NCBI GenBank assembly: GCA_018266685.1 | Contig: JAFDZY010000255.1 | Location: 1,488 to 65,487, forward strand | DNA length: 64,000 bases | Direction of reading: 5' to 3' | DNA from: Bacteroidota bacterium | Lineage (GTDB): Bacteria; Bacteroidota; Bacteroidia; Flavobacteriales_F; PHOS-HE28 | Part shown: piece after piece, positions 1 through 64,000 of the stretch | Numbering within the stretch: position 1 is the stretch's first letter | Layout: each line of letters starts with the position of its first letter | Program-made: the position numbers and the translations under genes | The notes under the pieces: model-generated | Told to the model about the DNA's origin: nothing | Databases searched by the model: none | Seen by the model: the letters and a program-made list of their open reading frames with translations, nothing else

Positions 1-420
1 GATCGGGAACTGCAATTTGGTGTGATCCTTCATGACCGCACTTCCGATACCCGGGCTTGCATATTCCCTTGACGTGGCCTTCAAGGATTGGATGCCGAAA
101 AATGAGCCGATGTAGAAGGCCGTGGCATCATTGTCTGAGGTGAAGTACTTCGCACTGATGATGCCGTCAACGGCATGAACATCCACATTGTCCATGCGGT
201 AGTTGAGGTCCAATGCCATTCCGAAGCGGGGTTCAAAATCCTGCTGGTAGGCCAGCCCCAACCCGCTAGCGAGTTGCCGGCTATTGGATAAGCCCTTCAC
301 CATTCCAGGACCGTACCCGATGGTGAAGTTGAAACCGCTCGCTTGGCCATGCGCCGCACCGCCCACGATAACGAGCAGGGTGAAGAGGCCAAGGCGGGAT
401 ATTCCACGCATCGCGTTCAT
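1..420 (-). CDS. outer-membrane beta-barrel (porin-family) protein, C-terminally truncated by the window edge
   Basis: Own translation of the minus strand from ATG at 420: MNAMRGISRLGLFTLLVIVGGAAHGQASGFNFTIGYG.... It has a signal peptide and alternating beta-strand-like composition, and resembles the neighbouring 431..1087 ORF. It is absent from the ORF track because it runs off the edge. Confidence 0.6.
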   Translation of the reverse strand, partial: MNAMRGISRLGLFTLLVIVGGAAHGQASGFNFTIGYGPGMVKGLSNSRQLASGLGLAYQQDFEPRFGMALDLNYRMDNVDVHAVDGIISAKYFTSDNDATAFYIGSFFGIQSLKATSREYASPGIGSAVMKDHTKLQFPI

Positions 421-430
421 CCCTTGTCCT

Positions 431-1087
431 TCACCAACCCATACCGTATGCCCACCCTATCGTCAAAGCTAACGCCGAGGTTTTCGCGTACGGGTTATCC
501 TTCAGCTTGCCATTGGTGGTGAGGTCCTTACCACCGCCAAGTTGGTAGCCCGCGGCCACGTACAGGTCCATGAAGCCACCGTCTGTGGCGCCGCGCAAGC
601 CCATGCGCAAGCCAATTGGGATCAGCCATTTCGACACGTTCAAACGCACAGGGGCCGACACATAATTGTAATCCGCCAAATAGCCATCACTGATCCACTT
701 CTGGGAAATGTGGCGCAATCCGAGGTAGGTGCCGATGTACACATGGGTTCCGTCATTCTCTCCAAGCGCATACTCCGTGTGGTAGTCCAAGCTCAGCAGC
801 TTTGGGGATAAACGATAGTCCGTTTGCACATTGCCGGCAATTACCGTGATGTACTTGGGTTCTGCGCGCAACGCACCGGCTACATCAAAGGTCACATCGA
901 AGCCCACGGTGAGCTTGTCGTTGAAGGTGCGGTCCACGCCCACGCCCATGCAATAGTTGCCGAAGGCAGGCTTGCTATAGACCTTGTGGCCTTCACCAAG
1001 AATGAAGCGGACAGCAGTACTCTGTGCATGGATCACCGGCAGGATGCCCACCAGAAGCATGAGAACAACGAACAGCTTTCGCATCAC
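431..1087 (-). CDS. outer-membrane beta-barrel (porin-family) protein
   Basis: Signal peptide MMRKLFVVLMLLVGILPVIHAQ, Gly/Tyr-rich alternating pattern and an aromatic C-terminus (..AYGMGW). The start overlaps the stop of the upstream protease (ATGA). Confidence 0.7.
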   Translation of the reverse strand: MMRKLFVVLMLLVGILPVIHAQSTAVRFILGEGHKVYSKPAFGNYCMGVGVDRTFNDKLTVGFDVTFDVAGALRAEPKYITVIAGNVQTDYRLSPKLLSLDYHTEYALGENDGTHVYIGTYLGLRHISQKWISDGYLADYNYVSAPVRLNVSKWLIPIGLRMGLRGATDGGFMDLYVAAGYQLGGGKDLTTNGKLKDNPYAKTSALALTIGWAYGMGW

Positions 1088-2604
1088 TTGGTGAATTCAA
1101 TGTTCAACATTTCGAGCGCCGTGGTGATGGGCACGCCAAAGCCGATTCCCTCCACACCGGTCGCCTTGATCTTCAGTGTGGCCACGCCCACCACCTTTCC
1201 ATCGTTGGTGATCAGCGGACCGCCGCTATTGCCAGGGTTGATGCTCACGTCCGTTTGAAGGTACTTGTGCCCGTCCAGCTCGCGCTTGCCGCTCATGATG
1301 CCGCGCGTCACGGTCTGCCCGAGCTTTTCATCCAGCGGTGTGCCGATGGCGTATAGCTCCTGGCCCAGCTGAACGTCAGCGTCATTGCCCAATGAAAGGG
1401 CTGGCAGGTCATTGCCGGGAACCTTGATCAAGGCCACGTCGAAATCGCGGTTCACCTTCACCACCTGGCCATCGAGCGAGAACCCTTGCTCAAAACGCAC
1501 TTTGGCGGTGGCACTGGTGCCCACCACATGGGCATTGGTGATGATGTATCCATCTGAAGTGATCAGGAAGCCGCTGCCATGGCCGTCCTTCATTTCCACC
1601 GTCACCACGCCCTTTACCAATGCCGGGATCATGGCATTGCGGTCCGCAAAGGGGATCGGTGCCGGCCTGGACAACCGGAGCAAGTCCCCCTTGGAACGCA
1701 GGATCCCCGCTGCATGAACGGCGGCAATGCGGTTGTACAGGCTGTCATCGTCCAGCAACTGGCGCGCGGCATCCTTCAAGGCATCCGTGAAAACGTCCCG
1801 GGCGTAACTCCCGTTCACCGGCCAATCCGTGCTTCTGTCCAAGGTGAACAACAGGCTGTCCTTGTCAATGCCGCTGTAAAACCGCCAAGCCATGTCCATA
1901 CGTGCATTGCCGAACACCCTGCTGCCGGACTCCTTCAGTTGCAAATCCAATCCCTTCAACAAAGGCCGCAGCACCACTTTGGCCTGCAAGGCATCCGCGT
2001 CACCCTTGGCGGTGCCCAGCCGAACGCCATGCGGCGCCACGTAGGTGTTGGCCATGCCTTCAATGATGGCCGAAGTTGCAGACTCCGGGTAACGGAGGTC
2101 GGAAAGCTCCTTGCTGTCCAACTTCAGGCTGTGCGTGCCAATCTTGCCCAATGCCGCATTGCCCTGCAACGCATTCTCCATCACCGTCACCGGCAGATCA
2201 AGCACTTGCCGGTCCACGGGGAGCGCTTTGTACAAATTCACCTTCGCTTCAGGGTATGGAAAGGAATACATGGCAGCGCTCTTTGCATCCGCGATGTAGG
2301 GTATGCCCAGCAGCATGGCATCGGCGAAGAGCACCGCATTCTTGCGGCCCGGCTTGATCTCCAAGGCCACGGGCTGGCGCCCTTCCATGCGCAGCTCCAC
2401 CGACAACTTGTCGCCTGCCGACGCGTCATACGTGTACTTGTAGGGCGTAGTGCCCGCTTCCGTTCCATTCACAAAAACAGCCGCGCCCGGAGGGGTACTG
2501 ATGATCGAGAGCGATTGGTTCCTCTTGTTGAACAGGGAGGCACAACTTGAAAGCAAGGTTGAAAAACCGATCAGCAGGAGTGGCCCCGCATTACCTTTCC
2601 GCAT
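1084..2604 (-). CDS. lipoprotein with N-terminal PEGA-like domain and C-terminal trypsin-like (S1/HtrA-type) serine protease domain
   Basis: Lipobox LLSSCAS; PEGA-like ISTPPGAAVFVNGTEAGTTPY; catalytic motifs TNAHVV and GNSGGPL. Confidence 0.85.
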   Translation of the reverse strand: MRKGNAGPLLLIGFSTLLSSCASLFNKRNQSLSIISTPPGAAVFVNGTEAGTTPYKYTYDASAGDKLSVELRMEGRQPVALEIKPGRKNAVLFADAMLLGIPYIADAKSAAMYSFPYPEAKVNLYKALPVDRQVLDLPVTVMENALQGNAALGKIGTHSLKLDSKELSDLRYPESATSAIIEGMANTYVAPHGVRLGTAKGDADALQAKVVLRPLLKGLDLQLKESGSRVFGNARMDMAWRFYSGIDKDSLLFTLDRSTDWPVNGSYARDVFTDALKDAARQLLDDDSLYNRIAAVHAAGILRSKGDLLRLSRPAPIPFADRNAMIPALVKGVVTVEMKDGHGSGFLITSDGYIITNAHVVGTSATAKVRFEQGFSLDGQVVKVNRDFDVALIKVPGNDLPALSLGNDADVQLGQELYAIGTPLDEKLGQTVTRGIMSGKRELDGHKYLQTDVSINPGNSGGPLITNDGKVVGVATLKIKATGVEGIGFGVPITTALEMLNIEFTK

Positions 2605-2708
2605 GGGTTACGATCTATGATGGGCGGCAATGTAGGCTGAACAACGGAATCCGGTTGATTTGCTTCCACCCTCACCCCGGCAAGGTGAACCCTGCACTAA
2701 CATCTCCC

Positions 2709-3602
2709 ATGAAGAACAACATCACCGCTTCGGCATTCAAACTTGCCCCGGCACCGAAGACATTCCACCTAAAAAACCACGCCACCCGCCTGGCACACAA
2801 GATCGACAAGGACGAACTGAAGAAGAGCGCGAAAGCGGATGCCAAGCGCATCGGCGAACTGCAGCAACTGCTGTACGCCGAGAACAGCCGTTCGCTCCTG
2901 CTGGTGTTCCAGGCAATGGATGCCGCGGGAAAGGACAGCTGCATGGCGCGCGTGCTGCGGTACGTAAGCCCGCAAGGCTGCCGCGTCACCAGCTACAAGG
3001 CACCAAGCTCGGAGGAACTGGACCATGACTTTTTATGGCGCCATGCCAAGGCCGCGCCCGCCAAGGGCATGATCGGCGTACACAACCGCAGCCACTACGA
3101 GGAAGTACTCGTGGTGCGCGTGCATCCGCAATTTCTCGCGGGGCAGCACCTGCATGGGACCAGCGGTGCCAAAGATCCCGGCACGGCATTCTGGGAGGAG
3201 CGCTACGGCAGTATCCGCAACTTTGAGGCACACCTGGTGCGGCAGGGCACGGCGGTGATGAAATTCTATTTGCACATGGGCAGGGAGGCGCAGAAAAAGC
3301 GTTTCCTGGAGCGCATCGAAAAACGGGAAAAGAACTGGAAGTTCAATGCGGGCGACCTGAAGGAGCGCGCACTGTGGAACACGTACATGGAGGCATACGA
3401 GTCCGCCATCCGCGCAACCGCCACGCCCGAAGCCCCATGGTACATAGTGCCTGCGGACCGGCAGTGGGAAACGCGCGCGATCGTGTGCCGGGCCGTACGC
3501 GAACAGCTGGAGGCCATGGCGCCGAAACTGCCGGCGCTGGATCAAGCCGCACGCAAGGCGTTGCCGCAGGCCGCCCGCATGCTCCGCGCGGAAAAACCCT
3601 GA
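2709..3602 (+). CDS. polyphosphate kinase 2 family (polyphosphate:nucleotide phosphotransferase)
   Basis: PPK2 Walker-like motif LLLVFQAMDAAGKD plus RSHYEEVLVVRVH. The ATG at 2709 (MKNNITAS) is preferred over the upstream track start at 2547. Confidence 0.9.
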   Translation: MKNNITASAFKLAPAPKTFHLKNHATRLAHKIDKDELKKSAKADAKRIGELQQLLYAENSRSLLLVFQAMDAAGKDSCMARVLRYVSPQGCRVTSYKAPSSEELDHDFLWRHAKAAPAKGMIGVHNRSHYEEVLVVRVHPQFLAGQHLHGTSGAKDPGTAFWEERYGSIRNFEAHLVRQGTAVMKFYLHMGREAQKKRFLERIEKREKNWKFNAGDLKERALWNTYMEAYESAIRATATPEAPWYIVPADRQWETRAIVCRAVREQLEAMAPKLPALDQAARKALPQAARMLRAEKP

Positions 3603-3650
3603 CACTGCACGCATCGAGGCCGTACGCCTTCCAAAGGGTAACTTGCACGC

Positions 3651-5426
3651 ATGTCCGCACAGACCAAACGTTGGCGCCTGAAGCCGCCCGTTGATCCGGC
3701 CACCGTGGCCGCATTAACGCACGACCGTTGCACACCGGCCTTGGCCACCTTGCTGGCCCAGCGCGCCATCCGCACGCCGGAGGAGGCGCGGGAATTCTAC
3801 CGCCCTGCGCTGTCCCATTTGCACGATCCATTCCTGATGAAGGACATGGACCGCGCCGTGGAGCGCATTGAACAGGCCTTGCGGGAGAAGGAGCCGATCA
3901 TGGTGTATGGCGACTATGACGTGGACGGTACCACCTCGGTGGCCCTGGTGTACAGCGTGCTGTCCCGGTTCACGGGCGCCATCATGCATTACGTGCCGGA
4001 CCGATATGCCGAAGGCTACGGCGTTTCCACGCAAGGCATCGACCGTGCCGCGGAACGCGGCGTGAAGCTCATCATCGCGCTGGATTGCGGCGTGAAGGCC
4101 GTGGACAAGGTGGCTTACGCCAAAGAGAAGGGCATCGACTTCATCATTTGCGACCACCACCTGCCGGGCGAAGAACTTCCTGAAGCGGTTGCGGTGCTGG
4201 ACCCCAAGCGCAGCGACTGCCCCTATCCGTACAAGGAGCTCAGCGGCTGCGGCATCGGCTTCAAGCTGGTGCAAGCCTTCGCGCAGCACAACGACCTACC
4301 CTTCAGCGAACTGGAAGCCCTGTTGGACCTGGTTGCGGTGAGCATTGCGTGCGACATTGTTCCGCTGGACGGCGAAAACAGGACCTTGGCACATTTCGGC
4401 CTCAAGCAGCTCAATTCCGGCCGTAAGCGGCCAGGTATCCAGGCGCTGCTGAACCTCTCCAACATCAACAAGGCGCTGTCCATCATGGACCTGGTGTTCG
4501 TGCTGGGGCCGCGGATCAATGCCGCCGGACGGATCGAACACGGGCAACAGGCAGTGGAACTGCTGTTGGCCCGGAACGGGAATGAAGCGGGCAACATAGC
4601 CAAGCGCGTCGATGCCAACAACGCAACGCGCCAAGGCCTGGACAAGGCCATCACTGAACAAGCACTTGGCTTGTTTGATTCCGATGCCTTCCTGCGGGAT
4701 GCATGGAGCACCGTGGTCTTCAACAAGGAATGGCACAAGGGCGTGGTGGGCATCGTGGCCTCGCGGCTCATCGAGCAGCACTACCGGCCCACCATCGTGC
4801 TCACCGAAAGCAACGGCAAGGTGGCGGGCAGCGCGCGCAGTGTGAAAGGATTCAATGTGCATGATGCCATTGCGGCATGCAGCAACTTGCTGGAGCAGTA
4901 CGGCGGCCACATGTATGCCGCTGGCCTCACCATGAAGCCGGACAACGTGGAGGCGTTCCGTGCACGCTTCGAGGAAGTGGTGCGCGCAACCCTCCCGCCT
5001 GCATTGCGCATTCCGGAGGAAGAAGTGGACCTGGAGATCGCGCTGGAAGCGATCCAACCTCCCTTTGTGCGCGGCATTGGGGCCATGGCTCCCTTTGGCC
5101 CGGCCAACATGAAACCGGCTTTCCTGACGCGCGGCGTGGTGGCCCGGGACCCGCGCACCATTGGAAATTCCGGTGACCATTTGAAATTCAGGGTCGCAGA
5201 TCCGCGCCACCCGAAAGTTGAACTCGAGGCCATCGCCTTCCGACAAGGTGATAAACTGGGGCTGTTGCGCACCGGCGAACCCTTCAGTCTGCTGTACAGC
5301 ATCGAGGAGAACCACTTCAACGGGCAGACCACCCTGCAGTTGAACGTGAAGGATATTAAGGCAGGCGTGGCGAACGTGCTGGAAAAGGACGCGTCCGCAC
5401 AACCGGAAACAGCAACTGCCCAATGA
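3651..5426 (+). CDS. recJ: single-stranded-DNA-specific exonuclease RecJ
   Basis: DHH-family motifs VYGDYDVDGTTS, LDCG and ICDHH, plus a DHHA1-like GGHMYAAG. Confidence 0.95.
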   Translation: MSAQTKRWRLKPPVDPATVAALTHDRCTPALATLLAQRAIRTPEEAREFYRPALSHLHDPFLMKDMDRAVERIEQALREKEPIMVYGDYDVDGTTSVALVYSVLSRFTGAIMHYVPDRYAEGYGVSTQGIDRAAERGVKLIIALDCGVKAVDKVAYAKEKGIDFIICDHHLPGEELPEAVAVLDPKRSDCPYPYKELSGCGIGFKLVQAFAQHNDLPFSELEALLDLVAVSIACDIVPLDGENRTLAHFGLKQLNSGRKRPGIQALLNLSNINKALSIMDLVFVLGPRINAAGRIEHGQQAVELLLARNGNEAGNIAKRVDANNATRQGLDKAITEQALGLFDSDAFLRDAWSTVVFNKEWHKGVVGIVASRLIEQHYRPTIVLTESNGKVAGSARSVKGFNVHDAIAACSNLLEQYGGHMYAAGLTMKPDNVEAFRARFEEVVRATLPPALRIPEEEVDLEIALEAIQPPFVRGIGAMAPFGPANMKPAFLTRGVVARDPRTIGNSGDHLKFRVADPRHPKVELEAIAFRQGDKLGLLRTGEPFSLLYSIEENHFNGQTTLQLNVKDIKAGVANVLEKDASAQPETATAQ

Positions 5427-5890
5427 GCGGGTCCCTGCTTCCGGTGCATGATGACGAGCATTGGATGCGCCATGCGCTGCGCGAGGCTGAACAGGCCTTC
5501 GCGGCGGATGAAATACCCATTGGCGCCGTGATTACCGCCCATGACCGCATCATCGCCCGCGGCCACAACCTTACCGAGCGGCTGAACGACGTTACGGCAC
5601 ATGCCGAAATGCAGTCCATCACCGCCGCTGCGGAACACATCGGCGGCAAGTATTTGCAGGATTGCACGCTCTACGTCACCGTGGAACCGTGCGTGATGTG
5701 CGCCGGCGCCCTGGCCTGGAGCCACATTGGCCGCATCGTCTTTGGCGCGTTCGATGAAAAAGCAGGTTACCGACGCGTGGGCAGCATACTCCTCCACCCC
5801 AAAACGCAAGTGACCGGCGGCGTGCTGGAGCCGGCTTGCGCCGATTTGATGAAGGCGTTCTTCAGGAAGAAGAGGTCGTTGGGGAGGTGA
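5423..5890 (+). CDS. tadA: tRNA adenosine(34) deaminase TadA
   Basis: CDA zinc motifs HAEM and PCVMCAGA. The start overlaps the recJ stop (ATGA). Confidence 0.9.
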   Translation: MSGSLLPVHDDEHWMRHALREAEQAFAADEIPIGAVITAHDRIIARGHNLTERLNDVTAHAEMQSITAAAEHIGGKYLQDCTLYVTVEPCVMCAGALAWSHIGRIVFGAFDEKAGYRRVGSILLHPKTQVTGGVLEPACADLMKAFFRKKRSLGR

Positions 5891-5936
5891 GTTGCCAGTT
5901 GTCCGTGGTCAGTGCAATGCACCACTGGCAACGGAC
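5881..5936. terminator. long imperfect hairpin between convergent tadA and the LolC/E-type permease gene
   Basis: Arms gttgccagttgtccgt (5881-5896) and acggacaaccagcaac (5921-5936) pair at 14/16, with an inner cagtg/cactg stem. Confidence 0.5.
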
Positions 5937-5945
5937 AACCAGCAA

Positions 5946-7166
5946 CTATCCTCCCGCCACCAAATACCTCCGGCTCAAGCTTCGCAGCGGCACCCATGCC
6001 GCCACCGTGCCGATGGCCATCACGGCGATGAAGATCATGACCAGGTCGGTCCACATCACCTCCACGGGGTAGGCATCCACCACGGAATCCTGAAGCGAAA
6101 CGAAGCCCGTCCATTTTTGCAGGGCACACAGGCCAAGGCCCGCCAACAAGCCGGCCACCGTGCCCACGCCCACGATCAACAACCCTTCCAGGAAGAACAC
6201 CAGCCGGATGAAGCGGCTGGTGGCCCCCATGCCGCTTAGGGTGCGCATGTCCTGCCGCTTTTCGATCATCATCAAGGTGAGCGACGCAATGATGTTGAAC
6301 GCGCCGATCAGCCCGATGAAGGCGAGCACCACGAACGTGAACCACTTCTCATTGGCATTGGTGGTGTACATCAGCGCGTTCTTTTGGTAACGTGTCTTTA
6401 TCGTGAACGCCTTGCCCGCAACGCCTTCCACGGCGCGCTTCAACTTGTCCGGGTCAGTGCCTGGCTTGGCCTGGAGCTCCAGCGCATTCACATCATTTCC
6501 GTAGTGGAGCAGGCCCGCCGCCAGGCCAATGGGCGCGATCAGGTACTGGTTGTCAAACTCCATGTTGATGGTGAACGCCCCGGCCACGGCCACTCGCCGC
6601 TGCTCAAAGGCGCCGGGCGAAAGCTTGCCGAGCTTGCGGCCGCGCACCAGCGCCCCGATCTCCAGCGGCTGCGTTACGCCATCATCCTTGGGTACGCCGA
6701 GGGCATCCTTCAACGCCGCGCCCAGGATCACCACCGGGCCGGTATGCCCCTCCAGTTCCGCCTTTCCGCTGTACATGTGGCCCGGCATGCCGCTCATGGG
6801 CAGATATTGCGGCTCCACGCCCTTCATGGTAGCCACGGCCTGCTGCCCGCCTGATCGCAACAACACGTTCTCCTCGATCACCCAGCTGGTGCGCTCCACG
6901 CCAGGCAGTGCCTTGATCGCAGCAAGGTTCAGGCTGTCGCGCGGAAAAGTTTTGCCGGTGGCAGGTGTGATGGTGATGTCCTGGTCGAACGGGCTGTACA
7001 GCGTGTCCACCAACTGCGAAATGCCGTTGAGCGTGCTGAGCACCACCACCATGGCTGCCGTGACCACCGCCACCACCACAATGCTGATGCCCGTGATGAT
7101 GTTCACGGCGTTCTGCTTGCGCTTGGCCAGCAGGTAGCGGCGGGCAAAGAGGAGGGGGAGGTTCAC
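5946..7166 (-). CDS. FtsX-like ABC transporter permease (LolC/LolE family)
   Basis: N-terminus MNLPLLFARRYLLAKRKQNAVNIITGISI, a large periplasmic loop and a C-terminal FtsX-type 3-TM bundle. Confidence 0.85.
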   Translation of the reverse strand: MNLPLLFARRYLLAKRKQNAVNIITGISIVVVAVVTAAMVVVLSTLNGISQLVDTLYSPFDQDITITPATGKTFPRDSLNLAAIKALPGVERTSWVIEENVLLRSGGQQAVATMKGVEPQYLPMSGMPGHMYSGKAELEGHTGPVVILGAALKDALGVPKDDGVTQPLEIGALVRGRKLGKLSPGAFEQRRVAVAGAFTINMEFDNQYLIAPIGLAAGLLHYGNDVNALELQAKPGTDPDKLKRAVEGVAGKAFTIKTRYQKNALMYTTNANEKWFTFVVLAFIGLIGAFNIIASLTLMMIEKRQDMRTLSGMGATSRFIRLVFFLEGLLIVGVGTVAGLLAGLGLCALQKWTGFVSLQDSVVDAYPVEVMWTDLVMIFIAVMAIGTVAAWVPLRSLSRRYLVAGG

Positions 7167-7224
7167 GGGGTGAAGATCGCAGCGGGATCGCTATATTCGA
7201 CTCTTGCCATGCTTTAATGGCACC

Positions 7225-7932
7225 ATGAGATCCGTGAACCCGATCACTATTCTGGTTGCGGCCCTGCTGTTTCCATCTGCACATGCACTGGGCCAATGGG
7301 AGGTCCGTGCCTATGGCGGGGCGGGTTTAAGCCGCCTCAATACGCAGATGCACCTGGCCCAGGGCCGTGATGAAGCCCAGGCCGTGCAGTACCGTTTTTC
7401 CTGGTTGCTTGGCGCCACCGCCACGCATCCGATAACGGACAAGTTGACCTTTGGCAGCGGATTGTGCTGGTCCGCCTTCAATGGACACAATGAGCTGCGG
7501 ATCCGTGGCAACTTGACCCAAGAACAGCAATGGGAATTGCAGTACGTGTACTTGCCGTTGATGATCAATTTCCGATGGCAGGGCGTACATGTGGGCGCAG
7601 GCTACCAATTTGGCGTCCCTGTGGCCAACACCATCGCCTTTACTGACCACAACGCATGGATGGGCATGGCCGACAGCCGTTCTTCCACGCACAGGCTGGA
7701 CCTATTGCGCACCGATATGGGTGTGGTGGCTGAAGCCGGTTATGCCTTTGGAGGGAAGGTTGGCGCGGGTATACGGTACTATCGGGGGCTGTGCGACATC
7801 AAGGATCATTCCGACGGAATGATGGACCCGTATTACACGGAACAATTCGCCGTGGTGCTCAGCTACTGCTTCCTTCGGCAGGCGAACACCCAACCCCAAG
7901 CTCCCGTTCCCGAAGGGCCGGAACAACAGTAG
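7225..7932 (+). CDS. outer-membrane beta-barrel (porin-family) protein
   Basis: Signal peptide MRSVNPITILVAALLFPSAHA and a beta-barrel-like pattern. The internal ATG at 7225 is preferred. Confidence 0.65.
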   Translation: MRSVNPITILVAALLFPSAHALGQWEVRAYGGAGLSRLNTQMHLAQGRDEAQAVQYRFSWLLGATATHPITDKLTFGSGLCWSAFNGHNELRIRGNLTQEQQWELQYVYLPLMINFRWQGVHVGAGYQFGVPVANTIAFTDHNAWMGMADSRSSTHRLDLLRTDMGVVAEAGYAFGGKVGAGIRYYRGLCDIKDHSDGMMDPYYTEQFAVVLSYCFLRQANTQPQAPVPEGPEQQ

Positions 7933-8742
7933 CTACTTCCACGCCTTCACGATCAACCCTGTGCCCGTGGGGTGCTTGCCGCGAACATCGAACCCGTTCA
8001 GCACGAAGGCGATCGGATAAGCGATTACGTAATAGAACGGCAGTATGATGAAAAAGAGCTTGCTGGTGTTGAGCATCAGCAGCGGCCACTTCATGCTGAC
8101 CTTCCAGCTGACCTTGCCGGGCGCACCGTAGCTGTACCGTGCTTCCACTTTGCTGAAACCGTTGCGCAGGGCCTTGGCACGGATGTCATCGATGTTGTAG
8201 CCATCGCGCACGTGCTCTTCAATGAAAGAGCCTTCTTCCTCGCCATGCACGTCGCTCCCGCCCTGGTCGCTGGGGGTGCTGATGATGAGCATGCCGCCGG
8301 GCTTGAGCGAGGTGGAATAGCAGCGCAGCGCAGCCTCATCTTCCAGGATGTGCTCCATCACGTCCACGCATACCACCAGCTCAAAGGTTTCCGGGCGCTG
8401 AAACTTCGTCACATCGCCCACTTCAAATTTCACTTGGGGCCTGCCGATCTTTTGGAAGAAGGCGTTGCAATCGGCCACCTGCTCTTCTTTCACATCGATG
8501 GCGGTAATGCTCCACTGGGGCGAGAGGCCGCTGAGCCAGTAGCTGTATTGGCCAAAGCCCGCACCTGCATCATAAACAGCCAGCTCGCGGCCCCGCTTAT
8601 CCCGGCCCCAGACCCGCAATTCCTTGTGGATATGCCATGCGCGCAGCAACAGAAGGTCCAGTAGCCGGTAGAAGAGCTTGCGCAGGGCGGGCGTACTGTT
8701 GAAGACCACGCCGAGGCGGCGTTTCACCGGATCATACTGCAT
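7933..8742 (-). CDS. class I SAM-dependent methyltransferase with C-terminal membrane segment
   Basis: SAM motif I VYDAGAGFGQYS and a post-I acidic residue. Start taken at MQYDPVKRR. Confidence 0.8.
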   Translation of the reverse strand: MQYDPVKRRLGVVFNSTPALRKLFYRLLDLLLLRAWHIHKELRVWGRDKRGRELAVYDAGAGFGQYSYWLSGLSPQWSITAIDVKEEQVADCNAFFQKIGRPQVKFEVGDVTKFQRPETFELVVCVDVMEHILEDEAALRCYSTSLKPGGMLIISTPSDQGGSDVHGEEEGSFIEEHVRDGYNIDDIRAKALRNGFSKVEARYSYGAPGKVSWKVSMKWPLLMLNTSKLFFIILPFYYVIAYPIAFVLNGFDVRGKHPTGTGLIVKAWK

Positions 8743-8787
8743 TCCTTGAATTCTGGATTGTGCGTGGCCTCCCTGGCGCCGCAAAGA

Positions 8788-9129
8788 TCATCCCTTCTTC
8801 AGCAGGTTCTCGATCTCCTCGGTGCGGTCCAAGGAATCGTCAACGTAGAAATTGAGCTCCGGCACAATGCGCAGCTGCTTGCCTACGCGGTTGCCCAGCT
8901 CCCCGCGCAGCCGGTGCCCCATGTCGCGTACATGCTGCAGCACCGCCTGCTTGTCCTTCACGGGGAACAGGCTCAGGTACACCTTGGCCAGGCCCAGGTC
9001 CGGGGTGATCCGCACGGCCGTAACGGTGATCAAGCCGCCAGGCAGCAGTTGCCGGCTGTGCCCCTGCATCACTTCGGCCATCTCCTTTTGCAGCAGGCTG
9101 TTCACCTTATTCTGCCTTATGCTGTCCAT
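8788..9129 (-). CDS. rbfA: ribosome-binding factor A
   Basis: MDSIRQNKVNSLLQKEMAEVM...VRITPDLGLAKVYLS is the typical RbfA signature and size. Confidence 0.9.
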   Translation of the reverse strand: MDSIRQNKVNSLLQKEMAEVMQGHSRQLLPGGLITVTAVRITPDLGLAKVYLSLFPVKDKQAVLQHVRDMGHRLRGELGNRVGKQLRIVPELNFYVDDSLDRTEEIENLLKKG

Positions 9130-9157
9130 GCCGCGAAGATAGACGGGCTTAGGGGAG

Positions 9158-9267
9158 CAATTTGACAATGGTTCAATTTGCCAAAAGGCCCCACCTCACT
9201 TTGGCAAATTGGCCCCTTGCCCCCTTTGGCGAATTGACTCTTTGGCGAATTGGCAAATTGAACCATT
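9158..9267. promoter_or_regulatory. array of TTGGC(A/G)AATTG motifs and nested inverted repeats in the rbfA / ABC-transporter divergent intergenic region
   Basis: caatttgccaaa (9174-9185) and tttggcaaattg (9200-9211) form a perfect 12-bp inverted repeat. tttggcgaattg occurs at 9225-9236 and 9241-9252. aatggttcaatttgccaa (9167-9184) is the perfect reverse complement of ttggcaaattgaaccatt (9250-9267). Confidence 0.5.
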
Positions 9268-9301
9268 TCATTCCTTGCCCAAATACCTTTGGCGCTTCTG
9301 C

Positions 9302-11122
9302 ATGAAGAACTTCCTTCGCATCATGCGCTTCGGCCGGCCCTATGCCCGGTTCGCGGTGCTGAACGGCGTGTTCAACCTGTTGGCCACCATTTTCCATTTG
9401 GCCAGCATGTTGTTGTTCATCCCGTTCCTGCGGCTGTTGCTGGGGCAAACCAAGGCCGAGCACGTGCGGCCGGTGCTGGCCTGGGACAAGGCCTCCATGG
9501 AGCAGGGCTTCAACTGGGCATTGACCCGCTTGATCGAACTGCACGGGCAACTGGGCGCCTTGGCCATCATCTGCCTCACCGTGGTGCTGCTCTTCCTGCT
9601 GAAAAATGTGTTCCGCTACCTGGCCGTCCGGGCCATCTGCACGTTCCGCAACCGCATCATCCGCGATGTGCGCTCGCGCATCTACGACAAGATGCTGGAG
9701 CTGCCCCTGCGCTACCACAACGACGAGCGCAAGGGCCACCTGCTTTCATTGATCACCAACGACATGCAGGTGCTGGAGTACTCCGTGATGTACTCCATTG
9801 AAATGGTGTTCCGCGAACCGATCGCGGTGATCATGTTCCTGGGCACCATGGTGACGCTTTCGCCGCAATTGACGCTGTATTCCCTGCTGCTGCTTCCCAT
9901 CAGCGGATTGTTGATCGGCCGCATATCGCGAAGCCTGAAAAGGCGAAGCACGCGCGTGCAGGAAAAGAGTGCCGACCTGCTCAGTCGCGTGGAGGAAACG
10001 CTCACCGGCATGCGCGTGGTGAAGGCGTTCAACGGCGAGGAGAACATGCGCCGCCGGTTCGAACGGGAGAACGAATTGCTCATGCGCGCCAGCATCAGCA
10101 TGCTGAACCGCCAGGATGTAGCCTCTCCACTGAGCGAAACACTGGGCACCGCAGTGATGGCGGCCATTGCCTTCCTGGGCGGCACCCTTGTGCTGGGGCC
10201 TGAATCCAGCCTCAGCGGGGACAGTTTCCTGGGCTTCATCATCATCTTTTCCCAGCTGCTCACGCCCATCAAGGGTTTCTCGCAAGGCTATTCAGGCATT
10301 GTGCGCGGTTCCTCCAGCGCGCAGCGGGTGTTCGAGCTGTTGGCGGTGCCCAACACCGTGACGGAAAAGCCCGGCGCCAAGCCCGTCAAGAACTTCACCG
10401 ATCGCGTTGAGTTCAAGGACGTGTCATTCGCATATGGCGACAAGCCGGTGCTTCAAGACATCCACCTCACCGTGCCCAAAGGCAAAAGCGTGGCCCTGGT
10501 GGGCACCAGCGGTGGCGGAAAGACCACGCTCGCGGGGCTGTTGCCGCGTTTCTTTGATGTTACGGCGGGTGCCGTCAACATTGATGGCTCGGACATCCGC
10601 GACCTGAAGGTCCACGACCTGCGCGCATTGATGGGGATCGTGACGCAGGACAGCCTGCTGTTCAACGACACGGTGGCCGCCAACATCGTATTTGGGCGCA
10701 CGGGCATCAGTGAAGCGGATGTGAGGCACGCTGCGGAAGTGGCCAATGCGCACGAATTCATCGAACGGCTCCCCAACGGTTACCAAACCAACATCGGCGA
10801 TGCCGGCAACAAGCTCAGCGGCGGGCAGAAGCAACGCATCGCCATTGCGCGTGCCGTGCTGGGCAATCCATCCATCCTGATCTTGGACGAAGCCACTTCG
10901 GCCTTGGACACGGAAAGTGAGAAACTGGTACAGGACGCACTTTTCAAGCTGATGAAGGACCGCACCTCCTTGGTGATCGCTCACCGGCTGAGCACCATAC
11001 AACATTGCAACGAGATCGTGGTGCTGGACCACGGCCGCATCATAGAGCGCGGCACACACGCCGAACTCTTTGCCGCCCATGGGCAGTACCGCAAGTTGTG
11101 CGACCTGCAGGCCTTTGCGTGA
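9302..11122 (+). CDS. ABC transporter ATP-binding/permease protein (MsbA-like type I exporter)
   Basis: Six-TM exporter domain, Walker A GTSGGGKTT, signature LSGGQKQR and Walker B ILILDEATSALD. ATG at 9302 (MKNFLRIMRF) is preferred. Confidence 0.9.
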   Translation: MKNFLRIMRFGRPYARFAVLNGVFNLLATIFHLASMLLFIPFLRLLLGQTKAEHVRPVLAWDKASMEQGFNWALTRLIELHGQLGALAIICLTVVLLFLLKNVFRYLAVRAICTFRNRIIRDVRSRIYDKMLELPLRYHNDERKGHLLSLITNDMQVLEYSVMYSIEMVFREPIAVIMFLGTMVTLSPQLTLYSLLLLPISGLLIGRISRSLKRRSTRVQEKSADLLSRVEETLTGMRVVKAFNGEENMRRRFERENELLMRASISMLNRQDVASPLSETLGTAVMAAIAFLGGTLVLGPESSLSGDSFLGFIIIFSQLLTPIKGFSQGYSGIVRGSSSAQRVFELLAVPNTVTEKPGAKPVKNFTDRVEFKDVSFAYGDKPVLQDIHLTVPKGKSVALVGTSGGGKTTLAGLLPRFFDVTAGAVNIDGSDIRDLKVHDLRALMGIVTQDSLLFNDTVAANIVFGRTGISEADVRHAAEVANAHEFIERLPNGYQTNIGDAGNKLSGGQKQRIAIARAVLGNPSILILDEATSALDTESEKLVQDALFKLMKDRTSLVIAHRLSTIQHCNEIVVLDHGRIIERGTHAELFAAHGQYRKLCDLQAFA

Positions 11123-11125
11123 CCT

Positions 11126-12238
11126 GTGAAGCGCATGGCCGGGCAGCATGAAAAAATCTTCGGCCTGGACGTGATGCGGACCGCCGCCGGCGTAATGGTG
11201 CTGCTCTCACACACCGGCCACCTGGTGGAGCAGCATTGGCCGCAGTTCCCCAATGTTCCGCACGTGGACTGGGTTGGGCTTTTCTTCGTGCTCAGCGGCT
11301 TTCTCATTGGTGGGACCTTGCTGGACAGCCTGGCACAGCCTTCGCCCGCCCCGCTTCGCTTTGCCGATTTCATGCAGCGCCGTTGGTTGCGCACGCTGCC
11401 CAACTATTTTCTCTTCCTCTTGCTGAACATCGCGCTGGTGCATTTCAGTTTGGCCCCTGGCCTGCTCACCCATGCCACCCCGGCATACGCGGTGTTCATG
11501 CAGAACTTCCACGTCCCCTTGGACCTGTTTTTTTGGGAATCGTGGTCCCTGGCGGTGGAGGAATGGTTCTACCTGTTGTTCCCCTTGATCACGTTCTTCC
11601 TGGTTGCACGGACCGGAATGCGGAGTGAACGGTCTTTCCTTGTGGCATGTGCGCTGTTCATCCTTCTGCCCGTGGCCGGGCGCCTTGCCGTGATGCACCA
11701 CGTGGTGGATGACGCGACCAGGGTGCTGTGGGTGCAGAAGATGGTGATCACGCGCTTGGATGCGCCCGGCATGGGCATGCTGGCAGCGTTGATCGCACGG
11801 CGTTTTCCTGCCCAGTGGCTCCATGTGCGTTGGCCCGCCCTGTTGTTGGGGCTTGCTGCTCTGCTGTCTTTCAGCAAGCTGCATTATACCGATGCGCCAC
11901 GCTTCATGGTGATCGGCTTTGAAAGTACCTGTGCGCTGGCCATGGCCTTGTTGCTGCCGCTGCTTTCCACGTGGCGTTCCGCAGGATCCTTAAATGGGCC
12001 CATGCGTGGACTTAGCCTGATCACCTACTCGCTCTACCTGGTCCATCTCCCCATGCTGTATCTCTTCGGAAAGTTCGTGCCCGACGGGTCCGCATGGAAA
12101 TGTGCGCTGCACTATGGCTTGTTCATCGGCGGCTGCATGGCCGTGGCTACCTTGGTCTACCGTTGCTGGGAGCGGCCTTTCATGCGCCTTCGGGATCCGT
12201 TCGGGCGGTGGTTGGCATTGCGGTGGAACCGTGCATAA
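11126..12238 (+). CDS. acyltransferase family 3 (membrane O-acyltransferase)
   Basis: About 10 TM segments and an N-terminal FGLDVMRTAAGVMVLLSHTG motif typical of acyltransferase_3. Confidence 0.8.
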   Translation: MKRMAGQHEKIFGLDVMRTAAGVMVLLSHTGHLVEQHWPQFPNVPHVDWVGLFFVLSGFLIGGTLLDSLAQPSPAPLRFADFMQRRWLRTLPNYFLFLLLNIALVHFSLAPGLLTHATPAYAVFMQNFHVPLDLFFWESWSLAVEEWFYLLFPLITFFLVARTGMRSERSFLVACALFILLPVAGRLAVMHHVVDDATRVLWVQKMVITRLDAPGMGMLAALIARRFPAQWLHVRWPALLLGLAALLSFSKLHYTDAPRFMVIGFESTCALAMALLLPLLSTWRSAGSLNGPMRGLSLITYSLYLVHLPMLYLFGKFVPDGSAWKCALHYGLFIGGCMAVATLVYRCWERPFMRLRDPFGRWLALRWNRA

Positions 12239-12268
12239 ACGTAAAGCCAATGGGGACTGCCATGTGGC

Positions 12269-14536
12269 CTACCGCTTCTTGGGGAACAGTTTCCTGAAGA
12301 AGCCTTCCTCCTTCTGATCACTTTTTGCTTCCGGTGCTTCCTTGCGCTTCTCCGTGCCTTTGTCACCCGGGCGGAAGAACACGTCCAGCACGCGCTCCAG
12401 GAAGGTGCCCGCGCGCCGGGGCTCGCAGTCCATTTCCACGGAATCCGTGGGCTGCGGAAAGGAGGTGAGGTACTTGCCGCGCATCAAGGCAGACTGCTGT
12501 ACTTCCGCCAAGGTGCCACCGATGATGGGCAGTGCCAATTGTGAACCGGTGCCGTTGGCGTTGTTGAAGTGCACGGAGGGATCACGTGCGCCCACCCACG
12601 TTGCTGCCACCAGGCTCGGCGTGTAGACGATGAACCACGCGTCGGCATAGTCCTGCGAGGTACCGGTTTTGCCTGCAAGATCTCCACGAAGGCCAAAGCG
12701 TGAGCGCAACGCAGTGCCCGTGCCTTGGTTCACCGCGCGTTGGAGCATGGCCGTGATTGTTTCTGCAACTTCACTGTCCAATGCCCGCTTGGCCGGGGGC
12801 ATTTTACCCAGGTAGATCACCTTACCCTTGGCATCGGTGATCTTCTCCACAAGTTGCAGGTTGCGCACCAAGCCTTCATTGGCAAAGGCCGCGTAGGCAT
12901 GCACCAGTTCCTGAAGCGAGATGTCTGCTGCGCCGAGTGCAAGTGCCGGTTTGTCCACGCCGCCCGTGGGCAGGCCCAGTGACCGGAAGGTGTCGCGGAT
13001 GGTATCAGCACCGGTGCGGAAGTAGAGGTCTACTGTGGGCACGTTCATGGAATGCACAAGGGCGTACCATAAGGCCACTTGCCCGCCGATGGTGTCCTTT
13101 TCGAAGTTCTGCGGGGTCCAGCCGTCGTACTCGGGGTAGCTCTTCACCTCGTTGTTCAGGTAGGTGCAGGGATCCAAACCCTTGCGCAGTGCGGCGGCAT
13201 AGATCAGCGGCTTGATGGTGGAGGCCACCTGCCTGCGGCCTTGCACCTGATCGTAAGGCAGGGTGCGGAAATCGTTTCCGCCGCTGTAGGCGCGCACCTT
13301 TCCGGTGGCGGGATCCACCATCAGGAAGGCGGCTTGCAGCATGCGGTGGTAGTGCCACAGGCTGTCGCGGTAGCTGATGCTGTCCGGCGGGGTATCGTCC
13401 CAGGTGAACACATCGCGTACGGCCCGTTCGTTCCGTTTCCACGCAGCACCGGCTTTCCTGCCTTCCGCCTTTTCCCAGGCTTTCCGCGTTCCGCGTGCCT
13501 TCAGCTCGCGGTCCAACTTGGGCTGCATGGCCGAAAGCTGTTTGGCGGTTGCGCGCAATGCCGCTTGCTGCAGCGCGGTATCCAAGGTGGTGTGGATGCG
13601 CAGCCCGTCCTTTTCAATGTCGTAGGGCAAACCGTCCTTCTTCTTGAGTTTGGCCAACGCCGCGCGCGCCTGCTGCTCCACGCGTGCATTGAAGTAGCCG
13701 TAAGCATCGAACTTCCCGGCACCTGCATAGCGGATCCCCAGCGGTAACGCCTGCAGGCTGTCGCGGGCGGCGGTGGTGAGCTTCCCGTTGCCGGCCATCA
13801 GCGCCAGCACCTGGTTGCGCCTGCCTTTTGAGGCTTCGGGATGCAGGCGCGGGTTATAGCCCGTGTTGGCCTTCAGCATGCCGATGAGCACCGCGCCCTC
13901 CTCCACCTTCAACTTCGACGCCGGCTTGCTGAAGAAGCGTTCCGCGGCGGATTCAATGCCGTACACGTCCTCACCAAAGGGAACGGAGTTCAGGTACAGT
14001 GTGATGATGTCTTCCTTGTTGTACACCTGCTCCAGGCGCTGCGCAACCAGTGCTTCCTTGATCTTGTTCACCGGCACGGTGAGCAGTCCGTGCTTTTCGC
14101 GGCCATAGAGGTTTTTAATGAGCTGCTGGGAGATGGTGCTGCCTCCGCCACCGCTGCGGTCGCGGGCCAGCAGCGTGCGGAAGAACACGCGCACATAGCT
14201 GAACGCATCCACGCCGCTGTGCTCGAAGAAGCGCTGGTCTTCGGTGGAAACGAGCGCATCCACCACGTGCTTCGGCAGGTCCTTGTACAATACGTTGGTG
14301 CGGTTCTGCGCGAATATCTTCCCGATCACCCCACCATCGGAGGAGAGGATCAACGTGGCCTCCTCGTTGCGCAAGGCAGCGAGTTCTTCCGTAGAAGGCA
14401 GCTTGCCAAAGACGTCCTTGCGCACCAGGGTGATCAGCGTGAAGATGCCCACGAAGGCCACCGCCACCAATAGGAACAGGGCTTTCCAGACGAATGCCGC
14501 GCCGCCGGATGTTTTCTTGGACTTCTTCTTCGCCAT
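12269..14536 (-). CDS. mrcA: penicillin-binding protein 1A (bifunctional glycosyltransferase/transpeptidase)
   Basis: GT51 motifs EDQRFFEHSGVD and GGSTISQQL, transpeptidase STIKP and KTGT, and an N-terminal TM anchor. Confidence 0.92.
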   Translation of the reverse strand: MAKKKSKKTSGGAAFVWKALFLLVAVAFVGIFTLITLVRKDVFGKLPSTEELAALRNEEATLILSSDGGVIGKIFAQNRTNVLYKDLPKHVVDALVSTEDQRFFEHSGVDAFSYVRVFFRTLLARDRSGGGGSTISQQLIKNLYGREKHGLLTVPVNKIKEALVAQRLEQVYNKEDIITLYLNSVPFGEDVYGIESAAERFFSKPASKLKVEEGAVLIGMLKANTGYNPRLHPEASKGRRNQVLALMAGNGKLTTAARDSLQALPLGIRYAGAGKFDAYGYFNARVEQQARAALAKLKKKDGLPYDIEKDGLRIHTTLDTALQQAALRATAKQLSAMQPKLDRELKARGTRKAWEKAEGRKAGAAWKRNERAVRDVFTWDDTPPDSISYRDSLWHYHRMLQAAFLMVDPATGKVRAYSGGNDFRTLPYDQVQGRRQVASTIKPLIYAAALRKGLDPCTYLNNEVKSYPEYDGWTPQNFEKDTIGGQVALWYALVHSMNVPTVDLYFRTGADTIRDTFRSLGLPTGGVDKPALALGAADISLQELVHAYAAFANEGLVRNLQLVEKITDAKGKVIYLGKMPPAKRALDSEVAETITAMLQRAVNQGTGTALRSRFGLRGDLAGKTGTSQDYADAWFIVYTPSLVAATWVGARDPSVHFNNANGTGSQLALPIIGGTLAEVQQSALMRGKYLTSFPQPTDSVEMDCEPRRAGTFLERVLDVFFRPGDKGTEKRKEAPEAKSDQKEEGFFRKLFPKKR

Positions 14537-14622
14537 TGGTGGGACTACGGAGCTACGCTACGGGGCTGCGAATGTTGCTCCAAATGCCTCATTACGGCAT
14601 GGACCCGCTGTCGCAGCCTCTT

Positions 14623-14915
14623 CTACCTGTCTTTACCATTGGCTCTCGGCCAATCGGTATCGTAGACTGTCACGATCTCCATCTCCATACGGCTCACTTT
14701 GTACACTACGGACACATTCGGGTGGATTACTGCGCGGCGACTCCGGGATAGGTGGCCGAGACTTGGTATCCATGGGGGAACTGCTTGACCAAGGTCTCGA
14801 ATTCCTGCAGCAAGCTCAAGAAAGGCTCCACCCACGTCCACTCCTGGATCTTCGAAGAAACGTCTACCCGAAGCTTGGCTTCCCCAGACCAGTAAACGAC
14901 GCGATCACCGGCCAT
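14623..14915 (-). pseudogene. RelE/ParE-family toxin, frameshifted copy
   Basis: Homologous to the intact copy at 16061..16366 but split over two frames (ORFs 14727..15086 and 14623..14841). Alignment of ...ggcgactccgggata with ...ggcgacacccgggata shows a 1-bp loss near 14745-14750. Confidence 0.7.
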
Positions 14916-15129
14916 GCCCCGCCCAAAACTCCTTGCTGCCGATCCGATTTCCTTTGCGCAGGTCTTCGAGGCCCTTTTCCATGGCCCGGCGCTCATCCGA
15001 GGATATATCCCCCGCCCAATCACCATGCTGGGTGGCTTTCTTGATCCCCAGTAACGAATCCAATAGACCATGGTCCTCCATGCCATTGATCCATTCGATC
15101 AACTCCTTCCGGGTGGCTTGGGCGTTCAT
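14905..15129 (-). CDS. addiction-module antitoxin-like protein (partner of the frameshifted toxin)
   Basis: 74 aa, clearly similar by eye to the 16356..16580 product, and overlaps the toxin start. Confidence 0.65.
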   Translation of the reverse strand: MNAQATRKELIEWINGMEDHGLLDSLLGIKKATQHGDWAGDISSDERRAMEKGLEDLRKGNRIGSKEFWAGHGR

Positions 15130-15191
15130 GGCTGCTCTTGTTGAACAAAGTTCGCCGCAGTTATCGGGTCAAACACGAACAAAGAGCCCTG

Positions 15192-15224
15192 CGGTTATCG
15201 CTCGTGTGTCGCGAGTGATAACTG
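15192..15224. repeat. 33-bp palindromic repeat, copy 1
   Basis: cggttatcgctcgtgtgtcgcgagtgataactg. One of four copies, all 33 nt long. Confidence 0.85.
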
Positions 15225-15299
15225 CGCCCGCAAGAACTCCTCCTCGCCCTCCAAGTGTTTTATGCATTCGCCCATCTTCTTTATGCTCGCATCGTACAT
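15195..15299 (-). pseudogene. orphan 3' fragment of an XRE-family gene (34 codons plus stop)
   Basis: Own translation: MYDASIKKMGECIKHLEGEEEFLRAQLSLATHER*. It aligns without gaps, stop to stop, with the C-terminus of the 16936..17319 protein (LYEARIKELEEVVAELRKDKLFLQTQLAAAQKER*) at about 14/34 identities. Confidence 0.45.
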
Positions 15300-15417
15300 C
15301 TTGGCATATATAGCGCTGGATGTGGTATTGCTGCCCCCACTCCCAACACCCGCATGTGATCTGGAAAGAACAGTTTCCTGCCTACGTTGAGCAGGTCAGT
15401 CATTCCCCCCTCCCGGA

Positions 15418-15786
15418 CTACAACAACCTCACCTCGATCACTTCCCTCAACCGCTTGAAGTCATTGTCGGAGATGATCAGCGGCATGTTCAACGTGGCGG
15501 CCGTGGCTGCGACCAACGAATCCGCTAACTTCAACCGGTAGTTGCTGCGCAACCACACACAACGCTCCTTGATCGACGGGCTAATGTCCCAAATGGAGCA
15601 AAAGGCAAGCACCTGGCTGATCACTTCCTGTGCGTTGCGCTTCGTCGCACACATGGTCAAAAGCTCGATCTCCGTTGCGATGGAAATGTGGACTTCACGG
15701 CCCAGCAACCATTCCCTGGCTTCAGGATTTCCTTCCAGAAAGTGGATCAACACGCTCGTATCGGCCACGATGGCGCGATCATTCAT
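15418..15786 (-). CDS. PIN-domain toxin (VapC-like)
   Basis: MNDRAIVADTSVLIHFL... carries the PIN acidic residues and is 122 aa. Confidence 0.85.
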   Translation of the reverse strand: MNDRAIVADTSVLIHFLEGNPEAREWLLGREVHISIATEIELLTMCATKRNAQEVISQVLAFCSIWDISPSIKERCVWLRSNYRLKLADSLVAATAATLNMPLIISDNDFKRLREVIEVRLL

Positions 15787-15982
15787 CGCGCAGCTCCTTC
15801 AACAGGGGGAAGGCCCACTTGCCCATTGCCGGAAGGGCACCCCACAGTTCCTCGGCATGGAACACTTTGCGCATGGGAGCATCAGTCTTTCGCTTCCGTA
15901 CCGTGGCCACGCGCTTTGTAGCACGGCTGCGACGTGCCACCGGCTTCACCGCAGGGATGGCTTTGTTCTTTTTAGTGGCCAT
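15779..15982 (-). CDS. putative cognate antitoxin of the PIN toxin
   Basis: 67-aa basic protein overlapping the vapC-like start by 8 bp. The family was not recognised. Confidence 0.55.
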   Translation of the reverse strand: MATKKNKAIPAVKPVARRSRATKRVATVRKRKTDAPMRKVFHAEELWGALPAMGKWAFPLLKELRDE

Positions 15983-15999
15983 GGCACGAAGTTAAGGCG

Positions 16000-16032
16000 C
16001 AGTTATCGCTCGCGTGTCGCGAGTGATAACTG
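16000..16032. repeat. 33-bp palindromic repeat, copy 2
   Basis: cagttatcgctcgcgtgtcgcgagtgataactg. Confidence 0.85.
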
Positions 16033-16060
16033 CCCGCTCACGCATCGCGAATGAACCACT

Positions 16061-16366
16061 TCATTCTTCGCCAGCCTGGCTCCTTGCGGACCGGTTATCA
16101 TATACGGTCACCACTTCAATCTCCGTTAGGCTGACCTTGTATACCACGGACACATTCGGATGGATCACTGCTCGGCGACACCCGGGATAAATGACCGAAG
16201 CTTGGTATCCATTGGGGAACTGCTTGATCAAGGTCTCGAATTCTTGGAGCAAGTCCAGGAATGCCGATACCTCGCGTTCGCTCCATGACTTCCGAAGAAA
16301 TTCCTTGATCTGGTCAACCCGAAGCTTGGCCTCCCCTGACCAGTAAACGTTACGATCACCGGCCAT
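16061..16366 (-). CDS. RelE/ParE-family toxin (intact copy)
   Basis: MAGDRNVYWSGEAKLRVD...RRAVIHPNVSVVYKVSLTEIEVVTVYDNRS shows the ParE/RelE-like C-terminal pattern. It overlaps the antitoxin stop. Confidence 0.75.
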   Translation of the reverse strand: MAGDRNVYWSGEAKLRVDQIKEFLRKSWSEREVSAFLDLLQEFETLIKQFPNGYQASVIYPGCRRAVIHPNVSVVYKVSLTEIEVVTVYDNRSARSQAGEE

Positions 16367-16580
16367 GGCCTGCCCAAAAGTCCTTGCTGCCGATCCGGTT
16401 TCCTTTGCGCAGGTCTTCAAGGCCCCTTTCTATGGACCGGCGCTCATCCGCGGATATATCCTCCGCCCAATCACCATGCTGGGTAGCTTTCTTAATCCCC
16501 AATAACGAATCCAATAGACCAAGGTCCTCAAGGCCTTTGATCCAATCGATCAACTCGTTCCGGGTGGTTTGGGCATTCAT
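16356..16580 (-). CDS. addiction-module antitoxin-like protein
   Basis: 74 aa, upstream of and overlapping the toxin; paralogue of 14905..15129. Confidence 0.65.
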   Translation of the reverse strand: MNAQTTRNELIDWIKGLEDLGLLDSLLGIKKATQHGDWAEDISADERRSIERGLEDLRKGNRIGSKDFWAGHGR

Positions 16581-16642
16581 GGCAGGTCCTGATGAACAAA
16601 GATAACTGTCGACAGCGGGTCAACCACGAACAAGGAGCCCCG

Positions 16643-16675
16643 CAGTTATCGCTCGCGTGTCGCGAGTGATAACTG
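16643..16675. repeat. 33-bp palindromic repeat, copy 3
   Basis: cagttatcgctcgcgtgtcgcgagtgataactg, identical to copy 2. Confidence 0.85.
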
Positions 16676-16853
16676 CCCTCGTCCATCTCCATTATTCTCC
16701 CGCCGGGTCTTCGCTTCGAGACCCCGCGGTTTGCGGGATCAAAGTCAACGCTCGGTGGAATTTTCGGATCGCAGGATCCCGATGACGGAGACCCTGCGTG
16801 AGGGCAAGCTGCAGGTGGAGTGAGGAGGCCCGTCGGTGCTGTGGGCTATCACG

Positions 16854-16886
16854 CAGCTATCGCTCCCGCGTCGCGAGTGATAACTG
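16854..16886. repeat. 33-bp palindromic repeat, copy 4
   Basis: cagctatcgctcccgcgtcgcgagtgataactg, lying 50 bp downstream of the XRE gene stop. Confidence 0.8.
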
Positions 16887-16935
16887 CCTCCGCAAAAGCT
16901 CCCCCTTCAATCCCTTGATGTGTGCCCGATGAAGT

Positions 16936-17319
16936 TCAACGCTCCTTCTGCGCGGCAGCCAACTGCGTCTGGAGAAAGAGCTTGTCCTTGCGCAGCTCCG
17001 CTACCACTTCCTCCAATTCCTTGATGCGTGCCTCGTACAGCTCATGCGCCTTATCCGACATCCCGTTGTAGGTGCTGTTGTTGTTCACACCCACCAGACC
17101 GTTGCAATGCTGGAAGAACATCTTCTCATCGAAGCTAAGGACTTGGGGAACGGTCATCTCGAAGAGCTTGGCCACCTGTTCCAACAAGGCCAAGGTCCAT
17201 TCCGACTCCCCGCTGATATAACGGCTCAGTTGGCGTTCGCTCATGTCCAACTGCGTGGCCATCCAGTCCTTGCTGAAGCCCTTCAAAAGCATGATCTTCT
17301 CGATGGAGCCTATTTTCAT
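16936..17319 (-). CDS. XRE-family helix-turn-helix transcriptional regulator with C-terminal coiled coil
   Basis: HTH segment KDWMATQLDMSERQLSRYISGES. Start taken at MKIGSIEKIM. It is divergent from the RiPP precursor gene. Confidence 0.8.
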   Translation of the reverse strand: MKIGSIEKIMLLKGFSKDWMATQLDMSERQLSRYISGESEWTLALLEQVAKLFEMTVPQVLSFDEKMFFQHCNGLVGVNNNSTYNGMSDKAHELYEARIKELEEVVAELRKDKLFLQTQLAAAQKER

Positions 17320-17541
17320 GGTCGCCTGATTTTTGACACAATCCGTCCGAAGTTCGCCAGCAATATACTTGCAAGATCCAAACAAACGTTGAAGGTTTGC
17401 ATTGCGCTAAGGCCAACACCCGCCCCACAGGCCCGCTCGTTGTGAAACGGCCGAACAACTGAAGGGGCAGTTGCCGGACCGAGGCGTGAGCGGATGCCGA
17501 AAAGCTCGGAGAGAGTAGGCGGGAAGTTCAACTAAATTGAC

Positions 17542-17781
17542 ATGAAGAAGAGTAAGAGCACTAAAAAGGCAGGCTTGTTCGATAAGCTACAGGATAACAG
17601 GTTCACCAACACGGGATTGGTGCATGGAGGAGCACCGGGGAGCCAAGCAACGAATGATCCCGATTATACCAATCTCGGCGGAGGCACCGATTGCGGGGAT
17701 CAAGACGATGGATCGCTGGTCACGGTTGATACGGTACCGACGAGTGCTGAGTTCGACACACCCACCAGGGGAGGACGTTAG
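17542..17781 (+). CDS. putative RiPP (graspetide-type) precursor peptide with double-glycine leader
   Basis: 79 aa. The leader MKKSKSTKKAGLFDKLQDNRFTNTGLVHGG holds all 6 Lys. The 49-aa core has 8 Thr, 3 Ser, 8 Asp, 1 Glu, 1 Cys and no Lys. It sits directly upstream of the ATP-grasp, SPASM and C39-ABC genes. Confidence 0.7.
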   Translation: MKKSKSTKKAGLFDKLQDNRFTNTGLVHGGAPGSQATNDPDYTNLGGGTDCGDQDDGSLVTVDTVPTSAEFDTPTRGGR

Positions 17782-17865
17782 ATCAGGACCCGTATAACCG
17801 TATTGGTTCAACAGCACCTCACGCATAGGATTGGTCATTGCGGACCATGAACGCCCTAAACAATG

Positions 17866-17901
17866 TGGCCCGGCACCGCCATTAATGGAAGTGCCGGGCC
17901 C
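17866..17901 (+). terminator. GC-rich hairpin downstream of the precursor gene
   Basis: tggcccggcac (17866-17876) pairs with gtgccgggcca (17891-17901) across a 14-nt loop. Confidence 0.55.
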
Positions 17902-17924
17902 ACATCAATGCCATTCCGGAACAC

Positions 17925-18818
17925 ATGTCATACCATCAATTTACTCATTTAAGATTCAATAAGAGCACATCATACAACTTGGGCTTCCGATGCATTCTAT
18001 TTTTCTCACTATCAACTGTAATACAAACCGTTCAGGCCCAATACCCGGTGTTCCACCTACTAGATAGTGCGCTGACACTCATGGAAAGTCCGCGTTATAT
18101 GGAAGGAGCGCAGATATACCGCACACTTCCGGCTGCACGGATTGATCCGCGGCGGAAATTGAGTGCGTGCCTGAGCGCTCTGAATAACCAAGACTCCAGC
18201 TTGTTCAAGACGGTATTGTTGGACCTCGCGGCGAACCATGGCTTTTTTGAGAACGGTCCAATGAAGATAAATGCCTTAAGAGAAGCATTGGATAGCGGTG
18301 GCTATGCGATCTGGTTGGCATCGAAACGGGATAGTTGCCGCATCCACTTCTTACGAACGCATATAGACAGATCGGAAGTAATGCGTCGCATGCGTCGCAT
18401 ATATGAATTGGACCAAGCTCGCGCTCTTGTGGAACGGTATAGTAGTGTTGATTCCGTCACATATTCTATAGTCACGGGAATAGATCAAGAGAACTTATAT
18501 GAGATTATAGCATTGGCTCATGAATATGGATTGCCGAACGATTTTGATGACCTTTGGAATACATCAGGACTCGTTGAACTTGTACTTTTTCATTGTGGCA
18601 AGAACCCGCATGGATTTCAGCAACGTTGGGATGCCATAATGCCCTATTTGAATAAGGCATACGCAGCAGGAAAGATTGGTAGCGAATATTTGCGCATTTA
18701 CGATACAACCTTGTATATGAATGCCGGTGTGCAGTATTACGGCACACTGGAAAATGCTCCTGTCCGGGATCCCAAGGGGTTGCCCCAGCGGAGAGCGGAA
18801 CGCGGTCTGGCCCCATGA
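17925..18818 (+). CDS. hypothetical protein with N-terminal hydrophobic/signal-like segment
   Basis: 297-aa low-GC ORF whose stop overlaps the ATP-grasp start (ATGA at 18815-18818). The C-terminal half (IDQENLYEIIALAHEYGLP...LRIYDTTLYMNAGVQYYGT) reminds me of the DUF6624 pattern; unverified. Confidence 0.6.
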   Translation: MSYHQFTHLRFNKSTSYNLGFRCILFFSLSTVIQTVQAQYPVFHLLDSALTLMESPRYMEGAQIYRTLPAARIDPRRKLSACLSALNNQDSSLFKTVLLDLAANHGFFENGPMKINALREALDSGGYAIWLASKRDSCRIHFLRTHIDRSEVMRRMRRIYELDQARALVERYSSVDSVTYSIVTGIDQENLYEIIALAHEYGLPNDFDDLWNTSGLVELVLFHCGKNPHGFQQRWDAIMPYLNKAYAAGKIGSEYLRIYDTTLYMNAGVQYYGTLENAPVRDPKGLPQRRAERGLAP

Positions 18819-19813
18819 TTGTGATTGTTTCAAACAATGATGATCAATCGACAAATGAAGTCATTGATTGGCTGTATCATTACGGCGTGGAATTTGTTCG
18901 GATCAATGAAGGCGACTTAGTCGCTTCATACTCCGTATCGCTTTCTATTGAGGGCTTGGTTTATGACTTCAAAATTCCATCGTTGGACATACATTTCAAA
19001 CCGCCACTAACGATTTGGTATAGACGAGGCGGGTTCTCGACCGGACGCTGGACCCCTCCACTATTGGAACCGATGAGCAGGAAGGAACAGCAATCCCTTC
19101 AAGATCAGGTTATGTGGGAATGGAAGACTGCCGAACATGCACTCACATCCACAGTATTCAACGGTATGCTCAACAGCCCGTTGGACAACGGAATCAACAA
19201 GTTCCTCGTGCTTAAAAGCGCGCATGCCGTTGGCTTGGACATACCGGAGACATTAATCACCACCAATCGTCATGAGGTGGAAGCGTTCAAACGCAAGCAC
19301 GGCCGGATTATAACAAAGAACCTTGCGCCAGGTGTGTTTGTCGAGGTCAAGAATGCGGCCTACATCGGGTTCACTGAAGAATGCTCGTGGCGGTTCATTC
19401 GTTCTCTTCCAAGAATCTTTCCGCCATCACTGTTTCAACGGATGGTGCCGAAGTGGATCGAGTTGCGCGTATTCTACTTGGATGGCACGTGCTACGCTTC
19501 GGCAATATTCAGCCAGCAAGACCGTACCACAAAGGTCGACTTCCGAAACTATAATCATGCACGTCCCAACCGAACACCACCATTCAAAATGGATGAAAAC
19601 GTACAAAGTCGTTTGCGAAATTTAATGGCCCTCCTGGGCTTACGCTCTGGATCGATAGATATGATTGTAACGCCTGCAGGGCAGTATCTTTTTCTGGAAG
19701 TGAATCCCGTCGGGCAGTTTAAGCAGGTGTCTCAACCCTGCAATTTCCGCTTGGAGCAAAAGATAGCACAACAACTGATAGAACAAAATGGATCGAATAG
19801 AACGCATCAATAA
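18815..19813 (+). CDS. ATP-grasp peptide maturase (microviridin MvdD/RimK-like; grasp-with-spasm type)
   Basis: N-terminus MIVIVSNNDDQSTNEVIDWL, NK..VLKSAHAVGLDIPETLIT, ELRVFYLDGTCYASAIFSQ...VDFRNY and YLFLEVNPVGQF match the peptide-modifying ATP-grasp pattern as I recall it. Confidence 0.85.
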   Translation: MIVIVSNNDDQSTNEVIDWLYHYGVEFVRINEGDLVASYSVSLSIEGLVYDFKIPSLDIHFKPPLTIWYRRGGFSTGRWTPPLLEPMSRKEQQSLQDQVMWEWKTAEHALTSTVFNGMLNSPLDNGINKFLVLKSAHAVGLDIPETLITTNRHEVEAFKRKHGRIITKNLAPGVFVEVKNAAYIGFTEECSWRFIRSLPRIFPPSLFQRMVPKWIELRVFYLDGTCYASAIFSQQDRTTKVDFRNYNHARPNRTPPFKMDENVQSRLRNLMALLGLRSGSIDMIVTPAGQYLFLEVNPVGQFKQVSQPCNFRLEQKIAQQLIEQNGSNRTHQ

Positions 19814-19973
19814 GCTTATAAAGAGCTGTGATTCCTTGCCTCCGTACTTTAGGATGAGCCACTTTACATCACGTGTACCGTTGGACCCGTCCACGTCCCA
19901 AGCATCGCTACGGCACAGGTCTACAAATTACAGATACCGCCCTGAAGTAAAACCTCCAGTTGTGCGCTGAACG

Positions 19974-21065
19974 ATGCAGATCTTTAAATTGCACGAGCAA
20001 GTGCGATTGCATAAAGGCCAATTGCGTGGTGTGGCCTATGATTTGCAACGCCAAGACTATTGGTTCCTGCCTTTGGGTGTGATTAATGCAATCGTGGAAT
20101 TGGAGGGCAAGCCAATAGAGAAGCTGCACGAACGACTCAGGCGCCCGAGCATGCCTCAGGGTGAATGGGTTGATTGCCTGATAAGTAGGGAAGTCATTTT
20201 TCCTTTGCCGCACGGCTTCCTCAAAAATTTCCCTGCACTTGATCTCACCTATGCCAAGCCTGGAAAGATTAGCACGGCTGTGGTGCCTTTGCCATATATC
20301 GACCACTCCATCGTTAAAGTCTTGGAGCGCGCAGGGTGCCATCATTTGGCGGTGGAAATAACTGCTGAAGAAACAAGCGGCTTAAATGCATTAGGGCCCG
20401 TTCTGGAAGGCACATCAATCAACTCTGTTTCTCTTCATTTCTCCTATTCGGCAGAATTGGATGCCAAGTTGGTGTGTTTGCTTAAAGAGCCCATCCACGC
20501 CAAGGTAAAGCAGGTGTACATACACTCTGCGCCTGATACTACCGTGAAGAAGAATCAAGGTATCGCATTGCACTACAATACGGCCATAACGAAGGAAGGC
20601 TACTTCCGTCCGAGTCTCGTATTGCATCAGGATACTTATTTGGAAGCCCTGACTTGGAATGTATATTTCAATCGAAAGATCTTCTTGACCCGTAATGGAA
20701 GTGTCACGATTGGTGATGGCGAAGAAATGCCGCTGGGCCATGGTAAACAGCGCATGCATGACCTTCAGGTGTTCCTTGATGGATTAGGCACACCTGCACT
20801 CTGGTCTTCGCGTAAGGACGAAATATCCGTTTGTGACGATTGCGAGCTGCGATATATGTGCATTGATCCTCGTGTGCCGGTCCAGCGTAAAGACGGTTCA
20901 TATTACCACAACTCGGAATGCAGCTACAATCCATTCATTGCGAAGTGGAGTGACGAAGCAGGCTTTGCGCCTCTTGCGGAATGCGGTGTGGTGAGCAATG
21001 CCGAAGGCTTTACCATTGATCACGAGCGCATTGCCGCCATCAATGCGGAACTCTGGGGGGAATGA
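19974..21065 (+). CDS. SPASM-domain peptide maturase lacking a radical-SAM cluster motif
   Basis: C-terminal Cys cluster SVCDDCELRYMCID...NSECSYNPF (C-x2-C-x5-C...C). No CxxxCxxC anywhere in the 363 aa. Its stop overlaps the start of the C39 ABC exporter. Confidence 0.75.
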   Translation: MQIFKLHEQVRLHKGQLRGVAYDLQRQDYWFLPLGVINAIVELEGKPIEKLHERLRRPSMPQGEWVDCLISREVIFPLPHGFLKNFPALDLTYAKPGKISTAVVPLPYIDHSIVKVLERAGCHHLAVEITAEETSGLNALGPVLEGTSINSVSLHFSYSAELDAKLVCLLKEPIHAKVKQVYIHSAPDTTVKKNQGIALHYNTAITKEGYFRPSLVLHQDTYLEALTWNVYFNRKIFLTRNGSVTIGDGEEMPLGHGKQRMHDLQVFLDGLGTPALWSSRKDEISVCDDCELRYMCIDPRVPVQRKDGSYYHNSECSYNPFIAKWSDEAGFAPLAECGVVSNAEGFTIDHERIAAINAELWGE

Positions 21066-23320
21066 GCTTCCCCTTCTACCAGCAGCCCGACCACATGGAC
21101 TGCGGGCCCACTTGCCTGCGCATAGTGGCCAAGTACCATGGAAGGTCGGTAAGCCTGCCCAAACTGCGGGCCTTTAGCGAGACCACCCGCACGGGGAGCA
21201 ACCTGCAGAACATTGCGCAAGCCGCCGAGGCCATCGGCTTTCGTACATTAGGGGTAAAGGTCTCCTTGCAAAAAATCTTGGATGAGCAGCCGTTGCCCTG
21301 CATTTTGCATTGGAACAGCAACCACTTTGTGGTGTTGTACAAAGCCAAGCCCAGCAAAGGCAAACTGAAGTTGCACGTGGCCGATCCCGGCCACGGCCTG
21401 CTCACCTACACCGAGCGGGAATTTCTGGACAGGTGGATCGGTGCGAACAGCCACCGGGATACCCAGGAAGGCATTGCGCTGCTGCTGGAACCCAGCCCTC
21501 GGCTGATAGAGCAGGAAGACGACGACAGCGAGCAGCAGAACAAGCAAGGTTTCCGCTTCCTGTTCCGCTACCTGCTACCACACAAGAAGTTCATTGTTCA
21601 ATTGGCCATCGGCCTGCTGGCGGGCAGCTTGATCCAATTGCTCTTCCCCTTCCTTACCCAAAGCGTGGTGGACGTGGGCATCCAGCACCGGGATGTGTCC
21701 TTCATCTGGTTGGTGCTGATCGCGCAGCTCTTCCTCTACATGGGCAGCACGGCCATCGAGCTGATCCGGGGCTGGATCCTGCTGCACCTCAGCGCCCGCA
21801 TCAACATCGCGCTGGTCTCGGATTTCTTCATCAAGCTGATGAAGCTGCCCATCGGCTTTTTCGACGTGAAGCAGACGGGCGACATTTTGCAGCGCATCAA
21901 CGACCACAAGCGCATCGAGCAGTTGCTCACCACCTCCTCGCTCAGTGTGCTGTTCTCGCTGTTCAACCTGGTGCTCTTCGGGGCGGTGCTGGCCTGGTAC
22001 AGCGGGATCATCTTCGCGGTGTTCCTCGCGGGCAGCTTGGTATACGTGGGCTGGGTATGGCTCTTCATGCAGCGCCGCCGCGACCTGGATTTTAAGCGCT
22101 TCGACCAGATGAGCGCGGAGCAGAGCAAGGTGATCGAGCTGATCGCGGGCATGCAGGAGATCAAGCTGCACAACGCCGAGCGGCAGAAGCGCTGGGGCTG
22201 GGAGGACCTGCAAGCCCGCCTGTTCAAGGTGCAAATGAAGAGCCTGGCCTTGGAGCAGACACAAAGCACGGGCAGCGGCTTTGTGAACCAGGTGAAGAAC
22301 CTCTTCATCACCATCCTCAGCGCCAAATTGGTGATCGACGGGGCCATCACCTTGGGCATGATGATGAGCATCAGCTACATCATCGGGCAGCTCAACAGCC
22401 CCATCCAGCAGTTGATCGGCTTTATGTACACCACCCAGGATGCCAAGATCGCGCTGGAACGCCTGAGCGAGGTGCACGGCCGGGCGGATGAGGAGAGCCC
22501 AGCGTCCAACGCAGGGTCCGCTTCGCGTGACCCTGCGGGGACTTTAATACACGACATACCGCCGGACAGCGACCTCGTGCTGAAGGGCGTGGACTTTCGC
22601 TACCCCGGCAGCCCCGAGCCGGTGCTGAAGCAACTGGATCTGAAGATACCCGCGCGGAAGGTCACGGCGATTGTGGGGAGCAGCGGCAGCGGCAAGACCA
22701 CGCTGATGAAACTGCTGCTGAAGTTCTACCCGCCGGACAGCGGCCAACTGCTGTACGGCAGCACGCCGCTGGAGCAGATCGGCCACCATGCCTGGCGCGC
22801 CCATTGCGGCACGGTGATGCAGGAGGGCTTCATCTTCAACGACACGGTGGCCAACAACATCGCTATCGGGCAGGAGGATGTGGACCGCGAGCGCCTCATG
22901 CATGCCGCGCGGGTGGCGAACATTTTGGACTTCATTGAGGAACTGCCCTTGGGCTTCAACACCAAGATCGGCGGCGAGGGTTTGGGCATGAGCGCGGGGC
23001 AGAAGCAGCGGATCCTGATCGCCCGCGCGGTGTACAAGCAACCGCAGCTGCTCTTATTTGATGAGGCCACCAGCGCACTGGACGCCACCAACGAGCGCAC
23101 GATCATGGAGAACTTGGATGCGTTCCTGCAAGGCCGCACCGCCGTGGTGATCGCGCACCGCTTGAGCACGGTGAAGAACGCGGACCAGATCGTGGTACTG
23201 GATGAAGGCCGCATCGTGGAAGCGGGCAAGCATGCGGAGTTGATCGCCCAGGGCGGGATCTACTTCCGGTTGGTGCGGGACCAGTTGCAATTGGAGCAGG
23301 TGGGGGCGCCAGTCGGTTAA
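21062..23320 (+). CDS. peptidase-C39-domain ABC transporter (double-glycine bacteriocin/RiPP exporter, PCAT)
   Basis: N-terminal C39 motif QQPDHMDCGPTCL, six-TM exporter domain, Walker A GSSGSGKTT, signature MSAGQKQR and Walker B LLLFDEATSALD. Confidence 0.93.
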   Translation: MSFPFYQQPDHMDCGPTCLRIVAKYHGRSVSLPKLRAFSETTRTGSNLQNIAQAAEAIGFRTLGVKVSLQKILDEQPLPCILHWNSNHFVVLYKAKPSKGKLKLHVADPGHGLLTYTEREFLDRWIGANSHRDTQEGIALLLEPSPRLIEQEDDDSEQQNKQGFRFLFRYLLPHKKFIVQLAIGLLAGSLIQLLFPFLTQSVVDVGIQHRDVSFIWLVLIAQLFLYMGSTAIELIRGWILLHLSARINIALVSDFFIKLMKLPIGFFDVKQTGDILQRINDHKRIEQLLTTSSLSVLFSLFNLVLFGAVLAWYSGIIFAVFLAGSLVYVGWVWLFMQRRRDLDFKRFDQMSAEQSKVIELIAGMQEIKLHNAERQKRWGWEDLQARLFKVQMKSLALEQTQSTGSGFVNQVKNLFITILSAKLVIDGAITLGMMMSISYIIGQLNSPIQQLIGFMYTTQDAKIALERLSEVHGRADEESPASNAGSASRDPAGTLIHDIPPDSDLVLKGVDFRYPGSPEPVLKQLDLKIPARKVTAIVGSSGSGKTTLMKLLLKFYPPDSGQLLYGSTPLEQIGHHAWRAHCGTVMQEGFIFNDTVANNIAIGQEDVDRERLMHAARVANILDFIEELPLGFNTKIGGEGLGMSAGQKQRILIARAVYKQPQLLLFDEATSALDATNERTIMENLDAFLQGRTAVVIAHRLSTVKNADQIVVLDEGRIVEAGKHAELIAQGGIYFRLVRDQLQLEQVGAPVG

Positions 23321-23463
23321 CCACGGATAGACACGGATGCACACGGAAAACTCTATATGGCCGGATGCCTGAGCATGAAATCCATAGCTCAGCCTCAGGG
23401 TCCGCTTCACACCTTCGCGAAGACGCTTCGGCGCACAAAGCGCGAGACCCTGCGGGAGTTCTG

Positions 23464-24738
23464 ATGGTCATGGCCGAACTGCGCAGCGAGCGCGTGCAGG
23501 AGATCATGGGGCATGTGCCCACGTGGACGATCCGCTACGGCATCACCGTGATCTTCAGCGCCATCGTGCTGCTGTTGCTGTTGGCATGGATGATCCGCTA
23601 CCCGGACGTGGTGACGGCACCCGGCACGTTGACCAGCACGGACCCGCCGCGCAATGCCGTTGCCCGCAGCGAGGGGAAGCTGGTGCGCATCGCGGTGGCC
23701 GAAGGCGATACCGTGGCGGCGGGCGATGCCTTGGCGGTGATCGAAAGCACGGCCAACCCTGCGGCCATGGACAGCATGGCCGCACTGCTGCCGGCGTTGC
23801 AACAGGCGTTGGTTTCCGGTGCGGAACAATTCCCCGTGCTTGGGAATTTGGACGTTGGCGAAGGGCGCACCGAGCTGGCCACCTTGCGCACGGCGCTCGC
23901 GGAAATGCAAGCGTGGCGCACGGACGCGTACCGCGCCCAACGCAATGCGGGCCTGCGAGAAAAGATCGCCATGTACCGCAAGCTGATCGGCTCCACGCAA
24001 AACCAGTTGAGTTGGACGTACAAGAAGCAAGCGAACTACGTGGCGGAGGCAAAGGTGGACAGCCTGTTGGCCAACAAGGGCGTGATCGCCACCACGGAGC
24101 TGCGCCAAAAGCAGAACGCCTTCCTGGACCAGCAAGTGGGCGTGGCCAACATGGAGCATGGCTTGCAACAATACCGGTTGGCCCTGCTGGAAACGGAAAC
24201 GCAATTGAACGATGCACTCCATGCGGATGAGAACCGGCAGCGCGAATTGGAAGAAGCGTTTCGGGGCAGCATGGAACGCCTGCGCGCATTTCTGGAAAGC
24301 TGGCGGTTGAGCCACACGTTGTCCGCACCCGTTGCCGGGCGGGTCTATTTCGCAGGTCGGCTCACCTTGAAACAATCCGTGAAAAGCGGGGACGTGCTCT
24401 TCAGCGTGGACCCGTTGGTGGCCAGCTACGTGTTCGAGGCCGCCGTGCCTTCCGCCGGTTCAGGCAAAGTACACTTGGGCCAGCAGGCGTACATCCAGCT
24501 TGAGGGCTTCCCCTCGAATGAGTTCGGCAAATTGATCGGCACGGTGCGTTCCATGTCGTCCATGCCGCATGAGGGTAGCTACCGCGTGGTGGTGGAATTG
24601 CCGGAAGGGCTGCGCACATCGTTCCACCGCACGTTGAAGTACCATCCGGAAATGAAGGGATCGGTGGAAGTGGTGGCCCGGGAACGCTCGGTGCTGGGAA
24701 GGATCTTTGACAAGGTGCGGGGGGCGGTGGAGCGGTGA
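23464..24738 (+). CDS. HlyD-family secretion (membrane-fusion) protein
   Basis: N-terminal TM, biotinyl-lipoyl-like GDTVAAGDALAVIES, long coiled coil and a C-terminal beta-barrel. The start is moved past a palindromic repeat that occupies the track N-terminus. Confidence 0.85.
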   Translation: MVMAELRSERVQEIMGHVPTWTIRYGITVIFSAIVLLLLLAWMIRYPDVVTAPGTLTSTDPPRNAVARSEGKLVRIAVAEGDTVAAGDALAVIESTANPAAMDSMAALLPALQQALVSGAEQFPVLGNLDVGEGRTELATLRTALAEMQAWRTDAYRAQRNAGLREKIAMYRKLIGSTQNQLSWTYKKQANYVAEAKVDSLLANKGVIATTELRQKQNAFLDQQVGVANMEHGLQQYRLALLETETQLNDALHADENRQRELEEAFRGSMERLRAFLESWRLSHTLSAPVAGRVYFAGRLTLKQSVKSGDVLFSVDPLVASYVFEAAVPSAGSGKVHLGQQAYIQLEGFPSNEFGKLIGTVRSMSSMPHEGSYRVVVELPEGLRTSFHRTLKYHPEMKGSVEVVARERSVLGRIFDKVRGAVER

Positions 24739-25041
24739 GGGCTGTGCTCAGGAGCGGCATTCCCGGAGGCCGCCAGAGGCGGATGGGCACTGACGCACTC
24801 GCGAAAAACGCGAGCGCGGGCTTCATTGTGGTGATCTGCTCCCTCAAGGTCTCCCGCAGGGGACCTTGTAGGTGGAACTCTGCTGCGTCAAGGTCCGCTT
24901 CAAGCCTTCGCGAAGTGCTACGGCCTGCACAGCGCGAGACCTTGATGGGACTCTGAGGGGACCTTGATGGGACAACTCGGGGGTGTTCTGTATGAGGACG
25001 GACCTTTGATCGGGGTGCGGGGAGCGATGTGACCTGCCGTC

Positions 25042-26265
25042 CTACTCCACCGTCCAATCCCGGAACAGCAGATCCTTTTCGTACGGATACCGCGCCACGT
25101 GGATCGCCTTCACCCGCTCGTACATCAACCGGCGCAGCGCATCGATGTTGTCCTTGCGTGTGGCGGAGATGAAGATGCTCTCATCATCGCCGATGCGCGC
25201 CATCCACGTGTGCTCCAATTCTTCCAGCGTGTACTGGTCCTCGCGCTTGGGGGCCAGGTCGTGCGGGTCGTGCGGCGCGGGTTGGTACGCATCGATCTTG
25301 TTGAACACCACGATCACCGGTTTGCCGCCGGCACCGATCTCCTCCAGGGTTTGGCGCACGGTGTGGTACTGGCTTTCGAACTGCGGATGGCTGATGTCCA
25401 CCACGTGCAGCAGCAGGTCGGCCTCGCGCGTTTCATCGAGGGTGCTCTTGAAGCTTTCGATCAGCTGGTGGGGCAGCTTGCGGATGAAGCCCACCGTATC
25501 GCTGAGCAGGAAGGGCAAGTTGCCCAAGACCACCTTGCGCACCGTGGTGTCCAGCGTGGCGAAGAGCTTGTTCTCGGCGAAGACGTCGCTCTTGCTCAGG
25601 AGGTTCATCAGCGTGCTTTTGCCCACGTTGGTGTAGCCCACCAGCGCCACGCGCACCAGCTTGCCTCGGTTGCCGCGCTGGGTGGCCTTCTGCCGGTCGA
25701 TGTCCTTGAGCTGGGCCTTGAGCAGGCTGATGCGGTCGCGCACCAAACGGCGGTCGGTCTCTATTTCCTTTTCACCCGCTCCGCCGCGTGTTCCGGTGCC
25801 GCCGCGCTGCCGTTCCAGGTGGGTCCACAGCTTGGTGAGGCGCGGCAGCATGTACTCGTACTGTGCCAACTCCACCTGAGTCTTGGCATGGGCTGTTTGC
25901 GCACGGCTGGCGAAGATGTCCAGGATCAGGCGGGGCCTGTCCAGCACGGGCCGCGCCAGTTCCTTCTCAACGTTGCGCTGTTGTGCCGGCGTCAGTTCAT
26001 CATCGAAGATCACGCAGGCGTCAGGCGCATGTTCCTCCATCCAGGCCTTCACTTCGGCTAATTTGCCCGAGCCGATGTGGAACTTGCCATCAGGACGTTG
26101 CAGCTTCTGCATGAAGCGTTTCACCGTGGCGATCTTGGCGGTATCGGCGAGAAAAGCCAGCTCATCCAAGTACTCCTCCACCTGCTCTGCGGATTGGCGT
26201 TCCGTTACAAGGCCGATGAGCACGGCCTTTTCCGCGATTACCTTGTTTTCTTGGGGATCGATCAT
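25042..26265 (-). CDS. hflX: GTPase HflX
   Basis: HflX N-domain, then G1 GYTNVGKST and G3 DTVGF, with the typical length. Confidence 0.93.
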   Translation of the reverse strand: MIDPQENKVIAEKAVLIGLVTERQSAEQVEEYLDELAFLADTAKIATVKRFMQKLQRPDGKFHIGSGKLAEVKAWMEEHAPDACVIFDDELTPAQQRNVEKELARPVLDRPRLILDIFASRAQTAHAKTQVELAQYEYMLPRLTKLWTHLERQRGGTGTRGGAGEKEIETDRRLVRDRISLLKAQLKDIDRQKATQRGNRGKLVRVALVGYTNVGKSTLMNLLSKSDVFAENKLFATLDTTVRKVVLGNLPFLLSDTVGFIRKLPHQLIESFKSTLDETREADLLLHVVDISHPQFESQYHTVRQTLEEIGAGGKPVIVVFNKIDAYQPAPHDPHDLAPKREDQYTLEELEHTWMARIGDDESIFISATRKDNIDALRRLMYERVKAIHVARYPYEKDLLFRDWTVE

Positions 26266-26283
26266 CCTTGAACGGGCGTAACG

Positions 26284-26610
26284 CTAAGGGTTCCCGCGCA
26301 AGGAACGTACATGGTCCACCACCAATTCGATCTGTGCTGGGGACAAACGGTCTTTGAAGCCGGTCATTGCCCCTTTGCCGAAGGTGGCCACGGAAATCAT
26401 TTCATCCCTGCCCAAGGAGCTCACGGTAAGATCCTTTGCGCCAACCAGCCCCAACTTTCCATCCGGGCCGTGGCACAGGGCACATTCCGCTTGGAAGATT
26501 CCGGCCCCATCCTTTGGCAATGTTCCCTGGGCGGGGCGGGGGCTATACGCAGCGGAGCAAGCCATCAGGGCCAATAGCACCGCCGATGCAGAAAAAACTG
26601 TGCTCCTCAT
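26284..26610 (-). CDS. class I c-type cytochrome (lipoprotein-like signal)
   Basis: MRSTVFSASAVLLALMACS signal and haem motif CALCHG. The start overlaps the upstream membrane-protein stop. Confidence 0.8.
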   Translation of the reverse strand: MRSTVFSASAVLLALMACSAAYSPRPAQGTLPKDGAGIFQAECALCHGPDGKLGLVGAKDLTVSSLGRDEMISVATFGKGAMTGFKDRLSPAQIELVVDHVRSLRGNP

Positions 26611-27086
26611 AACCATCCCCGTCCATCGCCCATGCGCGTGAACGGCCATGGGACCATCGCCAACATCACCACCAGCGCAATGAGGTAGAACACGGCCACG
26701 CGCAGGTGCTTGCCGTTCTCTGTATTTGCCTTCTTGCTGGACAAACGGCCTATTGTGACCAGTACGATCACAACCAACATCATTCCCAGGTGCTCGAATT
26801 TCCAATAACGCTTGTAGTCCGATGCCATGTGGTCAAATACACCTTTGTTGATGTCCATGCCATAAAGCACGAAGCCCAGCACAAGCTGCACATGGCACAG
26901 GATCATTGCCCAAATGGCCACAGCCCGTTGCCAGGTAATTACCGGGCCGTTGCGCAGCCAGCCCAACAAGGCCGCAAAGCCCGCTACCGCCACGGTCAAC
27001 AAGATGCCCCAACGCAACAAACTGTGGAAGAACAGGATGATCGGGACCAGGTCCACGGAAGATGAAACAGTGGGTGCATCATGCAT
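26607..27086 (-). CDS. hypothetical 4-TM membrane protein
   Basis: ATG at 27086 (MHDAPTV...) gives a 159-aa hydrophobic protein. The track N-terminal extension is antisense to cysQ and was discarded. Confidence 0.6.
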   Translation of the reverse strand: MHDAPTVSSSVDLVPIILFFHSLLRWGILLTVAVAGFAALLGWLRNGPVITWQRAVAIWAMILCHVQLVLGFVLYGMDINKGVFDHMASDYKRYWKFEHLGMMLVVIVLVTIGRLSSKKANTENGKHLRVAVFYLIALVVMLAMVPWPFTRMGDGRGWL

Positions 27087-27192
27087 GGGCAACCGTTTGA
27101 AGCGCGGTAAAAGTAGCCTTGGAACAACAACCTTGAAGGCATTTCCACCTGCACGGGGGCTTGAAATTTCTTCCCCGGCTACCTTCGCCGCC

Positions 27193-28023
27193 ATGAACCA
27201 ACTACCCTCGCTCCTGGACCATGGGATTGCCGCCGCGTTTGCCGCAGGCAAGGAAATATTGGACGTGTATGCAAGGCCCATCAACGTGGAACTGAAGGAC
27301 GACAAGAGCCCGCTCACCGAAGCCGACAAACGCGCCCACCGGGCCATTGCGGCCGAGTTGGCCAAAACGGGCCTGCCCGTACTGAGCGAGGAAGGGAAAG
27401 CACTTCCGCCAGCTGAACGCCAGGCGTGGCCCATGTACTGGCTTGTGGACCCACTGGACGGCACCAAGGAATTCATCAAGCGCAATGGCGAATTCACCGT
27501 GAACATCGCCTTGATGGCGCGTGACAACGAGCCCTCCGGGGCGCTCGGCTCCCACCGCCCCGTTGCAGGAGTGCTTTACGTGCCGGTAAAGGACATCCTG
27601 TACTTTGCATGGGAAGGTGGCGGTGCTTACCGGCAGGACAGCGCCACAACCTTGGAAGGCAAAGGCACGTATGAACGGGCCGCCAGCGCCATGCGCCTGC
27701 CCATGCCCAACCACCGCAAAGCCTTTACCATCGTGGCCAGCCGCTCCCATGCCTCCCCCGACACCGATGCCTACATCGCCCAGATGGAAAAGCAGCACGG
27801 CCAGGTGGAAACAGTAAGCATGGGCAGCGCCCTGAAGATCTGCTTAGTGGCCGAAGGCGCCGCTGATGCTTATCCGCGCTATGCTCCAACAATGGAGTGG
27901 GACACCGCTGCAGGCCATGCCATCGTGAACGGGGCTGGAAAAACCCTCATCGACGTAAGCACCGGCGCACCCATGCGCTACAATAAAAACGACCTGTTGA
28001 ACCAGTGGTTCATCGTTCAATAA
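27193..28023 (+). CDS. cysQ: 3'(2'),5'-bisphosphate nucleotidase CysQ
   Basis: Inositol-monophosphatase-family motifs LSEE and WLVDPLDGTKEF, plus the C-terminal WDTAAGHAI. Confidence 0.88.
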   Translation: MNQLPSLLDHGIAAAFAAGKEILDVYARPINVELKDDKSPLTEADKRAHRAIAAELAKTGLPVLSEEGKALPPAERQAWPMYWLVDPLDGTKEFIKRNGEFTVNIALMARDNEPSGALGSHRPVAGVLYVPVKDILYFAWEGGGAYRQDSATTLEGKGTYERAASAMRLPMPNHRKAFTIVASRSHASPDTDAYIAQMEKQHGQVETVSMGSALKICLVAEGAADAYPRYAPTMEWDTAAGHAIVNGAGKTLIDVSTGAPMRYNKNDLLNQWFIVQ

Positions 28024-28047
28024 CCTCCCAACGCAAGGAAGAGAGAT

Positions 28048-29256
28048 ATGGCACAGCAGAAGAAAAAAAGCGCGAAGCCTGCGGTAAAAAGGAAGGCCGC
28101 CAAGGTGGCCGCCGCCAAGAAGGTGGTGGCCAAGGCAGCCCCTGTGAAAGCATCGGCGCACAAAGGCAAGCGCAAGGTGGCCCTGATCACCGGAATCACC
28201 GGCCAGGACGGTGCCTACCTCAGCGAACTCCTGTTGAACAAGGGCTACGAGGTGCACGGCATCAAGCGGCGCAGCTCGCTCTTCAACACCGACCGCATCG
28301 ACCACCTGTACCACGACAGCCACGAGAAGGGCCAACCCTTCCACCTGCACTACGGGGACCTGACCGACAGCGTGAACTGCCTGCGCCTGGTGCAGCAGAT
28401 CCAGCCGGATGAGATCTACAACCTGGCTGCCATGAGCCACGTGGCCGTCAGCTTCGAGCTGCCGGAATACACCGCCAACGCTGACGGCATTGGCACCCTG
28501 CGCTTTTTGGAGGCCATCCGCATCCTGGGCATGGAAAAGAAAACCCGCTTCTACCAGGCCAGCACCAGCGAACTGTACGGCGGCGTGATCCACAGCGCGC
28601 AGAACGAGGAAACACCCTTCTACCCGCGCAGCCCGTACGGCGTGGCCAAGCTCTATGGCTTCTGGATCACCAAGAACTACCGGGAGAGCTACGGCATCTT
28701 CGCCTGCAACGGCATCCTCTTCAACCACGAAAGCCCGCTGCGCGGCGAAACCTTCGTGACCCGAAAGATCACCCGCGCGGCCGCCAAGATCAAGCTGGGC
28801 CTGCAAAAAACGCTGTACCTCGGCAACCTGGACAGCAAGCGCGACTGGGGCCACGCCAAGGATTACGTGGAGGGCATGTGGCTGATGCTGCAAGCCAAGA
28901 AGCCCGACGACTTCGTGCTGGCCACCGGCGAAACCCACACCGTGCGCCACTTTGTGAACCTCGCCTTTGCCGAGGCGGGCATCAAGCTGGAATGGAAGGG
29001 CAAGGGCGTAAACGAAAAGGCCATCAACAAGAAGACCGGCAACGTGGTGGTGGCCATCGATCCGCGCTACTACCGCCCCGCCGAGGTGGACCACCTGGAA
29101 GGCGACCCCAGCAAGGCCCGCCGCGTGCTGGGCTGGAAGCACAAATACAACCTGGCCGCACTGGTAAAGGAAATGGTGCGCGAGGACATCAAGCTCTTCG
29201 AGCGCGACGTGTACCTGAAGAAAGGCGGGCACAAGATCCTGAACGAGGAGGAGTGA
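28048..29256 (+). CDS. gmd: GDP-mannose 4,6-dehydratase (with a possible Lys/Ala-rich N-terminal extension)
   Basis: [21 protein letters not shown], the YxxxK region and a typical Gmd C-terminus. About 40 K/A-rich in-frame codons precede the Rossmann start; an alternative GTG start lies at about 28171. Confidence 0.93.
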
Positions 29257-29283
29257 TCGCCTGTGGCGATCGCACCTCCTCGT

Positions 29284-29347
29284 GTAAGGGCGCGAGATCT
29301 CGCGCCCCAACAAGAAGTAAGGGCGCGATAGATCGCGCCCCAACAAG
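29284..29347. repeat. two tandem 32-bp units, each containing a GC-rich palindrome, between gmd and fcl
   Basis: gtaagggcgcgagatctcgcgccccaacaaga, then gtaagggcgcgatagatcgcgccccaacaaga. gggcgcgagatctcgcgccc is a perfect palindrome. A further gatcgcc-tgt-ggcgatc hairpin lies at about 29255-29271. Confidence 0.8.
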
Positions 29348-30286
29348 ATGAACAAGCAAGACAAGATCTACATCGCAGGCCACCGGGGCATGGTGGGCAG
29401 CGCCATCAAGCGCCGCTTGGAGAAGGAAGGCTACACCAACATCATCGGGCGCACCAGCGGCGAGCTGGACCTGAAGGACCAGGCCGCCGTGCGCGACTTT
29501 TTCCGCAAGGAAAAACCCGACCACGTGGTGCTGGCGGCGGCCAAGGTGGGCGGCATCCAGGCCAACAACACCTACCGCGCGCAGTTCATCTACGAGAACC
29601 TGATGATCCAGAACAACGTGATCCACCAGGCGTACGAAAACGGCGTGAAGCGCCTGCTCTTCCTCGGCTCCTCGTGCATCTACCCCAAGCTGGCCCCGCA
29701 GCCGCTGAAAGAGGAAAGCCTGCTTACCGGCTTGCTGGAGGAAACCAACGAGCCTTACGCCATCGCCAAGATCGCGGGCATCAAGATGGTGGAGAGCTAC
29801 CGCCGCCAGTACGGCTGCGACTACATCAGCGCCATGCCCACCAACCTCTACGGGCCCAACGACAACTACGACCTGAAGAACAGCCACGTGATGCCCGCGC
29901 TGATCCGCAAGTTCCACACGGCAAAGCAGGAAGGGGCGGACACCGTGGAAGTGTGGGGTACCGGCGCGCCCAAGCGTGAGTTCCTCCACGTGGATGACCT
30001 GGCCGATGCCTGCGTGTACCTGCTGAAGAACTACCACGACGAACTCTTCGTCAACATCGGCACCGGCTCCGACCTCACCATTAAGGCGCTGGCGGAAATG
30101 ATCCGCGACATCGTGGGCTTCCAGGGTGAACTGATCTGGGACACCACCAAGCCCGACGGCACCCCGCGCAAGCTCATGGACGTTGGCCGCCTGCACGGCA
30201 TGGGCTGGAAGCACAGCATCGAACTCCGTGACGGCATCAAACAGGTTTACGAGGCGTTCAAGAAGTATGAGGGGGCGAAGGTGTGA
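29348..30286 (+). CDS. fcl: GDP-L-fucose synthase
   Basis: [14 protein letters not shown] Rossmann motif, SSCIYP, YAIAK, and the typical size. Confidence 0.93.
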
Positions 30287-30288
30287 GG
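30188..30288 (+). repeat. direct repeat, left copy (native 3' end of fcl)
   Basis: 101 bp, 88/101 identical by my manual alignment to 30999..31099. Confidence 0.85.
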
Positions 30289-30346
30289 GGATGCGTTGAC
30301 TCCAACGGCTCAATTTCATCACATCAGGGCCTAACTTTGCAAGGCA

Positions 30347-30562
30347 ATGGCCATCTCCATCAAACAAAACAGCAAGCAGGAAACGGTGATCACCATTTCC
30401 GGCAAGGTGGATGCGGAAGCCATTGAACAGGCCATCAAGTACCTGCGCTACTTGGAGCTAACATCCGGATTCAAGCCAGTAAGCCAGCACCAAGTGGATG
30501 AACTTTCCGGCTCCATAAAACGCTCCATGGCCAACAAGCGGCGCAAGCGGTTGGCTTCATGA
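30347..30562 (+). CDS. putative antitoxin of the PIN toxin
   Basis: 71-aa ORF immediately upstream of and overlapping the PIN gene (ATGA). The family was not recognised. Confidence 0.55.
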   Translation: MAISIKQNSKQETVITISGKVDAEAIEQAIKYLRYLELTSGFKPVSQHQVDELSGSIKRSMANKRRKRLAS

Positions 30563-30993
30563 AGCTGGTGGTGGACACCAACATCCTGGTCAGTTGCATG
30601 GTAAAATTCGACGGCCGTACCGCCGAACTTTACCTGAACCCACCTTCAACCCATGTTTATTACGCGCCCGAGGGCTTGATAGCAGAGATCACCCTCCACA
30701 GGGAAAAGATCATGAAGCTTACGGGGGCCACATCGGTCCGGCACGCCGAAATCTCCGAATTATTGCTTTCGCCACTGACCATCATCCCAAACTCCGCTAT
30801 TTCAGCCAAGCATTGGGAACAAGCCTTCAACTTCGTCAAGGACATCGATGATAACGACGACCAGTTCGTTGCGCTCGCGCTTCACCTCAACTGCCCATTA
30901 TGGACAGGAGACAAGAAGCTGGTGAACGGGCTGCGCAGGAAGGGATTCAAGTTGCTGGTCACAAGCGAAGAGCTTCGAAAAGCCGCACGGTGA
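30559..30993 (+). CDS. PIN-domain toxin
   Basis: MKLVVDTNILVSCM... with conserved acidic positions (DIDDNDDQF, TGD). Confidence 0.8.
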   Translation: MKLVVDTNILVSCMVKFDGRTAELYLNPPSTHVYYAPEGLIAEITLHREKIMKLTGATSVRHAEISELLLSPLTIIPNSAISAKHWEQAFNFVKDIDDNDDQFVALALHLNCPLWTGDKKLVNGLRRKGFKLLVTSEELRKAAR

Positions 30994-30998
30994 ACCAT

Positions 30999-31099
30999 CG
31001 CCTGCGCGCCTTGGGCTGGAGGCACAAGATCGAACTGCGCAACGGGATCAAACAGGTTTACGACGCGTTCAAGAAGTACGACGGGGCGAAGGTGTGAGG
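30999..31099 (+). repeat. direct repeat, right copy (orphan fcl 3' end, still in frame to a TGA)
   Basis: Encodes RLRALGWRHKIELRNGIKQVYDAFKKYDGAKV*, against native [32 protein letters not shown]. Confidence 0.85.
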
Positions 31100-31251
31100 A
31101 TCTCGGATTGCCTGCTGTATTCGCGCTTGGTTGGTGCGCCCAATACGCCATAGCGCACCCGTGTTGAGGTTTACCTCCCCACTATTCCAGTGGCACGCAA
31201 TTTTGTCATCTGGGTTGCAGATACATACCTTCGATTACCTTTTCTGCCTGG

Positions 31252-33330
31252 ATGAAGTCCAAAGCCTTCACCTTGTTCCGCACTGTTGCGGTACTATTCC
31301 TCTGCAACCATGCTTTGAGCGCGGTGGGTAAAGAGTGTGTCGGCAGTATTCTTGTTACCCTAAAGCACGCTAACGACTCCTTGGAGGTCTTACACGACCC
31401 GAATATCTGGGGAGCTAGTCCATACGTTTCTGTTTCCTTAGGCGCCGGTGATACGGTCCTGCTTCAACAATACACGAGCAATTGTGGGGGAAATAGAGGC
31501 TTGTCCATCTATGCTGCCGATCCAATGGATAGCACTGCATATGGTGTGTCCTTGAATCCTGCCCCATTCAACACTTCGACATTCAAGCTCGCCCAAGCGG
31601 GGGCCTACGTGGTATCTCAATGGGGTGTGGACATCGACCTCATGGTATGGCTTTTTATCAGTGGGCCTGACCCTACTGCCGCCCCCGTGGGGTTGGTATT
31701 TAATAAGGTGTTTCCTTCGATGCCTTTCCCACAGGGTTACGTAGCCGCCAGCGATACTTGCTTCACTCCGTGCTCAACGCTGTACTTGCTGGACGGCCAG
31801 ATTGTGAAGATGTTCCCCGTTTCCGGCGAATTGATCCGCCCAGGCGGGCAGGCGGTGGTCCGCTTTGCCCCGGAAGGAGATACCGTCACCTTCGATACAC
31901 CGGCCGACACAGTGCCAATGGATGGATATTCAGGCTATGTGTTTTCTGAGGATGGCCTGTATTTGCTGTCCGTCGAAGACTCCATGTTCCTGGCACCGGC
32001 ATGCGCCTTTGTACGGGTGAGCCATCAGCCAAGCCCGTACTTGGCCCTTTCGTTGACCATCGAACACGCAGATGGCACGGAACAGGAAGTAGCGTATGCG
32101 GAACCATCCAATGTCCCAACTGTCCACGTTGACCTCGGGCCGGGGGATTCACTTCGGATCGACCAGGTCGAGGTCACGGAACCCTGCAATTCAGCCCATT
32201 TGCGCATTTACAAGGGTGATGATTGGGGCCCGGTCTATTGGAGCGATTCGCTCCTCATGGATTCGGCGAGCACGCCTGCAGGTATTCACCTTGCGGAGTC
32301 CGGCAGTTATCTCCTAAGGCAACTGTCGGATTGCGGTATTGCGACAACCACGATGTATTTGACCATCAATGCCCCGGTACCTGAACTGGACCTGGTAATC
32401 GGCATTGTCCACAGTGACGGAACCGAAACTGAACTGTTCCGCAGCCATGTTCCCGTGGACCCTTTTCCACATTTGGAAACATACTTGGGATCCGCGGATT
32501 CGGTACGAGTATATTATGAAGAAACCGGTTGGTGCAGTTCGTACAAGTATCTGAAAATTCACAAACATGTTGGCCCCGGCGATGCTTCCACGTCGGACTA
32601 CCTTTTGTCCGGAAGCGCGGCCAATTTGCCTTCGTACACATTCAACACGCCGGCCAATTACCTCATCGATCTCAATACCTACATTAGTGTGTGCTATTAT
32701 AACCAGTTGGTGCATCTCAGCATCCATCCGCCACTGCCTGAGATTGCTCTCCGCGTGGACCTGAAGTTCGCCGACGGGACCACAACTCCGGTGGCTTATG
32801 CGGAAGCAGGCACGGTAGGCTTTGCAAGCGTGGAACTCGGCGCGAACGATTCGCTCAAGGTCCAGCGCTTCTTCCAACAAGCCATCTGTCCGGAAACCGT
32901 GCTAAAGATCTTCCATTCCAATGGGGACACAGCCACTACCGCCGATTCCGTGCTGTTGGATACCCCGTTGGATGCAAGTGGCTTGATGGTGCATGAGACG
33001 GGAGCGCTGCTCCTGATGCTGGAAGACACCTGCGACGCAGTTTCCGGATCAATTCAGTTGAACGTGTCCGAAGCCATTTCAACCGGCATTTCGAACCTTC
33101 AGGGAATGATCGTGCATTTTCAAAATGGCAATGGCCATCTTCTGGGCAATGTGAAGGGCGGCGGCGTTTTGCAGATCAGGAATGCGATGGGCCAATTGGT
33201 TCGGGAAATCCCCGTGAGATCAAGTTCGATGGCGGTTTCCGTTCCGTTCAATGATGTTGCTCCGGGCATGTATATCGCCACAATGCTGGGTCCCGCCGCG
33301 ATCAATTCTTGCCGCTTCGTGGTTGAATGA
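31252..33330 (+). CDS. secreted repeat protein with T9SS-type C-terminal sorting domain
   Basis: Signal peptide; four modules of about 110-120 aa, each with a D/N-G/S-containing segment near its start (KHANDS / EHADGTEQE / VHSDGTETE / KFADGTTTP) and a pair of Cys. The C-terminus LQIRNAMGQLVREIPV...GMYIATML...CRFVVE is CTD-like. GC is lower than the flanks. Confidence 0.75.
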   Translation: MKSKAFTLFRTVAVLFLCNHALSAVGKECVGSILVTLKHANDSLEVLHDPNIWGASPYVSVSLGAGDTVLLQQYTSNCGGNRGLSIYAADPMDSTAYGVSLNPAPFNTSTFKLAQAGAYVVSQWGVDIDLMVWLFISGPDPTAAPVGLVFNKVFPSMPFPQGYVAASDTCFTPCSTLYLLDGQIVKMFPVSGELIRPGGQAVVRFAPEGDTVTFDTPADTVPMDGYSGYVFSEDGLYLLSVEDSMFLAPACAFVRVSHQPSPYLALSLTIEHADGTEQEVAYAEPSNVPTVHVDLGPGDSLRIDQVEVTEPCNSAHLRIYKGDDWGPVYWSDSLLMDSASTPAGIHLAESGSYLLRQLSDCGIATTTMYLTINAPVPELDLVIGIVHSDGTETELFRSHVPVDPFPHLETYLGSADSVRVYYEETGWCSSYKYLKIHKHVGPGDASTSDYLLSGSAANLPSYTFNTPANYLIDLNTYISVCYYNQLVHLSIHPPLPEIALRVDLKFADGTTTPVAYAEAGTVGFASVELGANDSLKVQRFFQQAICPETVLKIFHSNGDTATTADSVLLDTPLDASGLMVHETGALLLMLEDTCDAVSGSIQLNVSEAISTGISNLQGMIVHFQNGNGHLLGNVKGGGVLQIRNAMGQLVREIPVRSSSMAVSVPFNDVAPGMYIATMLGPAAINSCRFVVE

Positions 33331-33416
33331 GCGGGCCGGAACCAGACAGGCCTGAACACTGATCGTCTTCGCGGGGAACGTTCCCCGCCTACCTTCGGCC
33401 ACCTTCCGCAGCGGGA

Positions 33417-34991
33417 ATGCGTCGCCATCGATTTCACCTGGTCCTGTCAGCCGCGTTGTGCAGCATCATGGCCAGTGCCCAGCAGAACGACCTTCCGCTG
33501 AACCGCGACATCTACTACGACATTGACCGGAACGGTGCACAGAAGGCCAGCACCATGCACACCGGCATGCGCCCGGTGTTGGAAAGCCGGGCGGATCTGC
33601 ACAACGTAATGGGCTACCGACCGGACAGCGGGCGCTACTACCTCTGGATCACCGAAAAGCTCTTCAAGGAACATTTGGTTAAGGTGGATGACGGCGGCTT
33701 CCGGCTCACCATTGATCCGGCGTTCCGTTTCGAATTGGGCAAGGATTACCGCGAGGGCAGCGCCTTTGCCAAGGACGGCTACATGGAGCAGAACAGCCGG
33801 GGATTCCGCATCGCCGCAGACCTGGGCCCAACGGTCTCCTTCCAGAGCATGTTCATGGAGAACCAGGCCAGCCCGCCCGGCTATCTGTACACCTACGCCC
33901 AGCTCAGCGGCGTGATGCCCGGCCAAGGGCGCATCAAAACCTTCAACACGCGTGGGCTGGATTTCGCATGGGCCACGGGCAACGTGAGCTGGACGCCACG
34001 CCCATGGCTCAACGCACAACTGGGCCAAGGCCGGCAATTCGTGGGCAACGGCTACCGCAGCATGCTGCTCAGCGACAACGCCTCGCCCTACCCTTACGTT
34101 AAGTTCAGCGCACTTACCAACAACAAGCGCTTCCAGTACACGGCCATCTTCGCCAAACTGCAACAGGTGGGGCAGGCCAACCGCTTGCCTACCGGCGAGG
34201 CGGCCGAATCGCTCTTCTGGTGGAAACGCGCCACCTTCCTGCACCTCAGCGCAAACTTCGGCCCGCTGCAGCTCGCAGTCTTTGAAGGCACCATGTGGAA
34301 GACCATCGGCGCAGACGGGCTGCTGCCCTTCAACGCCATGCAACTCAACCCCGTGATCGGCCTGAACACCGCCACAAACGGATTTGACGGGCGCAATACC
34401 CAGCTGCTTGGGCTGGACGCCAAGTACCGCATCACGGACAAGCTCTTCGCCTACGGCCAGTATGCCCTCACCGACCCCGGCCGCAACCGCTACGCCTGGC
34501 AGGCCGGCCTGCAGTGGTTCGACCTGTTCCACCGCGACCTGCACCTGCTGGCCGAGTTCAACCAGGCCACGCCTTTCGCCTACACCAAGGCCGATGCACG
34601 CATGAGCTGGACCAACAGCGGGCAGCCCATGGCCTCGCCCATCGGCACCGGCTACACAGAAATGGTGGTCTTGGCGGACTATGGCATCCAGCAGCGCTTT
34701 TGGTTCCAGGGCGAAGTGAGCGTGGTGCAGCACCCTTGGGGCATGAACATGGTGCAGGTGGCCGGCGGTGACATCTACGGCAGCGATCAAGCCCCCGCCA
34801 CCACCGGCTGGGACCGTCGGCGCGTGTATGGCAGCGTGAACGCCTCCTGGCGGATGAACCAGATGACCAACATGCAGATCACCCTGGGCTACACCATGCG
34901 CGACCTGGACCCTGGACCCCTGGGCCAGGACAGCGGCTACCTGTACCTTGCCTTCCATACGGGATTGTTCAACCGCTACTACGATCTTTGA
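33417..34991 (+). CDS. outer-membrane protein, RemB / capsule-assembly Wzi-like
   Basis: Signal peptide, a large beta-barrel-like protein, and paralogous to 36122..37717. The family assignment is from memory of Flavobacteriia annotations. Confidence 0.55.
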   Translation: MRRHRFHLVLSAALCSIMASAQQNDLPLNRDIYYDIDRNGAQKASTMHTGMRPVLESRADLHNVMGYRPDSGRYYLWITEKLFKEHLVKVDDGGFRLTIDPAFRFELGKDYREGSAFAKDGYMEQNSRGFRIAADLGPTVSFQSMFMENQASPPGYLYTYAQLSGVMPGQGRIKTFNTRGLDFAWATGNVSWTPRPWLNAQLGQGRQFVGNGYRSMLLSDNASPYPYVKFSALTNNKRFQYTAIFAKLQQVGQANRLPTGEAAESLFWWKRATFLHLSANFGPLQLAVFEGTMWKTIGADGLLPFNAMQLNPVIGLNTATNGFDGRNTQLLGLDAKYRITDKLFAYGQYALTDPGRNRYAWQAGLQWFDLFHRDLHLLAEFNQATPFAYTKADARMSWTNSGQPMASPIGTGYTEMVVLADYGIQQRFWFQGEVSVVQHPWGMNMVQVAGGDIYGSDQAPATTGWDRRRVYGSVNASWRMNQMTNMQITLGYTMRDLDPGPLGQDSGYLYLAFHTGLFNRYYDL

Positions 34992-35006
34992 CCGGCATCC
35001 CGCAAC

Positions 35007-36125
35007 GTGAAGGAGCACGACTACATACTGCTGATGGGCTTTCTCACCGCGTTCCTCGTGGTGCTCTTCACCATGCCCAGCCTGATCAAGGTGGCGCGCA
35101 TGAAGCATTTGGTGGACGAACCCAGCGAAGAACGCAAACTGCACCACCGCAGCATTCCCACCATCGGCGGCATCATCATCTTCGCCGCCATCATCTTCAG
35201 TTACAGCCTGTGGTTCCCTTCCGGCAGGTCCGCCTTCAGCGACCCGCACTCTGATTTCAGGCTCCTTTACGGCGAAATGGCCTCGGCATATGCCGACTTC
35301 AAGATCGTGATCGCCGCCATGGTGCTGCTGTTCTTCATCGGGGTGAAGGATGACATCATCGGCTTCTCGCCCGTGAAAAAGCTCGTGGGCCACTTCATAG
35401 TGGCCTACATCCTGGTGATCATTGGCGATGTACGCATCACCAACATGCACGGTATTCTTGGGCTTTATGAACTGCCCAACGCAATCAGCATCGCCTTTTC
35501 ATTCTTCACCTACATCGTGCTGGTGAACGCCTTCAACCTGATCGACGGCGTGGACGGCCTGGCCGGCGGCATTGGGCTGATCAGCGCAGTGACCTACGGC
35601 TGTTGGCTCTATTGGACCGGCGATGTGGCCTTGGCCCTGTTGGCCTTCACCTTGGCCGGCAGCTTGGTGGGCTTCCTGGTGTTCAACACCCATCCCGCGC
35701 GCATCTTCATGGGCGACAGCGGTTCCCTGATCATCGGCGCCATACTCAGCGTACTGGCCATGCGCGTGGTGGACCATGACACTTCCCGGCTGCCGCAATG
35801 GCTGCGCACCGTGCCTACCCCGCTCTTCGCCATGTCCGTCATCGCCTATCCCTTGGTGGACACCTTCCGGGTCTTCATTGTGCGCATGGCCCGCGGTACT
35901 TCGCCCTTCCAGGCGGACCGCAACCACATCCACCACCGCCTGATGGCCTTGGGCCTGGGGCACCGCGGAACGGTGCTGGTCCTCTACATCTATGCCATCA
36001 CCCTGATCCTGCTCAGCCTTACCACGCGGGACATACTCCCAAACAAAGGGCTGCTGATCCTGGGCATCGCCGCCTTCGGCTTGGCCATGGTGCCCTTTGC
36101 ATTCCGCAAAAGGAAGGAAGCATGA
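35007..36125 (+). CDS. glycosyltransferase family 4 (MraY/WecA-like undecaprenyl-phosphate sugar-1-phosphate transferase)
   Basis: SIPTIGGI, VKDDIIG, NAFNLIDGVDGLAGG and FMGDSGSL motifs; about 10 TM segments. Confidence 0.88.
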   Translation: MKEHDYILLMGFLTAFLVVLFTMPSLIKVARMKHLVDEPSEERKLHHRSIPTIGGIIIFAAIIFSYSLWFPSGRSAFSDPHSDFRLLYGEMASAYADFKIVIAAMVLLFFIGVKDDIIGFSPVKKLVGHFIVAYILVIIGDVRITNMHGILGLYELPNAISIAFSFFTYIVLVNAFNLIDGVDGLAGGIGLISAVTYGCWLYWTGDVALALLAFTLAGSLVGFLVFNTHPARIFMGDSGSLIIGAILSVLAMRVVDHDTSRLPQWLRTVPTPLFAMSVIAYPLVDTFRVFIVRMARGTSPFQADRNHIHHRLMALGLGHRGTVLVLYIYAITLILLSLTTRDILPNKGLLILGIAAFGLAMVPFAFRKRKEA

Positions 36126-37717
36126 GGCGGGGCCTTTGCTTCGCAGCGTTGCTGGCCTTTTCCGTTGCATACGGCCAGCAGGGGCTGTTGCCCTTGTCCA
36201 CCACCGTTGATGCACCGTTCACTGCACTGATGCACCGCAGTGATGTGTCGGCGCACAGCGCCTTCCGGCCGTACTTCCGGGAGGACTTGGCCGCGTTGCC
36301 CGGCGCGGACAGCCTGCTCCATCCGGCGTGGAAACCGCTGATGCAGCGCACCACCGATCCCTCCCGGCGCCTGCATTTCGGGCCTGTGCTGGACGCGCTG
36401 GGCGGGGCGTCGTTCGGCGAAACTGAACCACCCAAATACCGCGCCGGAGCCGGTGCCTGGGCGGGATGGAACGCTTCCTCCCGCTTTACCCTTGGTGCGG
36501 ACGTGGAAGGCTGGGCCGAAACATTCCCCAATTACTTGGACAGCTTGGTACGGGCCACGGAGGTGACCCCAGGGGAAGGCTTCGCCCAGCGCTCCGGCAA
36601 CGGTTTTACACATTTCGATTGGAACGCCTACGCCGATTACAAGGCAGGTGAATACTTCCACTTCACCTTGGGCAAGGGGCGCAACTTCATCGGTGAGGGC
36701 TACCGCTCGCTCCTGCTCAGCGATGAGGCGTACAGCTATCCCTATTTCCGGATCACCACCACGGCCTGGCACATCCGCTATGTGAATCTCTTTGCCCTGA
36801 TGGACGACATCTGCGGTGCGGGCGGGGACCCCACGCGCTTCGCCAAGAAGTTCACCAGCATGCACTACCTCAGCTGGAACATCTCCAACCGCGTGAACGC
36901 CGGCGTGTTCGAGGCGATCGTCTGGCAGGACAACGACCCCAAGTATCCGCGCGGCTTCGATCTCTCCTATGTGAACCCGGTGATCTTCTACCGGCCGGTG
37001 GAATTCGGCTTGGGTTCGCCGGACAATGCGTTGCTCGGTTTTGCCCTCAACGTGAAGGCCGGTAAGCAGACCTTGCTCTATTCGCAGGTGATCCTGGATG
37101 AATTCCTGCTTAGCCATGTGCGCGCCGGCGATGGCTGGTACGGCAACAAGCAAGGCGTGCAGATCGGTGCCGTTTCCCACGACGTGCTGGGCAAGCAGGG
37201 CCTGATGCTGCGTGCTGAAATGAACTATGTGCGCCCCTTCATGTACACGCACTCGGACACCCGCCAGAATTACGCCCACTACAACCAGCCGCTGGCCCAC
37301 CCGTATGGCAGCGGGTTCATGGAAGTGCTGGCCCAAGGTGAATGGCGGCACGGGCGTTGGGTGGTGGGCAACGTGTTCAGCTACGCGGTGATGGGCAGGG
37401 ACACGGCCACCGCCGCCACGGGCAGCTACGGCAATAACATCTATTTGCCCGAAGACGACCGCCCCGCCTTGCCCAATAGCAGCAAGAAACGCGATTTCGG
37501 CTACTACCTCGGCGAGCTGTTGCAGGCCACCGTAGTGCAGAATGAATTCCGGGCCGGGTGGCTCCTGGAGCCCCGCTCCGGGATCATGTTGGAACTGGCC
37601 TGGACGTTCCGCTCGGAAACGGTGGATGCGGGGCCGGGCCTGCGCACCAACTATGTCCGGGCCGGGATCTCCACCAACCTGCACAACAGGCACCCCTTCC
37701 AGGCCCAACGCTATTGA
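36122..37717 (+). CDS. outer-membrane protein, RemB / Wzi-like (paralogue)
   Basis: ATG at 36122 (MRRGLCFAALLAFSVAYGQQ) overlaps the transferase stop. It shares blocks with 33417..34991 (GYRSxLLSD, NxxxG.., YAxYNQPLAHP-like). Confidence 0.55.
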   Translation: MRRGLCFAALLAFSVAYGQQGLLPLSTTVDAPFTALMHRSDVSAHSAFRPYFREDLAALPGADSLLHPAWKPLMQRTTDPSRRLHFGPVLDALGGASFGETEPPKYRAGAGAWAGWNASSRFTLGADVEGWAETFPNYLDSLVRATEVTPGEGFAQRSGNGFTHFDWNAYADYKAGEYFHFTLGKGRNFIGEGYRSLLLSDEAYSYPYFRITTTAWHIRYVNLFALMDDICGAGGDPTRFAKKFTSMHYLSWNISNRVNAGVFEAIVWQDNDPKYPRGFDLSYVNPVIFYRPVEFGLGSPDNALLGFALNVKAGKQTLLYSQVILDEFLLSHVRAGDGWYGNKQGVQIGAVSHDVLGKQGLMLRAEMNYVRPFMYTHSDTRQNYAHYNQPLAHPYGSGFMEVLAQGEWRHGRWVVGNVFSYAVMGRDTATAATGSYGNNIYLPEDDRPALPNSSKKRDFGYYLGELLQATVVQNEFRAGWLLEPRSGIMLELAWTFRSETVDAGPGLRTNYVRAGISTNLHNRHPFQAQRY

Positions 37718-37738
37718 AGCCCTTGGCGGGCTGCAGGG

Positions 37739-37779
37739 CTATTGGGTCCAACGCGCCCTGCGGGCGCGTCTTCCAATAG
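37739..37779 (+). terminator. nested hairpin downstream of the second RemB-like gene
   Basis: Inner stem acgcgccc-tgc-gggcgcgt (37751-37769) and outer stem ctattgg/ccaatag. Confidence 0.6.
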
Positions 37780-37865
37780 AATTCAAAACCACGGATGGAC
37801 GCAGATGAACACGGATCACGGACCCACCTACCAAGCAAAACAACCTTCCCTATCTGTGTTCATCC

Positions 37866-38900
37866 GTGTGGACCCGCCTGCCGGCCGGCAGGTCCGTGGT
37901 TCAAAAACAGTGTGCGAATGCGCCGCCAGGCGCATGGATAAGACCAGATAGCCCTGTGGCGGGCTGCCCGGTAAAACACCTTTGCCTTACATTCGCCGCC
38001 GATTTGGAACAAGGGCACGCATACTCCGTCCGCACCGGTTTTGCGGCGAAAGTGAGGGACATCGCCGTTCTCTTCAAACTGCGCTTGGCCTCCTTGGTGG
38101 TGGTAAGCGCCGTGCTGGGCTACGGCTTGGGCGTGCCATTGGGCGGGTTCAGCATGGTGGATGCCCTGTTGCTGGCCTTGGGCGGCCTGTTGGTCACCGG
38201 CTCTTCCGATGCCTTCAACCAAGTGATCGAGGTGGAGCAGGACAGCCGCATGTCCCGCACCAGCCAGCGCCCTTTGGTGCGCGGCAGCATGAACGTATCC
38301 GAAGCCGTGATCTTGGCACTTGTGGCAGGAACCGCTGGTACCGTGGTGCTCTGGACCACCTTCGGTCCGCTTACCGGCATTCTCGGGCTGCTTTCGCTGT
38401 TCATGTACGTGGCCTTGTACACGCCCATGAAGCGCCTCAGCCCGTGGGCAGCCTTCGTGGGCGCCTTTCCGGGCGCTTTTCCGCCGATGCTGGGCTACGT
38501 GGCCGCCACGGGACATTTCGGCCTGGGGCCCGGATTGGTGTTTGCCATGCAGTTCATGTGGCAATTCCCGCACTTTTGGAGCATTGCCTGGGTGCTGAAC
38601 GACGACTATGCCAAGGCCGGGTACCATTTGCTGCCTTCCAAGGGCGGGCGCGACCGGTTCAGCGGATTCCTCATTGCGCTTTACACCTTTTTCGCACTGC
38701 TGGCCGGGCTGTTGCCTTGGGTCTTCGGCCTCACGGGCCACTGGTCCGCATTGGTGGCCGTGCTCTTGGGCCTGTGGATGCTACTGCACGCCCTGCGCCT
38801 GATGCGGACCCTGGACAAGGGGGATGCGCGGCGCCTGATGTTCGCCAGCTTTCTTTACCTGCCGGTGGTGCAACTGGCCTACGTGCTGGACAAGCTATGA
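37866..38900 (+). CDS. ctaB: protoheme IX farnesyltransferase (heme O synthase)
   Basis: UbiA-family motifs (NQVIEVEQDSRMSRT, YTPMKR) and about 8-9 TM segments. The start is uncertain because the track GTG at 37866 lies inside a repeat element. Confidence 0.85.
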   Translation: MWTRLPAGRSVVQKQCANAPPGAWIRPDSPVAGCPVKHLCLTFAADLEQGHAYSVRTGFAAKVRDIAVLFKLRLASLVVVSAVLGYGLGVPLGGFSMVDALLLALGGLLVTGSSDAFNQVIEVEQDSRMSRTSQRPLVRGSMNVSEAVILALVAGTAGTVVLWTTFGPLTGILGLLSLFMYVALYTPMKRLSPWAAFVGAFPGAFPPMLGYVAATGHFGLGPGLVFAMQFMWQFPHFWSIAWVLNDDYAKAGYHLLPSKGGRDRFSGFLIALYTFFALLAGLLPWVFGLTGHWSALVAVLLGLWMLLHALRLMRTLDKGDARRLMFASFLYLPVVQLAYVLDKL

Positions 38901-39622
38901 GCGAAGCAGAGGACAACCTTGAGCGGCAAGCCCGGATGACCAAGGCGAAGAAAGGGATCACCTACTTGTTGTTCTTCTCCATCGTGATGTTTTTCGCTGG
39001 GCTCACCAGCGCCTATTTGGTGAGCAAGGGCAGCGCCACGTACTGGGTGAACTTCCATTTGCCGGCCGCCTTTTGGTGGAGCACGGGGTTCATATTGGTG
39101 AGCAGTGGCACCCTGCATTTTGCGCTGATGCAGGCGCGCAAGGGCAACAAGCGGGCTGTGGCCCCCTTTGTGCTGCTCACCCTGGTCCTGGGCCTGTGCT
39201 TCAGCGCCAGCCAGTTCAAGGGTTGGAAGGTGTTGTTTCAACAAGGCTACGCGCTGGTGGCCCAATTGCAGCATATCAAGGGCACTTACGGCTCGGACTA
39301 CACCATTGAGCGCCGGGGCATCACCCTGGTGAAGGCGGACGACCTGTACTTCCTTCCGGGAGATACGGCCCACGAGCACCCGTTGAACGCGGAGATGGAC
39401 AAATCCCGCAATGCGGCCAGCTCCTACTTCTACGTATTGACCTACGCCCACTTCGCCCACGTCATTGGCGGGCTCATCGCCCTGCTGGTCATGTTCATCA
39501 AGGCGCTCATGGGCCGGTATGGCCGTGAAGACCACCAGGGCCTGTGGGCGGGAACCATTTACTGGCACTTTCTGGCAGGTCTTTGGGTGTACCTGCTTTT
39601 GTTCTTGGCCTACGTTCATTAA
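38897..39622 (+). CDS. heme-copper oxidase subunit III family protein
   Basis: ATG at 38897 overlaps the ctaB stop. TM-rich, with a C-terminal HF.HVIGG...YWHFL..VW pattern. Confidence 0.8.
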   Translation: MSEAEDNLERQARMTKAKKGITYLLFFSIVMFFAGLTSAYLVSKGSATYWVNFHLPAAFWWSTGFILVSSGTLHFALMQARKGNKRAVAPFVLLTLVLGLCFSASQFKGWKVLFQQGYALVAQLQHIKGTYGSDYTIERRGITLVKADDLYFLPGDTAHEHPLNAEMDKSRNAASSYFYVLTYAHFAHVIGGLIALLVMFIKALMGRYGREDHQGLWAGTIYWHFLAGLWVYLLLFLAYVH

Positions 39623-39646
39623 CATTGCCCACGAATTATCCCATCC

Positions 39647-40495
39647 ATGTCAGGCGAAGCATCGAAAACGCTCAGCAACGACGTCCTTTGGGGCGGTGGC
39701 CGCTCCCCGTTCAGCATAAGCTACGGGAAGCTGATGATCTGGTTTTTCCTGGTTTCCGACGCGCTGACCTTCAGCGGCCTGCTGGTTTCCTATGGCTTCG
39801 CCCGCCACTCGCTCATGCCCGGCATGGAGTGGCCCGTGGGCGAATACGTGTTCAGCAAGTTCCCCGGCATTGAGGGCGAAATGCCCCTGATGTATGTGGC
39901 ACTGATGACCTTCATCCTGATCATCAGCTCGGTGACCATGGTGCTGGGCGTGGAGGCCGGCCATCGCATGGACAAGAAAGGCGTGGTGAAGTGGCTCTTC
40001 CTCACCATCATCGGCGGCATTTTCTTCCTCAGCTCCCAGGCCTACGAATGGACCCACTTCATCCACGGCAGCCATGCCCGCGTCACCTTGGCGGACGGGC
40101 GCACGGCCTACTTGGAGGAAAACCCGCACCACGACGAAGCCATTGACCCCGCCACCTTTGCCATGACCATCGGCAGCACCCGCTCCAACGAAGTGGTGAA
40201 GGGCCCGGAGGCGTACAAGCTGTACCAGAGTGCCATCCATGTTACCAGCGGGGCCAATATGACCGAGAACGAGTACGGCCCGCCTTCCTATGCCAACTTC
40301 TTCTTCTTCATCACCGGGTTCCACGGCTTCCACGTGTTCAGTGGTGTGGTCATCAACATCGTGGTGCTCACCATGGTGATGAAGGGCGTGTTCCAGCGGC
40401 GCGGCCACTACGAAATGGTGGAAAAGGCCGGACTCTACTGGCACTTTGTGGACCTCGTTTGGGTGTTCGTGTTCACCTTCTTCTACCTTGTTTGA
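39647..40495 (+). CDS. cytochrome c oxidase subunit III
   Basis: FFFITGFHGFHVFSGV and YWHFVDLVWVFVFTFFYL are the classic subunit III motifs. Confidence 0.88.
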   Translation: MSGEASKTLSNDVLWGGGRSPFSISYGKLMIWFFLVSDALTFSGLLVSYGFARHSLMPGMEWPVGEYVFSKFPGIEGEMPLMYVALMTFILIISSVTMVLGVEAGHRMDKKGVVKWLFLTIIGGIFFLSSQAYEWTHFIHGSHARVTLADGRTAYLEENPHHDEAIDPATFAMTIGSTRSNEVVKGPEAYKLYQSAIHVTSGANMTENEYGPPSYANFFFFITGFHGFHVFSGVVINIVVLTMVMKGVFQRRGHYEMVEKAGLYWHFVDLVWVFVFTFFYLV

Positions 40496-40520
40496 TCCAT
40501 TGAACCAAAACACACGGCAC

Positions 40521-40889
40521 ATGGAACGCGACGACATCATTGAATACAGCCTCGGGGCCGGCCACAGCGAGGAGCAGGGCCGCGTGATCCGCAAGAAGAT
40601 CTACTTCGTCACCATTCTGCTCACGGCCATCACCACCTTCGAGGTGTTGCTGGGCGTGTTCTGGCGCACCTGGATGCCGGGATCCTGGCACTGGGTGAAA
40701 TGGACGTTCATTGTGATGACCGTGGTTAAGGCCACCTACATCGTGATGACCTTTATGCACTTGGGCGATGAGCGGCGCAACATCCGGAGCTTCATCCTGA
40801 TGCCCTACGCCTTGTTCCTGCTGTACCTCATCTTCATCGCCATCTGGGAATCCCAGTACGTTCACTGGGCGTTGCAAACATTCCTGTGA
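40521..40889 (+). CDS. cytochrome c oxidase subunit IV-like small membrane protein
   Basis: Three-TM protein following subunit III, with MHLGDE-like and KA.YI...FMHL patterns. ATG at 40521. Confidence 0.7.
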   Translation: MERDDIIEYSLGAGHSEEQGRVIRKKIYFVTILLTAITTFEVLLGVFWRTWMPGSWHWVKWTFIVMTVVKATYIVMTFMHLGDERRNIRSFILMPYALFLLYLIFIAIWESQYVHWALQTFL

Positions 40890-41593
40890 GCACGGGCGTA
40901 AAACCGGCGGGCAAGGGCCGGAAGGTGGCCCTGCTTCTGTTGCTGTTGGCAGTTATTCCAGGGGCCGGCTTCCTGTTCTGGGGCAGCCAAAGCCAATATG
41001 GCAAGTTGCCATACCTCGGAGAACGGGAAACCATTGCCCCCGGTGATACTTCCTACTTCACCGTTCCCCCGTTCCACTTCATTGATGAGGACGGCAAGCC
41101 CTTTACCGACCACGACGTGCAGGGGAAGATCTTGATCGTGGACTTCTTCTTCACACGCTGTACCTCCATCTGCCCTAAGATGGGCGTCCAAATGCAACAA
41201 CTCCAGCTGCAAATGGATGACCTGGAATACAAGGACGTGCTTTTCCTGAGCCACACCGTGGACCCGGAGCACGACACACCGGCGGTGCTGAAGGAGTATG
41301 CCACCCGCTTGGAAGCAGATCCCAAGCGGTGGAAGTTCCTTACCGGCAACGCAGCGGACATATACAGGCAGGGCAACTTGGGCTACTTGCTCAGCGCCGG
41401 TGCCGACTCCTCCACTGCGGAGAATTTCGTGCACTCCCCACAATTTGTATTGGTGGACAAGCAGCGGCACATCCGGGGCATGTACGATGGCACGAACACC
41501 GAGGCCATGCGGAACCTGATGACCGACCTGAAGATGCTGCTCTATGAGGAAAAGCATCCGATGGCCAGTGCCTCCAACAAATCCCGGAAGTGA
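40886..41593 (+). CDS. SCO-family copper chaperone
   Basis: Thioredoxin-fold CxxxC motif FFFTRCTSICP and a conserved His (VHSPQF). Confidence 0.88.
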   Translation: MSTGVKPAGKGRKVALLLLLLAVIPGAGFLFWGSQSQYGKLPYLGERETIAPGDTSYFTVPPFHFIDEDGKPFTDHDVQGKILIVDFFFTRCTSICPKMGVQMQQLQLQMDDLEYKDVLFLSHTVDPEHDTPAVLKEYATRLEADPKRWKFLTGNAADIYRQGNLGYLLSAGADSSTAENFVHSPQFVLVDKQRHIRGMYDGTNTEAMRNLMTDLKMLLYEEKHPMASASNKSRK

Positions 41594-42117
41594 ACAAGCC
41601 CGAACATTTCAGGGCAGGCACGGCGGCTGTTTGGGTGATCAGCGCCTTGGTGGTCGGCATGATCATCTTCCTCTACCTGGGTCCGAAGATGATCGTGGTT
41701 GCGGGCCTTTCGCCATCCACCCTGCCCAAACTCAACGCTTGCCTGAACGGTGCCGCAGCCTTGGTGCTTATCGCGGCCTGGCGGGCCATTTTGCGCAAGA
41801 ACATCAATTTGCACAAGCGCTTGATGCTGACGGCCGTGGCCATCAGCGCGCTGTTCCTGGCCAGCTATGTGGTGCAGCACGGGAGTTTTCCGTCGGTGAA
41901 ATACGGCGGGACCATGGGCTGGTTGTACTTCCCCGTGCTCATTTCTCACATCCTGCTTGCGGCTGCCATTGTTCCCATGGTGCTGATCACCTTGGTGCGG
42001 GCGCTCAGCAACCGCTTCGACAAACACCGCCGCATAGCGCGTTGGACCTTGCCGTTGTGGCTCTATGTAAGCATTACGGGCGTTGTAGTGTACCTGATGT
42101 GTGCTCCCTATTACTGA
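41590..42117 (+). CDS. DUF420-family membrane protein
   Basis: Four-TM protein with the HKR.M.... and H...A pattern, in the typical cox-accessory context. Confidence 0.8.
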   Translation: MNKPEHFRAGTAAVWVISALVVGMIIFLYLGPKMIVVAGLSPSTLPKLNACLNGAAALVLIAAWRAILRKNINLHKRLMLTAVAISALFLASYVVQHGSFPSVKYGGTMGWLYFPVLISHILLAAAIVPMVLITLVRALSNRFDKHRRIARWTLPLWLYVSITGVVVYLMCAPYY

Positions 42118-42153
42118 TCCCCGAAAGATTTTCGTACGCTTACCTTTGTCCTG

Positions 42154-42420
42154 ATGAAACCGCATCGCCTTCTCCTTGCAGCAGTTGTGGTGGCGTTGTT
42201 CCTCCTGCCAGTTGAAACGTGGGCACAGGGCTGTTCCATGTGCAAGGCTGTGGCTGCTACGGAGCCAGGCGGTAATGTCTATGGAGGGGCCCAAGCAGTG
42301 GGTGCCGGACTGAACAAAGGCATCTTGTTCATGATGGCCGTACCGTACGTACTGCTCTTCATCTTCTTCCGCAAGAAGATCGCGGGCTTTGTAAAGGAAT
42401 TCAGGAGCGCACAAGGCTGA
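42154..42420 (+). CDS. small signal-peptide/C-terminal-TM protein with a CxxC motif
   Basis: MKPHRLLLAAVVVALFLLPVETWAQGCSMCK... followed by a C-terminal TM segment and basic tail. Confidence 0.5.
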   Translation: MKPHRLLLAAVVVALFLLPVETWAQGCSMCKAVAATEPGGNVYGGAQAVGAGLNKGILFMMAVPYVLLFIFFRKKIAGFVKEFRSAQG

Positions 42421-42472
42421 GCGTCGTGCCAAGGCACGTGCCCCGCCCGAAACACCGGATGCTGTTTCGCAC

Positions 42473-45400
42473 TTACGGCAACTGCTGCACCCTCGTGGAC
42501 GTAGGTGCCGTTCCGCCGATGTTCAGCAGTATGGCATCGCGGTCGTTGGCAGACCCGGTGTACTTCACCACGCCGTCCAGGTTCACGTCCGCCACTTTAT
42601 AGCCGGTACTGGTGGCCGTGGGCGTGGATCCCCCGATCGCTTGCAACACGGGCTCCCGATCATTCCCCGTACCGGTGTAGCGCACATCGCCGTCATGCAT
42701 CACATCCCCGGGCCAGAGCATGGTGCGCCCGTCAGTTGCCTGCTGTGCGTTGGTGCCGTAGGTGGCGGTTGCGGGCAGGCCGAAATCAATGCTCGAAGCG
42801 GAAGCACTGAGCGCCATGGCAGCTGAGGTCATGCAGCCCAAGTGGTTGCGGTGGCGCACGGCGATGTAATAGCTGCCCGCAGGCACTGCAAAATGTAGGT
42901 TGGCCGTTCCATCCGCTGCCACTACGTCCCCATCCCGTTGCAACAAAGCGCAATGTGCCGCCACGATCGTTGCCGGCACGGTGGAAGAACGCAGCTCCAC
43001 CACCACCCAATCCACGATTGCGTTGTCGCCGGTTATGGAAAGGATCCCCGGACCGGCCGTTTCACCGCCGCCGCCCGGCAGTGTGAAGCCCAACGCGGTG
43101 TAGGGTTCGGAGGCGGGGACAGGGCCGACCTGGCGCAACTGGTCATTCATGTTGTGGTTCGTGCCGTTGTATGCACCGCCGAGGTACATCCGCACCGTGG
43201 CGGCAACGTTTGCCGCATTGCCCGATACGTTCACATTATCGAAGTACAGCCGCTGGCCGTAGCCGCTTGTGCCCACGAACCGAACTTGAACCTGGCCCCC
43301 GTCAAAAGCACTAAGGTCAATGTCATGGTGGGCCCATTCGGAGCAATTGGCCGGGCTCCACGAACTGCTGGTGTTGTCCGCAGCCGTGGCCAAACCGGAG
43401 CCCGATGCTTGGTACAAATTGGACCATGTGGCACCGCAGTCACTGCTGATGTCCACGCGGAAACTGTCGAAATAGCTCGCGCTGTACCGGGCGTAGGCAT
43501 GGTCGAAAGTGAGGTGCACTCCCGTGTACCCGGACAGGTCGATCACCGGTGTGACCAGACCGTCCTGCTCACCCGTTGCACTGTACGAGTAGTAATTGAT
43601 CATCCATGCCGTAGTGCTGGCACAGGCTGCCCCGTTGGCCACGGTGGACGTGGTCCATGTGGTGGATCCGTCGGGGTTGGTCAACGCCCACCCTGCGGGA
43701 ACGGCGGAGCCGCCTTCCACATCTTCGCTCAGCGGGGCTGCCACTACAGTGGCTGCCACGGCGGTCAATGCATTGGTGGTGGCATCATCCCCGGCGAACT
43801 CATCACCGGCAAGCACGGTACCGGCCACCAAGGTGTGGGCCCCTGCTGCCAAGTTCGCAATGGGTGTGGAAAAAGTGACTTGTTGCACGGCCCCTGCGGC
43901 CAGCGTACCCGGGAATGCCTGAGAAACATAGGCACCGCCATCCAGTTGGTAGCGCACGGAGAAGCCCGACTGGGGTTGGATGCCGTAGTTGCGCACCGTG
44001 GCAATTACGGGCACGGGAGTGCTGCCGCAGGTTTGCACATTGCCTGCCGCAGGAATGATCGCCGTTACGCCCACATCGTTCTGTAGGGGCATGTCAAACG
44101 CTTCGGTTTGGTCGGTCACGCTGTTGGAACTTCCTTGGCTGGCGCTGTAGCCCAGTCCCCTCCGGGCAAATGCGGCCCAGATCAAGTTTTGGTTGGCACC
44201 ACCGTACAATACCGCATCGGCTTGCAGAATGGCATCGCGGCCGTCCACAAAGCCGGGGCTGCACGCAGTAAGCTTCAGGCCTTCGATCACCAGGTTCATG
44301 GCCATGTTGTTTCCGCCCGTCCCATTGTACAGGTCAGGGTCGTAGCCGTACTGGTCGATCAGGTCCCAGGTCATTTCCCAAAGCATGGTGCACCAGATGA
44401 ACCCGATGTCATGTGCATCACCATAGCTGGGGTTGTTCGTGGCCGCATAGGTGAAGTCGTTCACTGAAAAGGAGGTGCTGTAAGGCGAAGGGCGGATGCC
44501 GGGGCCCGTGATCGGTTCACCGAGCACGTACGTGCCGATGCCCCGGGCCTGGGTGCGGGAATCGCCGGTCTTCATGGTCATCATCAGTCCAAAGAAATCG
44601 CTCCAGCCTTCGCCCATTTGTTCGGCGTTGTCCAAGCAGTCCACGTTGGAAGGCCCGCCCACCAAGCGGTTGCTGATGCCATGCCCGTACTCGTGGCAGA
44701 TCACGCCGCTGTCAAAGTCCCCGTCGCGCTGGGGGGTGGTTTGGTTCCACAGGAACATTTGCATGCGTGGGTTGCTGCCATCGGACGGGGTTCCAAAGTT
44801 CGCGTTGTTCATTCCGCTGCCGTCCTGGCCATCAGCGAACACGTAATCGGCACCGGCACCACCCCTTCCGTAATTGTTCTGCTGGAAGTTTCCGCTGGGT
44901 TCATCAAATCCGTACTGGTACCACACGTCGTGCATCATGTTGTTCCAGTAGAACAAATTGGTGAGCGCGGCATCCTGGTAGTTCGCAGGTGCCTGGGTCA
45001 AGTTCACGGGGAAATCAAAGTCCAGCGTGGAACCGCCGTCCGGGCTGTACCCGGTGCCATTGTTGCCGTTGGCATCCTCCTGGGCCAGCACGTTGTTCCC
45101 GCGTGTAATGGTGTATTCAGCACCCGCAGCTCCATTGGTATCATGCCATCCGTAGGGGGAAGCAATGCCGCCGGCCACCCATGGGGCATTCCGGATGGCC
45201 CTTGGGCCATGGGACGGACTTTCCACGGGTACCGGATACACATTGTAATCATTGGGTGCGGCAGGTGCGGCCGGAGCATCGGGGAGTGCCACTGGAGCAT
45301 TGTGGGCAGCACGTTCAACCGCTTTGTCAAAACCGCATTGGGCCACCCAATCGTTGCGGTCCAGTTCCTTTCCGTCCAACGCGCTGACGCGTACATTCCA

Positions 45401-45958
45401 CCAATGTGCCCCGTCCGTTTGGTAGTGGTTCACGTTCCACACCAAGCGCAACCTGCCGTCCACCGGTTGGTACATCAGCTGCACTTTCACGGGTTCATTT
45501 CCAAATTCGCTCCCATCGAAGAGGAGCAACTTTCCTCCAGCTTCAGTTGCAGTCAACGCGGGAGGGCGCACGCCTGGCAAGTCCTTGCCCAACACGATGG
45601 CCAGTGCCTGTTGCGCCGTGATCAAGGGCGATGCGGCGTCCACGGTTTTGGCTACGTAAGGCCATGCCCCGTTGTTGAACTTCAAAACATGCCCGTCGGC
45701 CGCCTGGTGCACCGCAATGTCACCATTGAACACCTCGATGCCTTGCCAGCGTTGGCGCAGGAACGTGTGGCTGACGCCCGTGCGCAAGTCCACATAATGG
45801 TCCTTCACCACCAAATCGGCAAGGTCCTCTGCCTTGTAATCATGGTCCACCAGGCGGGCACGGGCAATTTCCACCGGATCCTTGGACCTTTCCTGCGAAA
45901 AGGAGCAAAAGGGCAATAGCACACCCGCCAGAAAGGCAGACGTAAGCGTGATCCGCAT
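42473..45958 (-). CDS. M36 (fungalysin-family) zinc metalloprotease with long C-terminal extension
   Basis: FTP-like propeptide, HEYGHG zinc motif and EGWSDF. About 600 further residues include Asp-rich calcium-binding-like repeats (DVNLDGVVKYTGSANDRD). Confidence 0.88.
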   Translation of the reverse strand: MRITLTSAFLAGVLLPFCSFSQERSKDPVEIARARLVDHDYKAEDLADLVVKDHYVDLRTGVSHTFLRQRWQGIEVFNGDIAVHQAADGHVLKFNNGAWPYVAKTVDAASPLITAQQALAIVLGKDLPGVRPPALTATEAGGKLLLFDGSEFGNEPVKVQLMYQPVDGRLRLVWNVNHYQTDGAHWWNVRVSALDGKELDRNDWVAQCGFDKAVERAAHNAPVALPDAPAAPAAPNDYNVYPVPVESPSHGPRAIRNAPWVAGGIASPYGWHDTNGAAGAEYTITRGNNVLAQEDANGNNGTGYSPDGGSTLDFDFPVNLTQAPANYQDAALTNLFYWNNMMHDVWYQYGFDEPSGNFQQNNYGRGGAGADYVFADGQDGSGMNNANFGTPSDGSNPRMQMFLWNQTTPQRDGDFDSGVICHEYGHGISNRLVGGPSNVDCLDNAEQMGEGWSDFFGLMMTMKTGDSRTQARGIGTYVLGEPITGPGIRPSPYSTSFSVNDFTYAATNNPSYGDAHDIGFIWCTMLWEMTWDLIDQYGYDPDLYNGTGGNNMAMNLVIEGLKLTACSPGFVDGRDAILQADAVLYGGANQNLIWAAFARRGLGYSASQGSSNSVTDQTEAFDMPLQNDVGVTAIIPAAGNVQTCGSTPVPVIATVRNYGIQPQSGFSVRYQLDGGAYVSQAFPGTLAAGAVQQVTFSTPIANLAAGAHTLVAGTVLAGDEFAGDDATTNALTAVAATVVAAPLSEDVEGGSAVPAGWALTNPDGSTTWTTSTVANGAACASTTAWMINYYSYSATGEQDGLVTPVIDLSGYTGVHLTFDHAYARYSASYFDSFRVDISSDCGATWSNLYQASGSGLATAADNTSSSWSPANCSEWAHHDIDLSAFDGGQVQVRFVGTSGYGQRLYFDNVNVSGNAANVAATVRMYLGGAYNGTNHNMNDQLRQVGPVPASEPYTALGFTLPGGGGETAGPGILSITGDNAIVDWVVVELRSSTVPATIVAAHCALLQRDGDVVAADGTANLHFAVPAGSYYIAVRHRNHLGCMTSAAMALSASASSIDFGLPATATYGTNAQQATDGRTMLWPGDVMHDGDVRYTGTGNDREPVLQAIGGSTPTATSTGYKVADVNLDGVVKYTGSANDRDAILLNIGGTAPTSTRVQQLP

Positions 45959-46147
45959 GATTTTTAGGATTTGGGAGGGGCAAAGTATCCCAAGCAAACC
46001 TCCCGCGCAAGTTCATTGGCCAATTATCGCTGCATATGATGATAGGGATCAGGCCTTATTGGTGCGATAGGGCTAATTTTGCATCTCCAATGGATCGTGC
46101 GCCTTTACGGCGCAAGAGTTTCAGAACCAAACAAGTCCCTTTAGCTG

Positions 46148-46558
46148 ATGTACCCGGAAGAACTGACCGCCCCCATGGCCGCCGAACTGACCAAGCTTGG
46201 CTTCGCCGAATTAAAGACCCCCTCGCAGGTTGATGCCGCTTTCAAGCAGGCTGGCACCGTGCTTTGCGTAGTGAACAGCGTATGCGGCTGCGCCGCCGGT
46301 GCCTGCCGCCCCGGCGTGGAGGCCTCCCTGCAACGTGATAAGCGTCCTGACCACCTGACCACCGTTTTTGCAGGCGTGGACACCGATGCTGTAATGCAGG
46401 CACGCCAGCATTTCCTGCCCTATCCGCCCAGCAGCCCCAGCATTGCCCTGTTCAAGGACGGCAAGCTGGTGCACTTCGTGGAGCGCCACCATATTGAGGG
46501 GCGCAGCGCGGGCATGATCGCGGAGCACCTGAAGATGGTGTACGGCGAATTCTGCTGA
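46148..46558 (+). CDS. bacilliredoxin (BrxA/BrxB, YphP/YqiW family)
   Basis: Redox motif VNSVCGCAAG, with typical size and context. Confidence 0.85.
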   Translation: MYPEELTAPMAAELTKLGFAELKTPSQVDAAFKQAGTVLCVVNSVCGCAAGACRPGVEASLQRDKRPDHLTTVFAGVDTDAVMQARQHFLPYPPSSPSIALFKDGKLVHFVERHHIEGRSAGMIAEHLKMVYGEFC

Positions 46559-46579
46559 TCACTGCCGGAGGTAGAACGG

Positions 46580-46606
46580 AAAAGCCCCGATTGAACGGGG
46601 CTTTTT
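46580..46606. terminator. bidirectional intrinsic terminator
   Basis: aaaagccccg-attgaa-cggggcttttt, between convergent genes. Confidence 0.7.
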
Positions 46607-46632
46607 CATGTCCATGCTAGCCGTGGTGAGGG

Positions 46633-47532
46633 TTATTGATCATCCTCGGTGAGCTGGGCTTTGCCAACATAGCGGCCGTTGACATACACCTCCACCTTAT
46701 ACAGGATCCCGTTCCGGTCGTATTTGTACACCTTCCCCTCCAACAGCCGACCTTTGCGGAATTGCCCCTGTTGGGAGATCCGGTGCTGGTTGTTGTATAG
46801 GACGTTCCACCCGTCGGCTTTGAAGGCCGATGAGTTCGGTGATTCCCCTGCGGCCAATGCCGGGGCGGGCTTGGCCTCAGCAGGCAATGGCGTTGCCACC
46901 ATAGCGGCCTTGGGCTTGTAGCTGCGGAAGGAGCCGGCAGCTTCATCTCCACCATGGTATTCTGCCGTTTCCTGCACGTCCCCATTGGGATAATAACGCT
47001 TCAAGGTGCCCTCTTCCCTGCCCTTCTCAATGTTCACGGAAACCTCCAGGTTCCCGTTCTCATGGTAGTACTTCTGCACGCCGTTCCGCATGCCGTAAGG
47101 GTCGAACACGAACTCCTGCATCAGGTTACCATTGCTGTACCAGCGCTTGAACCCTCCAGTATTTCGGTCCATGTCCCACGAACCCTGCTCCTCCGGCCTG
47201 CCGTCCGGGTAGAAGGTGGAGTAAGTTCCCTTCGGAAGGCCTTTTACATAGGTCACTTCGCTCATGGTGCGTCCGTTGGGCCAATAGCGCTTCCAGATAC
47301 CCGTGCGCTTGCTGTCCGCATAGCGCCCTTCCTCATACAAATTTCCGGCCTGGTAATCGGGCTTATCGGGAACCGGGCCCAGCAAGCGCCACCAACCCTG
47401 CTTCAATCCTTGGGCATCCACCTGGTTGATCGTGTCCGCCGCAATGGGCCCGGCCTGTGCGGTGGCGGGCCGGCCCGTATAGAACCATGCAACAGCAAGA
47501 GCAAGCAGCGGGAATGAAGAAATGGGGCGCAT
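46633..47532 (-). CDS. secreted MORN-repeat-variant (YwqK-like) protein
   Basis: Signal peptide and repeated G..K.YY.NG....E..Y..G units. Confidence 0.75.
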   Translation of the reverse strand: MRPISSFPLLALAVAWFYTGRPATAQAGPIAADTINQVDAQGLKQGWWRLLGPVPDKPDYQAGNLYEEGRYADSKRTGIWKRYWPNGRTMSEVTYVKGLPKGTYSTFYPDGRPEEQGSWDMDRNTGGFKRWYSNGNLMQEFVFDPYGMRNGVQKYYHENGNLEVSVNIEKGREEGTLKRYYPNGDVQETAEYHGGDEAAGSFRSYKPKAAMVATPLPAEAKPAPALAAGESPNSSAFKADGWNVLYNNQHRISQQGQFRKGRLLEGKVYKYDRNGILYKVEVYVNGRYVGKAQLTEDDQ

Positions 47533-47581
47533 CGGGCAAGGTGGTGTTCGCCCGTGCGAAACGTGAGAGCGTCCCGCAGGG

Positions 47582-48544
47582 TTACACGGTAATCCCCCCT
47601 GGAGCCTTCAACAGCGGTTTGAGATGCGCCATCATGTCATTCACCATGGCGGACAGGTCGAACTGCGGTTTCCAGCCCCAGTCGGCACGGGCGGCGCTGT
47701 CGTCGATGCTGTTGGGCCAGGAATCCGCGTATTGCTGGCGCACATCGGGGGCGTATGAAATCTGGAAGCCGGGGATGTGCTTGGCCACTTCAGCAGCGAT
47801 CTGCTCCGGGGTGAAACTGAGGCCCGCGAGGTTGTAGCCGGTGTGCTCCTTGACCTGCACCGCCGGGGCCTCCATCAGTTCGATGGTGGCGCGGATGGCA
47901 TCGGGCATGTACATCATCGGCAGCATGCTCTTCGGCCCCAGGAAGCTGGTGTACTTGCCGTGCTTGATGGCCTCATGGAAGATGTGTACGGCATAGTCCG
48001 TGGTGCCGCCGCCGGGCGCGCTCTTCCAACCGATGAGGCCCGGATAGCGGATGCTGCGCACGTCCACACCGTAGCGGTGATGGTAGTAGTTGCACCAGCC
48101 CTCACCGGCCAACTTGCTGATGCCGTATACCGTGCTGGGCTCGGTCACCGTGTGCTGCGGCGTTTGATCCTTTGGCGTGGTGGGGCCGAAGGCCGCGATG
48201 CTGCTGGGCCAGTACACCTTATTCAAACGCCCTTCCCGCGCCAGCTCCAGGATGATGAGCAGGCTCTCCATGTTCAGCTTCCAGGCGAAGGCCGGGTCTT
48301 TTTCCGCCGTGGCGCTCAGCAGGGCTGCCAAGAGGTACACTTCGGTGATGCCGTGCTTGTCCAGGATGCGCTCGATGCCGTGGCGGTCCATGGCGTTCAC
48401 CATCACGAAGGGTCCGTCCTGCTTCACCTGGGGCTCCTTGATGTCGCCAGCGAGCACGCTTTCATTGCCGAAACGCGCACGCAGGCCTTCCACGAGTTCG
48501 GTACCTATTTGGCCGCTGGAGCCGATGACGAGGATCTTTTTCAT
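47582..48544 (-). CDS. NAD-dependent epimerase/dehydratase family protein, probable SDR-type L-threonine 3-dehydrogenase
   Basis: VIGSSGQIGTEL Rossmann motif, YGISK and GGGTTDYAV motifs recalled from SDR-type TDH enzymes. Confidence 0.75.
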   Translation of the reverse strand: MKKILVIGSSGQIGTELVEGLRARFGNESVLAGDIKEPQVKQDGPFVMVNAMDRHGIERILDKHGITEVYLLAALLSATAEKDPAFAWKLNMESLLIILELAREGRLNKVYWPSSIAAFGPTTPKDQTPQHTVTEPSTVYGISKLAGEGWCNYYHHRYGVDVRSIRYPGLIGWKSAPGGGTTDYAVHIFHEAIKHGKYTSFLGPKSMLPMMYMPDAIRATIELMEAPAVQVKEHTGYNLAGLSFTPEQIAAEVAKHIPGFQISYAPDVRQQYADSWPNSIDDSAARADWGWKPQFDLSAMVNDMMAHLKPLLKAPGGITV

Positions 48545-48549
48545 GCGGG

Positions 48550-48987
48550 TCATGGTCGCCCTTCAAGGGCATCTATGTATTTCAATGCAAACTCCCCGGG
48601 GGTCATCACCGGGATCCTGGACTCCTTGAAGCCGGGCACGTCGTTGGTGACGATTACTTGGACCCGGCCGTAGGTGAGCGCAGCCTGGTACTGCACCGCA
48701 TCTTCGAAATCATGCCAATCGGCGCTTATCGCCCCCTCGAGCTGGGGAAGGTCCGTACTGGCCGTGGTGCAAAACGAACAGAGCGTGGCCAGGAACGCAC
48801 GCAGCTTCTGCTTCGGCACGCCCTGCCTGCGAAGGATGTATTCCGTGTTCACCAGGCTCAGGCCCGTGAGCACCAGTTCCATGGGCTGTGATTCCACAGC
48901 CTTGAAGATCCGGGTGCTGTCCACATGGAATGGCCGGTAGGCATCCAAGACATCAAGCAGCACGTTCGTGTCCAGGAACACCCTCAT
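48550..48987 (-). CDS. PIN-domain toxin (VapC-like)
   Basis: MRVFLDTNVLLDVL..., with conserved acidic residues. Confidence 0.85.
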   Translation of the reverse strand: MRVFLDTNVLLDVLDAYRPFHVDSTRIFKAVESQPMELVLTGLSLVNTEYILRRQGVPKQKLRAFLATLCSFCTTASTDLPQLEGAISADWHDFEDAVQYQAALTYGRVQVIVTNDVPGFKESRIPVMTPGEFALKYIDALEGRP

Positions 48988-49244
48988 AGCCCCTTTCGGT
49001 AAATGTGGGCCAAACGGGGATCCGCATCCAGGTCTGCTGCGGTAACCTTCCCGGTGAGCATGCCTGCAAACCGATCAATGGCATGCCCTTTTTTACTGTC
49101 ATGGCCAGCGTGCTTGGCACCCTTGTCAAGCGAATCGATGAAGTCCTCCACCAATTGGCTCACTGAAGTGCGGTGGCGCGCGCTGTATGCTTTGATGCGC
49201 CGAATGCGCCGCTCCGAGATGCTCAGGGTAAGCTTGGTTTTCAT
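48984..49244 (-). CDS. putative antitoxin (ribbon-helix-helix-like)
   Basis: MKTKLTLSISERRIRRIKAYSARHRTSVSQLVEDFI. It overlaps the toxin start (ATGA). Confidence 0.6.
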   Translation of the reverse strand: MKTKLTLSISERRIRRIKAYSARHRTSVSQLVEDFIDSLDKGAKHAGHDSKKGHAIDRFAGMLTGKVTAADLDADPRLAHIYRKGL

Positions 49245-49344
49245 CCAACGCAAAGATACGTACGCAGTGACGTGTACGTAACTCGTTCGGTTCCCAAGGA
49301 AGCCAGTGCCTTAAACCCCGAGGCCCGTCCGTAAATTCGCACCG

Positions 49345-50466
49345 ATGGACCCGCACCGCTTGCGCAATCTTTTGCACCCCGACCTGCTCCGCAAGCGGTT
49401 GGAACACGAGGAAAGGCCCCGCACCACGTTCTCCTTCTACCGGTACGTGCGGTTAGCTGATGCAGGGAACTTGCGCCACGCGCTTTATGTGGAATGGGAG
49501 GCATTGGGCGTGCTGGGCCGCGTGTACCTCGCGCCGGAAGGCATCAATGCGCAAGTGAGCATTCCAACGGACAACTTGGACCGGTTCCGTTCTGTATTGG
49601 ACGCAAGGCCGGAATTCCGCGCTGTGCCGTGGAAAATCGCCGTGGAAGATGACGGCAGGAGCTTCCTGAAACTGATCATCAAGGTGAAGAAAAAGATCGT
49701 GGCGGACGGCCTTGCCGATGATGCCTTCGACGTGACGAACGTGGGCACGCACCTCGATGCGGCCACCTTCAACCGCAAGATGGAGGCAGGTGCACTGGTG
49801 ATCGACATGCGCAACAACTACGAGTGCGCCATCGGGCACTTTGAAGGAGCCTACCTGCCCAAGGCGGATACCTTCCGCGGGGCGATCGAGGAGGTGAAGC
49901 AGGTGATGAAGGAGAAGAAAGATGCAGAGGTGCTGTTGTACTGCACCGGCGGCATCCGTTGCGAAAAGGCCAGCGCCTACCTGAAACATGAAGGCTTCAC
50001 CAACGTGAACCAGCTCCACGGCGGCATCATCGACTACGCACGGCAGATCAAGGCGCAAGGGCTGAAGAGCAACTACCTCGGCCAGAACTTCGTGTTCGAC
50101 GAGCGGCTTGCCGAGCGCATCACCGACGATGTGGTGGGCACGTGCATGCAATGCGGTAAACCGTGCAACCGCATCGGCAACTGCCACGAGGCCACCTGCA
50201 ACATGCTGTTGGTGCAATGCGAAGCCTGCGCGGGGAAGTACGCCGATTGCTGCTCCCCTTCCTGCCGCGAGATCCATCAATTGCCCATGGAAGCGCAGCG
50301 CGCATGGCGCAAAGGCCGCAGCACCCGCAGCACCAAGACCAAGGCCATCAACGACCCGGAGGGCCTGCGCAAGCGCATCCGCGAAGAAGAAGAACTGCTC
50401 GCCTTCAACGGCACACTCCATCCCGAACTGTCATCCATCACCCGAGAAAACAGTAGCCGCGCGTAG
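49345..50466 (+). CDS. trhO: rhodanese-domain tRNA U34 hydroxylase TrhO (YceA/UPF0176)
   Basis: Rhodanese active-site loop CTGGIRCEKAS and a C-terminal Cys-rich tail. Confidence 0.85.
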   Translation: MDPHRLRNLLHPDLLRKRLEHEERPRTTFSFYRYVRLADAGNLRHALYVEWEALGVLGRVYLAPEGINAQVSIPTDNLDRFRSVLDARPEFRAVPWKIAVEDDGRSFLKLIIKVKKKIVADGLADDAFDVTNVGTHLDAATFNRKMEAGALVIDMRNNYECAIGHFEGAYLPKADTFRGAIEEVKQVMKEKKDAEVLLYCTGGIRCEKASAYLKHEGFTNVNQLHGGIIDYARQIKAQGLKSNYLGQNFVFDERLAERITDDVVGTCMQCGKPCNRIGNCHEATCNMLLVQCEACAGKYADCCSPSCREIHQLPMEAQRAWRKGRSTRSTKTKAINDPEGLRKRIREEEELLAFNGTLHPELSSITRENSSRA

Positions 50467-50478
50467 GATTGCGCGACG

Positions 50479-50513
50479 GACAACTGACAACCGACAACTG
50501 ACAACTGACAACG
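50479..50513. repeat. five tandem heptamers (GACAACN)
   Basis: gacaact gacaacc gacaact gacaact gacaacg, ending 5 bp before the hmgA ATG. Confidence 0.9.
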
Positions 50514-50518
50514 CCGCA

Positions 50519-51676
50519 ATGCCCATCTACCACACCCTCGGCAATATTCCCCACAAGCGCCACACCACCTTCAAGAAGGCTGACGGCGGCTATTACTACG
50601 AACAGCTCTTCGGCACCGAGGGCTTCAGCGGCATGAGTTCGCTGCTGTACCACGCACACCGGCCCACCCAGGTCACGCAGATCGGCAAGGTGCGCGACCT
50701 GACGCCGAAGATCGCCGAGGCGAAAAACCTGCGTGCGCTGAAACTGAAAGGCTTCAACATCAAGCCCGTGGCCGACCACCTGGATGCGCGGAAGACGATC
50801 TTGATGAACAACGATGCGGAAGTGGTACTGGCCGCGCCAACCGCCAAAAAAGTGGACTACTTTTACAAGAATGCCGACTGCGACGAAATGCTCTTCATCC
50901 ACAAGGGCTCCGGGCGGTTGCGCAGCACGTTCGGCACCTTGGGCATGAAGCCCGGCGATTACCTGCTGATCCCGCGCGGCATCATCTACACCCTGGAGTT
51001 CGACACGGAGGACAACCGCTTGCTGATCGTGGAAAGCAGGCACCCCATGTACACGCCACACCGCTACCGCAACGAGTTCGGCCAATTGCTGGAACATAGC
51101 CCTTACTGCGAACGTGATATCCGGAGGCCGCACAGCCTGGAGACGCACGAGGAAAAAGGCGCGTTCCGTGTACTGGTGAAGAAGCAGGACGTGCTGCACG
51201 AGCTGACCTACGCCACGCATCCGTTCGATGTGGTGGGCTGGGACGGGTACAACTATCCGTACGCCTTCAGCATCCACGATTTCGAGCCCATCACCGGCCG
51301 CGTACACCTGCCGCCACCCATCCACCAAACCTTCGAGACCAGCGCCATGGTGGTGTGCAGTTTCTGTCCGCGCCTGTACGACTACCACCCGCAGGCCGTC
51401 CCGGCGCCGTACAACCACAGCAACATCGACAGCGATGAGCTGCTTTACTACGTGGAGGGCGAGTTCATGAGCCGCAACGACATCGCCATGGGCGATCTCA
51501 CTTTGCACCCCGCAGGCATCGTGCATGGCCCGCAGCCCGGCGCCATGGAACGCAGCATCGGCAAGAAGGAAACCAACGAGCTGGCCGTGATGATCGACAC
51601 CTTCAAGCCCTTGATGGTGACCGAGGCGGCCATGGGCATCGACGACGGCGTGTACTGGAAGAGCTGGCTGGAGTGA
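50519..51676 (+). CDS. hmgA: homogentisate 1,2-dioxygenase
   Basis: MPIYHTLGNIPHKRHT... cupin-type HGD of about 385 aa. ATG at 50519 is preferred over the track extension that overlaps trhO. Confidence 0.92.
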   Translation: MPIYHTLGNIPHKRHTTFKKADGGYYYEQLFGTEGFSGMSSLLYHAHRPTQVTQIGKVRDLTPKIAEAKNLRALKLKGFNIKPVADHLDARKTILMNNDAEVVLAAPTAKKVDYFYKNADCDEMLFIHKGSGRLRSTFGTLGMKPGDYLLIPRGIIYTLEFDTEDNRLLIVESRHPMYTPHRYRNEFGQLLEHSPYCERDIRRPHSLETHEEKGAFRVLVKKQDVLHELTYATHPFDVVGWDGYNYPYAFSIHDFEPITGRVHLPPPIHQTFETSAMVVCSFCPRLYDYHPQAVPAPYNHSNIDSDELLYYVEGEFMSRNDIAMGDLTLHPAGIVHGPQPGAMERSIGKKETNELAVMIDTFKPLMVTEAAMGIDDGVYWKSWLE

Positions 51677-51852
51677 GGCGGTCAAAAATCAGATGATCGG
51701 TCCCTAATCGGTCCTCCCAATGCCGGCCGTCGCGCTTCGCGGAAAGTACGCTGCCCCCTGATCGCGACTTGTAAGGCCGGACCACCCACCCCGCAATTAC
51801 CCGGATCGTGGTATTGCCGCCTCCGTCACGGTAGTGTCATTTTGCGCCCACG

Positions 51853-52818
51853 ATGGAAACTGGTGTGGGAAGTTCGTGGAGGCAGCGGGGCACGGGCGTG
51901 CTGGCTTTTGTGATCGTGCTGTTGCTGATGCCCTTGGGCCATGCCTTGATGGTCTTGCTTGAAATGCTTGGCGCAGCCGTGTTCGTCAGTGCCTTGGGCC
52001 TGGGTGCCTTGGGCTGCGTGCTTCTCTGGTGGGGCGTGGCACGGCCCATGCGCGACCTCTATGCCACACTGCTGGGGGCATTGGGCGGCGTGCTCACTTG
52101 GACCGGCTGGGTGGAGTTCAGCTTCGTATGGATCGCCCACAAGCTCAACGTGCAGCCCTTGATGGAAAACGGCGAAGTGGCCACCAAGCCGGAATACCTG
52201 GTGATGCTCAGCTCCATCGGCCTATTGGGAACCATGACCATGTTGTTCATGTTCGCCCACACCCGCTGCCCGTTCTTCGTATGGGGCCAAAAGCGCATGG
52301 GCGTACACAAGGCCGTGGCCATCCCCAGTGCCTCGCAGCGCCCCTTGGCCATGATCGCCTTCATTGAGATGATCATGCTGGTGTGGACCTTCTACGTGGT
52401 GCTGCTGGTGTGCTATGACAAGAGCATCGCCGGGGACCGGCACCCCATCACCTGGATCGTGGCCTTCGGATCACTGGCCTGGAGCATCTACCTGTTCTGG
52501 AAATTAATGCGGATTAAAAGCTTCGACCATGCCGTGCGCTACGCCATCCCCACGGTGGTGATTTTCTGGAACTTCATTGAGATCATGGGCCGTTGGAACC
52601 TGTTCAAGGAGATCTGGGTACACCCCAAGGAGCACTGGTTGGAAAACAGCCTGCTGCTGGCCATGCTGGTGTTCTTCACGGCCTACTTCATGGTGAAGGG
52701 GCGGAAGGACCGGCAGCGCAGCGCGCGGGCGCGGTTGGCGGGGAAGGGCACGCAACGGCAGCAGGCTGCTCCTACTACGGCCAGGAAGCAAGCCCCCGTG
52801 CTGGAAGGTACGGTGTAG
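51853..52818 (+). CDS. hypothetical multi-pass membrane protein
   Basis: About 8 hydrophobic segments and a basic C-terminal tail, located between hmgA and hppD. Confidence 0.6.
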   Translation: METGVGSSWRQRGTGVLAFVIVLLLMPLGHALMVLLEMLGAAVFVSALGLGALGCVLLWWGVARPMRDLYATLLGALGGVLTWTGWVEFSFVWIAHKLNVQPLMENGEVATKPEYLVMLSSIGLLGTMTMLFMFAHTRCPFFVWGQKRMGVHKAVAIPSASQRPLAMIAFIEMIMLVWTFYVVLLVCYDKSIAGDRHPITWIVAFGSLAWSIYLFWKLMRIKSFDHAVRYAIPTVVIFWNFIEIMGRWNLFKEIWVHPKEHWLENSLLLAMLVFFTAYFMVKGRKDRQRSARARLAGKGTQRQQAAPTTARKQAPVLEGTV

Positions 52819-52824
52819 TAGCAG

Positions 52825-52868
52825 GTGGACACGGTGGGCGAGGTCTTCACCTCGTCCACCGTGTCTAC
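52825..52868 (+). terminator. compound hairpin
   Basis: gtggacacggtgg (52825-52837) pairs with ccaccgtgtctac (52856-52868); the loop has its own cgaggt/acctcg stem. Confidence 0.6.
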
Positions 52869-52947
52869 TTGCATGAGCGGAGCCTACCCCGATACACCAA
52901 AAAAGCCCGATCTTTGTAACCTATACCTGCAAAATAATTCCGCACCC

Positions 52948-54087
52948 ATGGCCATAGAAAGCATCACCCCCCAACTCGAAAAGCTGGTTCCCGAAGCTGC
53001 GGACTTCCTCCCTTTGCTCGGTACCGACTACATCGAATTCTACGTGGGCAACGCCAAGCAGGCCGCCCACTTCTACAAGACGGCCTTCGGCTTCCAGAGC
53101 TTGGCGTACGCCGGCCTGGAGACGGGCGTGAAGGACCGTACCAGCTACGTGATCGAGCAGGACAAGATCCGCCTGGTGCTCACCACGCCGCTCACGCAGG
53201 ACCACCCGATCAACGACCACCTGCGCAAGCACGGCGACGGCGTGAAGGTGATCGCCCTGTGGGTGGACGACGCCACCAAGGCTTGGGAGGAGACCACCAA
53301 GCGCGGCGCCAAGAGCTACATGAAGCCCACGGTGGAAAAGGACGCCGACGGCGAGGTGGTGAAGAGCGGCATCCACATCTACGGTGACACGGTACACCTC
53401 TTCATTGAGCGCAAGAACTACAAGGGCACCTTCCTGCCGGGCTTCAAGCCGTGGAAGAGCACTTACAACCCCGGCCCCACCGGTCTGAAATACGTGGACC
53501 ACATGGTGGGCAACGTGGGCTGGAACGAGATGAACCCGTGGGTGAAGTTCTATGAGGAGGTGATGGGCTTCGCCAACGTGCTGGGCTTCGACGACAAGGA
53601 CATCAGCACCGAGTACAGCGCCTTGATGAGCAAGGTGATGAGCAACGGCAACGGCCGCATCAAGTTCCCCATCAACGAGCCGGCCGAGGGCAAGAAGAAG
53701 AGCCAGGTGGAGGAATACCTGGACTTCTACAACGGTCCGGGCGTGCAGCACATCGCCGTGGCCACGGACAACATCGTGAAGACCGTGCGCGACCTGATGA
53801 GCCGCGGTGTGGAGTTCCTCAAGGTGCCCAGCACTTACTACGAGGGCCTGCTGGAACGCGTGGGCCCCATCGAGGAAGACCTGGCTCCTTTGGCCGAGCT
53901 GGGCATCCTGGTGGACCGCGACGATGAGGGCTACCTGCTGCAGCTCTTCACCAAGCCGGTGGAGGACCGCCCCACGCTCTTCTTCGAGATCATCCAACGC
54001 AAGGGCGCCAAGAGCTTCGGCAAGGGCAACTTCAAGGCGCTGTTCGAGGCGATCGAACGGGAGCAGGAAAGCCGGGGGACGCTATAG
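52948..54087 (+). CDS. hppD: 4-hydroxyphenylpyruvate dioxygenase
   Basis: Two VOC-fold halves, with the HIA..T, Q.F and [20 protein letters not shown] signature C-terminus. ATG at 52948. Confidence 0.93.
54003..54087 (+). repeat. direct repeat, left copy (native 3' end of hppD)
   Basis: 85 bp, 79/85 identical to 55204..55288 by manual alignment. Confidence 0.9.
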
Positions 54088-54987
54088 GTGCTTAGACTTG
54101 CCGTCTGTGAAATGAGGTTTCCGGTAGACCAGACAGTCCAGCAACTCCTCAACAAGAGGCTCGAGGAGTTGGAGAAGCACTTCGATGCGGATGTGCTTTC
54201 ATACTTCGGACCAATCGCCGATGGGAATGAACAACTCTTCCTTCAGCTACTAGAAGACCTCTCTGCGGATCCCGCCAAGCGGAAGAAGCTCATGGTCGTT
54301 TTGACGACACCCGGTGGTAGTGCGATCGCCGTCGAACGCTATGTCAACATGATCCGGCATCACTATGATGAATTGGATCTTCTTGTTCCCGATTACGCGT
54401 ATAGTGCAGGCACTATCTTCTGTATGAGCGCGGACAACATCCATATGGATTACTACTCGGTGCTCGGACCCATCGACCCCCAAGTCCTGAACAAAGACGG
54501 CAAGTGGGTCGCGGCATTGGGATACTTGGATAAGGTCAATGAGCTGTTGGAGAAGGCTCGTGAGAAGAAGCTTAGCCAAGCTGAATTCCTTATTCTGAAG
54601 GACATTGACTTAGCGGAGTTGCGCGGATATGAGCAGGCCAAGGCCCACACCATCGACCTGCTCAAAAAGTGGTTGGTGAAGCACAAGTTCAAGAACTGGA
54701 CGACGCACAGAACCAATCCGGTACTTATTGGCCAAGCCGTCACCGAGGACCAAAAGCTGGCTCGTGCTGAAGAGATAGCTGCCGCGTTGAGTGACAACAC
54801 CAAGTGGAAGACACACGGCAGGCCGATCAATCTGGAGTCGCTGAAGGAGTTGCGCCTGGAAATCGAGGATTACTCGTCATCCCCATTTGGTCGTCGCGAA
54901 CTCGTAAGGGAGTACTCCTTGCTGATGTTCGACTATATCCGGCGAAACAGCTTCACCAGTTTCATTCACACTAGACACTTCATTTGA
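54088..54987 (+). CDS. Clp-fold serine protease of the SDH / S49-like family
   Basis: LMVVLTTPGGSAIAVERY....VPDYAYSAGTIFCMSADNIHM matches the ClpP/SppA-fold pattern. The track start is a GTG immediately after the hppD stop; an alternative ATG lies at 54112. The block has lower GC. Confidence 0.65.
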   Translation: MLRLAVCEMRFPVDQTVQQLLNKRLEELEKHFDADVLSYFGPIADGNEQLFLQLLEDLSADPAKRKKLMVVLTTPGGSAIAVERYVNMIRHHYDELDLLVPDYAYSAGTIFCMSADNIHMDYYSVLGPIDPQVLNKDGKWVAALGYLDKVNELLEKAREKKLSQAEFLILKDIDLAELRGYEQAKAHTIDLLKKWLVKHKFKNWTTHRTNPVLIGQAVTEDQKLARAEEIAAALSDNTKWKTHGRPINLESLKELRLEIEDYSSSPFGRRELVREYSLLMFDYIRRNSFTSFIHTRHFI

Positions 54988-54989
54988 GC

Positions 54990-55288
<299 letters not shown>

Positions 55289-55404
55289 GGTGGACAACGC
55301 TCGCAATCCTGTTCTGCTTGCAAGTGTGGCAAGACACGTGCTTGGTAACGGTTGAGTAGCCGTTGCCCAATCCGCCTGTTCGAATGTCCATTGGTGCCTG
55401 GCCA

Positions 55405-56982
55405 CTACTCCTTCATCAACTTTACGGCTCCGCGCCTTCCATTGGCGTAGAAGAGGACCAAATAGCCTCCAGGCGCGAGTTGGCCAATGTTCAGTTGATC
55501 ACCGGAAACTTCCGCAGAACCTTGGAAATGATGTTTATTGGATGCTACGATCCTTCCCATTGCATCCACGAGTTCCCATGTGACCATTGATGTTGAGCCC
55601 TGCGGAAATTGGATCGTTATCATGCTCGATGCAGGATTTGGGAATACCGAGATCAAGTCGCCCGCCTGGTCATGTACCGAAATACCTGTCGGATCCCAGG
55701 TTAGATACCGTAGCAGCACCGGGTGATGACCACCACCGGCAGCAACGATCAGGCGGCCATCGGGTTGCATGGCCACGCACACCCCTTGTGCCGAGGGCAT
55801 GCTTGGAATGCCGGTGAGCACAATGCCGGAGCTGCCGTAGCCCGGATCCAATTGACCGTTTGGGGACAAGCGGACCACGGTTACTGGCATGCTGGTCATA
55901 TTTAGCCCGGAGTAGCCGGTAAGGAGGATCGCATCGTCCGGTTGAATGACAAGATCCCTTGCCCCATCTTGTCCGATCGAAATGGATATCCGGCTAACGC
56001 CATTGGACCCGAAGCTTGCATCCAAGATTCCTCCCGGGGTGAACCGCGCAGCAAACATGTCATAGTTGAGATAATAGTCGGTTTGGCCAGCAATAATGAT
56101 ACTACCATCACTTTGCACCCCAAGTCCTCCGATCATCTCGTCGCCCGGGCTCACGCTTAAGGTAGCTATACCCTGATCGCCGAAAGCGAGATCAAGATCA
56201 CCATTGCTCTGTAGCTTGACCAACCCCACATCATAGGCACCGCTCTGGCCGAATACCACAGCCATCAACAGGCTTCCATCCTGTTGAACCATGATCCGCG
56301 GCGCCCAGTTGAATCCAAAGGCAATTGACAGGTTGAAAATGCCATCGGCGTGGAACGTACTATCCGGTATACCATTAGCGGTGAATCGGAATACAGCGAT
56401 TTCTGAAAGGTCACCTGAACTTCCAGCAACGAGAATATCCCCTTCAGCGTTCAACGCGATGTCATAAGGCGACCCGTAGGAAGGTGGTGGCGTGCTGGCC
56501 ATGCCACCAGTGGCGAAGGTGGCATCGAGCGTTCCGTCCGGAAGGTAACGGGCCAGCTTTAGTACTCCAAAAATATCAACCTGTGATTGCGCTGCAACGA
56601 TGATCTTTCCGTCCGGTTGAACGGCGATTGCGCGACCCTCATCCCAAAATGTCCCGATATCTGTTTGAACAATGCCCTGGTTCCCGAAAGATTGGTCCGG
56701 TGCCCCGTCCGGCAGGCACCTCACCAAGTATATGTCCCATCCCTGTCCGGAATTGATGCGTCCGGTCACCAAGATCTTCCCATCGTTTTGGATGGCCATG
56801 TCCACAACAGAGAAGTAGCTTGTGTCCATGTCCAAAAAGGCCATTCCTCCTATGCCAAACGATGTGTCCAACTGTCCGGCCTGGCCATAAAGGCCGAAAC
56901 AGTAGAGGAAGGAGGCCAATAGGCTAACGCGTGCAATATTCATTTTGCAAACGGCTTGATGTTCCGATAAAACTACCCCCAA
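55405..56982 (-). CDS. delta-60-repeat (beta-propeller-like) protein with T9SS C-terminal sorting domain
   Basis: At least seven (L/P)D.(S/T)(F/Y)G..G units, and a C-terminus VFPNPASSMITIQF...YLVLFYANGRRGAVKLMKE. Confidence 0.8.
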   Translation of the reverse strand: MGVVLSEHQAVCKMNIARVSLLASFLYCFGLYGQAGQLDTSFGIGGMAFLDMDTSYFSVVDMAIQNDGKILVTGRINSGQGWDIYLVRCLPDGAPDQSFGNQGIVQTDIGTFWDEGRAIAVQPDGKIIVAAQSQVDIFGVLKLARYLPDGTLDATFATGGMASTPPPSYGSPYDIALNAEGDILVAGSSGDLSEIAVFRFTANGIPDSTFHADGIFNLSIAFGFNWAPRIMVQQDGSLLMAVVFGQSGAYDVGLVKLQSNGDLDLAFGDQGIATLSVSPGDEMIGGLGVQSDGSIIIAGQTDYYLNYDMFAARFTPGGILDASFGSNGVSRISISIGQDGARDLVIQPDDAILLTGYSGLNMTSMPVTVVRLSPNGQLDPGYGSSGIVLTGIPSMPSAQGVCVAMQPDGRLIVAAGGGHHPVLLRYLTWDPTGISVHDQAGDLISVFPNPASSMITIQFPQGSTSMVTWELVDAMGRIVASNKHHFQGSAEVSGDQLNIGQLAPGGYLVLFYANGRRGAVKLMKE

Positions 56983-57423
56983 GCATAAAGGTGGGTGTGC
57001 AATTACGAGGAATGGGCAATTTCAACTGGGAACCGGTCATGCTTGGCATCAATTGCCGCAGAATTAGCTGCGGAAGCCACACTACGGAGTGCCCTGCCTG
57101 CTTGGTGACGCGTCAAGCAGCTCTCCCGAATGTCGGACCCGGAATATGCAGCATGATGACTACTACGACCCGGAAGCGCTTTGCCACAGTGCGTTTCACG
57201 CATTTTCGTTTCTCACCGGGAACATGGCCCCGCCTTCGTCACGAAAATGCCTGTGGCCGTGCGTTTCCCGCTCTCGATACGTCCCCTGCTGCATAATCCG
57301 GGTCTGAACAAAGACCTTGCTATTCTGAAGCCCGACGTCAAAATAACAAGGCAGAAGCATGTGCCCAAGTTCATCGAAAAGCAGTGTCCACGCTTGGTGA
57401 AGTCCGCCAGCTTCTCTTCTCCC

Positions 57424-57792
57424 TCAGGCCGTCTTCGCTGCCAAGGGATGCCCCAACCAAAGGATGGCGAAGGCCAGTGCCACCACCCATACCTCACCGA
57501 AGAACCCCTTCCAATCGTGCAGGAACACAAACTGCACCAGCAGGAACACCACAACGCCGAGGTTGAGCCAACTGCCCCACACGAACGTCTTCGGTACGAA
57601 CATCATGAGGCAACCGATGATGGTGACGGCGCCTAACAACTGCCGTAGGATGGGCGCGGTGCCGAAGGGCTCGAAAAACGCCACCATGGCGCTGCTGTTG
57701 GTGAGCATGCCCCAGCCTGCGCGCAGGCTCATCCAGGCCATGAAGAGAATCAATGCGCCACTGAGGATGCGTAATGCCATGTTCATGTCCAT
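57424..57792 (-). CDS. small 4-TM membrane protein (DoxX-like)
   Basis: MDMNMALRILSGALILFMAWMSL.... Start chosen at the first Met before the hydrophobic core. Confidence 0.5.
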   Translation of the reverse strand: MDMNMALRILSGALILFMAWMSLRAGWGMLTNSSAMVAFFEPFGTAPILRQLLGAVTIIGCLMMFVPKTFVWGSWLNLGVVVFLLVQFVFLHDWKGFFGEVWVVALAFAILWLGHPLAAKTA

Positions 57793-58337
57793 GTGTTTGG
57801 AAGGTTGATCGAGGGGTGTTTTCCGGAAGAGAACGCCATAGCATACAACGGGACGTTGCCATAACGCGAGGGTCGTTCGCCCAGATCGAATACGCGATCG
57901 AAGCCTGCGTTGGCGAACTGCTTCACTGCTTTTATACGCGGCAGCGGGAACGGCACCCACGGGATCAACGGACGTGCCGTGTCATATTCAATGATCACCA
58001 CGTTGCGGGTCAGGTGTGCAATACGGGCCAGCAGCGCCTCCTTGCCTTCCACGAAGTGCAGCACGTTCGCCAGCAGCACGCCATCCATGGGGCCGGGCAG
58101 CGGGTCCTGCACATCGGCGTTCAGCGCGGTGATCCGTACGCCGTTGTGCGTGGCGGGTACGGCGCGCAATGCATCCTCATCGCTGTCCACGGCCGTGATG
58201 GTGCTTCCGGGCGGCAGCAGTTCCGCCAAGGCCCGGGTGAAGGTGCCCGTGCCGCAGCCCAATTCCAGCCAATGGTTCGGTCGTGAACGATCCACGTGCA
58301 ACGCGGCGATCAGGGCACCGGCCTCCGCAACGGTCAT
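57783..58337 (-). CDS. class I SAM-dependent methyltransferase
   Basis: Motif I LELGCGTGTFT, then DSDEDAL and an acidic loop. Confidence 0.8.
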   Translation of the reverse strand: MTVAEAGALIAALHVDRSRPNHWLELGCGTGTFTRALAELLPPGSTITAVDSDEDALRAVPATHNGVRITALNADVQDPLPGPMDGVLLANVLHFVEGKEALLARIAHLTRNVVIIEYDTARPLIPWVPFPLPRIKAVKQFANAGFDRVFDLGERPSRYGNVPLYAMAFSSGKHPSINLPNTWT

Positions 58338-58398
58338 GATCCGGGATCAATGGGCATGGACCACTTCGAGGCAGATGATGCGCCCATTGACAAGCCCT

Positions 58399-58938
58399 TT
58401 ACGGTTTATTTGTCGGGGGCAGTTCCCCGATTTCCGCCCGCACCTTTTCGTACCACTGCTCCACCACGGTGGTATCCATGCCCATGCGGCTTTCCTTGCG
58501 GAACTGGTTGCTCTGCTCCAGGATCGCCGCCATGGCCGCATTGTACCGGGCGTTCATGAACTCCGTGGGGTTGCCACGCGGAGCCTGCTGTTCAAGCTCC
58601 TGTTTCAGCTGCCGCGCGTGCAGTTCGTAGATATCGAACAGCACTTGGAAGTAGGCCACCATCGCAGCCTGGTCCCCGTTGGGGTCGATCCAAGACTTGG
58701 CCCGGTCAAAGTAGGCGGCCACCTCGAACTTGGTTCTGGCGAATGCACCGGCCTTGGTGAAGTTGGTGGACAGCATGCACAGCGACTCACCGCCCAGGCC
58801 GCTGTATGCCTGTGGCTCCATCTTGAAATCGGAACCCCGAAGGGGCTGAACGGCGGACCAATGCAGCGTATCCGGACCGGATTGCGCAAAAGACCCGGAA
58901 ATGACCGCAAGGGTCAGGATCGTGGTCACATTCCGCAT
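58399..58938 (-). CDS. hypothetical secreted protein
   Basis: Signal peptide MRNVTTILTLAVISGSFAQ. No motif recognised. Confidence 0.5.
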   Translation of the reverse strand: MRNVTTILTLAVISGSFAQSGPDTLHWSAVQPLRGSDFKMEPQAYSGLGGESLCMLSTNFTKAGAFARTKFEVAAYFDRAKSWIDPNGDQAAMVAYFQVLFDIYELHARQLKQELEQQAPRGNPTEFMNARYNAAMAAILEQSNQFRKESRMGMDTTVVEQWYEKVRAEIGELPPTNKP

Positions 58939-58990
58939 GGGAAACCACCATTTACTATCCAGCACGAATAAAAACGCATTCCCACTTGCA

Positions 58991-61855
58991 TCACCCTTTT
59001 TCCACCACCTCCCCCGCCTTCCGCATGCCGGCCTTGCGCGCCTTGCGGATCCTGCAGGTCACCACTTTGTATTCCGGGCACAGGGCTTCGCTGTCATGCA
59101 CATCGCTGGTGATGATGTTCAGCATCACCTCCGGAAAGTGGAAGGTGCTGCTGAGGATGCCGGGCTTCACCTCGTCGGTGACGCGCGCCTTGATGTCCAC
59201 CTTGCCGCGCGGGCTTTCCACGCAAACCATGTCACCATCGGCGATGCCGTTCTGTTGCGCATCCGCCGGGTTGATCAAAAGCACATCCTCGGTGAGCACC
59301 TCCACGTTGCCGGTGCGGCGCGTCATGGTGCCGCTGTTGTAATGCTCCAGCTCGCGGTTGGTGGTGATGATGTACGGGTAGTCCTTTCCGTTGGCGCGCA
59401 CCTCGGGGCTTTCCACCCAGGGCTTGAAGATGAAGCGGCCCAGGCCGCGCTTGAAGGTATCGGTGTGCAGGATCTGCGTGTCCGTACCGTCGGGCTTCAC
59501 GGGCCACTGCTTGCCGTTCTCGCCCAGCTCTTCCCACTTCACCCCGGCGAAGAAAGGCACGATGCGGCTGATCTCTTCCAATACCCAGTCCGGGTGGTAT
59601 GTGGTCTTGGCATTGCCGCTGCGCGTGCCGGTGCGCTTCGCGTAGCGCTCCATCACGTCGCAGACGATCTGGCCGTCGGACTTTGTGCCTTCCAGCGGCG
59701 GCACTACTTGGTTCACACGCTGGATGCGGCGCTCGCCGTTGGTGAAGGTGCCGCTCTTCTCCAGGAAGCTGGCGGCGGGCAGGATCACGTCCGCATACCG
59801 GGCCGTTTCGGTCATGAAGATCTCCTGGACCACGAGCAGTTCAAGGCTTTCCATGGCCTTGATCACCTTTTGGGTATTGGGGTCGGTCTGCACCACGTCC
59901 TCGCCCATGAGCCAGAGGGCCTTGAGCTGGCCGTCGATGGCGGCGTTGAACATTTCGGGGATTTTCCAGCCGATGCGCGTGGGCATGGGCACGCCGTAGT
60001 GCGCCTCATACTGCTCATTCACCGCGCTGCTTGTGAGGTCCAGGTAGCCGGCGCCCTGGTGCGGCTGCGCACCCATGTCGGCCGCGCCCTGTACGTTGTT
60101 CTGGCCGCGCAGCGGGTTCACGCCCGTGCCGCGCCGGCCGATGTTGCCGGTCATCATGGCCAGGTCGGCGATCTGCATTACGGCGAAGGTGCCCTGGTAA
60201 TGCTCGGTGACGCCCAAGCCGTGGAAGCTCATGGCCGCCGGAGCCTTGGCGTAGGCGATCGCGGCCTGGCGCACCAGTTCACGGTCCACGCCGGTTTCGC
60301 GTTCCATGGCGGCCATGTCCACGGCCATGACCTCTTGCAGGAAATCATTCCAGCCCTCGGTGCGCCGGTCAATGAACTCCTGCTTCACCAGCCCCTCGCT
60401 GATGATGTAGTGCATCATCATGTTCAGCAGGGCCACGTTGGTGCCTGGCCGCAACTGCAGGTGGAAGTGCGCGTAGCGGGCGAGCTCGGTGCGGCGCGGA
60501 TCGATCACGATCAGCGTCTTGCCCTTCATCACGTGCTGCTTGATCTTGGCGCCGGTAACGGGGTGGGCGTCGCTGGGGTTGGCGCCGATCACCAGGATGG
60601 CGTGCGTGTCGTTCAGGTCGTCGATGCTGTTAGTGGCCGCGCCGGTGCCGAAGGTCTCCTGCATGCCGAGCGCGGTGGGGCTGTGGCACACGCGCGCGCA
60701 GCAGTCGATGTTGTTGGTGCCCACCAGTGCCCGCATGAATTTCTGCATGAGGTAGTTCTCCTCGTTGGGGCAGCGCGCGCTGCTGATGCCGGCGATGGCA
60801 TCGGGGCCGTGCGCGTCGCGGATGGCGATCATCCGGTCCAACATGTAGTCGTAAGCCTCGTCCCAGGTGGCAGGTACAAATTCCCCGTTGCGCTTGATCA
60901 GCGGCGTGCGCAGCCGGTCGGGGTGCTCGTAGAACTTGAAGGCATAGCGGCCCTTCAGGCAGGTGTGGCCTTGGTTGGCCTCGGCATCATAAGGCGCGGT
61001 GATGCCCGCCACGGTGCCGTCCTTCACCTTCACGTCCAAGTTGCAGCCCACGCCGCAATAGGTGCAGGTGGTGCGCACCACTTCATCAGCCACGGTTTCC
61101 TTGGCGCGGAACACATCGGTAATGGCGCTGGTGGGACAGGCTTGGGCGCAGGCGCCGCAGCTCACGCAGTCGCTGTCGAAGAAGCTTTCATCGGTGCCTT
61201 TCACGATGTGGTTGGCAAACCCGCGGCCGGCCATGGTGAGCACCATTTCGCCCTGCACTTCATCACACGCACGGATGCAGCGGTAGCAGCCGATGCACGC
61301 GCTGAGGTCGCTCACCATGTACGGGTGGCTGGTGTCCATGGGCGTGGCCAGGTGGTTCCAGCCCTTGGGGTAGCGCACTGCATCCACGTCCACGCCGAGG
61401 CGTTGCACCACGTTGTAGAGCTCGTTCTTGCCGTGGTCCTCGGTCTTCAGGCGCTCGGTGTCGTAGTCGGTGAGCACCAGTTCCACGATGTTCTTGCGCA
61501 GCCGCTCCATGCGCGGGCTGTTGGTGGTGATGTACATGCCGTTGCCGATGGGGCTGTGGCAACTGGCCATCACCTTGGCGGGGCCATCTTCTTTCAAAGC
61601 CACTTCTACGCTGCACACGCGGCAGCTGCCGAAGGGCTCCAGGTTGGGCGCATCGCAGAGCGTGGGCACGGGGTCGGGACCTTTGTGGCGGCGCATGAAG
61701 GCGAGCATCGTCTCGCCCTGGATGATCGGATAGGCCTTGCCGTCGATGAAGGCGGTGCCCGCGTCGGTGGCGGCCTTGTTGGCGGTGGTGGGTGCGCTGG
61801 CTGTTCGCCCTGCGGGCGTGCTGGGCGATCCGTGCTTGGCGTTCGGCGTGTTCAT
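58991..61855 (-). CDS. NAD-dependent formate dehydrogenase alpha subunit (2Fe-2S/4Fe-4S/molybdopterin)
   Basis: N-terminal 2Fe-2S and 4Fe-4S Cys clusters (CRVCSVEV, CIGCYRCIRACD, CVSCGACAQACP), an MopB domain and a C-terminal molybdopterin-dinucleotide-binding domain. Confidence 0.92.
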   Translation of the reverse strand: MNTPNAKHGSPSTPAGRTASAPTTANKAATDAGTAFIDGKAYPIIQGETMLAFMRRHKGPDPVPTLCDAPNLEPFGSCRVCSVEVALKEDGPAKVMASCHSPIGNGMYITTNSPRMERLRKNIVELVLTDYDTERLKTEDHGKNELYNVVQRLGVDVDAVRYPKGWNHLATPMDTSHPYMVSDLSACIGCYRCIRACDEVQGEMVLTMAGRGFANHIVKGTDESFFDSDCVSCGACAQACPTSAITDVFRAKETVADEVVRTTCTYCGVGCNLDVKVKDGTVAGITAPYDAEANQGHTCLKGRYAFKFYEHPDRLRTPLIKRNGEFVPATWDEAYDYMLDRMIAIRDAHGPDAIAGISSARCPNEENYLMQKFMRALVGTNNIDCCARVCHSPTALGMQETFGTGAATNSIDDLNDTHAILVIGANPSDAHPVTGAKIKQHVMKGKTLIVIDPRRTELARYAHFHLQLRPGTNVALLNMMMHYIISEGLVKQEFIDRRTEGWNDFLQEVMAVDMAAMERETGVDRELVRQAAIAYAKAPAAMSFHGLGVTEHYQGTFAVMQIADLAMMTGNIGRRGTGVNPLRGQNNVQGAADMGAQPHQGAGYLDLTSSAVNEQYEAHYGVPMPTRIGWKIPEMFNAAIDGQLKALWLMGEDVVQTDPNTQKVIKAMESLELLVVQEIFMTETARYADVILPAASFLEKSGTFTNGERRIQRVNQVVPPLEGTKSDGQIVCDVMERYAKRTGTRSGNAKTTYHPDWVLEEISRIVPFFAGVKWEELGENGKQWPVKPDGTDTQILHTDTFKRGLGRFIFKPWVESPEVRANGKDYPYIITTNRELEHYNSGTMTRRTGNVEVLTEDVLLINPADAQQNGIADGDMVCVESPRGKVDIKARVTDEVKPGILSSTFHFPEVMLNIITSDVHDSEALCPEYKVVTCRIRKARKAGMRKAGEVVEKG

Positions 61856-61885
61856 GGCGAGTTCGGTTAGCGGCTCACGGCGGGC

Positions 61886-63592
<1,707 letters not shown>

Positions 63593-63641
63593 GAGGCACC
63601 AAAGTAATGCGGAACGGGTCGGCTCGCCTAATTTCGCGGCC

Positions 63642-64000
63642 ATGCGCACCCTGTCGCTTTTCGCGGGCATCACGTCCTTACTGCTGGCCAGCACCGGTTG
63701 CACCAAGGAAAACCAGGATGACCAAGGCTACAGGCCCGCCGGCATCACCTTCCGCACCGACTCCGGCTACACCTTCCAGAACGACACGGTGGGCTTGGGC
63801 GACACCCTGCGCATCGGTGCCATGGTGGCCAAGGGCTCAGAGGACCTGGACGTGGTGTACGTGGAAATGCGCGTGAACGGCGGCAACTGGGCCAAGCAGG
63901 ACACTTTCCCCTTCACGCAAAACCCCATGGCCGTGGATTTCCAGGCCATCATGGGCAACGTGCAGCGCACCGAGGATTGGAGCGTGCTCGCCGTGGAGCA
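63642..64000 (+). CDS. lipoprotein, 5' part (runs off the window)
   Basis: Own translation: MRTLSLFAGITSLLLASTGCTKENQDD... with a lipobox. The frame stays open to the window end. It is not in the ORF track. Confidence 0.55.
   Translation, partial: MRTLSLFAGITSLLLASTGCTKENQDDQGYRPAGITFRTDSGYTFQNDTVGLGDTLRIGAMVAKGSEDLDVVYVEMRVNGGNWAKQDTFPFTQNPMAVDFQAIMGNVQRTEDWSVLAVE

Follow-up and report, generated by a model that had tools for sequence, protein, structure and literature searches.

How did four copies of a 33-bp palindrome come to lie at the borders of toxin-antitoxin (TA) cassettes, directly behind a gene for an XRE-family regulator? We addressed this question in a 64-kb stretch of DNA from a Bacteroidota bacterium, the whole of which is called the window here. 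The window was searched for the 33-mer with up to three mismatches, and shuffled sequences supplied the expectation. Four sites were observed where none was expected, and the four copies reported in an earlier note on this DNA were recovered exactly. They are confined to 1.7 kb, and the rest of the window contains no copy. The true length of the repeat is 35 bp (GCAGTTATCGCTCGCG-TGT-CGCGAGTGATAACTGC), arranged as a hairpin whose 16-bp stem has one mismatch and encloses a 3-nt loop. Between copies 2 and 3 there is no difference over 35-38 nt, beyond which their flanks are unrelated. As judged by the TGT centre and a G/A asymmetry, the orientation is the same in all four copies. The 8-mer CAGTTATC occurs nine times in the window, eight of them in the palindrome array, and two of these eight are extra half-sites (at 15158 and 16601). 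The features under study are collected in Table 1.

Table 1. Features of the cassette array and of comparable loci in the window (positions are those of the window).
Feature	Position	Strand	Remarks
Cassette A	14623..15165	-	half-site GATAACTG (15158-15165), antitoxin (14905-15129), frameshifted ParE pseudogene
Displaced XRE end 1	15190..15380	-	remnant of XRE residues about 65-127, ends in copy 1 (QLSLATHER, stop)
Palindrome copy 1	15192-15224		2 mismatches to 33-mer
VapBC-like cassette	15418..15982	-	67-aa antitoxin (15779-15982) and PIN toxin (15418-15786); Pfam PIN 9e-18; NCBIfam VapC
Palindrome copy 2	15998..16034	-	33-mer exact at 16000-16032
Cassette B	16061..16580	-	74-aa antitoxin (16356-16580) and ParE-like toxin (16061-16366); weak Pfam ParE_toxin match
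Palindrome copy 3	16641..16677	-	33-mer exact at 16643-16675
Unit between copies 4 and 3, 177 bp	16677..16853	-	no convincing ORF
Displaced XRE end 4	16852..16923	-	about 12 remnant codons HIKGLKGELLRR, then copy 4 (QLSLATRER, TAG stop)
Palindrome copy 4	16854-16886		3 mismatches to 33-mer
Intact XRE-family regulator, 127 aa	16936..17319	-	Pfam HTH_26/HTH_3
Empty insertion site behind HflX	24739..25041		HflX gene 25042-26265, minus strand
Epimerase locus	30188..31099	+	last 101 nt of gene (30188-30288) repeated at 30999-31099
Epimerase-locus cassette		+	antitoxin (30347-30562) and PIN_2 toxin (30559-30993), between 101-nt repeats
HPPD locus	54003..55292	+	last 89 nt of gene (54003-54090) repeated at 55204-55292
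HPPD-locus cassette			ClpP-like SDH protease gene and 71-aa ORF, between 89-nt repeats

On the minus strand, each of the four copies reads QLSLAT(R/H)ER followed by a stop, just as the earlier note had it, and that note went on to propose that the copies are relic 3' ends of the XRE gene. The 34-codon fragment that ends in copy 1 does align with the C-terminus of the regulator without gaps and from stop to stop, as claimed, and the match is significant in a proper alignment test: it has 13 identities in 34 positions and a BLOSUM62 score of 64, which none of 100,000 shuffles reached. Ahead of the palindrome, a stretch of 25 codons is significantly similar to XRE by itself, and tblastn stretches the remnant to XRE residues of about 65-127 (window 15380-15198). 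This displaced end is orthologous to a remnant in the related locus L010 and to positions 2-637 of L041; a protein search with it found no intact donor allele. At copy 4, the predicted extension to about 21 codons was found as HIKGLKGELLRRQLSLATRER followed by a stop, which resembles an XRE tail of the copy 1 type only with a 2-codon gap and is weakly similar in the ungapped test (p about 0.03). Relative to copies 2 and 3, the three substitutions of copy 4 are all synonymous or stop-to-stop (TAA to TAG). No XRE remnant lies upstream of copy 3. The XRE remnant tails of relatives match the palindrome codon by codon (QLALAARGR and QLALSTRER, each with its stop, QLAPVTREG and QLVSATHGR). Since the copy 1 remnant is significant, the tails of relatives are homologous and the copy 4 changes are silent, these comparisons indicate that the palindromes are left-over copies of the XRE gene end, two of which run upstream into what are, by the same comparisons, clear XRE C-terminal remnants.

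From the XRE gene outward, the array consists of copy 4, 177 bp, copy 3, an antitoxin-ParE pair, copy 2, an antitoxin-PIN pair, the XRE remnant with copy 1, and an antitoxin with a frameshifted ParE, in full agreement with the gene order and content described before. The 177-bp unit yielded nothing by six-frame translation, by blastn against all loci or by Rfam, and may be an empty or decayed cassette. Cassettes A and B share 81% nucleotide identity, and no further palindrome lies between cassette A and the PBP1A gene. The antitoxin family of cassette B comprises 45 clusters; six carry a source name, in every case a Flavobacteriales MAG. Neither a recombinase nor a transposase domain was detected in the 46 ORFs that cover the window, and Phage_integrase had no match among them. 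The array had no blastn match in PLSDB, so no plasmid origin is indicated, and no structured RNA was found in it by Rfam. A CRISPR-like array was ruled out by "spacers" of 177-775 bp that bear genes. The palindrome was also considered as an intrinsic terminator; the hairpin is stable but lacks a T tract, and a terminator scan made no call. Logan contigs end inside the palindrome.

Related loci differ in cassette content at these exact junctions. The XRE protein of L010 is 91% identical to that of the window over the alignable 111 residues, and L010 carries only the distal unit (XRE remnant, antitoxin and ParE remnant) directly behind XRE, so that the window has about 1.6 kb extra between XRE and this unit. 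L041 matches the window over 16681-16005 only, from palindrome to palindrome and with unrelated flanks: the homology has its left edge at copy 3, the place of copy 2 is taken by a degenerate palindrome, and cassette B is 84% identical between these limits. Because L010 has the distal unit alone and the L041 homology is bounded by palindromes, the relatives support a stepwise gain of cassettes. In L039, three XRE remnants are interleaved with a ParE cassette and an AAA_14/DUF4143 ATPase gene; the arrangement of an XRE remnant followed by an antitoxin is common to L010, L039 and L041. In L050, a 32-nt palindrome copy within the TA operon forms an in-frame fusion with the antitoxin and stands in place of 22 nt between CCGG microhomologies. 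The earlier note had suggested that cassettes were added serially at the 3' end of XRE, each time duplicating that end. Serial addition is supported by L010 and by similar arrays at other genes. However, the copies are not in-situ duplicates, since the resident end (QLAAAQKER plus stop) lacks the palindrome, with 3 of 16 positions paired, and is lineage-specific from codon 106 on. This lineage-specific part comprises the last 22 codons of the gene (16936-17003), and homology to L010 ends at 17003. A comparison of strains for presence or absence of individual cassettes, also proposed in that note, revealed no such difference: contigs that encode the exact XRE or PIN protein all show the window arrangement.

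The same layout recurs at other genes, where the last 35-190 nt of the upstream gene recur as direct repeats on either side of a compact accessory cassette, and these repeats end just past the stop codon. In the window it is seen at the epimerase gene, whose repeat ends 2 nt past the stop codon, and at the HPPD gene, where the coding part of the repeat has four differences, all synonymous. Six of the seven medium-range direct-repeat pairs in the window fall at the three cassette loci; the seventh is a duplicate of the 5' end of an HlyD-like gene. The site behind HflX, empty in the window, holds two cassettes (ParE and HicAB-like) in L031, separated by 3'-end repeats of 140 and 88 nt. The L031 HflX copies and the window allele differ at 6-15 positions per 85 nt in all pairs, so that the call of foreign versus resident end is not decisive there. 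A cassette footprint without palindrome is present at a hydrolase gene (L042), and the distant L025 has an HNH cassette between copies of a 119-nt XRE 3' repeat. Cassettes of the ParE family stand behind at least three different genes. A literature search on displaced gene ends around TA cassettes found nothing directly relevant.

On their 3' side, the repeats share a fixed edge 2-4 nt past the stop codon. On the 5' side the limits vary, with lengths of 35, 35, about 70 and about 190 nt at XRE and of 88 and 140 nt at HflX, and this raggedness argues against one fixed crossover core. When eight repeat pairs were pooled, pS was 0.289 and pN 0.054, a ratio of 0.19; no pair had a frameshift, and the stop codon was kept in every displaced 3'-end copy. 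The copies have diverged under coding constraint. Synonymous bias, absence of frameshifts and retained stops together suggest that these gene ends were functional while they diverged, each in its own lineage, and the copies look like once-functional ends from diverged lineages rather than decaying in-situ duplicates. Since the differences are mainly at synonymous sites, they point to each cassette having come in along with a foreign gene end. A transposase that duplicates its target site was ruled out by the spread in length from 35 to 190 nt and the mostly synonymous differences.

The model that we consider best, and to which we give about an even chance of being correct, is a homology-anchored insertion of foreign DNA that bore its own gene end and displaced the resident one. 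The palindrome would then be the terminal 31 nt plus 4 nt of an earlier XRE allele (the codons of QLSLATRER, the stop and CTGC), the four copies would be junction scars, and the array would have grown from the gene outward. Each event would have brought in a foreign XRE 3' end plus one compact cassette, anchored on the left by homologous recombination inside XRE and joined on the right within the final 35-190 nt of the resident gene, either by homology-facilitated illegitimate recombination or by Campbell-type integration of a circular cassette. As an outcome, a working gene end would be retained and the resident end pushed downstream as a remnant. From oldest to youngest, the presumed additions are XRE remnant 1 with ParE cassette A, the VapBC cassette, ParE cassette B, the 177-bp unit and finally a replacement of the XRE tail. 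The part of the hairpin would be to supply 35 bp of identity and, perhaps, a structure prone to breakage or pausing. From the patterns described above we infer in which order the additions took place, by which recombination pathway, and that the hairpin had no further special role. Several observations count against the model. The repeat around cassette B is the exact palindrome on both sides, with 100% identity between its copies against only 81% between cassettes A and B; this gives it the look of a recombinase core site, and 35 bp is short for RecA-dependent exchange. The palindrome inside the L050 operon is explained only as an ectopic microhomology event. Finally, no single-cassette polymorphism was seen among the contigs mentioned above. 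The first arrival of a cassette beside a given gene is left unexplained by the model.

Could the palindrome instead be the core recombination site of a cassette system, with its recombinase encoded elsewhere and acting in trans? Circular cassettes with one palindrome each would then recombine with the palindrome at the XRE end and leave one site on each side, in the manner of lox/FRT sites, dif modules or integron cassettes. The 13-16 bp inverted arms around a 3-7 bp asymmetric centre, the direct orientation of all four copies and the compactness of the cassettes are what such a system would show. The identical, sharply bounded copies 2 and 3 with their unrelated flanks, the confinement of the L041 homology between palindromes, the nearby half-sites and a GATAG/GATAAC motif 2-3 nt past the palindrome at three independent junctions fit as well. 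However, the epimerase, HPPD, HflX and hydrolase genes show the footprint without palindrome or common motif, the repeats are uneven at their 5' edges, neither the window nor the related array-bearing loci yielded a recombinase gene, and the L041 palindromes are decaying (4 and 10 of 16 positions paired) beside intact TA genes. We regard this reading as unlikely, if the most serious of the rivals. A mobile hairpin of the REP type, spread by an HUH (RAYT/IS200-like) transposase and only secondarily similar to the XRE tail, would account for the L050 copy, for the stability of the hairpin as DNA (-16 to -19 kcal/mol, z of about -5 to -6) and for a Y1_Tnp gene that adjoins a repeat-flanked cassette in the distant L023. 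Against it, the window has no Y1 transposase and only four copies in 64 kb, all clustered, and in 402 kb (window plus related loci) the palindrome is confined to TA cassette junctions, so that the plain REP considered in the earlier note finds no support there. Moreover, relatives have non-palindromic XRE tails that are homologous to the palindrome codon by codon. A degenerate form of the pattern had no match in genome_contigs, metagenome_contigs and viral_contigs, to which we attach little weight as these collections evidently lack this organism. A REP origin seems quite improbable to us.

The remaining two explanations concern regulation and local duplication. That note had also offered a shared operator, and a palindrome or its relic does closely precede the antitoxin promoter region in the window, L010, L039, L041 and L050, with 26-27 or 62 nt from its end to the ATG and a half-site that overlaps a -7 box of the TAnnTTTG type. 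Neither antitoxin has a DNA-binding domain by Pfam or NCBIfam match, and three-component ParE systems with a separate regulator exist (PMC8630535). Systems of the paaR-paaA-parE type have an intact, co-oriented regulator gene right ahead of the antitoxin-toxin pair; the ParE pairs here are directly preceded by truncated XRE remnants only. The intact XRE gene is divergent from a neighbouring peptide-export cluster, a C39-ABC export cluster adjoins its homologues in every case, and this pairing holds whether a TA pair is present or absent. What weakly disfavours an operator is that the homologous ParE cassettes at HflX (L031) and the hydrolase site (L042) have no palindrome, that the upstream palindrome of L041 is about 69% conserved against 84% for the whole cassette, and that the promoter region of XRE has no GTTATC motif, hence no sign of autoregulation through it. 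In addition, no gene follows copy 4, and copy 2, 27 nt past the ParE stop, is only 17 nt ahead of the vapB-like start codon. An operator function for the palindrome is improbable on balance. If an ancestral XRE-antitoxin-ParE module had been duplicated in tandem in situ and deletions had followed, with no foreign DNA, this would explain the two paralogous ParE cassettes, each with a palindrome and homologous spacer ahead of it, and the conserved order of XRE remnant and antitoxin in relatives. However, an unrelated VapBC cassette and the 177-bp unit lie between identical palindromes, cassette B resembles L041 more than it does cassette A, synonymous-biased divergence is not expected of one decaying duplicate, and unrelated cassettes at three other genes carry the same footprint. 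We find this explanation very improbable.

Returning to homology-anchored insertion, the window and its relatives display a readable, repeated footprint in which the end of a neighbouring gene is directly repeated on both sides of compact cassettes and the repeat copies bear the signature of two once-functional alleles. Its presence at other genes of the lineage provides a testable clue to how cassettes enter chromosomes, and recently acquired cassettes can be sought in genomes and MAGs by a simple computational signature, a displaced gene end with low pN/pS. A conspicuous array of palindromes can be the by-product of a gene's terminal sequence and not a dedicated site. More tentatively, this may be a general footprint in these Flavobacteriales, where TA and other small accessory cassettes would enter without an element-encoded recombinase, attached to foreign gene ends that displace the resident ones, or where a hairpin-recognising enzyme would act at the XRE palindrome. 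If this is true, conserved genes accumulate integron-like cassette arrays.

Several known systems resemble this array in part. Integron cassette arrays likewise have imperfect palindromes between compact cassettes of one orientation, many of which are TA pairs. However, the site described here was rejected as attC: its arms read GTTATC...GATAAC on both strands, the reverse of RYYYAAC...GTTRRRY, and it measures 35 bp against about 57-141 bp. It has a single stem mismatch, with neither the extrahelical bases nor the unpaired central spacer of attC, which also has L''/L' boxes; no intI or attI is present, and the site is part of a coding sequence. Among the sites of XerC/XerD-dependent dif modules, pdif sites alternate in orientation and are plasmid-borne, and we take the palindrome to bear no resemblance to the dif consensus. 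The Acinetobacter pdif sites measure 28 bp, in which a 6-bp centre separates two 11-bp arms (PMC6449649). Acinetobacter dif modules are similar in being small, in often carrying TA pairs, in their short palindrome-containing borders and in lacking a recombinase of their own (PMC6449649), whereas the sites here are 35 bp long, all direct, chromosomal and derived from a gene end.

Integrase-borne islands accrete in tandem at gene 3' ends, as in the tRNA/tmRNA islands. A further example is SGI1 at trmE (PMC8409611). Such islands share with the present array the 3' insertion, the surrogate gene end, the flanking direct repeats and the position of the newest element nearest the gene. Here, too, a surrogate end is supplied and the resident end displaced, with frame and stop kept and a pN/pS of 0.19. 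Unlike the islands, the cassettes span 0.2-1.2 kb, have neither an integrase nor a fixed crossover core, and include one ParE family behind at least three different genes. The orphan arrays of rhs-CT and cdiA-CT with immunity genes consist of small modules downstream of a full-length gene, each after a displaced 3' fragment (PMC3967940). Both kinds of array place modules behind a full gene, after fragments that lack the 5' part and keep homology capable of recombination (PMC3967940). Such 5'-truncated fragments precede the modules at window fragments 1 and 4, at L039 a, b and c, and at L031 HflX copies 2 and 3. In contrast to rhs and cdi, the repeated gene here is a regulator or housekeeping gene and not a toxin, and the modules are self-contained TA or accessory cassettes unrelated to its function. 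The fragments are short (35-190 nt) tails of a regulator, GTPase or enzyme, with no variable domain paired with the module.

Homology-facilitated illegitimate recombination in natural transformation was reportedly described by de Vries and Wackernagel in 2002 and by Prudhomme et al. in 2002, and is known mainly from laboratory selection. We know of no natural array of displaced gene ends that has been attributed to it. Its one-sided anchor and illegitimate join fit foreign DNA beside a conserved gene, ragged junctions and the lack of a recombinase.

We searched the window for the 33-mer that the earlier note had reported as a four-copy palindrome, and all four sites were recovered, with none in shuffled sequence. 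The full extent of the repeat is 35 bp, GCAGTTATCGCTCGCG-TGT-CGCGAGTGATAACTGC, with one stem mismatch. Between copies 2 and 3, identity extends over 35-38 nt while the flanks are unrelated; in copies 1 and 4, every substitution falls either in the left arm (plus strand) or in the loop. The CAGTTATC 8-mer has eight of its nine window occurrences inside the XRE array, the cassettes downstream of the intact XRE regulator gene, and two single half-sites of this 8-mer are located in antitoxin promoter regions. Across 402 kb, comprising the window and the fetched loci, the palindrome was confined to cassette junctions of the XRE-remnant/TA kind. Comparison of the cassette A and cassette B promoter regions shows a 15-nt segment with a GATAACTG half-site in opposite orientations, and cassette A contains a 34-bp tandem duplication, GAACAAAG-N6-GCAGTTATCG.

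Features of the window, with array members in minus-strand order
Feature	Window position	Strand	Description
XRE (HTH_26/HTH_3)	16936..17319	minus	first in array order
Palindrome copy 4	33-mer at 16854		3 mismatches
Palindrome copy 3	33-mer at 16643		0 mismatches
Cassette B		minus	74-aa antitoxin and ParE-like toxin; second in array order
Palindrome copy 2	33-mer at 16000		0 mismatches
67-aa antitoxin and PIN toxin		minus	third in array order
Remnant 1	15190..15380	minus	displaced XRE end, ending in copy 1
Palindrome copy 1	33-mer at 15192		2 mismatches
Cassette A		minus	second antitoxin and frameshifted ParE; last in array order
XRE array			four repeat pairs in direct-repeat scan
CAGTTATC half-sites	15158, 16601
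Inverted 15-nt segment	15143-15200 vs 16594-16651
DUF805b RNA motif	17487-17521	plus
79-aa ORF	17542-17781
Genes without Pfam match	17800-20800		297, 332 and 363 aa
HlyD-like gene 5' end	23392-23452, 24885-24944		61-nt piece duplicated, 80% identity
Intergenic hairpin	24798-24814		CGCTCGCG-TTTTT-CGCGAGTG
Epimerase gene 3' end	30188-31099		last 101 nt repeated, 87% identity, around antitoxin and PIN_2 toxin cassette
Third PIN-domain gene (PIN_3)	48550-48987	minus	abuts epimerase-family gene
HPPD gene 3' end	54003-55292		last 89 nt repeated, 94% identity, around low-GC cassette

The gene order described previously, with all genes on the minus strand, was confirmed, as was the coding-strand reading, in which 4/4 copies encode QLSLAT(R/H)ER followed by a stop. 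The fragment at copy 1 had been said to align ungapped and stop-to-stop with the XRE C-terminus; it does so with 13/34 identities, none of 100,000 shuffles scored as well, and the result holds without the palindrome-encoded residues. By tblastn, this remnant reaches XRE residues from about 65 to 127. An XRE remnant is likewise present at copy 4, but it is shorter and weaker than that at copy 1.

The XRE family found here is small, comes from uncultured Flavobacteriales and has variable C-terminal tails. In loci of relatives, XRE remnant tails show codon-by-codon homology to the palindrome: QLALAARGR (L039a) and QLALSTRER (L050), each ending in a stop, QLAPVTREG (L010), QLVSATHGR (L039c) and RLAIATRID (L041). 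The resident XRE tail, QLAAAQKER and a stop, is a member of the same series. Of 16 positions, 15 pair palindromically in copies 2 and 3; the number falls to 9-11 in relics beside TA cassettes and to 3 in the resident tail. None of the three changes in copy 4 (ACA to ACG, CGC to CGG, TAA to TAG) alters the reading in this frame, as expected if copy 4 was formerly a working XRE gene end. The palindrome is a relic gene end and not a new kind of element.

Within the 111 residues that can be aligned, the L010 XRE shows 91% identity, and its homology to the window gene ends at 17003, 22 codons short of the stop codon. There, XRE is followed by 96 nt, an orthologue of remnant 1, a degenerate palindrome, an antitoxin and a ParE remnant; the window is about 1.6 kb longer between XRE and remnant 1. 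In L041, a match of 84% identity spans window positions 16681 to 16005, the interval bounded by palindromes 3 and 2; an XRE remnant lies to its left and unrelated DNA to its right. L039 carries three XRE remnants, between which lie a ParE cassette and an AAA_14/DUF4143 ATPase gene, and lacks an intact XRE nearby. Within a TA operon of L050, a palindrome copy is fused in frame to the antitoxin (...WAGHGR-QLTLATRER, then a stop), substituting for 22 nt between CCGG microhomologies. At a further locus (L016, 695-1618), tandem arrays of 12.8 43-bp units and six 64-bp units, which contain the small palindrome CACAGTTAACCAACTGTG, lie 3' of an XRE homologue (66% identical).

A direct-repeat scan of the window (repeats of 30-400 nt, spacing of 250-3000 nt) returned seven pairs at four places: four in the XRE array and one each at the epimerase, HPPD and HlyD-like genes. 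The epimerase repeat ends 2 nt past the stop codon, and the HPPD-site cassette carries a 71-aa ORF along with the gene of a ClpP-like SDH-type serine protease. The HlyD-like duplicate is intergenic, between the HlyD-like gene and HflX, in the region where L031 carries cassettes. In L031, HflX (92% identical to the window HflX) has two HflX 3' repeats behind it: a ParE cassette separates the gene from the first repeat, and a reversed HicAB-like pair separates the first repeat from the second. The HflX site in the window is empty. L042 and related contigs have a ParE cassette between copies of a hydrolase gene 5' end, and in the distant locus L025 an XRE 3' repeat of 119 nt surrounds an HNH cassette. 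These sites share three features: 3'-end repeats that end 2-4 nt past the stop codon, variable 5' edges of those repeats, and cassettes that tightly fill the interval. No flanking direct repeat was detected at the PIN_3 gene. In a distant Bacteroidota MAG (L023, 6324-8257), a 106-nt repeat across an XRE 3' end surrounds a DUF1016 gene, directly past which lies an IS200-like Y1 transposase (RAYT-like) gene. The hairpin in the gap where HflX and the HlyD-like gene converge is conserved in L031 (6420-6436), and its stem core is identical to the inner stem of the XRE palindrome.

XRE family members are always divergent from a C39-ABC peptide-export cluster. In the window, the 79-aa ORF heading this cluster is closely preceded by a DUF805b motif that Rfam scores at 37.6 bits, more than the gathering score. 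Since the three genes without a Pfam match lie beside the C39-ABC exporter and have a GC content of 46-50%, compared with about 60% in the flanks, their composition suggests a peptide-modification or bacteriocin-like cluster gained by horizontal transfer. Another contig (L018, 8240-8255) ends in a 32-nt internal HflX fragment (VFNKIDAYRP) about 80 nt past the XRE stop codon, a possible sign that the HflX and XRE sites flanking the peptide cluster exchange cassettes or fragments.

Eight repeat pairs contain 40.5 synonymous and 26.5 non-synonymous differences (pS 0.289, pN 0.054, ratio 0.19). No frameshifts were seen in these pairs, and every displaced 3'-end copy among them keeps its stop codon. 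All four coding differences in the HPPD pair are synonymous, as are 5/6 between HflX copies 2 and 3. Transposase-type target duplication and in-situ duplication followed by decay would each leave one copy neutral, in contrast to this synonymous-biased divergence; the former was rejected and the latter is very unlikely. The repeat copies are better explained as two alleles whose divergence, as functional gene ends, took place in different lineages before they came together. The ragged 5' edges of the repeats speak against a single crossover core. The 46 ORFs across the window yielded no recombinase or transposase domain, and no such genes are listed in the L010 and L039 gene tables. We infer that homology-anchored import of a gene end plus cassette is the most likely mechanism behind the array. 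The incoming foreign DNA would carry both, with its homology anchor within the conserved gene, and its far end would be joined inside the last 35-190 nt of the resident gene, which could occur by homology-facilitated illegitimate recombination or Campbell-type integration of a circle. The gene would stay intact via the incoming end while the resident end turned into a remnant, and repeated rounds behind XRE would yield the polar array seen here. The point at 17003 where homology breaks off, with the differing XRE tails of the window and L010, would represent the latest such exchange.

The main rival, a palindrome-specific recombinase acting in trans, is unlikely. It would account for a repeat around cassette B that is exactly the palindrome, for the full identity of copies 2 and 3 in an array whose cassettes A and B are only 81% identical, and for the GATAG/GATAAC motif after the palindrome at three independent junctions; however, the same footprint exists at palindrome-free sites, and the palindromes in L041 have decayed. 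We consider it improbable that the palindrome is an operator, since ParE cassettes elsewhere lack it, it is less conserved than the genes in L041, and the XRE promoter lacks the motif, even though its position upstream of the antitoxin promoter is conserved, the antitoxins have no recognisable DNA-binding domain and three-component ParE systems exist (PMC8630535). Judged from the 402 kb searched, a REP-type element, for which the L050 copy is the sole support, is slightly more improbable still. The identities of attC, dif, CRISPR and terminator were rejected, as the palindrome lacks a defining feature of each.

Displaced gene ends like those seen here are known from integrase-borne islands, and comparable cassette arrays from integrons. 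Precedents for the former also exist in orphan rhs/cdi modules (PMC3967940) and for the latter in dif modules (PMC6449649). How TA modules come to be integrated into chromosomes has been described as unresolved (PMC7167474), so the footprint merits follow-up. It differs from these known systems in its combination of features, namely compact, recombinase-free cassettes, mostly TA pairs, that lie behind ordinary genes and bear a two-allele repeat signature.

What the first reader, a model, noticed from the sequence alone, without database searches (positions are those of the whole stretch)
17542..24738. RiPP-like cluster: GG-leader Thr/Asp-rich precursor, ATP-grasp ligase, radical-SAM-less SPASM protein, C39 ABC exporter and HlyD
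Seen: six co-oriented genes. They encode a 79-aa peptide, a 297-aa unknown protein, an ATP-grasp enzyme with microviridin-ligase-like motifs, a protein whose only recognisable feature is a C-terminal C-x2-C-x5-C...C SPASM-type Cys cluster, a C39-peptidase ABC exporter and an HlyD protein. Stop/start overlaps link unknown to ATP-grasp and SPASM to exporter.

Established: peptide-modifying ATP-grasp ligases make side-chain ester or amide macrocycles (graspetides / omega-ester peptides). C39 PCATs cleave after GG during export. From memory, TIGRFAMs define a 'grasp-with-spasm' pairing by genome context only.

Inference: this is a graspetide pathway with a second, chemically undefined maturation step from the SPASM partner. 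To my knowledge no product of this subtype has been structurally characterised, so it is the best candidate for an undescribed system here.
Basis: partly seen in the sequence, partly recalled or inferred. Interest (0 to 1): 0.85.

Follow-up and report, generated by a model that had tools for sequence, protein, structure and literature searches.

The report
Grasp-with-SPASM peptide gene cluster
This is a real Bacteroidota gene cluster of a catalogued but never chemically characterised type that makes and exports a side-chain-cyclised peptide, and its "SPASM" partner turns out to be a relic radical-SAM protein that cannot do radical chemistry.

Summary
The six genes exist as described, and the cluster is real. 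It is a member of the "grasp-with-spasm" system (gwsG/gwsS; Makarova 2022 branch 5; RODEO group 14). That class is known from bioinformatics only, and I found no characterised product.

- **ATP-grasp:** it passes NCBIfam TIGR04192 (265 bits against a cutoff of 230).
- **SPASM partner:** it is a divergent TIGR04193 homologue (105 bits against 175).

- a 60-aa "LPL-family" gene at 19788-19970;
- a divergent XRE regulator;
- a near-invariant DUF805b-type element 20 nt upstream of the precursor.

New observations:
- None of 84 SPASM partners has the CxxxCxxC radical-SAM motif, while all keep four Cys.
- The SPASM-partner model resembles SuiB/CteB and has an N-terminal leader-binding (RRE) domain.
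- Its 43-aa C-terminal tail tracks the exporter in sequence, not its own body.
- The 297-aa protein is an exported all-alpha protein with no fold match in the PDB.
- The precursor-to-SPASM cassette has foreign codon usage (GC3 about 0.5 against about 0.8 in its neighbours).

Most likely mechanism: the ATP-grasp makes up to three Thr-Asp lactones. The LPL protein and the relic SPASM protein act as accessories. The C39 exporter then cleaves and exports the peptide.

Verdict: a new member of a known kind, of moderate interest.

The parts
16936..17385 (-). Divergently transcribed XRE-type HTH regulator with a C-terminal coiled coil. The true start is probably the internal Met at about 17319.
   Evidence: Pfam HTH_26 and HTH_3. 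Homologous divergent HTH genes lie upstream of the cluster in L001, L002, L004, L013, L015, L050, L059 and L082 (32-44% identity in all but L059, 23%). GC3 is host-like at 0.75.
17487..17521 (+). DUF805b-type conserved element (4-bp hairpin plus invariant loop and 3' tail), ending 20 nt before the precursor ATG. It is either a 5'-UTR cis-regulatory RNA or a promoter-like DNA site.
   Evidence: Rfam RF02914: 37.6 bits against a gathering score of 35.6, and the only Rfam hit in the 64 kb. The same element lies 18-24 nt upstream of the precursor ATG in 8 of 12 related loci. There are 17 occurrences in 1.1 Mb of fetched loci, 16 of them at most about 300 nt upstream of a precursor or cassette start. 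Of 14 metagenome contigs with an exact match, 11 show a GG-leader ORF starting 20-22 nt after it and one more is an L002-type locus.
17542..17781 (+). Precursor peptide of 79 aa. The leader is residues 1-30, ending in GG (17542-17631). The core is residues 31-79.
   Evidence: An alignment of 11 syntenic precursors shows invariant G30, T43, D50, G52, D53 and D63. L12, F13, G29, T37, C51, T67 and D72 are at least 90% conserved. The core motif is TGDTDxT..GGxDCGD...D..PTxxxxD. There is no Pfam or NCBIfam hit.
17864..17904 (+). GC-rich hairpin of about 14 bp between the precursor and the next gene, with no U-tract. It is a candidate attenuator or mRNA-stabilising stem.
   Evidence: Fold of 17775-17930: -49 kcal/mol, z=-2.4. 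Non-homologous strong hairpins occupy the same position in L001 (both clusters), L087, L088 and L002.
17925..18818 (+). Exported all-alpha protein of 297 aa and unknown function. It fits the published description of 'cluster 23'. It is translationally coupled to the ATP-grasp gene.
   Evidence: Nearly all of 54 homologues have an N-terminal signal peptide directly followed by Gln (Q39, 96% conserved). The AF2 model has pLDDT 91.6 and is all helices. No PDB fold match has E<0.6. No Pfam hit in any of 54 members. Only 113 representative clusters among 1.84 billion proteins. D260, Q270 and G273 are invariant, and H223 and R289 are 87% conserved.
18815..19813 (+). GwsG, the ATP-grasp peptide maturase (macrolactone/lactam ligase).
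   Evidence: TIGR04192: 265 bits against a cutoff of 230, aligned end to end. PDB sequence hits are AMdnB 7m4s (1e-26), MdnC/MdnB 5ig9/5ig8 and CdnC 7mgv. NCBI names it 'grasp-with-spasm system ATP-grasp peptide maturase'.
19788..19970 (+). It carries LPPYFRM, a P-h-h-h-R/K-h motif like the microviridin leader PFFARFL.
   Evidence: The ORF is conserved in L001 (67% identity, same length) and L088 (42%). An ORF of at least 30 aa fills the grasp-SPASM gap in 82 of 84 pairs. An HMM built from 72 other gap ORFs hits only this ORF among 713 window ORFs (E=0.004, next best 4.2). Motif P-h-h-h-[RK] occurs in 35 of 74 (shuffle mean 3.2) and [FY][YH]Kx[IV] in 43 of 74 (shuffle mean 2.3). The exact sequence is absent from the protein collection.
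19974..21065 (+). GwsS-like protein of 363 aa. Its layout is an N-terminal RRE (about aa 1-90), a degenerate radical-SAM-type barrel (about 91-225), a conserved bridge plus 4-Cys site (226-327; C287, C290, C296, C316) and a 43-aa C-terminal tail (aa 321-363, nt 20934-21062).
   Evidence: TIGR04193: E=4e-30, 105.5 bits against a cutoff of 175. The AF2 model has pLDDT 91.3. Top Foldseek hits are SuiB 5v1q and CteB 5why/5wgg, and the N-terminus matches the lasso RRE TbiB1 5v1v (TMt 0.63). 0 of 84 homologues have CxxxCxxC and 84 of 84 have CxxCx5C. Conservation is concentrated in 226-327, with only 2 of 135 barrel positions at least 80% conserved.
21062..23320 (+). PCAT: a C39 peptidase-domain ABC exporter that cleaves after GG and exports the peptide.
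   Evidence: Pfam Peptidase_C39, ABC_membrane and ABC_tran. TIGR03796 and TIGR01193 family hits. The N-terminal QQPDHMDCGPTCL and NHFVV catalytic motifs are visible in the sequence. It is 76-80% identical across loci whose GwsS bodies are only 23-30% identical.
23365..24738 (+). HlyD-family periplasmic adaptor.
   Evidence: TIGR01843 E=6e-32, plus Pfam HlyD_3 and Biotin_lipoyl_2.

Best explanation
The locus is an operon of the Bacteroidota grasp-with-spasm (gws) graspetide type, carried by a metagenome-assembled Bacteroidota genome.

**Shown**
- A divergent XRE regulator and a conserved DUF805b-type element precede a 79-aa precursor with a 30-residue double-glycine leader.
- The precursor is followed by an exported all-alpha protein, the ATP-grasp GwsG, a 60-aa LPL-family protein, a GwsS-like protein, a C39-peptidase ABC exporter and an HlyD adaptor.

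**Inferred mechanism**
1. GwsG uses ATP to activate conserved Asp side chains (D50, D53, D63, D72). It esterifies them with conserved Thr (T37, T43, T67), giving up to three macrolactones. The core has no Lys, so no lactam is expected.
2. The precursor leader lacks the microviridin-type helix motif. That activating motif is instead supplied in trans by the LPL protein (LPPYFRM, compare PFFARFL).
3. GwsS is a relic of an RRE-radical SAM-SPASM maturase. It has lost the SAM cluster and the first auxiliary cluster. It keeps a leader-binding RRE and one four-Cys (probably [4Fe-4S]) site, so it holds or presents the precursor rather than doing radical chemistry.
4. The GwsS tail, which co-varies with the exporter, may dock it to the PCAT so that modification is coupled to export.
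5. The PCAT cleaves after G30 and exports the 49-residue core with HlyD.
6. The periplasmic 297-aa protein acts after export, in processing, immunity or chaperoning.

Confidence is layered: about 0.9 that this is a gws-type graspetide cluster, about 0.85 that GwsS does no radical-SAM chemistry, and about 0.5 for the accessory roles of LPL and GwsS. The overall figure of 0.6 reflects the whole model.
For: - **System identity:** TIGR04192 is above cutoff, and TIGR04193 matches at E=4e-30. The PDB neighbours are microviridin and chryseoviridin ligases.
- **Gene order:** it is conserved in L001-L005 and in most of 79 genome loci, with 84 grasp-SPASM pairs.
- **Precursor:** the family has three conserved Thr and four conserved Asp.
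- **LPL gene:**. Makarova et al. had already noted its resemblance to the Phhx(1-2)h leader motif and that branch 5 precursors lack this motif.
- **GwsS:** no CxxxCxxC in 84 of 84. The four invariant Cys match the spacing I recall for the SPASM AuxII ligands. The fold matches SuiB/CteB and lasso RRE proteins. The barrel is essentially unconserved.
- **Tail:** it is conserved at protein level, with many synonymous changes. Its divergence tracks PCAT divergence: rho 0.74 against the window and Mantel rho 0.44, p=0.0005, all-against-all. It does not track the body (rho about -0.1).
- **Coupling:** the SPASM stop overlaps the PCAT start.
- **297-aa protein:** signal peptide followed by a conserved Gln.
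- **Precedent:** accessory-protein-dependent graspetide ligases are known, for example rosaritide MirC (PMC13097080).
Against: - No product or activity is known for any gws system, so every chemical step is inferred.
- The 226-327 region of GwsS has many invariant polar residues beyond the Cys ligands (E291, D298, Y318; R293 and R300 at 95% or more; K281, N233 and E224 at 93-97%). That fits a catalytic site as well as a binding site.
- The core has a nearly invariant Cys (C51) with no role in the lactone model. It is Ser in L002.
- The tail-PCAT correlation could reflect unequal evolutionary rates with saturation of the body, or recombination inside the tail. Tail GC3 is intermediate.
- No complex modelling could be run.
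- The window GwsS scores below the NCBIfam cutoff.
Confidence: 0.6

Rival explanations
1. GwsS is a genuine second modifying enzyme. It would use its single four-Cys metal site and the invariant polar residues around it for non-radical or non-canonical Fe-S chemistry on the core. One possibility is action on the conserved DCGD cysteine or on an ester ring. The product would then carry a modification beyond lactones.
For: - GwsS strictly co-occurs with GwsG.
- The 226-327 region is very strongly conserved, including non-ligand polar residues E291, R293, D298, R300, Y318 and N319.
- The core Cys is nearly invariant in this precursor family, and Cys are common in branch 5 precursors.
- Some subfamilies keep a further Cys (C-x2-C-x5-C-x2-C) and reach the SPASM domain model TIGR04085.
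Against: - No CxxxCxxC, nor any other conserved Cys outside the four, in 84 of 84.
- All four Cys correspond to a fully ligated auxiliary cluster, which leaves no open iron for SAM (inference from my recollection of SPASM structures).
- The barrel has 2 of 135 positions conserved.
- The core Cys is replaced by Ser in L002.
Confidence: 0.3
2. The extreme conservation of the GwsS tail and its correlation with the PCAT do not reflect docking. Instead, biosynthetic cassettes (precursor to SPASM body) are repeatedly replaced by recombination. The conserved flanks would be the DUF805b-type element on the left and the tail/PCAT on the right, so the tail is simply inherited with the resident exporter.
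For: - GC3 is 0.47-0.57 for precursor through SPASM, against 0.86 (PCAT), 0.79 (HlyD), 0.75 (HTH) and about 0.8 for flanking host genes.
- The same break occurs in L004 (grasp 0.37, PCAT 0.85) and L009.
- PCAT is 76-80% identical across loci with 23-30% identical GwsS bodies and unrelated precursor families.
- The 30-nt left element is near-invariant upstream of at least six different precursor families.
Against: - The tail is more conserved than the PCAT in several pairs, despite many synonymous differences, which implies direct purifying selection on the peptide.
- The GC3 jump sits at the gene boundary, with the tail intermediate rather than PCAT-like.
- The two ideas are not exclusive.
Confidence: 0.4
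3. The cluster is a non-functional remnant, or the ATP-grasp acts on something other than the adjacent small peptide.
For: - GwsS is below the curated cutoff and is annotated as hypothetical.
- A related locus (L085) has a truncated ATP-grasp call of 268 aa.
- The source is a metagenome-assembled genome, with no expression data.
Against: - All seven ORFs are intact and tightly coupled.
- Every protein shows purifying selection against relatives.
- The precursor core conserves exactly the donor and acceptor residue types.
Confidence: 0.05

Closest known systems
Grasp-with-spasm system (NCBIfam TIGR04192/TIGR04193, gwsG/gwsS; Makarova et al. 2022 'branch 5'; RODEO graspetide group 14)
   Same: - A Bacteroidota host and a GG-leader precursor upstream.
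- An uncharacterised, often secreted protein before the ATP-grasp.
- A small LPL protein directly upstream of the SPASM gene.
- A PCAT and HlyD downstream.
   Different: - The window GwsS belongs to a divergent subfamily (C-[IV]-D-x-R instead of C-T-D-C-R after the third Cys). It scores 90-180 bits against 276-325 for canonical members.
- The DCGD-type precursor family matches no existing model.
- The literature calls the partner a radical SAM enzyme, whereas here the whole family lacks the radical-SAM Cys triad.
Microviridin pathway (MdnA precursor, MdnB/MdnC ATP-grasp ligases) and chryseoviridin CdnC
   Same: The ATP-grasp is homologous: AMdnB 1e-26, MdnC/MdnB 3e-25 and 2.5e-24, CdnC 3e-19. 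The core has Thr/Asp donor-acceptor logic.
   Different: - The precursor leader lacks the PFFARFL-type helix. A similar motif sits on a separate 60-aa protein.
- A relic SPASM protein is an obligatory neighbour.
- Export is by PCAT + HlyD.
RRE-radical SAM-SPASM peptide maturases SuiB (streptide) and CteB (sactipeptide)
   Same: They are the best structural matches to the GwsS model. The domain order is the same: RRE, barrel, then C-terminal Cys-rich domain.
   Different: - No CxxxCxxC.
- No first auxiliary-cluster cysteines.
- Only the C-x2-C-x5-C...C set remains.
- An extra 43-aa tail is present.
- Global TM-scores are low (0.2-0.3).
Partner-protein-dependent graspetide synthetases (rosaritide MirC; Carter et al. 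2026)
   Same: They are a precedent for a strictly co-occurring non-catalytic partner needed for ATP-grasp activity and stability.
   Different: The partner there is described as a PPIase-associated protein unrelated to SPASM or LPL proteins. No homology was tested.
DUF805b RNA motif (Rfam RF02914)
   Same: The element at 17487-17521 passes the family gathering score and keeps the hairpin. GAGC/GCUC replaces the consensus AGGC/GCCU, and L050 has AAGC/GCUU.
   Different: Here it precedes RiPP precursor genes rather than the DUF805 genes the family is named for. The sequence is almost invariant, so it could equally be a DNA-level promoter or operator. I could not read the original description.

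Membership tests
Grasp-with-spasm system | ATP-grasp reaches the TIGR04192 equivalog cutoff | tested here: met
   265 bits against 230, model positions 1-318 of 318.
Grasp-with-spasm system | SPASM partner reaches the TIGR04193 equivalog cutoff | tested here: not met
   105.5 bits against 175. It is still a full-length homologue (E=4e-30, model 2-334 of 342). Close relatives score 89-180 and canonical ones 239-326.
Grasp-with-spasm system | ATP-grasp and SPASM genes adjacent and co-oriented, with a small (LPL-type) ORF between them | tested here: met
   The gap ORF is at 19788-19970. The same arrangement holds in 82 of 84 pairs.
Grasp-with-spasm system | GG-leader precursor upstream and PCAT/HlyD export genes | tested here: met
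Grasp-with-spasm system | 'Cluster 23' uncharacterised secreted protein in the locus (Makarova 2022) | tested here: inconclusive
   The 297-aa family matches the published description: a signal peptide and conserved His and Arg. No cluster 23 sequence was available for direct comparison. Only 39 of 73 upstream ORFs were linked by jackhmmer.
Graspetide (RiPP class) | ATP-grasp-installed side-chain macrolactone or macrolactam in the mature peptide | not testable with these tools
   This needs mass spectrometry. Only the conserved Thr/Asp pattern is seen.
Radical SAM / SPASM enzyme | CxxxCxxC (or a variant) three-Cys motif for the SAM-binding [4Fe-4S] cluster | tested here: not met
   Absent from the window protein and from 84 of 84 homologues. 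There is no other conserved Cys.
Radical SAM / SPASM enzyme | Full SPASM domain (seven Cys, two auxiliary clusters; TIGR04085) | tested here: not met
   Only four conserved Cys. The window protein has no TIGR04085 hit. The distant relative P0036 reaches it at 30.5 bits against 27.
RRE (RiPP recognition element) containing protein | N-terminal PqqD-like winged-helix/three-strand fold | tested here: met
   The AF2 N-terminal domain (pLDDT 93-97) aligns to TbiB1 5v1v (prob 0.92, TMt 0.63) and lasso B1 6jx3 (prob 0.82). Leader binding itself was not tested.
Peptidase-containing ABC transporter (PCAT) | N-terminal C39 peptidase with catalytic Cys/His, plus six-helix TMD and NBD | tested here: met
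   Pfam PF03412, PF00664 and PF00005 are all above cutoff. The DCGPTCL and NHFVV motifs are in the sequence.
DUF805b RNA (RF02914) | Score at or above the Rfam gathering threshold, with the hairpin kept | tested here: met
   37.6 bits against 35.6, all 35 model positions, four standard pairs. Eight further loci score 36-46 bits.

The most novel reading that the evidence does not exclude
The gws locus may be a plug-and-play RiPP platform with three unusual features.
- **Split leader function:** the work of a RiPP leader is divided among three polypeptides. A short GG leader on the precursor serves the exporter. A stand-alone 60-aa protein carries the microviridin-like activating helix for the ATP-grasp. 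An RRE sits on a fossil radical-SAM/SPASM scaffold.
- **Coupled export:** the scaffold physically couples modification to export by docking to the PCAT through its co-evolving 43-aa tail.
- **Cassette swapping:** whole biosynthetic cassettes are exchanged between a fixed DUF805b-type 5' element and the fixed exporter. This would generate the observed diversity of unrelated cores.
Probability: 0.25. Interest if true: 0.7.

Novelty: new member of a known kind. Interest (0 to 1): 0.45.

Why it matters
Grasp-with-spasm clusters are one of the largest graspetide groups. Makarova et al. counted 190 loci, and I found 508 relatives among GTDB species representatives. No product or enzymology is known for any of them.

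If the SPASM partner is a relic that cannot do radical chemistry, the published expectation of thioether or C-C crosslinks for this group is probably wrong. The partner would instead be an example of a catalytic RiPP enzyme recycled as a leader-binding or export-coupling scaffold.

The window offers a compact, intact seven-gene test case. It has a precursor with a clear three-Thr/four-Asp pattern, a candidate trans-acting leader protein and a conserved 5' control element. All of these can be tested directly by heterologous expression.

Tried and rejected
**Searches that found nothing or could not be completed**
- Pfam and NCBIfam gave nothing for the precursor, the 297-aa protein or (in Pfam) the SPASM partner. 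Pfam on 54 homologues of the 297-aa protein gave only scattered chance hits.
- A profile search of PDB sequences with the GwsS alignment gave only a designed TIM barrel and a chance toxin match.
- Foldseek of the 297-aa model against the PDB gave no match better than E=0.65, so no function could be assigned.
- Ramesh et al. 2021 (PMC8688276) is not held. The supplements of Weinberg et al. 2017, which describe DUF805b, are not held. The original descriptions of group 14 and of DUF805b were therefore not read.
- The literature library lacks most subscription journals, so 'no characterised product' is a limited negative.

**Ideas rejected**
- The 160-nt grasp-SPASM gap is non-coding: rejected.
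- The tail conservation is a DNA- or RNA-level constraint: rejected, because 11-22 of 50 codons differ synonymously between loci.
- The tail was recently co-inherited with the PCAT as one block: not supported by GC3, which is intermediate.
- The tail-PCAT correlation is an artefact of comparing everything to the window: reduced but not removed by an all-against-all Mantel test (rho 0.44, p=0.0005). Saturation of the body and ATP-grasp identities remains a caveat.

Full report
**Observation**

Both 4-nt stop/start overlaps are real.

Family assignments:
- The ATP-grasp matches NCBIfam TIGR04192, the 'grasp-with-spasm system ATP-grasp peptide maturase', at 265 bits. The curated cutoff is 230. 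The microviridin MvdC/MvdD models come next. RimK, LysX and glutathione synthetase appear only as weak partial hits.
- The 363-aa protein matches TIGR04193, the 'grasp-with-spasm system SPASM domain peptide maturase', over its full length (E=4e-30). At 105.5 bits it is below the 175-bit cutoff.
- The exporter has Peptidase_C39, ABC_membrane and ABC_tran domains, and the last gene matches HlyD family models (HlyD_3, TIGR01843).

The source is a public metagenome-assembled 'Bacteroidetes bacterium' (locus tags JST38_11555 onwards). There the ATP-grasp already carries the grasp-with-spasm name, and the SPASM partner is 'hypothetical'.

*A seventh gene.* The apparent 160-nt gap between the ATP-grasp and SPASM genes holds a 60-aa ORF (19788-19970). 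It overlaps the ATP-grasp 3' end by 26 nt and stops 3 nt before the SPASM start.
- It is conserved in the nearest relatives: 67% identity and the same length in L001, 42% in L088.
- An ORF of at least 30 aa fills this gap in 82 of 84 ATP-grasp/SPASM pairs from 85 loci.
- A profile built from 72 such ORFs, excluding the window and its closest relative, picks out this ORF alone among 713 window ORFs (E=0.004, next best 4.2).
- The family has two motifs. P-h-h-h-[RK] occurs in 35 of 74 (shuffle mean 3.2). [FY][YH]Kx[IV] occurs in 43 of 74 (shuffle mean 2.3). The window protein has LPPYFRM.

This is the 'LPL family' that Makarova et al. describe as always lying directly upstream of the SPASM gene (PMC8939145).

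*A regulator.* A divergent XRE-type HTH regulator with a coiled-coil tail (16936-17385, minus strand) recurs upstream of related clusters.

*A conserved 5' element.* The only Rfam hit in the whole window is a DUF805b element (RF02914, 37.6 bits against 35.6) at 17487-17521, 20 nt before the precursor ATG.
- The same nearly invariant sequence (GCGGAWGCCGAAAAGCTCGGAGAGAGTAGG) lies 18-24 nt upstream of the precursor ATG in 8 of 12 related loci.
- It occurs 17 times in 1.1 Mb of fetched loci, and 16 of these lie at most about 300 nt upstream of a precursor or cassette start.
- Of 14 metagenome contigs with an exact match, 11 show a GG-leader ORF starting 20-22 nt after the element. One more is an L002-type locus whose precursor my script mis-called. 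These ORFs belong to at least six unrelated core families.

*A hairpin.* A 14-bp GC-rich hairpin (17864-17904) follows the precursor gene. Non-homologous hairpins occupy the same place in five related clusters. This is the usual design for over-producing a precursor transcript (inference).

**The precursor**

Eleven syntenic precursors align.
- The leader keeps L12-F13 and ends in G29-G30.
- The core keeps T37, T43, D50, C51, G52, D53, D63, T67 and D72. The motif is TGDTDxT..GGxDCGD...D..PTxxxxD.
- That gives three conserved hydroxyl donors and four conserved carboxylate acceptors, with no Lys in the window core. This is what an omega-ester graspetide core should look like.

**The SPASM partner**

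None of 84 homologues from 85 loci has a CxxxCxxC motif. All 84 keep C-x2-C-x5-C plus a fourth Cys. Across 80 distinct sequences the invariant residues are G15, C287, C290, E291, C296, D298, C316, Y318 and P320. Conservation by region:
- residues 226-327: 27 of 102 positions are at least 80% conserved;
- the central barrel, residues 91-225: 2 of 135 positions.

The AlphaFold model is confident (pLDDT 91.3). Its best PDB matches are SuiB and CteB, which are RRE-radical SAM-SPASM peptide maturases. The N-terminal about 85 residues match the lasso-peptide RRE proteins TbiB1 and B1.

The spacing of the four Cys corresponds to what I recall of the second auxiliary cluster of SPASM domains. The cysteines of the SAM cluster and of the first auxiliary cluster are gone. 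GwsS is thus a fossil radical-SAM maturase that keeps a leader-binding domain and one metal site. Radical chemistry is very unlikely. The published expectation that it makes thioether or C-C links therefore needs revisiting. Whether it still catalyses something with the conserved polar residues around the metal site cannot be decided here.

**The tail**

The last 43 residues (...KW.DE.G...LAECGVVSNAEGF.IDHERIAAINAELWGE) lie outside the TIGR04193 model.
- They are nearly identical among proteins that share only about 25-30% identity elsewhere.
- The conservation is at protein level, since 11-22 of 50 codons differ synonymously between loci.
- Against the window, tail identity follows PCAT identity (Spearman 0.74) and not the SPASM body (-0.06).
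- In an all-against-all Mantel test on 29 loci, tail-PCAT rho is 0.44 (p=0.0005), while tail-body and tail-ATP-grasp are about 0.

The SPASM stop overlaps the PCAT start. I read this as possible docking of GwsS on the exporter. The caveat is that the body and ATP-grasp identities are close to saturation.

**Mosaic structure**

| Gene(s) | GC3 |
|---|---|
| Precursor through SPASM | 0.47-0.57 |
| PCAT | 0.86 |
| HlyD | 0.79 |
| HTH regulator | 0.75 |
| Flanking PBP1a and HflX | about 0.8 |

- The same break is seen in L004 and L009.
- PCATs are 76-80% identical across loci whose ATP-grasps are 37-45% identical and whose GwsS bodies are 23-30% identical. Their precursors are unrelated.
- The biosynthetic cassette therefore looks like a replaceable insert between a fixed left end (regulator plus DUF805b-type element) and a fixed right end (exporter). 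The GC3 jump sits at the SPASM/PCAT boundary, with the tail intermediate.

**The 297-aa protein**

- It belongs to a rare family: 113 representative clusters among 1.84 billion proteins. It has no Pfam match.
- Almost every member starts with a signal peptide directly followed by Gln, which is 96% conserved. This is the Bacteroidota signal-peptidase 'Q-rule' as I recall it, so the protein is exported.
- The public annotation calls only a truncated 205-aa version.
- The model is confident and all-alpha, and has no PDB fold match.
- D260, Q270 and G273 are invariant. H223 and R289 are 87% conserved.
- It fits the description of Makarova's 'cluster 23' predicted extracellular auxiliary enzymes.
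- Because it is exported, it can act only after export.

**Mechanism proposed**

1. The XRE regulator and the 5' element control transcription.
2. GwsG forms up to three Thr-Asp lactones on the core.
3. The LPL protein supplies in trans the activating helix that microviridin-type leaders carry in cis. Compare LPPYFRM, LPFYLRF and LPLYLRF with PFFARFL. The PFFARFL motif is from my memory; the Phhx(1-2)h resemblance is noted in PMC8939145.
4. GwsS binds the leader through its RRE and hands the product to the PCAT.
5. The PCAT cleaves after G30 and exports the core with HlyD.
6. The periplasmic protein acts afterwards.

Shown here: the gene content, the homologies, the loss of the radical-SAM motif, the fold similarities, the conservation patterns and the co-variation. 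Inferred: every chemical and physical interaction.

**Comparison and novelty**

The locus matches the published picture of branch 5 / group 14 / gwsG-gwsS in all architectural respects. It is a member of a known, catalogued kind, not an undescribed system.

It is a divergent member. Its GwsS is below the curated cutoff, its precursor family has no model, and its LPL gene is unannotated.

I found no report of a characterised product. The library lacks most subscription journals, so this negative is limited.

The points that seem under-appreciated in the papers I could read are:
- the universal loss of the radical-SAM triad;
- the RRE;
- the exporter-linked tail;
- the DUF805b-type element tied to the precursors;
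- the cassette-like codon-usage break.

These raise the value of the locus as a test case but do not make it a new kind of system. Interest is 0.45.

Noticed in passing
window 17487-17521 (+); also L001 1042-1076 and 8606-8635, L002 5610-5644, L004 5453-5487, L009 1505-1539, L015 4498-4532, L050 4180-4209 and 4460-4494, L087 219-253, L088 587-621: An Rfam DUF805b (RF02914) element, almost invariant in sequence, sits 18-24 nt upstream of the ATG of GG-leader precursor genes from at least six unrelated core families. The family is named for DUF805 genes, not RiPP precursors. The element could be a 5'-UTR hairpin or a promoter-like site (GGAAGC, then 16 nt, then GAGTAG). L050 shows a compensatory stem change (AAGC/GCTT).
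   Followed up: partly
window 17542-21065 versus 21062-24738: There is a sharp codon-usage break. GC3 is 0.47-0.57 for precursor through SPASM, against 0.86 and 0.79 for PCAT and HlyD and about 0.8 for host genes. The same break occurs in L004 and L009. The PCATs are 76-80% identical across loci with very different cassettes, which suggests repeated cassette replacement next to a resident exporter.
   Followed up: partly
window 20934-21062 (GwsS residues 321-363): A 43-aa C-terminal tail lies outside the TIGR04193 model. It is nearly identical among proteins that are otherwise 25-30% identical, and it co-varies with the downstream PCAT rather than with its own protein body.
   Followed up: yes
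window 17864-17904: A 14-bp GC-rich hairpin without a U-tract lies between the precursor and the next gene. Non-homologous strong hairpins occupy the same position in L001 (both clusters), L002, L087 and L088.
   Followed up: partly
window 14727-15129 and 16061-16580 (-), 15418-15982 (-): Two copies of a small two-gene module (119 aa + 74 aa; one 119-aa copy weakly matches ParE toxin) flank a PIN-domain toxin with a 67-aa partner. They lie just upstream of the cluster's regulator. L004 also has a ParE pair at the same side of its gws cluster.
   Followed up: no
window 17925-18818 and 19788-19970: There are problems in the public annotation. The 297-aa exported protein is called as a 205-aa fragment lacking its signal peptide, and the 60-aa LPL gene is not called at all.
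   Followed up: yes
L001 1049-8054 and 8656-12081; also L006, L023, L031, L037, L039, L069, L071, L078: Many genomes carry two gws cassettes in tandem (ATP-grasp + SPASM twice). In L001 each has its own DUF805b-type element and precursor.
   Followed up: no
L085 9885-10691 and 11201-12043: In the closest relative of the 297-aa gene (71% identity), the ATP-grasp call is only 268 aa and the SPASM aa. This may be a decayed copy of the cluster.
   Followed up: no
proteins P0127 (5592 aa) and P0149 (1309 aa): The C-terminal IYD...GxQYYGT segment of the 297-aa family matches giant proteins in 6-8 repeated stretches. The motif may be related to YD/RHS-type repeats.
   Followed up: no
L059 (Phycisphaerales MAG) and L064 (Acidobacteriota MAG): Two of the 79 best GwsS loci are assigned to non-Bacteroidota bins. 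This is either horizontal transfer or binning error.
   Followed up: no
window 10010-11122 (+): An ORF upstream of the PBP1a gene matched the PCAT query in a phmmer screen, presumably through an ABC ATPase or permease domain. It is not part of the cluster.
   Followed up: no

What the first reader, a model, noticed from the sequence alone, without database searches (positions are those of the whole stretch)
17542..17781. Precursor peptide composition fits ester-only macrocyclisation: core has 11 Ser/Thr, 9 Asp/Glu, 1 Cys and no Lys
Seen: the leader MKKSKSTKKAGLFDKLQDNRFTNTGLVHGG (30 aa) contains every Lys. The 49-aa core is APGSQATNDPDYTNLGGGTDCGDQDDGSLVTVDTVPTSAEFDTPTRGGR, with 8 Thr, 3 Ser, 8 Asp, 1 Glu and a single Cys. 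A second LGGG lies inside the core, and the peptide ends in RGGR. A GC-rich hairpin (17866-17901) follows the gene.

Inference: only Thr/Ser-to-Asp/Glu esters (no lactams) are possible. The lone Cys could be a target for the SPASM partner. The internal GGG could be an alternative processing site. I could not match the core to any ring motif I remember, such as the microviridin TxKYPSD.
Basis: partly seen in the sequence, partly recalled or inferred. Interest (0 to 1): 0.7.

Follow-up and report, generated by a model that had tools for sequence, protein, structure and literature searches.

The report
Graspetide precursor in grasp-with-spasm cluster
The small gene is a genuine, conserved precursor peptide of a Bacteroidota "grasp-with-spasm" peptide-cyclising gene cluster, a type already catalogued but never tested in the lab; the new detail is that its "SPASM" partner lacks the cysteines needed for radical chemistry.

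Summary
The 79-aa ORF, its residue counts and the downstream hairpin are all as described. The ORF heads an operon: secreted 297-aa protein, ATP-grasp ligase (TIGR04192, above cutoff), small LPL-like protein, SPASM-domain protein (TIGR04193-like), C39-peptidase ABC exporter and HlyD adaptor.

I recovered nine further distinct homologues of the peptide next to homologous ATP-grasp genes. Gly29-Gly30 is invariant. In the core, Ser/Thr34, Thr43, Thr67, Asp39, Asp50, Asp63, Asp72, Gly47 and Cys51 are invariant. No core column has a conserved Lys. dN/dS to the nearest homologue is 0.19. Precursor status, the GG cleavage site and a lactone-only ring chemistry are therefore supported.

Two inferences are not supported:
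- The internal LGGG and the RGGR tail are not conserved.
- The SPASM partner has no CxxxCxxC radical-SAM motif in any of 39 homologues. It looks like an RRE plus a degenerate radical-SAM fold plus one auxiliary Fe-S site, so classical thioether formation at the Cys is unlikely.

The system matches Makarova's "Branch 5" and the Mitchell lab's "Group 14" (1,643 clusters), which I found described only bioinformatically. This is a new precursor family within a known kind, of moderate interest.

The parts
16936..17385 (-). XRE-family helix-turn-helix regulator, divergently transcribed from the precursor gene. The likely true start is the Met at residue 23, about 17319.
   Evidence: Pfam HTH_26/HTH_3. 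Homologues sit next to the precursor gene in L001/L025, L018 (two copies, one beside each precursor) and L019.
17542..17631 (+). Leader peptide (residues 1-30) of the precursor. It has a Lys-rich N-terminus, an invariant Leu12-Phe13, hydrophobic positions 16, 21 and 27, and an invariant Gly29-Gly30 double-glycine site.
   Evidence: 10-member alignment.
17632..17781 (+). Core peptide (residues 31-79) plus stop codon. Invariant residues are S/T34, D39, T43, G47, D50, C51, D63, T67 and D72. Two invariant (S/T)-x4-D units occur at 34-39 and 67-72.
   Evidence: dN/dS is 0.19 versus L021. It is the only copy in the window.
17863..17905 (+). G+C-rich stem-loop between the precursor gene and the enzyme genes, with no T-tract. 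It is probably an attenuator or mRNA-stabilising hairpin that sets the precursor:enzyme ratio (inferred).
   Evidence: z = -5.3. It is conserved in L021 with compensatory changes. Independent strong stems occupy the same position in L012, L018 and L019.
17925..18818 (+). 297-aa protein of unknown function with an N-terminal signal-like hydrophobic segment, predicted all-helical. It co-occurs only with this precursor family.
   Evidence: No Pfam, NCBIfam, PADLOC or PDB hit. Homologues occur only in loci that carry this precursor family. The AF2 model is poor (pLDDT 53).
18815..19813 (+). ATP-grasp graspetide synthetase.
   Evidence: TIGR04192 GRASP_w_spasm at 265 bits, above the 230 cutoff. PDB sequence hits to AMdnB, MdnC, MdnB and CdnC at E 1e-26 to 3e-19.
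19788..19970 (+). 60-aa LPL-family-like small protein immediately upstream of the SPASM gene.
   Evidence: A conserved ORF occupies the same position in L001, L002, L003, L004, L005, L009 and L010, with LP(P)Y and YRYRP/YYKP motifs. The motif matches the published LPL alignment.
19974..21065 (+). SPASM-domain partner: N-terminal RRE-like domain, a radical-SAM-like central domain without the CxxxCxxC triad, and a C-terminal CxxCx5C...C Fe-S site.
   Evidence: TIGR04193 at 105.5 bits, below the 175 cutoff, and the only hit. Cys analysis. AF2 pLDDT 91. Foldseek best matches are SuiB and CteB, plus lasso B1 RRE proteins for the N-terminal domain.
21062..23320 (+). C39-peptidase-domain ABC exporter, the predicted leader cleavage and export step.
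   Evidence: Pfam Peptidase_C39 + ABC_membrane + ABC_tran. Catalytic signature Q..DC14GP and H88FVV is present.
23365..24738 (+). HlyD-family periplasmic adaptor.
   Evidence: Pfam HlyD_3 and TIGR01843.

Best explanation
The ORF at 17542-17781 is the precursor (A) gene of a Bacteroidota grasp-with-spasm graspetide cluster (Makarova Branch 5, Mitchell-lab Group 14).

**Proposed pathway**
1. The 79-aa prepeptide is recognised through its leader, which carries an invariant Leu-Phe motif and hydrophobic periodicity.
2. The ATP-grasp ligase activates conserved Asp side chains as acyl phosphates. Conserved Thr/Ser hydroxyls capture them to give several side-chain macrolactones. The best candidates are the two invariant (S/T)-x4-D units (34-39 and 67-72), plus Thr43 with Asp50.
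3. No lactam is expected, because no core Lys is conserved.
4. The C39 domain of the ABC exporter cuts after Gly30, and the product is exported through the ABC/HlyD pair.
5. The stem-loop after the gene probably keeps precursor mRNA in excess over enzyme mRNA.
6. The SPASM-domain protein is not a classical radical-SAM enzyme. It most likely acts as an Fe-S-containing, RRE-bearing partner that binds the leader, possibly together with the LPL protein. It may carry out a non-canonical step at or near the invariant Cys51.

**Shown here:** gene identities, conservation pattern, coding selection, catalytic motifs of C39, and absence of the radical-SAM triad.
**Inferred:** the ring chemistry and ring pairs, the cleavage site, the hairpin function and the partner's role.
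For: - ORF and composition.
- Operon content. The ATP-grasp exceeds the TIGR04192 cutoff and hits solved graspetide synthetases.
- Ten distinct homologous precursors lie upstream of homologous ATP-grasp genes. G29-G30, S/T34, D39, T43, G47, D50, C51, D63, T67 and D72 are invariant, and no Lys is conserved.
- dN/dS is 0.19.
- The C39 catalytic Cys and His are present.
- The hairpin is conserved with compensatory changes.
- Partner protein: 0 of 39 homologues have CxxxCxxC, while C287/C290/C296/C316 are invariant. A high-confidence model matches SuiB/CteB and, for the N-terminal domain, RRE proteins.
- Literature: Branch 5 / Group 14 have the same gene set, and branch-5 leaders lack the motif that binds the ATP-grasp directly. 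Partner-dependent graspetide synthetases now have precedent.
Against: - There is no chemical evidence. Ring number, ring pairs and even the ester nature are inferred from composition and family membership.
- The SPASM partner scores below the TIGR04193 cutoff (105.5 vs 175).
- Five of ten family members end in Lys, so a C-terminal lactam in those members cannot be excluded.
- The invariant Cys51 has no assigned role in this model.
- The 297-aa co-varying protein is unexplained.
- Ligases act before leader removal, so leader Lys residues are not formally excluded as nucleophiles.
Confidence: 0.72

Rival explanations
1. Classical sactipeptide/ranthipeptide-like chemistry. The SPASM protein is a radical-SAM enzyme that links the sulfur of Cys51 to a carbon of another residue (thioether), on top of the lactones.
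For: Cys51 is invariant. The partner's best structural matches are the RiPP radical-SAM maturases SuiB and CteB. The literature assumes this role for the family.
Against: No CxxxCxxC triad in 0/11 locus homologues and 0/28 database homologues. No Pfam Radical_SAM or SPASM hit even at E = 10. No other candidate radical-SAM ORF in the 64-kb window. L002 has the partner but Cys-free cores.
Confidence: 0.08
2. Cys51 is itself a ring nucleophile. The ATP-grasp joins it to an activated Asp to give a thiolactone (thioester), so that four invariant Asp pair with three invariant Thr/Ser plus one Cys.
For: The numbers match: 4 invariant Asp versus 3 invariant hydroxyl residues plus 1 invariant Cys. Position 42 alternates between Tyr and Cys.
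Against: To my knowledge (not checked here) no graspetide thioester has been described. Ser58 (T/S in 9/10) and Thr37 (8/10) could serve as the fourth hydroxyl. This is pure inference from counts.
Confidence: 0.07
3. The internal LGGG is a second C39 cleavage site, so the mature product is only the C-terminal 31 residues, or two separate peptides.
For: GG occurs at this position in 5 of 10 members. Multi-GG precursors have been noted in branch 5.
Against: Only Gly47 is invariant. The other five members have T/M/L at position 46. Invariant S/T34, D39 and T43 lie upstream and would be discarded. No leader-like hydrophobic pattern precedes this site.
Confidence: 0.05
4. The peptide is an unmodified, or only disulfide-bonded, double-glycine bacteriocin-like peptide. 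The ATP-grasp acts on something else.
For: The GG leader plus C39-ABC/HlyD is also the class II bacteriocin export module.
Against: The precursor is strictly syntenic with the ATP-grasp in every locus. Its invariant residues are precisely Thr/Ser and Asp. The window peptide has one Cys, so no intramolecular disulfide is possible.
Confidence: 0.04
5. A chance ORF that is not translated.
For: No database family matches it. A word-indexed search of 5.8 billion proteins found only itself.
Against: Ten homologues show amino-acid conservation despite saturated synonymous sites, and dN/dS is 0.19. An exhaustive phmmer search finds P0038 at E = 2e-11.
Confidence: 0.01

Closest known systems
Grasp-with-spasm system (NCBIfam TIGR04192/TIGR04193) = ATP-grasp Branch 5 of Makarova et al. 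2022 (PMC8939145) = graspetide Group 14 of the Mitchell-lab surveys (PMC13097080)
   Same: - Bacteroidota host.
- ATP-grasp above the TIGR04192 cutoff.
- TIGR04193-like SPASM protein immediately downstream.
- Small LPL-like gene just upstream of the SPASM gene.
- GG-leader precursor rich in Thr/Ser/Asp with conserved Cys.
- C39-ABC and HlyD, present in about a third of Group 14 clusters.
   Different: - The precursor matches none of the known precursor models (PF14406, TIGR04139, TIGR04149).
- Its motifs are absent from the supplementary text held for both surveys, some of which was truncated in storage.
- The SPASM partner is divergent (105 bits against a 175 cutoff).
- A 297-aa secreted protein specific to this subfamily is present.
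Lactone-only graspetides such as plesiocin (group 2) and thuringinin (group 3)
   Same: A single ATP-grasp and a core with Thr/Ser and Asp/Glu but no Lys, so all rings are omega-esters. The products' ring chemistry rests on my own knowledge; the single enzyme and the plesiocin TTxxxxEE motif are cited.
   Different: - Different core motifs (TTxxxxEE; TxxTxxxExxDxD).
- No SPASM or LPL partners.
- Their leaders bind the ATP-grasp directly, through a motif that is absent in branch 5.
Microviridins / chryseoviridin (group 1)
   Same: Homologous ATP-grasp fold: MdnB, MdnC and CdnC are the best PDB sequence hits. Some come from Bacteroidota hosts.
   Different: The TxKYPSD motif and the Lys lactam are absent. 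TIGR04185/TIGR04184 scores are far below their cutoffs (126 vs 425; 118 vs 475).
SuiB (streptide) and CteB (sactipeptide) RRE-radical SAM-SPASM maturases
   Same: Best structural matches of the partner protein. The domain order is the same: RRE, barrel, C-terminal Cys-rich domain.
   Different: The partner has no radical-SAM CxxxCxxC cluster site. Only one complete auxiliary-cluster Cys set (CxxCx5C...C) is invariant. Sequence identity is 9-10%.
Partner-protein-dependent graspetide synthetases (rosaritide MirC; Carter et al. 2026, PMC13097080)
   Same: Precedent that a strictly co-occurring non-ligase protein can be required for graspetide synthetase activity.
   Different: That paper investigated clusters from other groups, associated with a PPIase and with a 2OG oxygenase. 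No relationship to the SPASM/RRE protein here has been shown.

Membership tests
Graspetide (omega-ester-containing peptide) precursor | Encoded next to a microviridin-type ATP-grasp ligase | tested here: met
   TIGR04192 at 265 bits against a 230 cutoff. PDB hits to AMdnB, MdnC, MdnB and CdnC. Synteny holds in every related locus that retains the region upstream of the ATP-grasp gene.
Graspetide (omega-ester-containing peptide) precursor | Core with conserved hydroxyl/amine donors and Asp/Glu acceptors | tested here: met
   S/T34, T43, T67, D39, D50, D63 and D72 are invariant in 10/10 members.
Graspetide (omega-ester-containing peptide) precursor | Side-chain ester/amide macrocycles actually installed (-18 Da per ring) | not testable with these tools
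   Needs co-expression and mass spectrometry.
Grasp-with-spasm / Branch 5 / Group 14 | TIGR04193 SPASM-domain protein co-encoded | tested here: inconclusive
   TIGR04193 is the only hit and is full-length (residues 4-327), but at 105.5 bits it is below the 175 cutoff. The homologue P0023 is named as this family by JGI.
Grasp-with-spasm / Branch 5 / Group 14 | Small LPL-family gene directly upstream of the SPASM gene | tested here: met
   The 60-aa ORF at 19788-19970 is conserved in position and motif. Its LPPY motif matches the published alignment.
Grasp-with-spasm / Branch 5 / Group 14 | Cluster 23 secreted/lipoprotein accessory gene | tested here: inconclusive
   The 297-aa protein has a signal-like N-terminus. 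Its motifs were not found in the held, truncated supplement.
Known Bacteroidetes precursor families PF14406, TIGR04139, TIGR04149 | Match to the family profile | tested here: not met
   No hit, even at E = 10 for Pfam and E = 0.01 for NCBIfam.
Double-glycine leader peptides processed by C39 ABC exporters | Conserved GG site plus a co-encoded C39-ABC with catalytic Cys and His | tested here: met
   G29-G30 present in 10/10 members, with hydrophobic residues at -4. C39 domain at E 9e-29 with the DC14GP and H88 signatures. Cleavage itself was not tested.
Radical SAM/SPASM peptide maturases (sactipeptide, ranthipeptide, streptide type) | CxxxCxxC [4Fe-4S]/SAM-binding triad | tested here: not met
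   Present in 0 of 11 and 0 of 28 homologues. No PF04055 or PF13186 hit.
Microviridin (group 1 graspetide) | TxKYPSD-type core with a Lys lactam; MdnB/MdnC equivalog scores | tested here: not met
   The motif is absent and there is no core Lys. TIGR04184/TIGR04185 scores are far below their cutoffs.

The most novel reading that the evidence does not exclude
The strictly co-occurring TIGR04193 protein lacks the radical-SAM cysteine triad in every member examined, yet keeps an RRE and an invariant Fe-S site. It may therefore be a new kind of RiPP maturase or obligate partner. One possibility is that it presents the leader to the ATP-grasp, since branch-5 leaders lack the usual ligase-binding motif. 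Another is that it performs non-radical, Fe-S-dependent chemistry on the invariant Asp50-Cys51-Gly52 site. In the latter case Group 14 products would carry a cross-link or modification type not yet described in graspetides.
Probability: 0.2. Interest if true: 0.75.

Novelty: new member of a known kind. Interest (0 to 1): 0.35.

Why it matters
Group 14 (grasp-with-spasm) is a large graspetide group, with 1,643 predicted clusters. I could find no member with a determined product. This locus and its nine relatives give a compact precursor family with only nine invariant core residues. That makes a clean system for ring mapping by mutagenesis and mass spectrometry. It also suits asking what a SPASM protein without a radical-SAM cluster does. 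Lactone-only graspetides are well known, and the same reading was published for this class of loci in 2022.

Tried and rejected
- **Word-indexed search of 5.8 billion proteins with the peptide:** only itself.
- **Exhaustive phmmer over 1.84 billion representatives:** only one true relative (P0038). The second hit, P0039, is a low-complexity repeat protein and was rejected as spurious. Most relatives had to be found as uncalled ORFs by synteny.
- **Pfam, NCBIfam and PADLOC scans** of the peptide, the 297-aa protein and the LPL-like ORF: nothing.
- **PDB sequence search** with the SPASM partner and the 297-aa protein: nothing meaningful.
- **Structure prediction of the 297-aa protein:** only four sequences were available, giving pLDDT 53. 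I did not run a fold search on it, because the matches would be meaningless.
- **Second precursor copy in the window:** none found by HMM scan of all six frames.
- **Canonical intrinsic terminator after the gene:** none. The hairpin lacks a T-tract.
- **Papers not held:** Haft & Basu 2011 (PMC3133131) and Ramesh et al. 2021 (PMC8688276). I could not check what those papers say about the missing radical-SAM motif or the Group 14 core motif.
- **Cluster 23 membership of the 297-aa protein:** could not be tested, because the supplement text is truncated.

Full report
**1. The observation**

- An in-frame stop at 17533-17535 makes this ATG the first possible start.
- After VHGG the core is 49 aa, with 8 Thr, 3 Ser, 8 Asp, 1 Glu, 1 Cys and no Lys. 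All six Lys are in the 30-aa leader.
- The hairpin is real. It spans 17863-17905, at -29.8 kcal/mol against -14.0 +/- 3.0 for shuffles. It has no T-tract, and no terminator-like site is called.
- The leader/core Lys split has Fisher p = 0.002. The D/E/S/T excess has p = 6e-4 against the window's own composition. Zero Lys alone is not significant (p = 0.14).

**2. What surrounds it**

| Coordinates | Gene | Evidence |
|---|---|---|
| 16936-17385 (-) | XRE-type HTH regulator, divergent; conserved beside the precursor in L001/L025, L018 and L019 | |
| 17925-18818 | 297-aa protein with a signal-like N-terminus, no family | |
| 18815-19813 | ATP-grasp, TIGR04192 at 265 bits against a 230 cutoff; nearest solved relatives AMdnB, MdnC, MdnB, CdnC | |
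| 19788-19970 | 60-aa ORF | |
| 19974-21065 | Protein whose only hit is TIGR04193 "SPASM_w_grasp", 105.5 bits, below the 175 cutoff | |
| 21062-23320 | C39-peptidase ABC exporter | |
| 23365-24738 | HlyD adaptor | |

The cluster is flanked by PBP1A and HflX, which are ordinary chromosomal genes. The host is a Bacteroidetes MAG.

**3. Is the small ORF conserved?**

Scanning genome and metagenome collections with the ATP-grasp, and tracing contigs that encode homologues of the neighbouring genes, gave 25 loci.

In ten distinct versions, a homologous small ORF lies upstream of the 297-aa homologue and the ATP-grasp: the window, L009/L010, L001/L025, L008/L017, L012, L013, L018 (two copies), L019 and L021-24.

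In the alignment (window numbering):
- **Leader:** Leu12-Phe13 and Gly29-Gly30 are invariant. Positions 16, 21 and 27 are hydrophobic.
- **Core, invariant:** S/T34, D39, T43, G47, D50, C51, D63, T67 and D72.
- **Core, 8-9 of 10:** T37, D/E41, G52, D53 and S/T58.
- **Position 42** alternates between Tyr (5), Cys (4) and Ser (1).
- **Spacing:** two (S/T)-x4-D units (34-39 and 67-72) have invariant spacing. T43 to D50 varies from x4 to x6.
- **Lys:** no core column has a conserved Lys. The maximum is 4/10, at the column of the window's Thr75, which is the last residue of those four peptides. Five members in all end in Lys.

dN/dS against L021 is 0.19, and synonymous sites are saturated in the other pairs. 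The gene is therefore real and under peptide-level selection. More distant loci (L002, L003, L005, L006) have unrelated cores behind a similar GG leader. This is the pattern reported for this class of loci.

**4.

*Lactone-only.* The family data support it: the conserved nucleophiles are hydroxyls and there is no conserved Lys. It remains an inference without mass spectrometry.

*Internal GGG as a processing site.* Not supported.
- Only Gly47 is invariant.
- GG is present in 5/10 members.
- Invariant residues lie on both sides of it.

*RGGR tail.* Unique to the window.

*Cys as a SPASM target.* The Cys is invariant, so it is important, but the partner is not a radical-SAM enzyme in the usual sense.
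- No CxxxCxxC occurs in the window protein, in 10 locus homologues or in 27 further database homologues.
- C287, C290, C296 and C316 are present in 28/28, C337 in 25/27 and C122 in 22/28.
- From my memory of the anSME structure, which I did not verify here, CxxCx5C plus a downstream Cys is the ligand set of auxiliary cluster II.
- A high-confidence model (pLDDT 91) best matches SuiB and CteB. Its first ~85 residues match the lasso-peptide B1 leader-binding (RRE) proteins.
- No other ORF of 200 aa or more in the 64-kb window has a radical-SAM triad.
- L002 keeps the partner but has Cys-free cores.

**5. Mechanism proposed**

1. Leader recognition. The partner's RRE, perhaps with the LPL protein, is a good candidate for this, because branch-5 leaders lack the motif that binds the ligase directly. 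Partner-dependent graspetide synthetases now have precedent.
2. The ATP-grasp forms several Thr/Ser-Asp lactones.
3. An undefined step may involve Cys51.
4. The C39 domain cleaves after Gly30; its catalytic Cys14 and His88 are present.
5. The product is exported through the ABC/HlyD pair.

The stem-loop after the precursor gene is conserved with compensatory changes in L021. It is replaced by independent strong stems in L012, L018 and L019. This fits an attenuator or stabiliser that sets the precursor:enzyme ratio, which is an inference.

**6. Comparison with what is known**

The gene set is that of three equivalent descriptions: the NCBIfam grasp-with-spasm system, Makarova et al.'s Branch 5 and the Mitchell-lab Group 14.
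- Branch 5: 190 loci, Bacteroidetes-specific, with SPASM, an LPL gene upstream of SPASM, cluster 23, diverse GG precursors and conserved Cys suggested as thioether donors.
- Group 14: 1,643 clusters, with TIGR04193 in about 100%, C39-ABC in 35% and HlyD in 33%.
- The 60-aa ORF fits the published LPL alignment.
- I found no paper in the held library that reports a product for this group.
- The precursor matches none of the known precursor models. Its motifs do not occur in the supplementary text held for either survey, some of which was truncated in storage.
- The 297-aa protein co-occurs only with this precursor family.

**7. Verdict**

Two side inferences fail: internal cleavage at GGG, and classical SPASM action on the Cys.

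This is a new precursor family within an already catalogued, experimentally uncharacterised kind of system. Interest is moderate. The most interesting thread is the SPASM protein that lacks a radical-SAM cluster, together with the invariant Asp-Cys-Gly site.

Noticed in passing
window 19974-21065: The SPASM partner and all 38 homologues examined lack the radical-SAM CxxxCxxC triad, yet keep an RRE-like N-terminal domain and an invariant CxxCx5C...C site. The published surveys call this family a radical-SAM enzyme.
   Followed up: yes
window 19788-19970: A 60-aa ORF overlaps the end of the ATP-grasp gene. It is conserved in position and motifs (LPPY, YRYRP/YYKP) across related loci and fits the published LPL auxiliary family.
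   Followed up: partly
window 17925-18818: The database entry for this gene (P0040, JST38_11560) is only 205 aa, 69% of the ORF. Homologues of 253-352 aa align over most of the 297-aa reading frame, which also adds a signal-like N-terminus. The deposited start codon is probably too far downstream.
   Followed up: partly
L018 8228-8880: This related locus carries a second, divergent precursor gene downstream of HlyD (core LTAGVEIETVVTGDTESTLGGTDCGDF...). It has its own adjacent HTH regulator, which suggests precursor-regulator modules duplicate together.
   Followed up: partly
L008/L007 and L021 (all contigs of MAG JBIIYP01): One Flavobacteriales MAG carries two different clusters of this subfamily, each with a distinct precursor. 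In L021 the ATP-grasp-position gene is called at only 268 aa.
   Followed up: no
L002 117-281 and 1775-2008: This locus has Cys-free cores, and its SPASM partner is the only one of 11 with Ile instead of Cys at the position of C122. This is a single case, so it may be coincidence.
   Followed up: no
window 17863-17905 vs L021 3937-3982: The stem-loop after the precursor gene is conserved at the sequence level between loci whose coding regions have saturated synonymous sites. It shows paired changes on both arms and a shared CATCAAT just 3' of the stem.
   Followed up: partly
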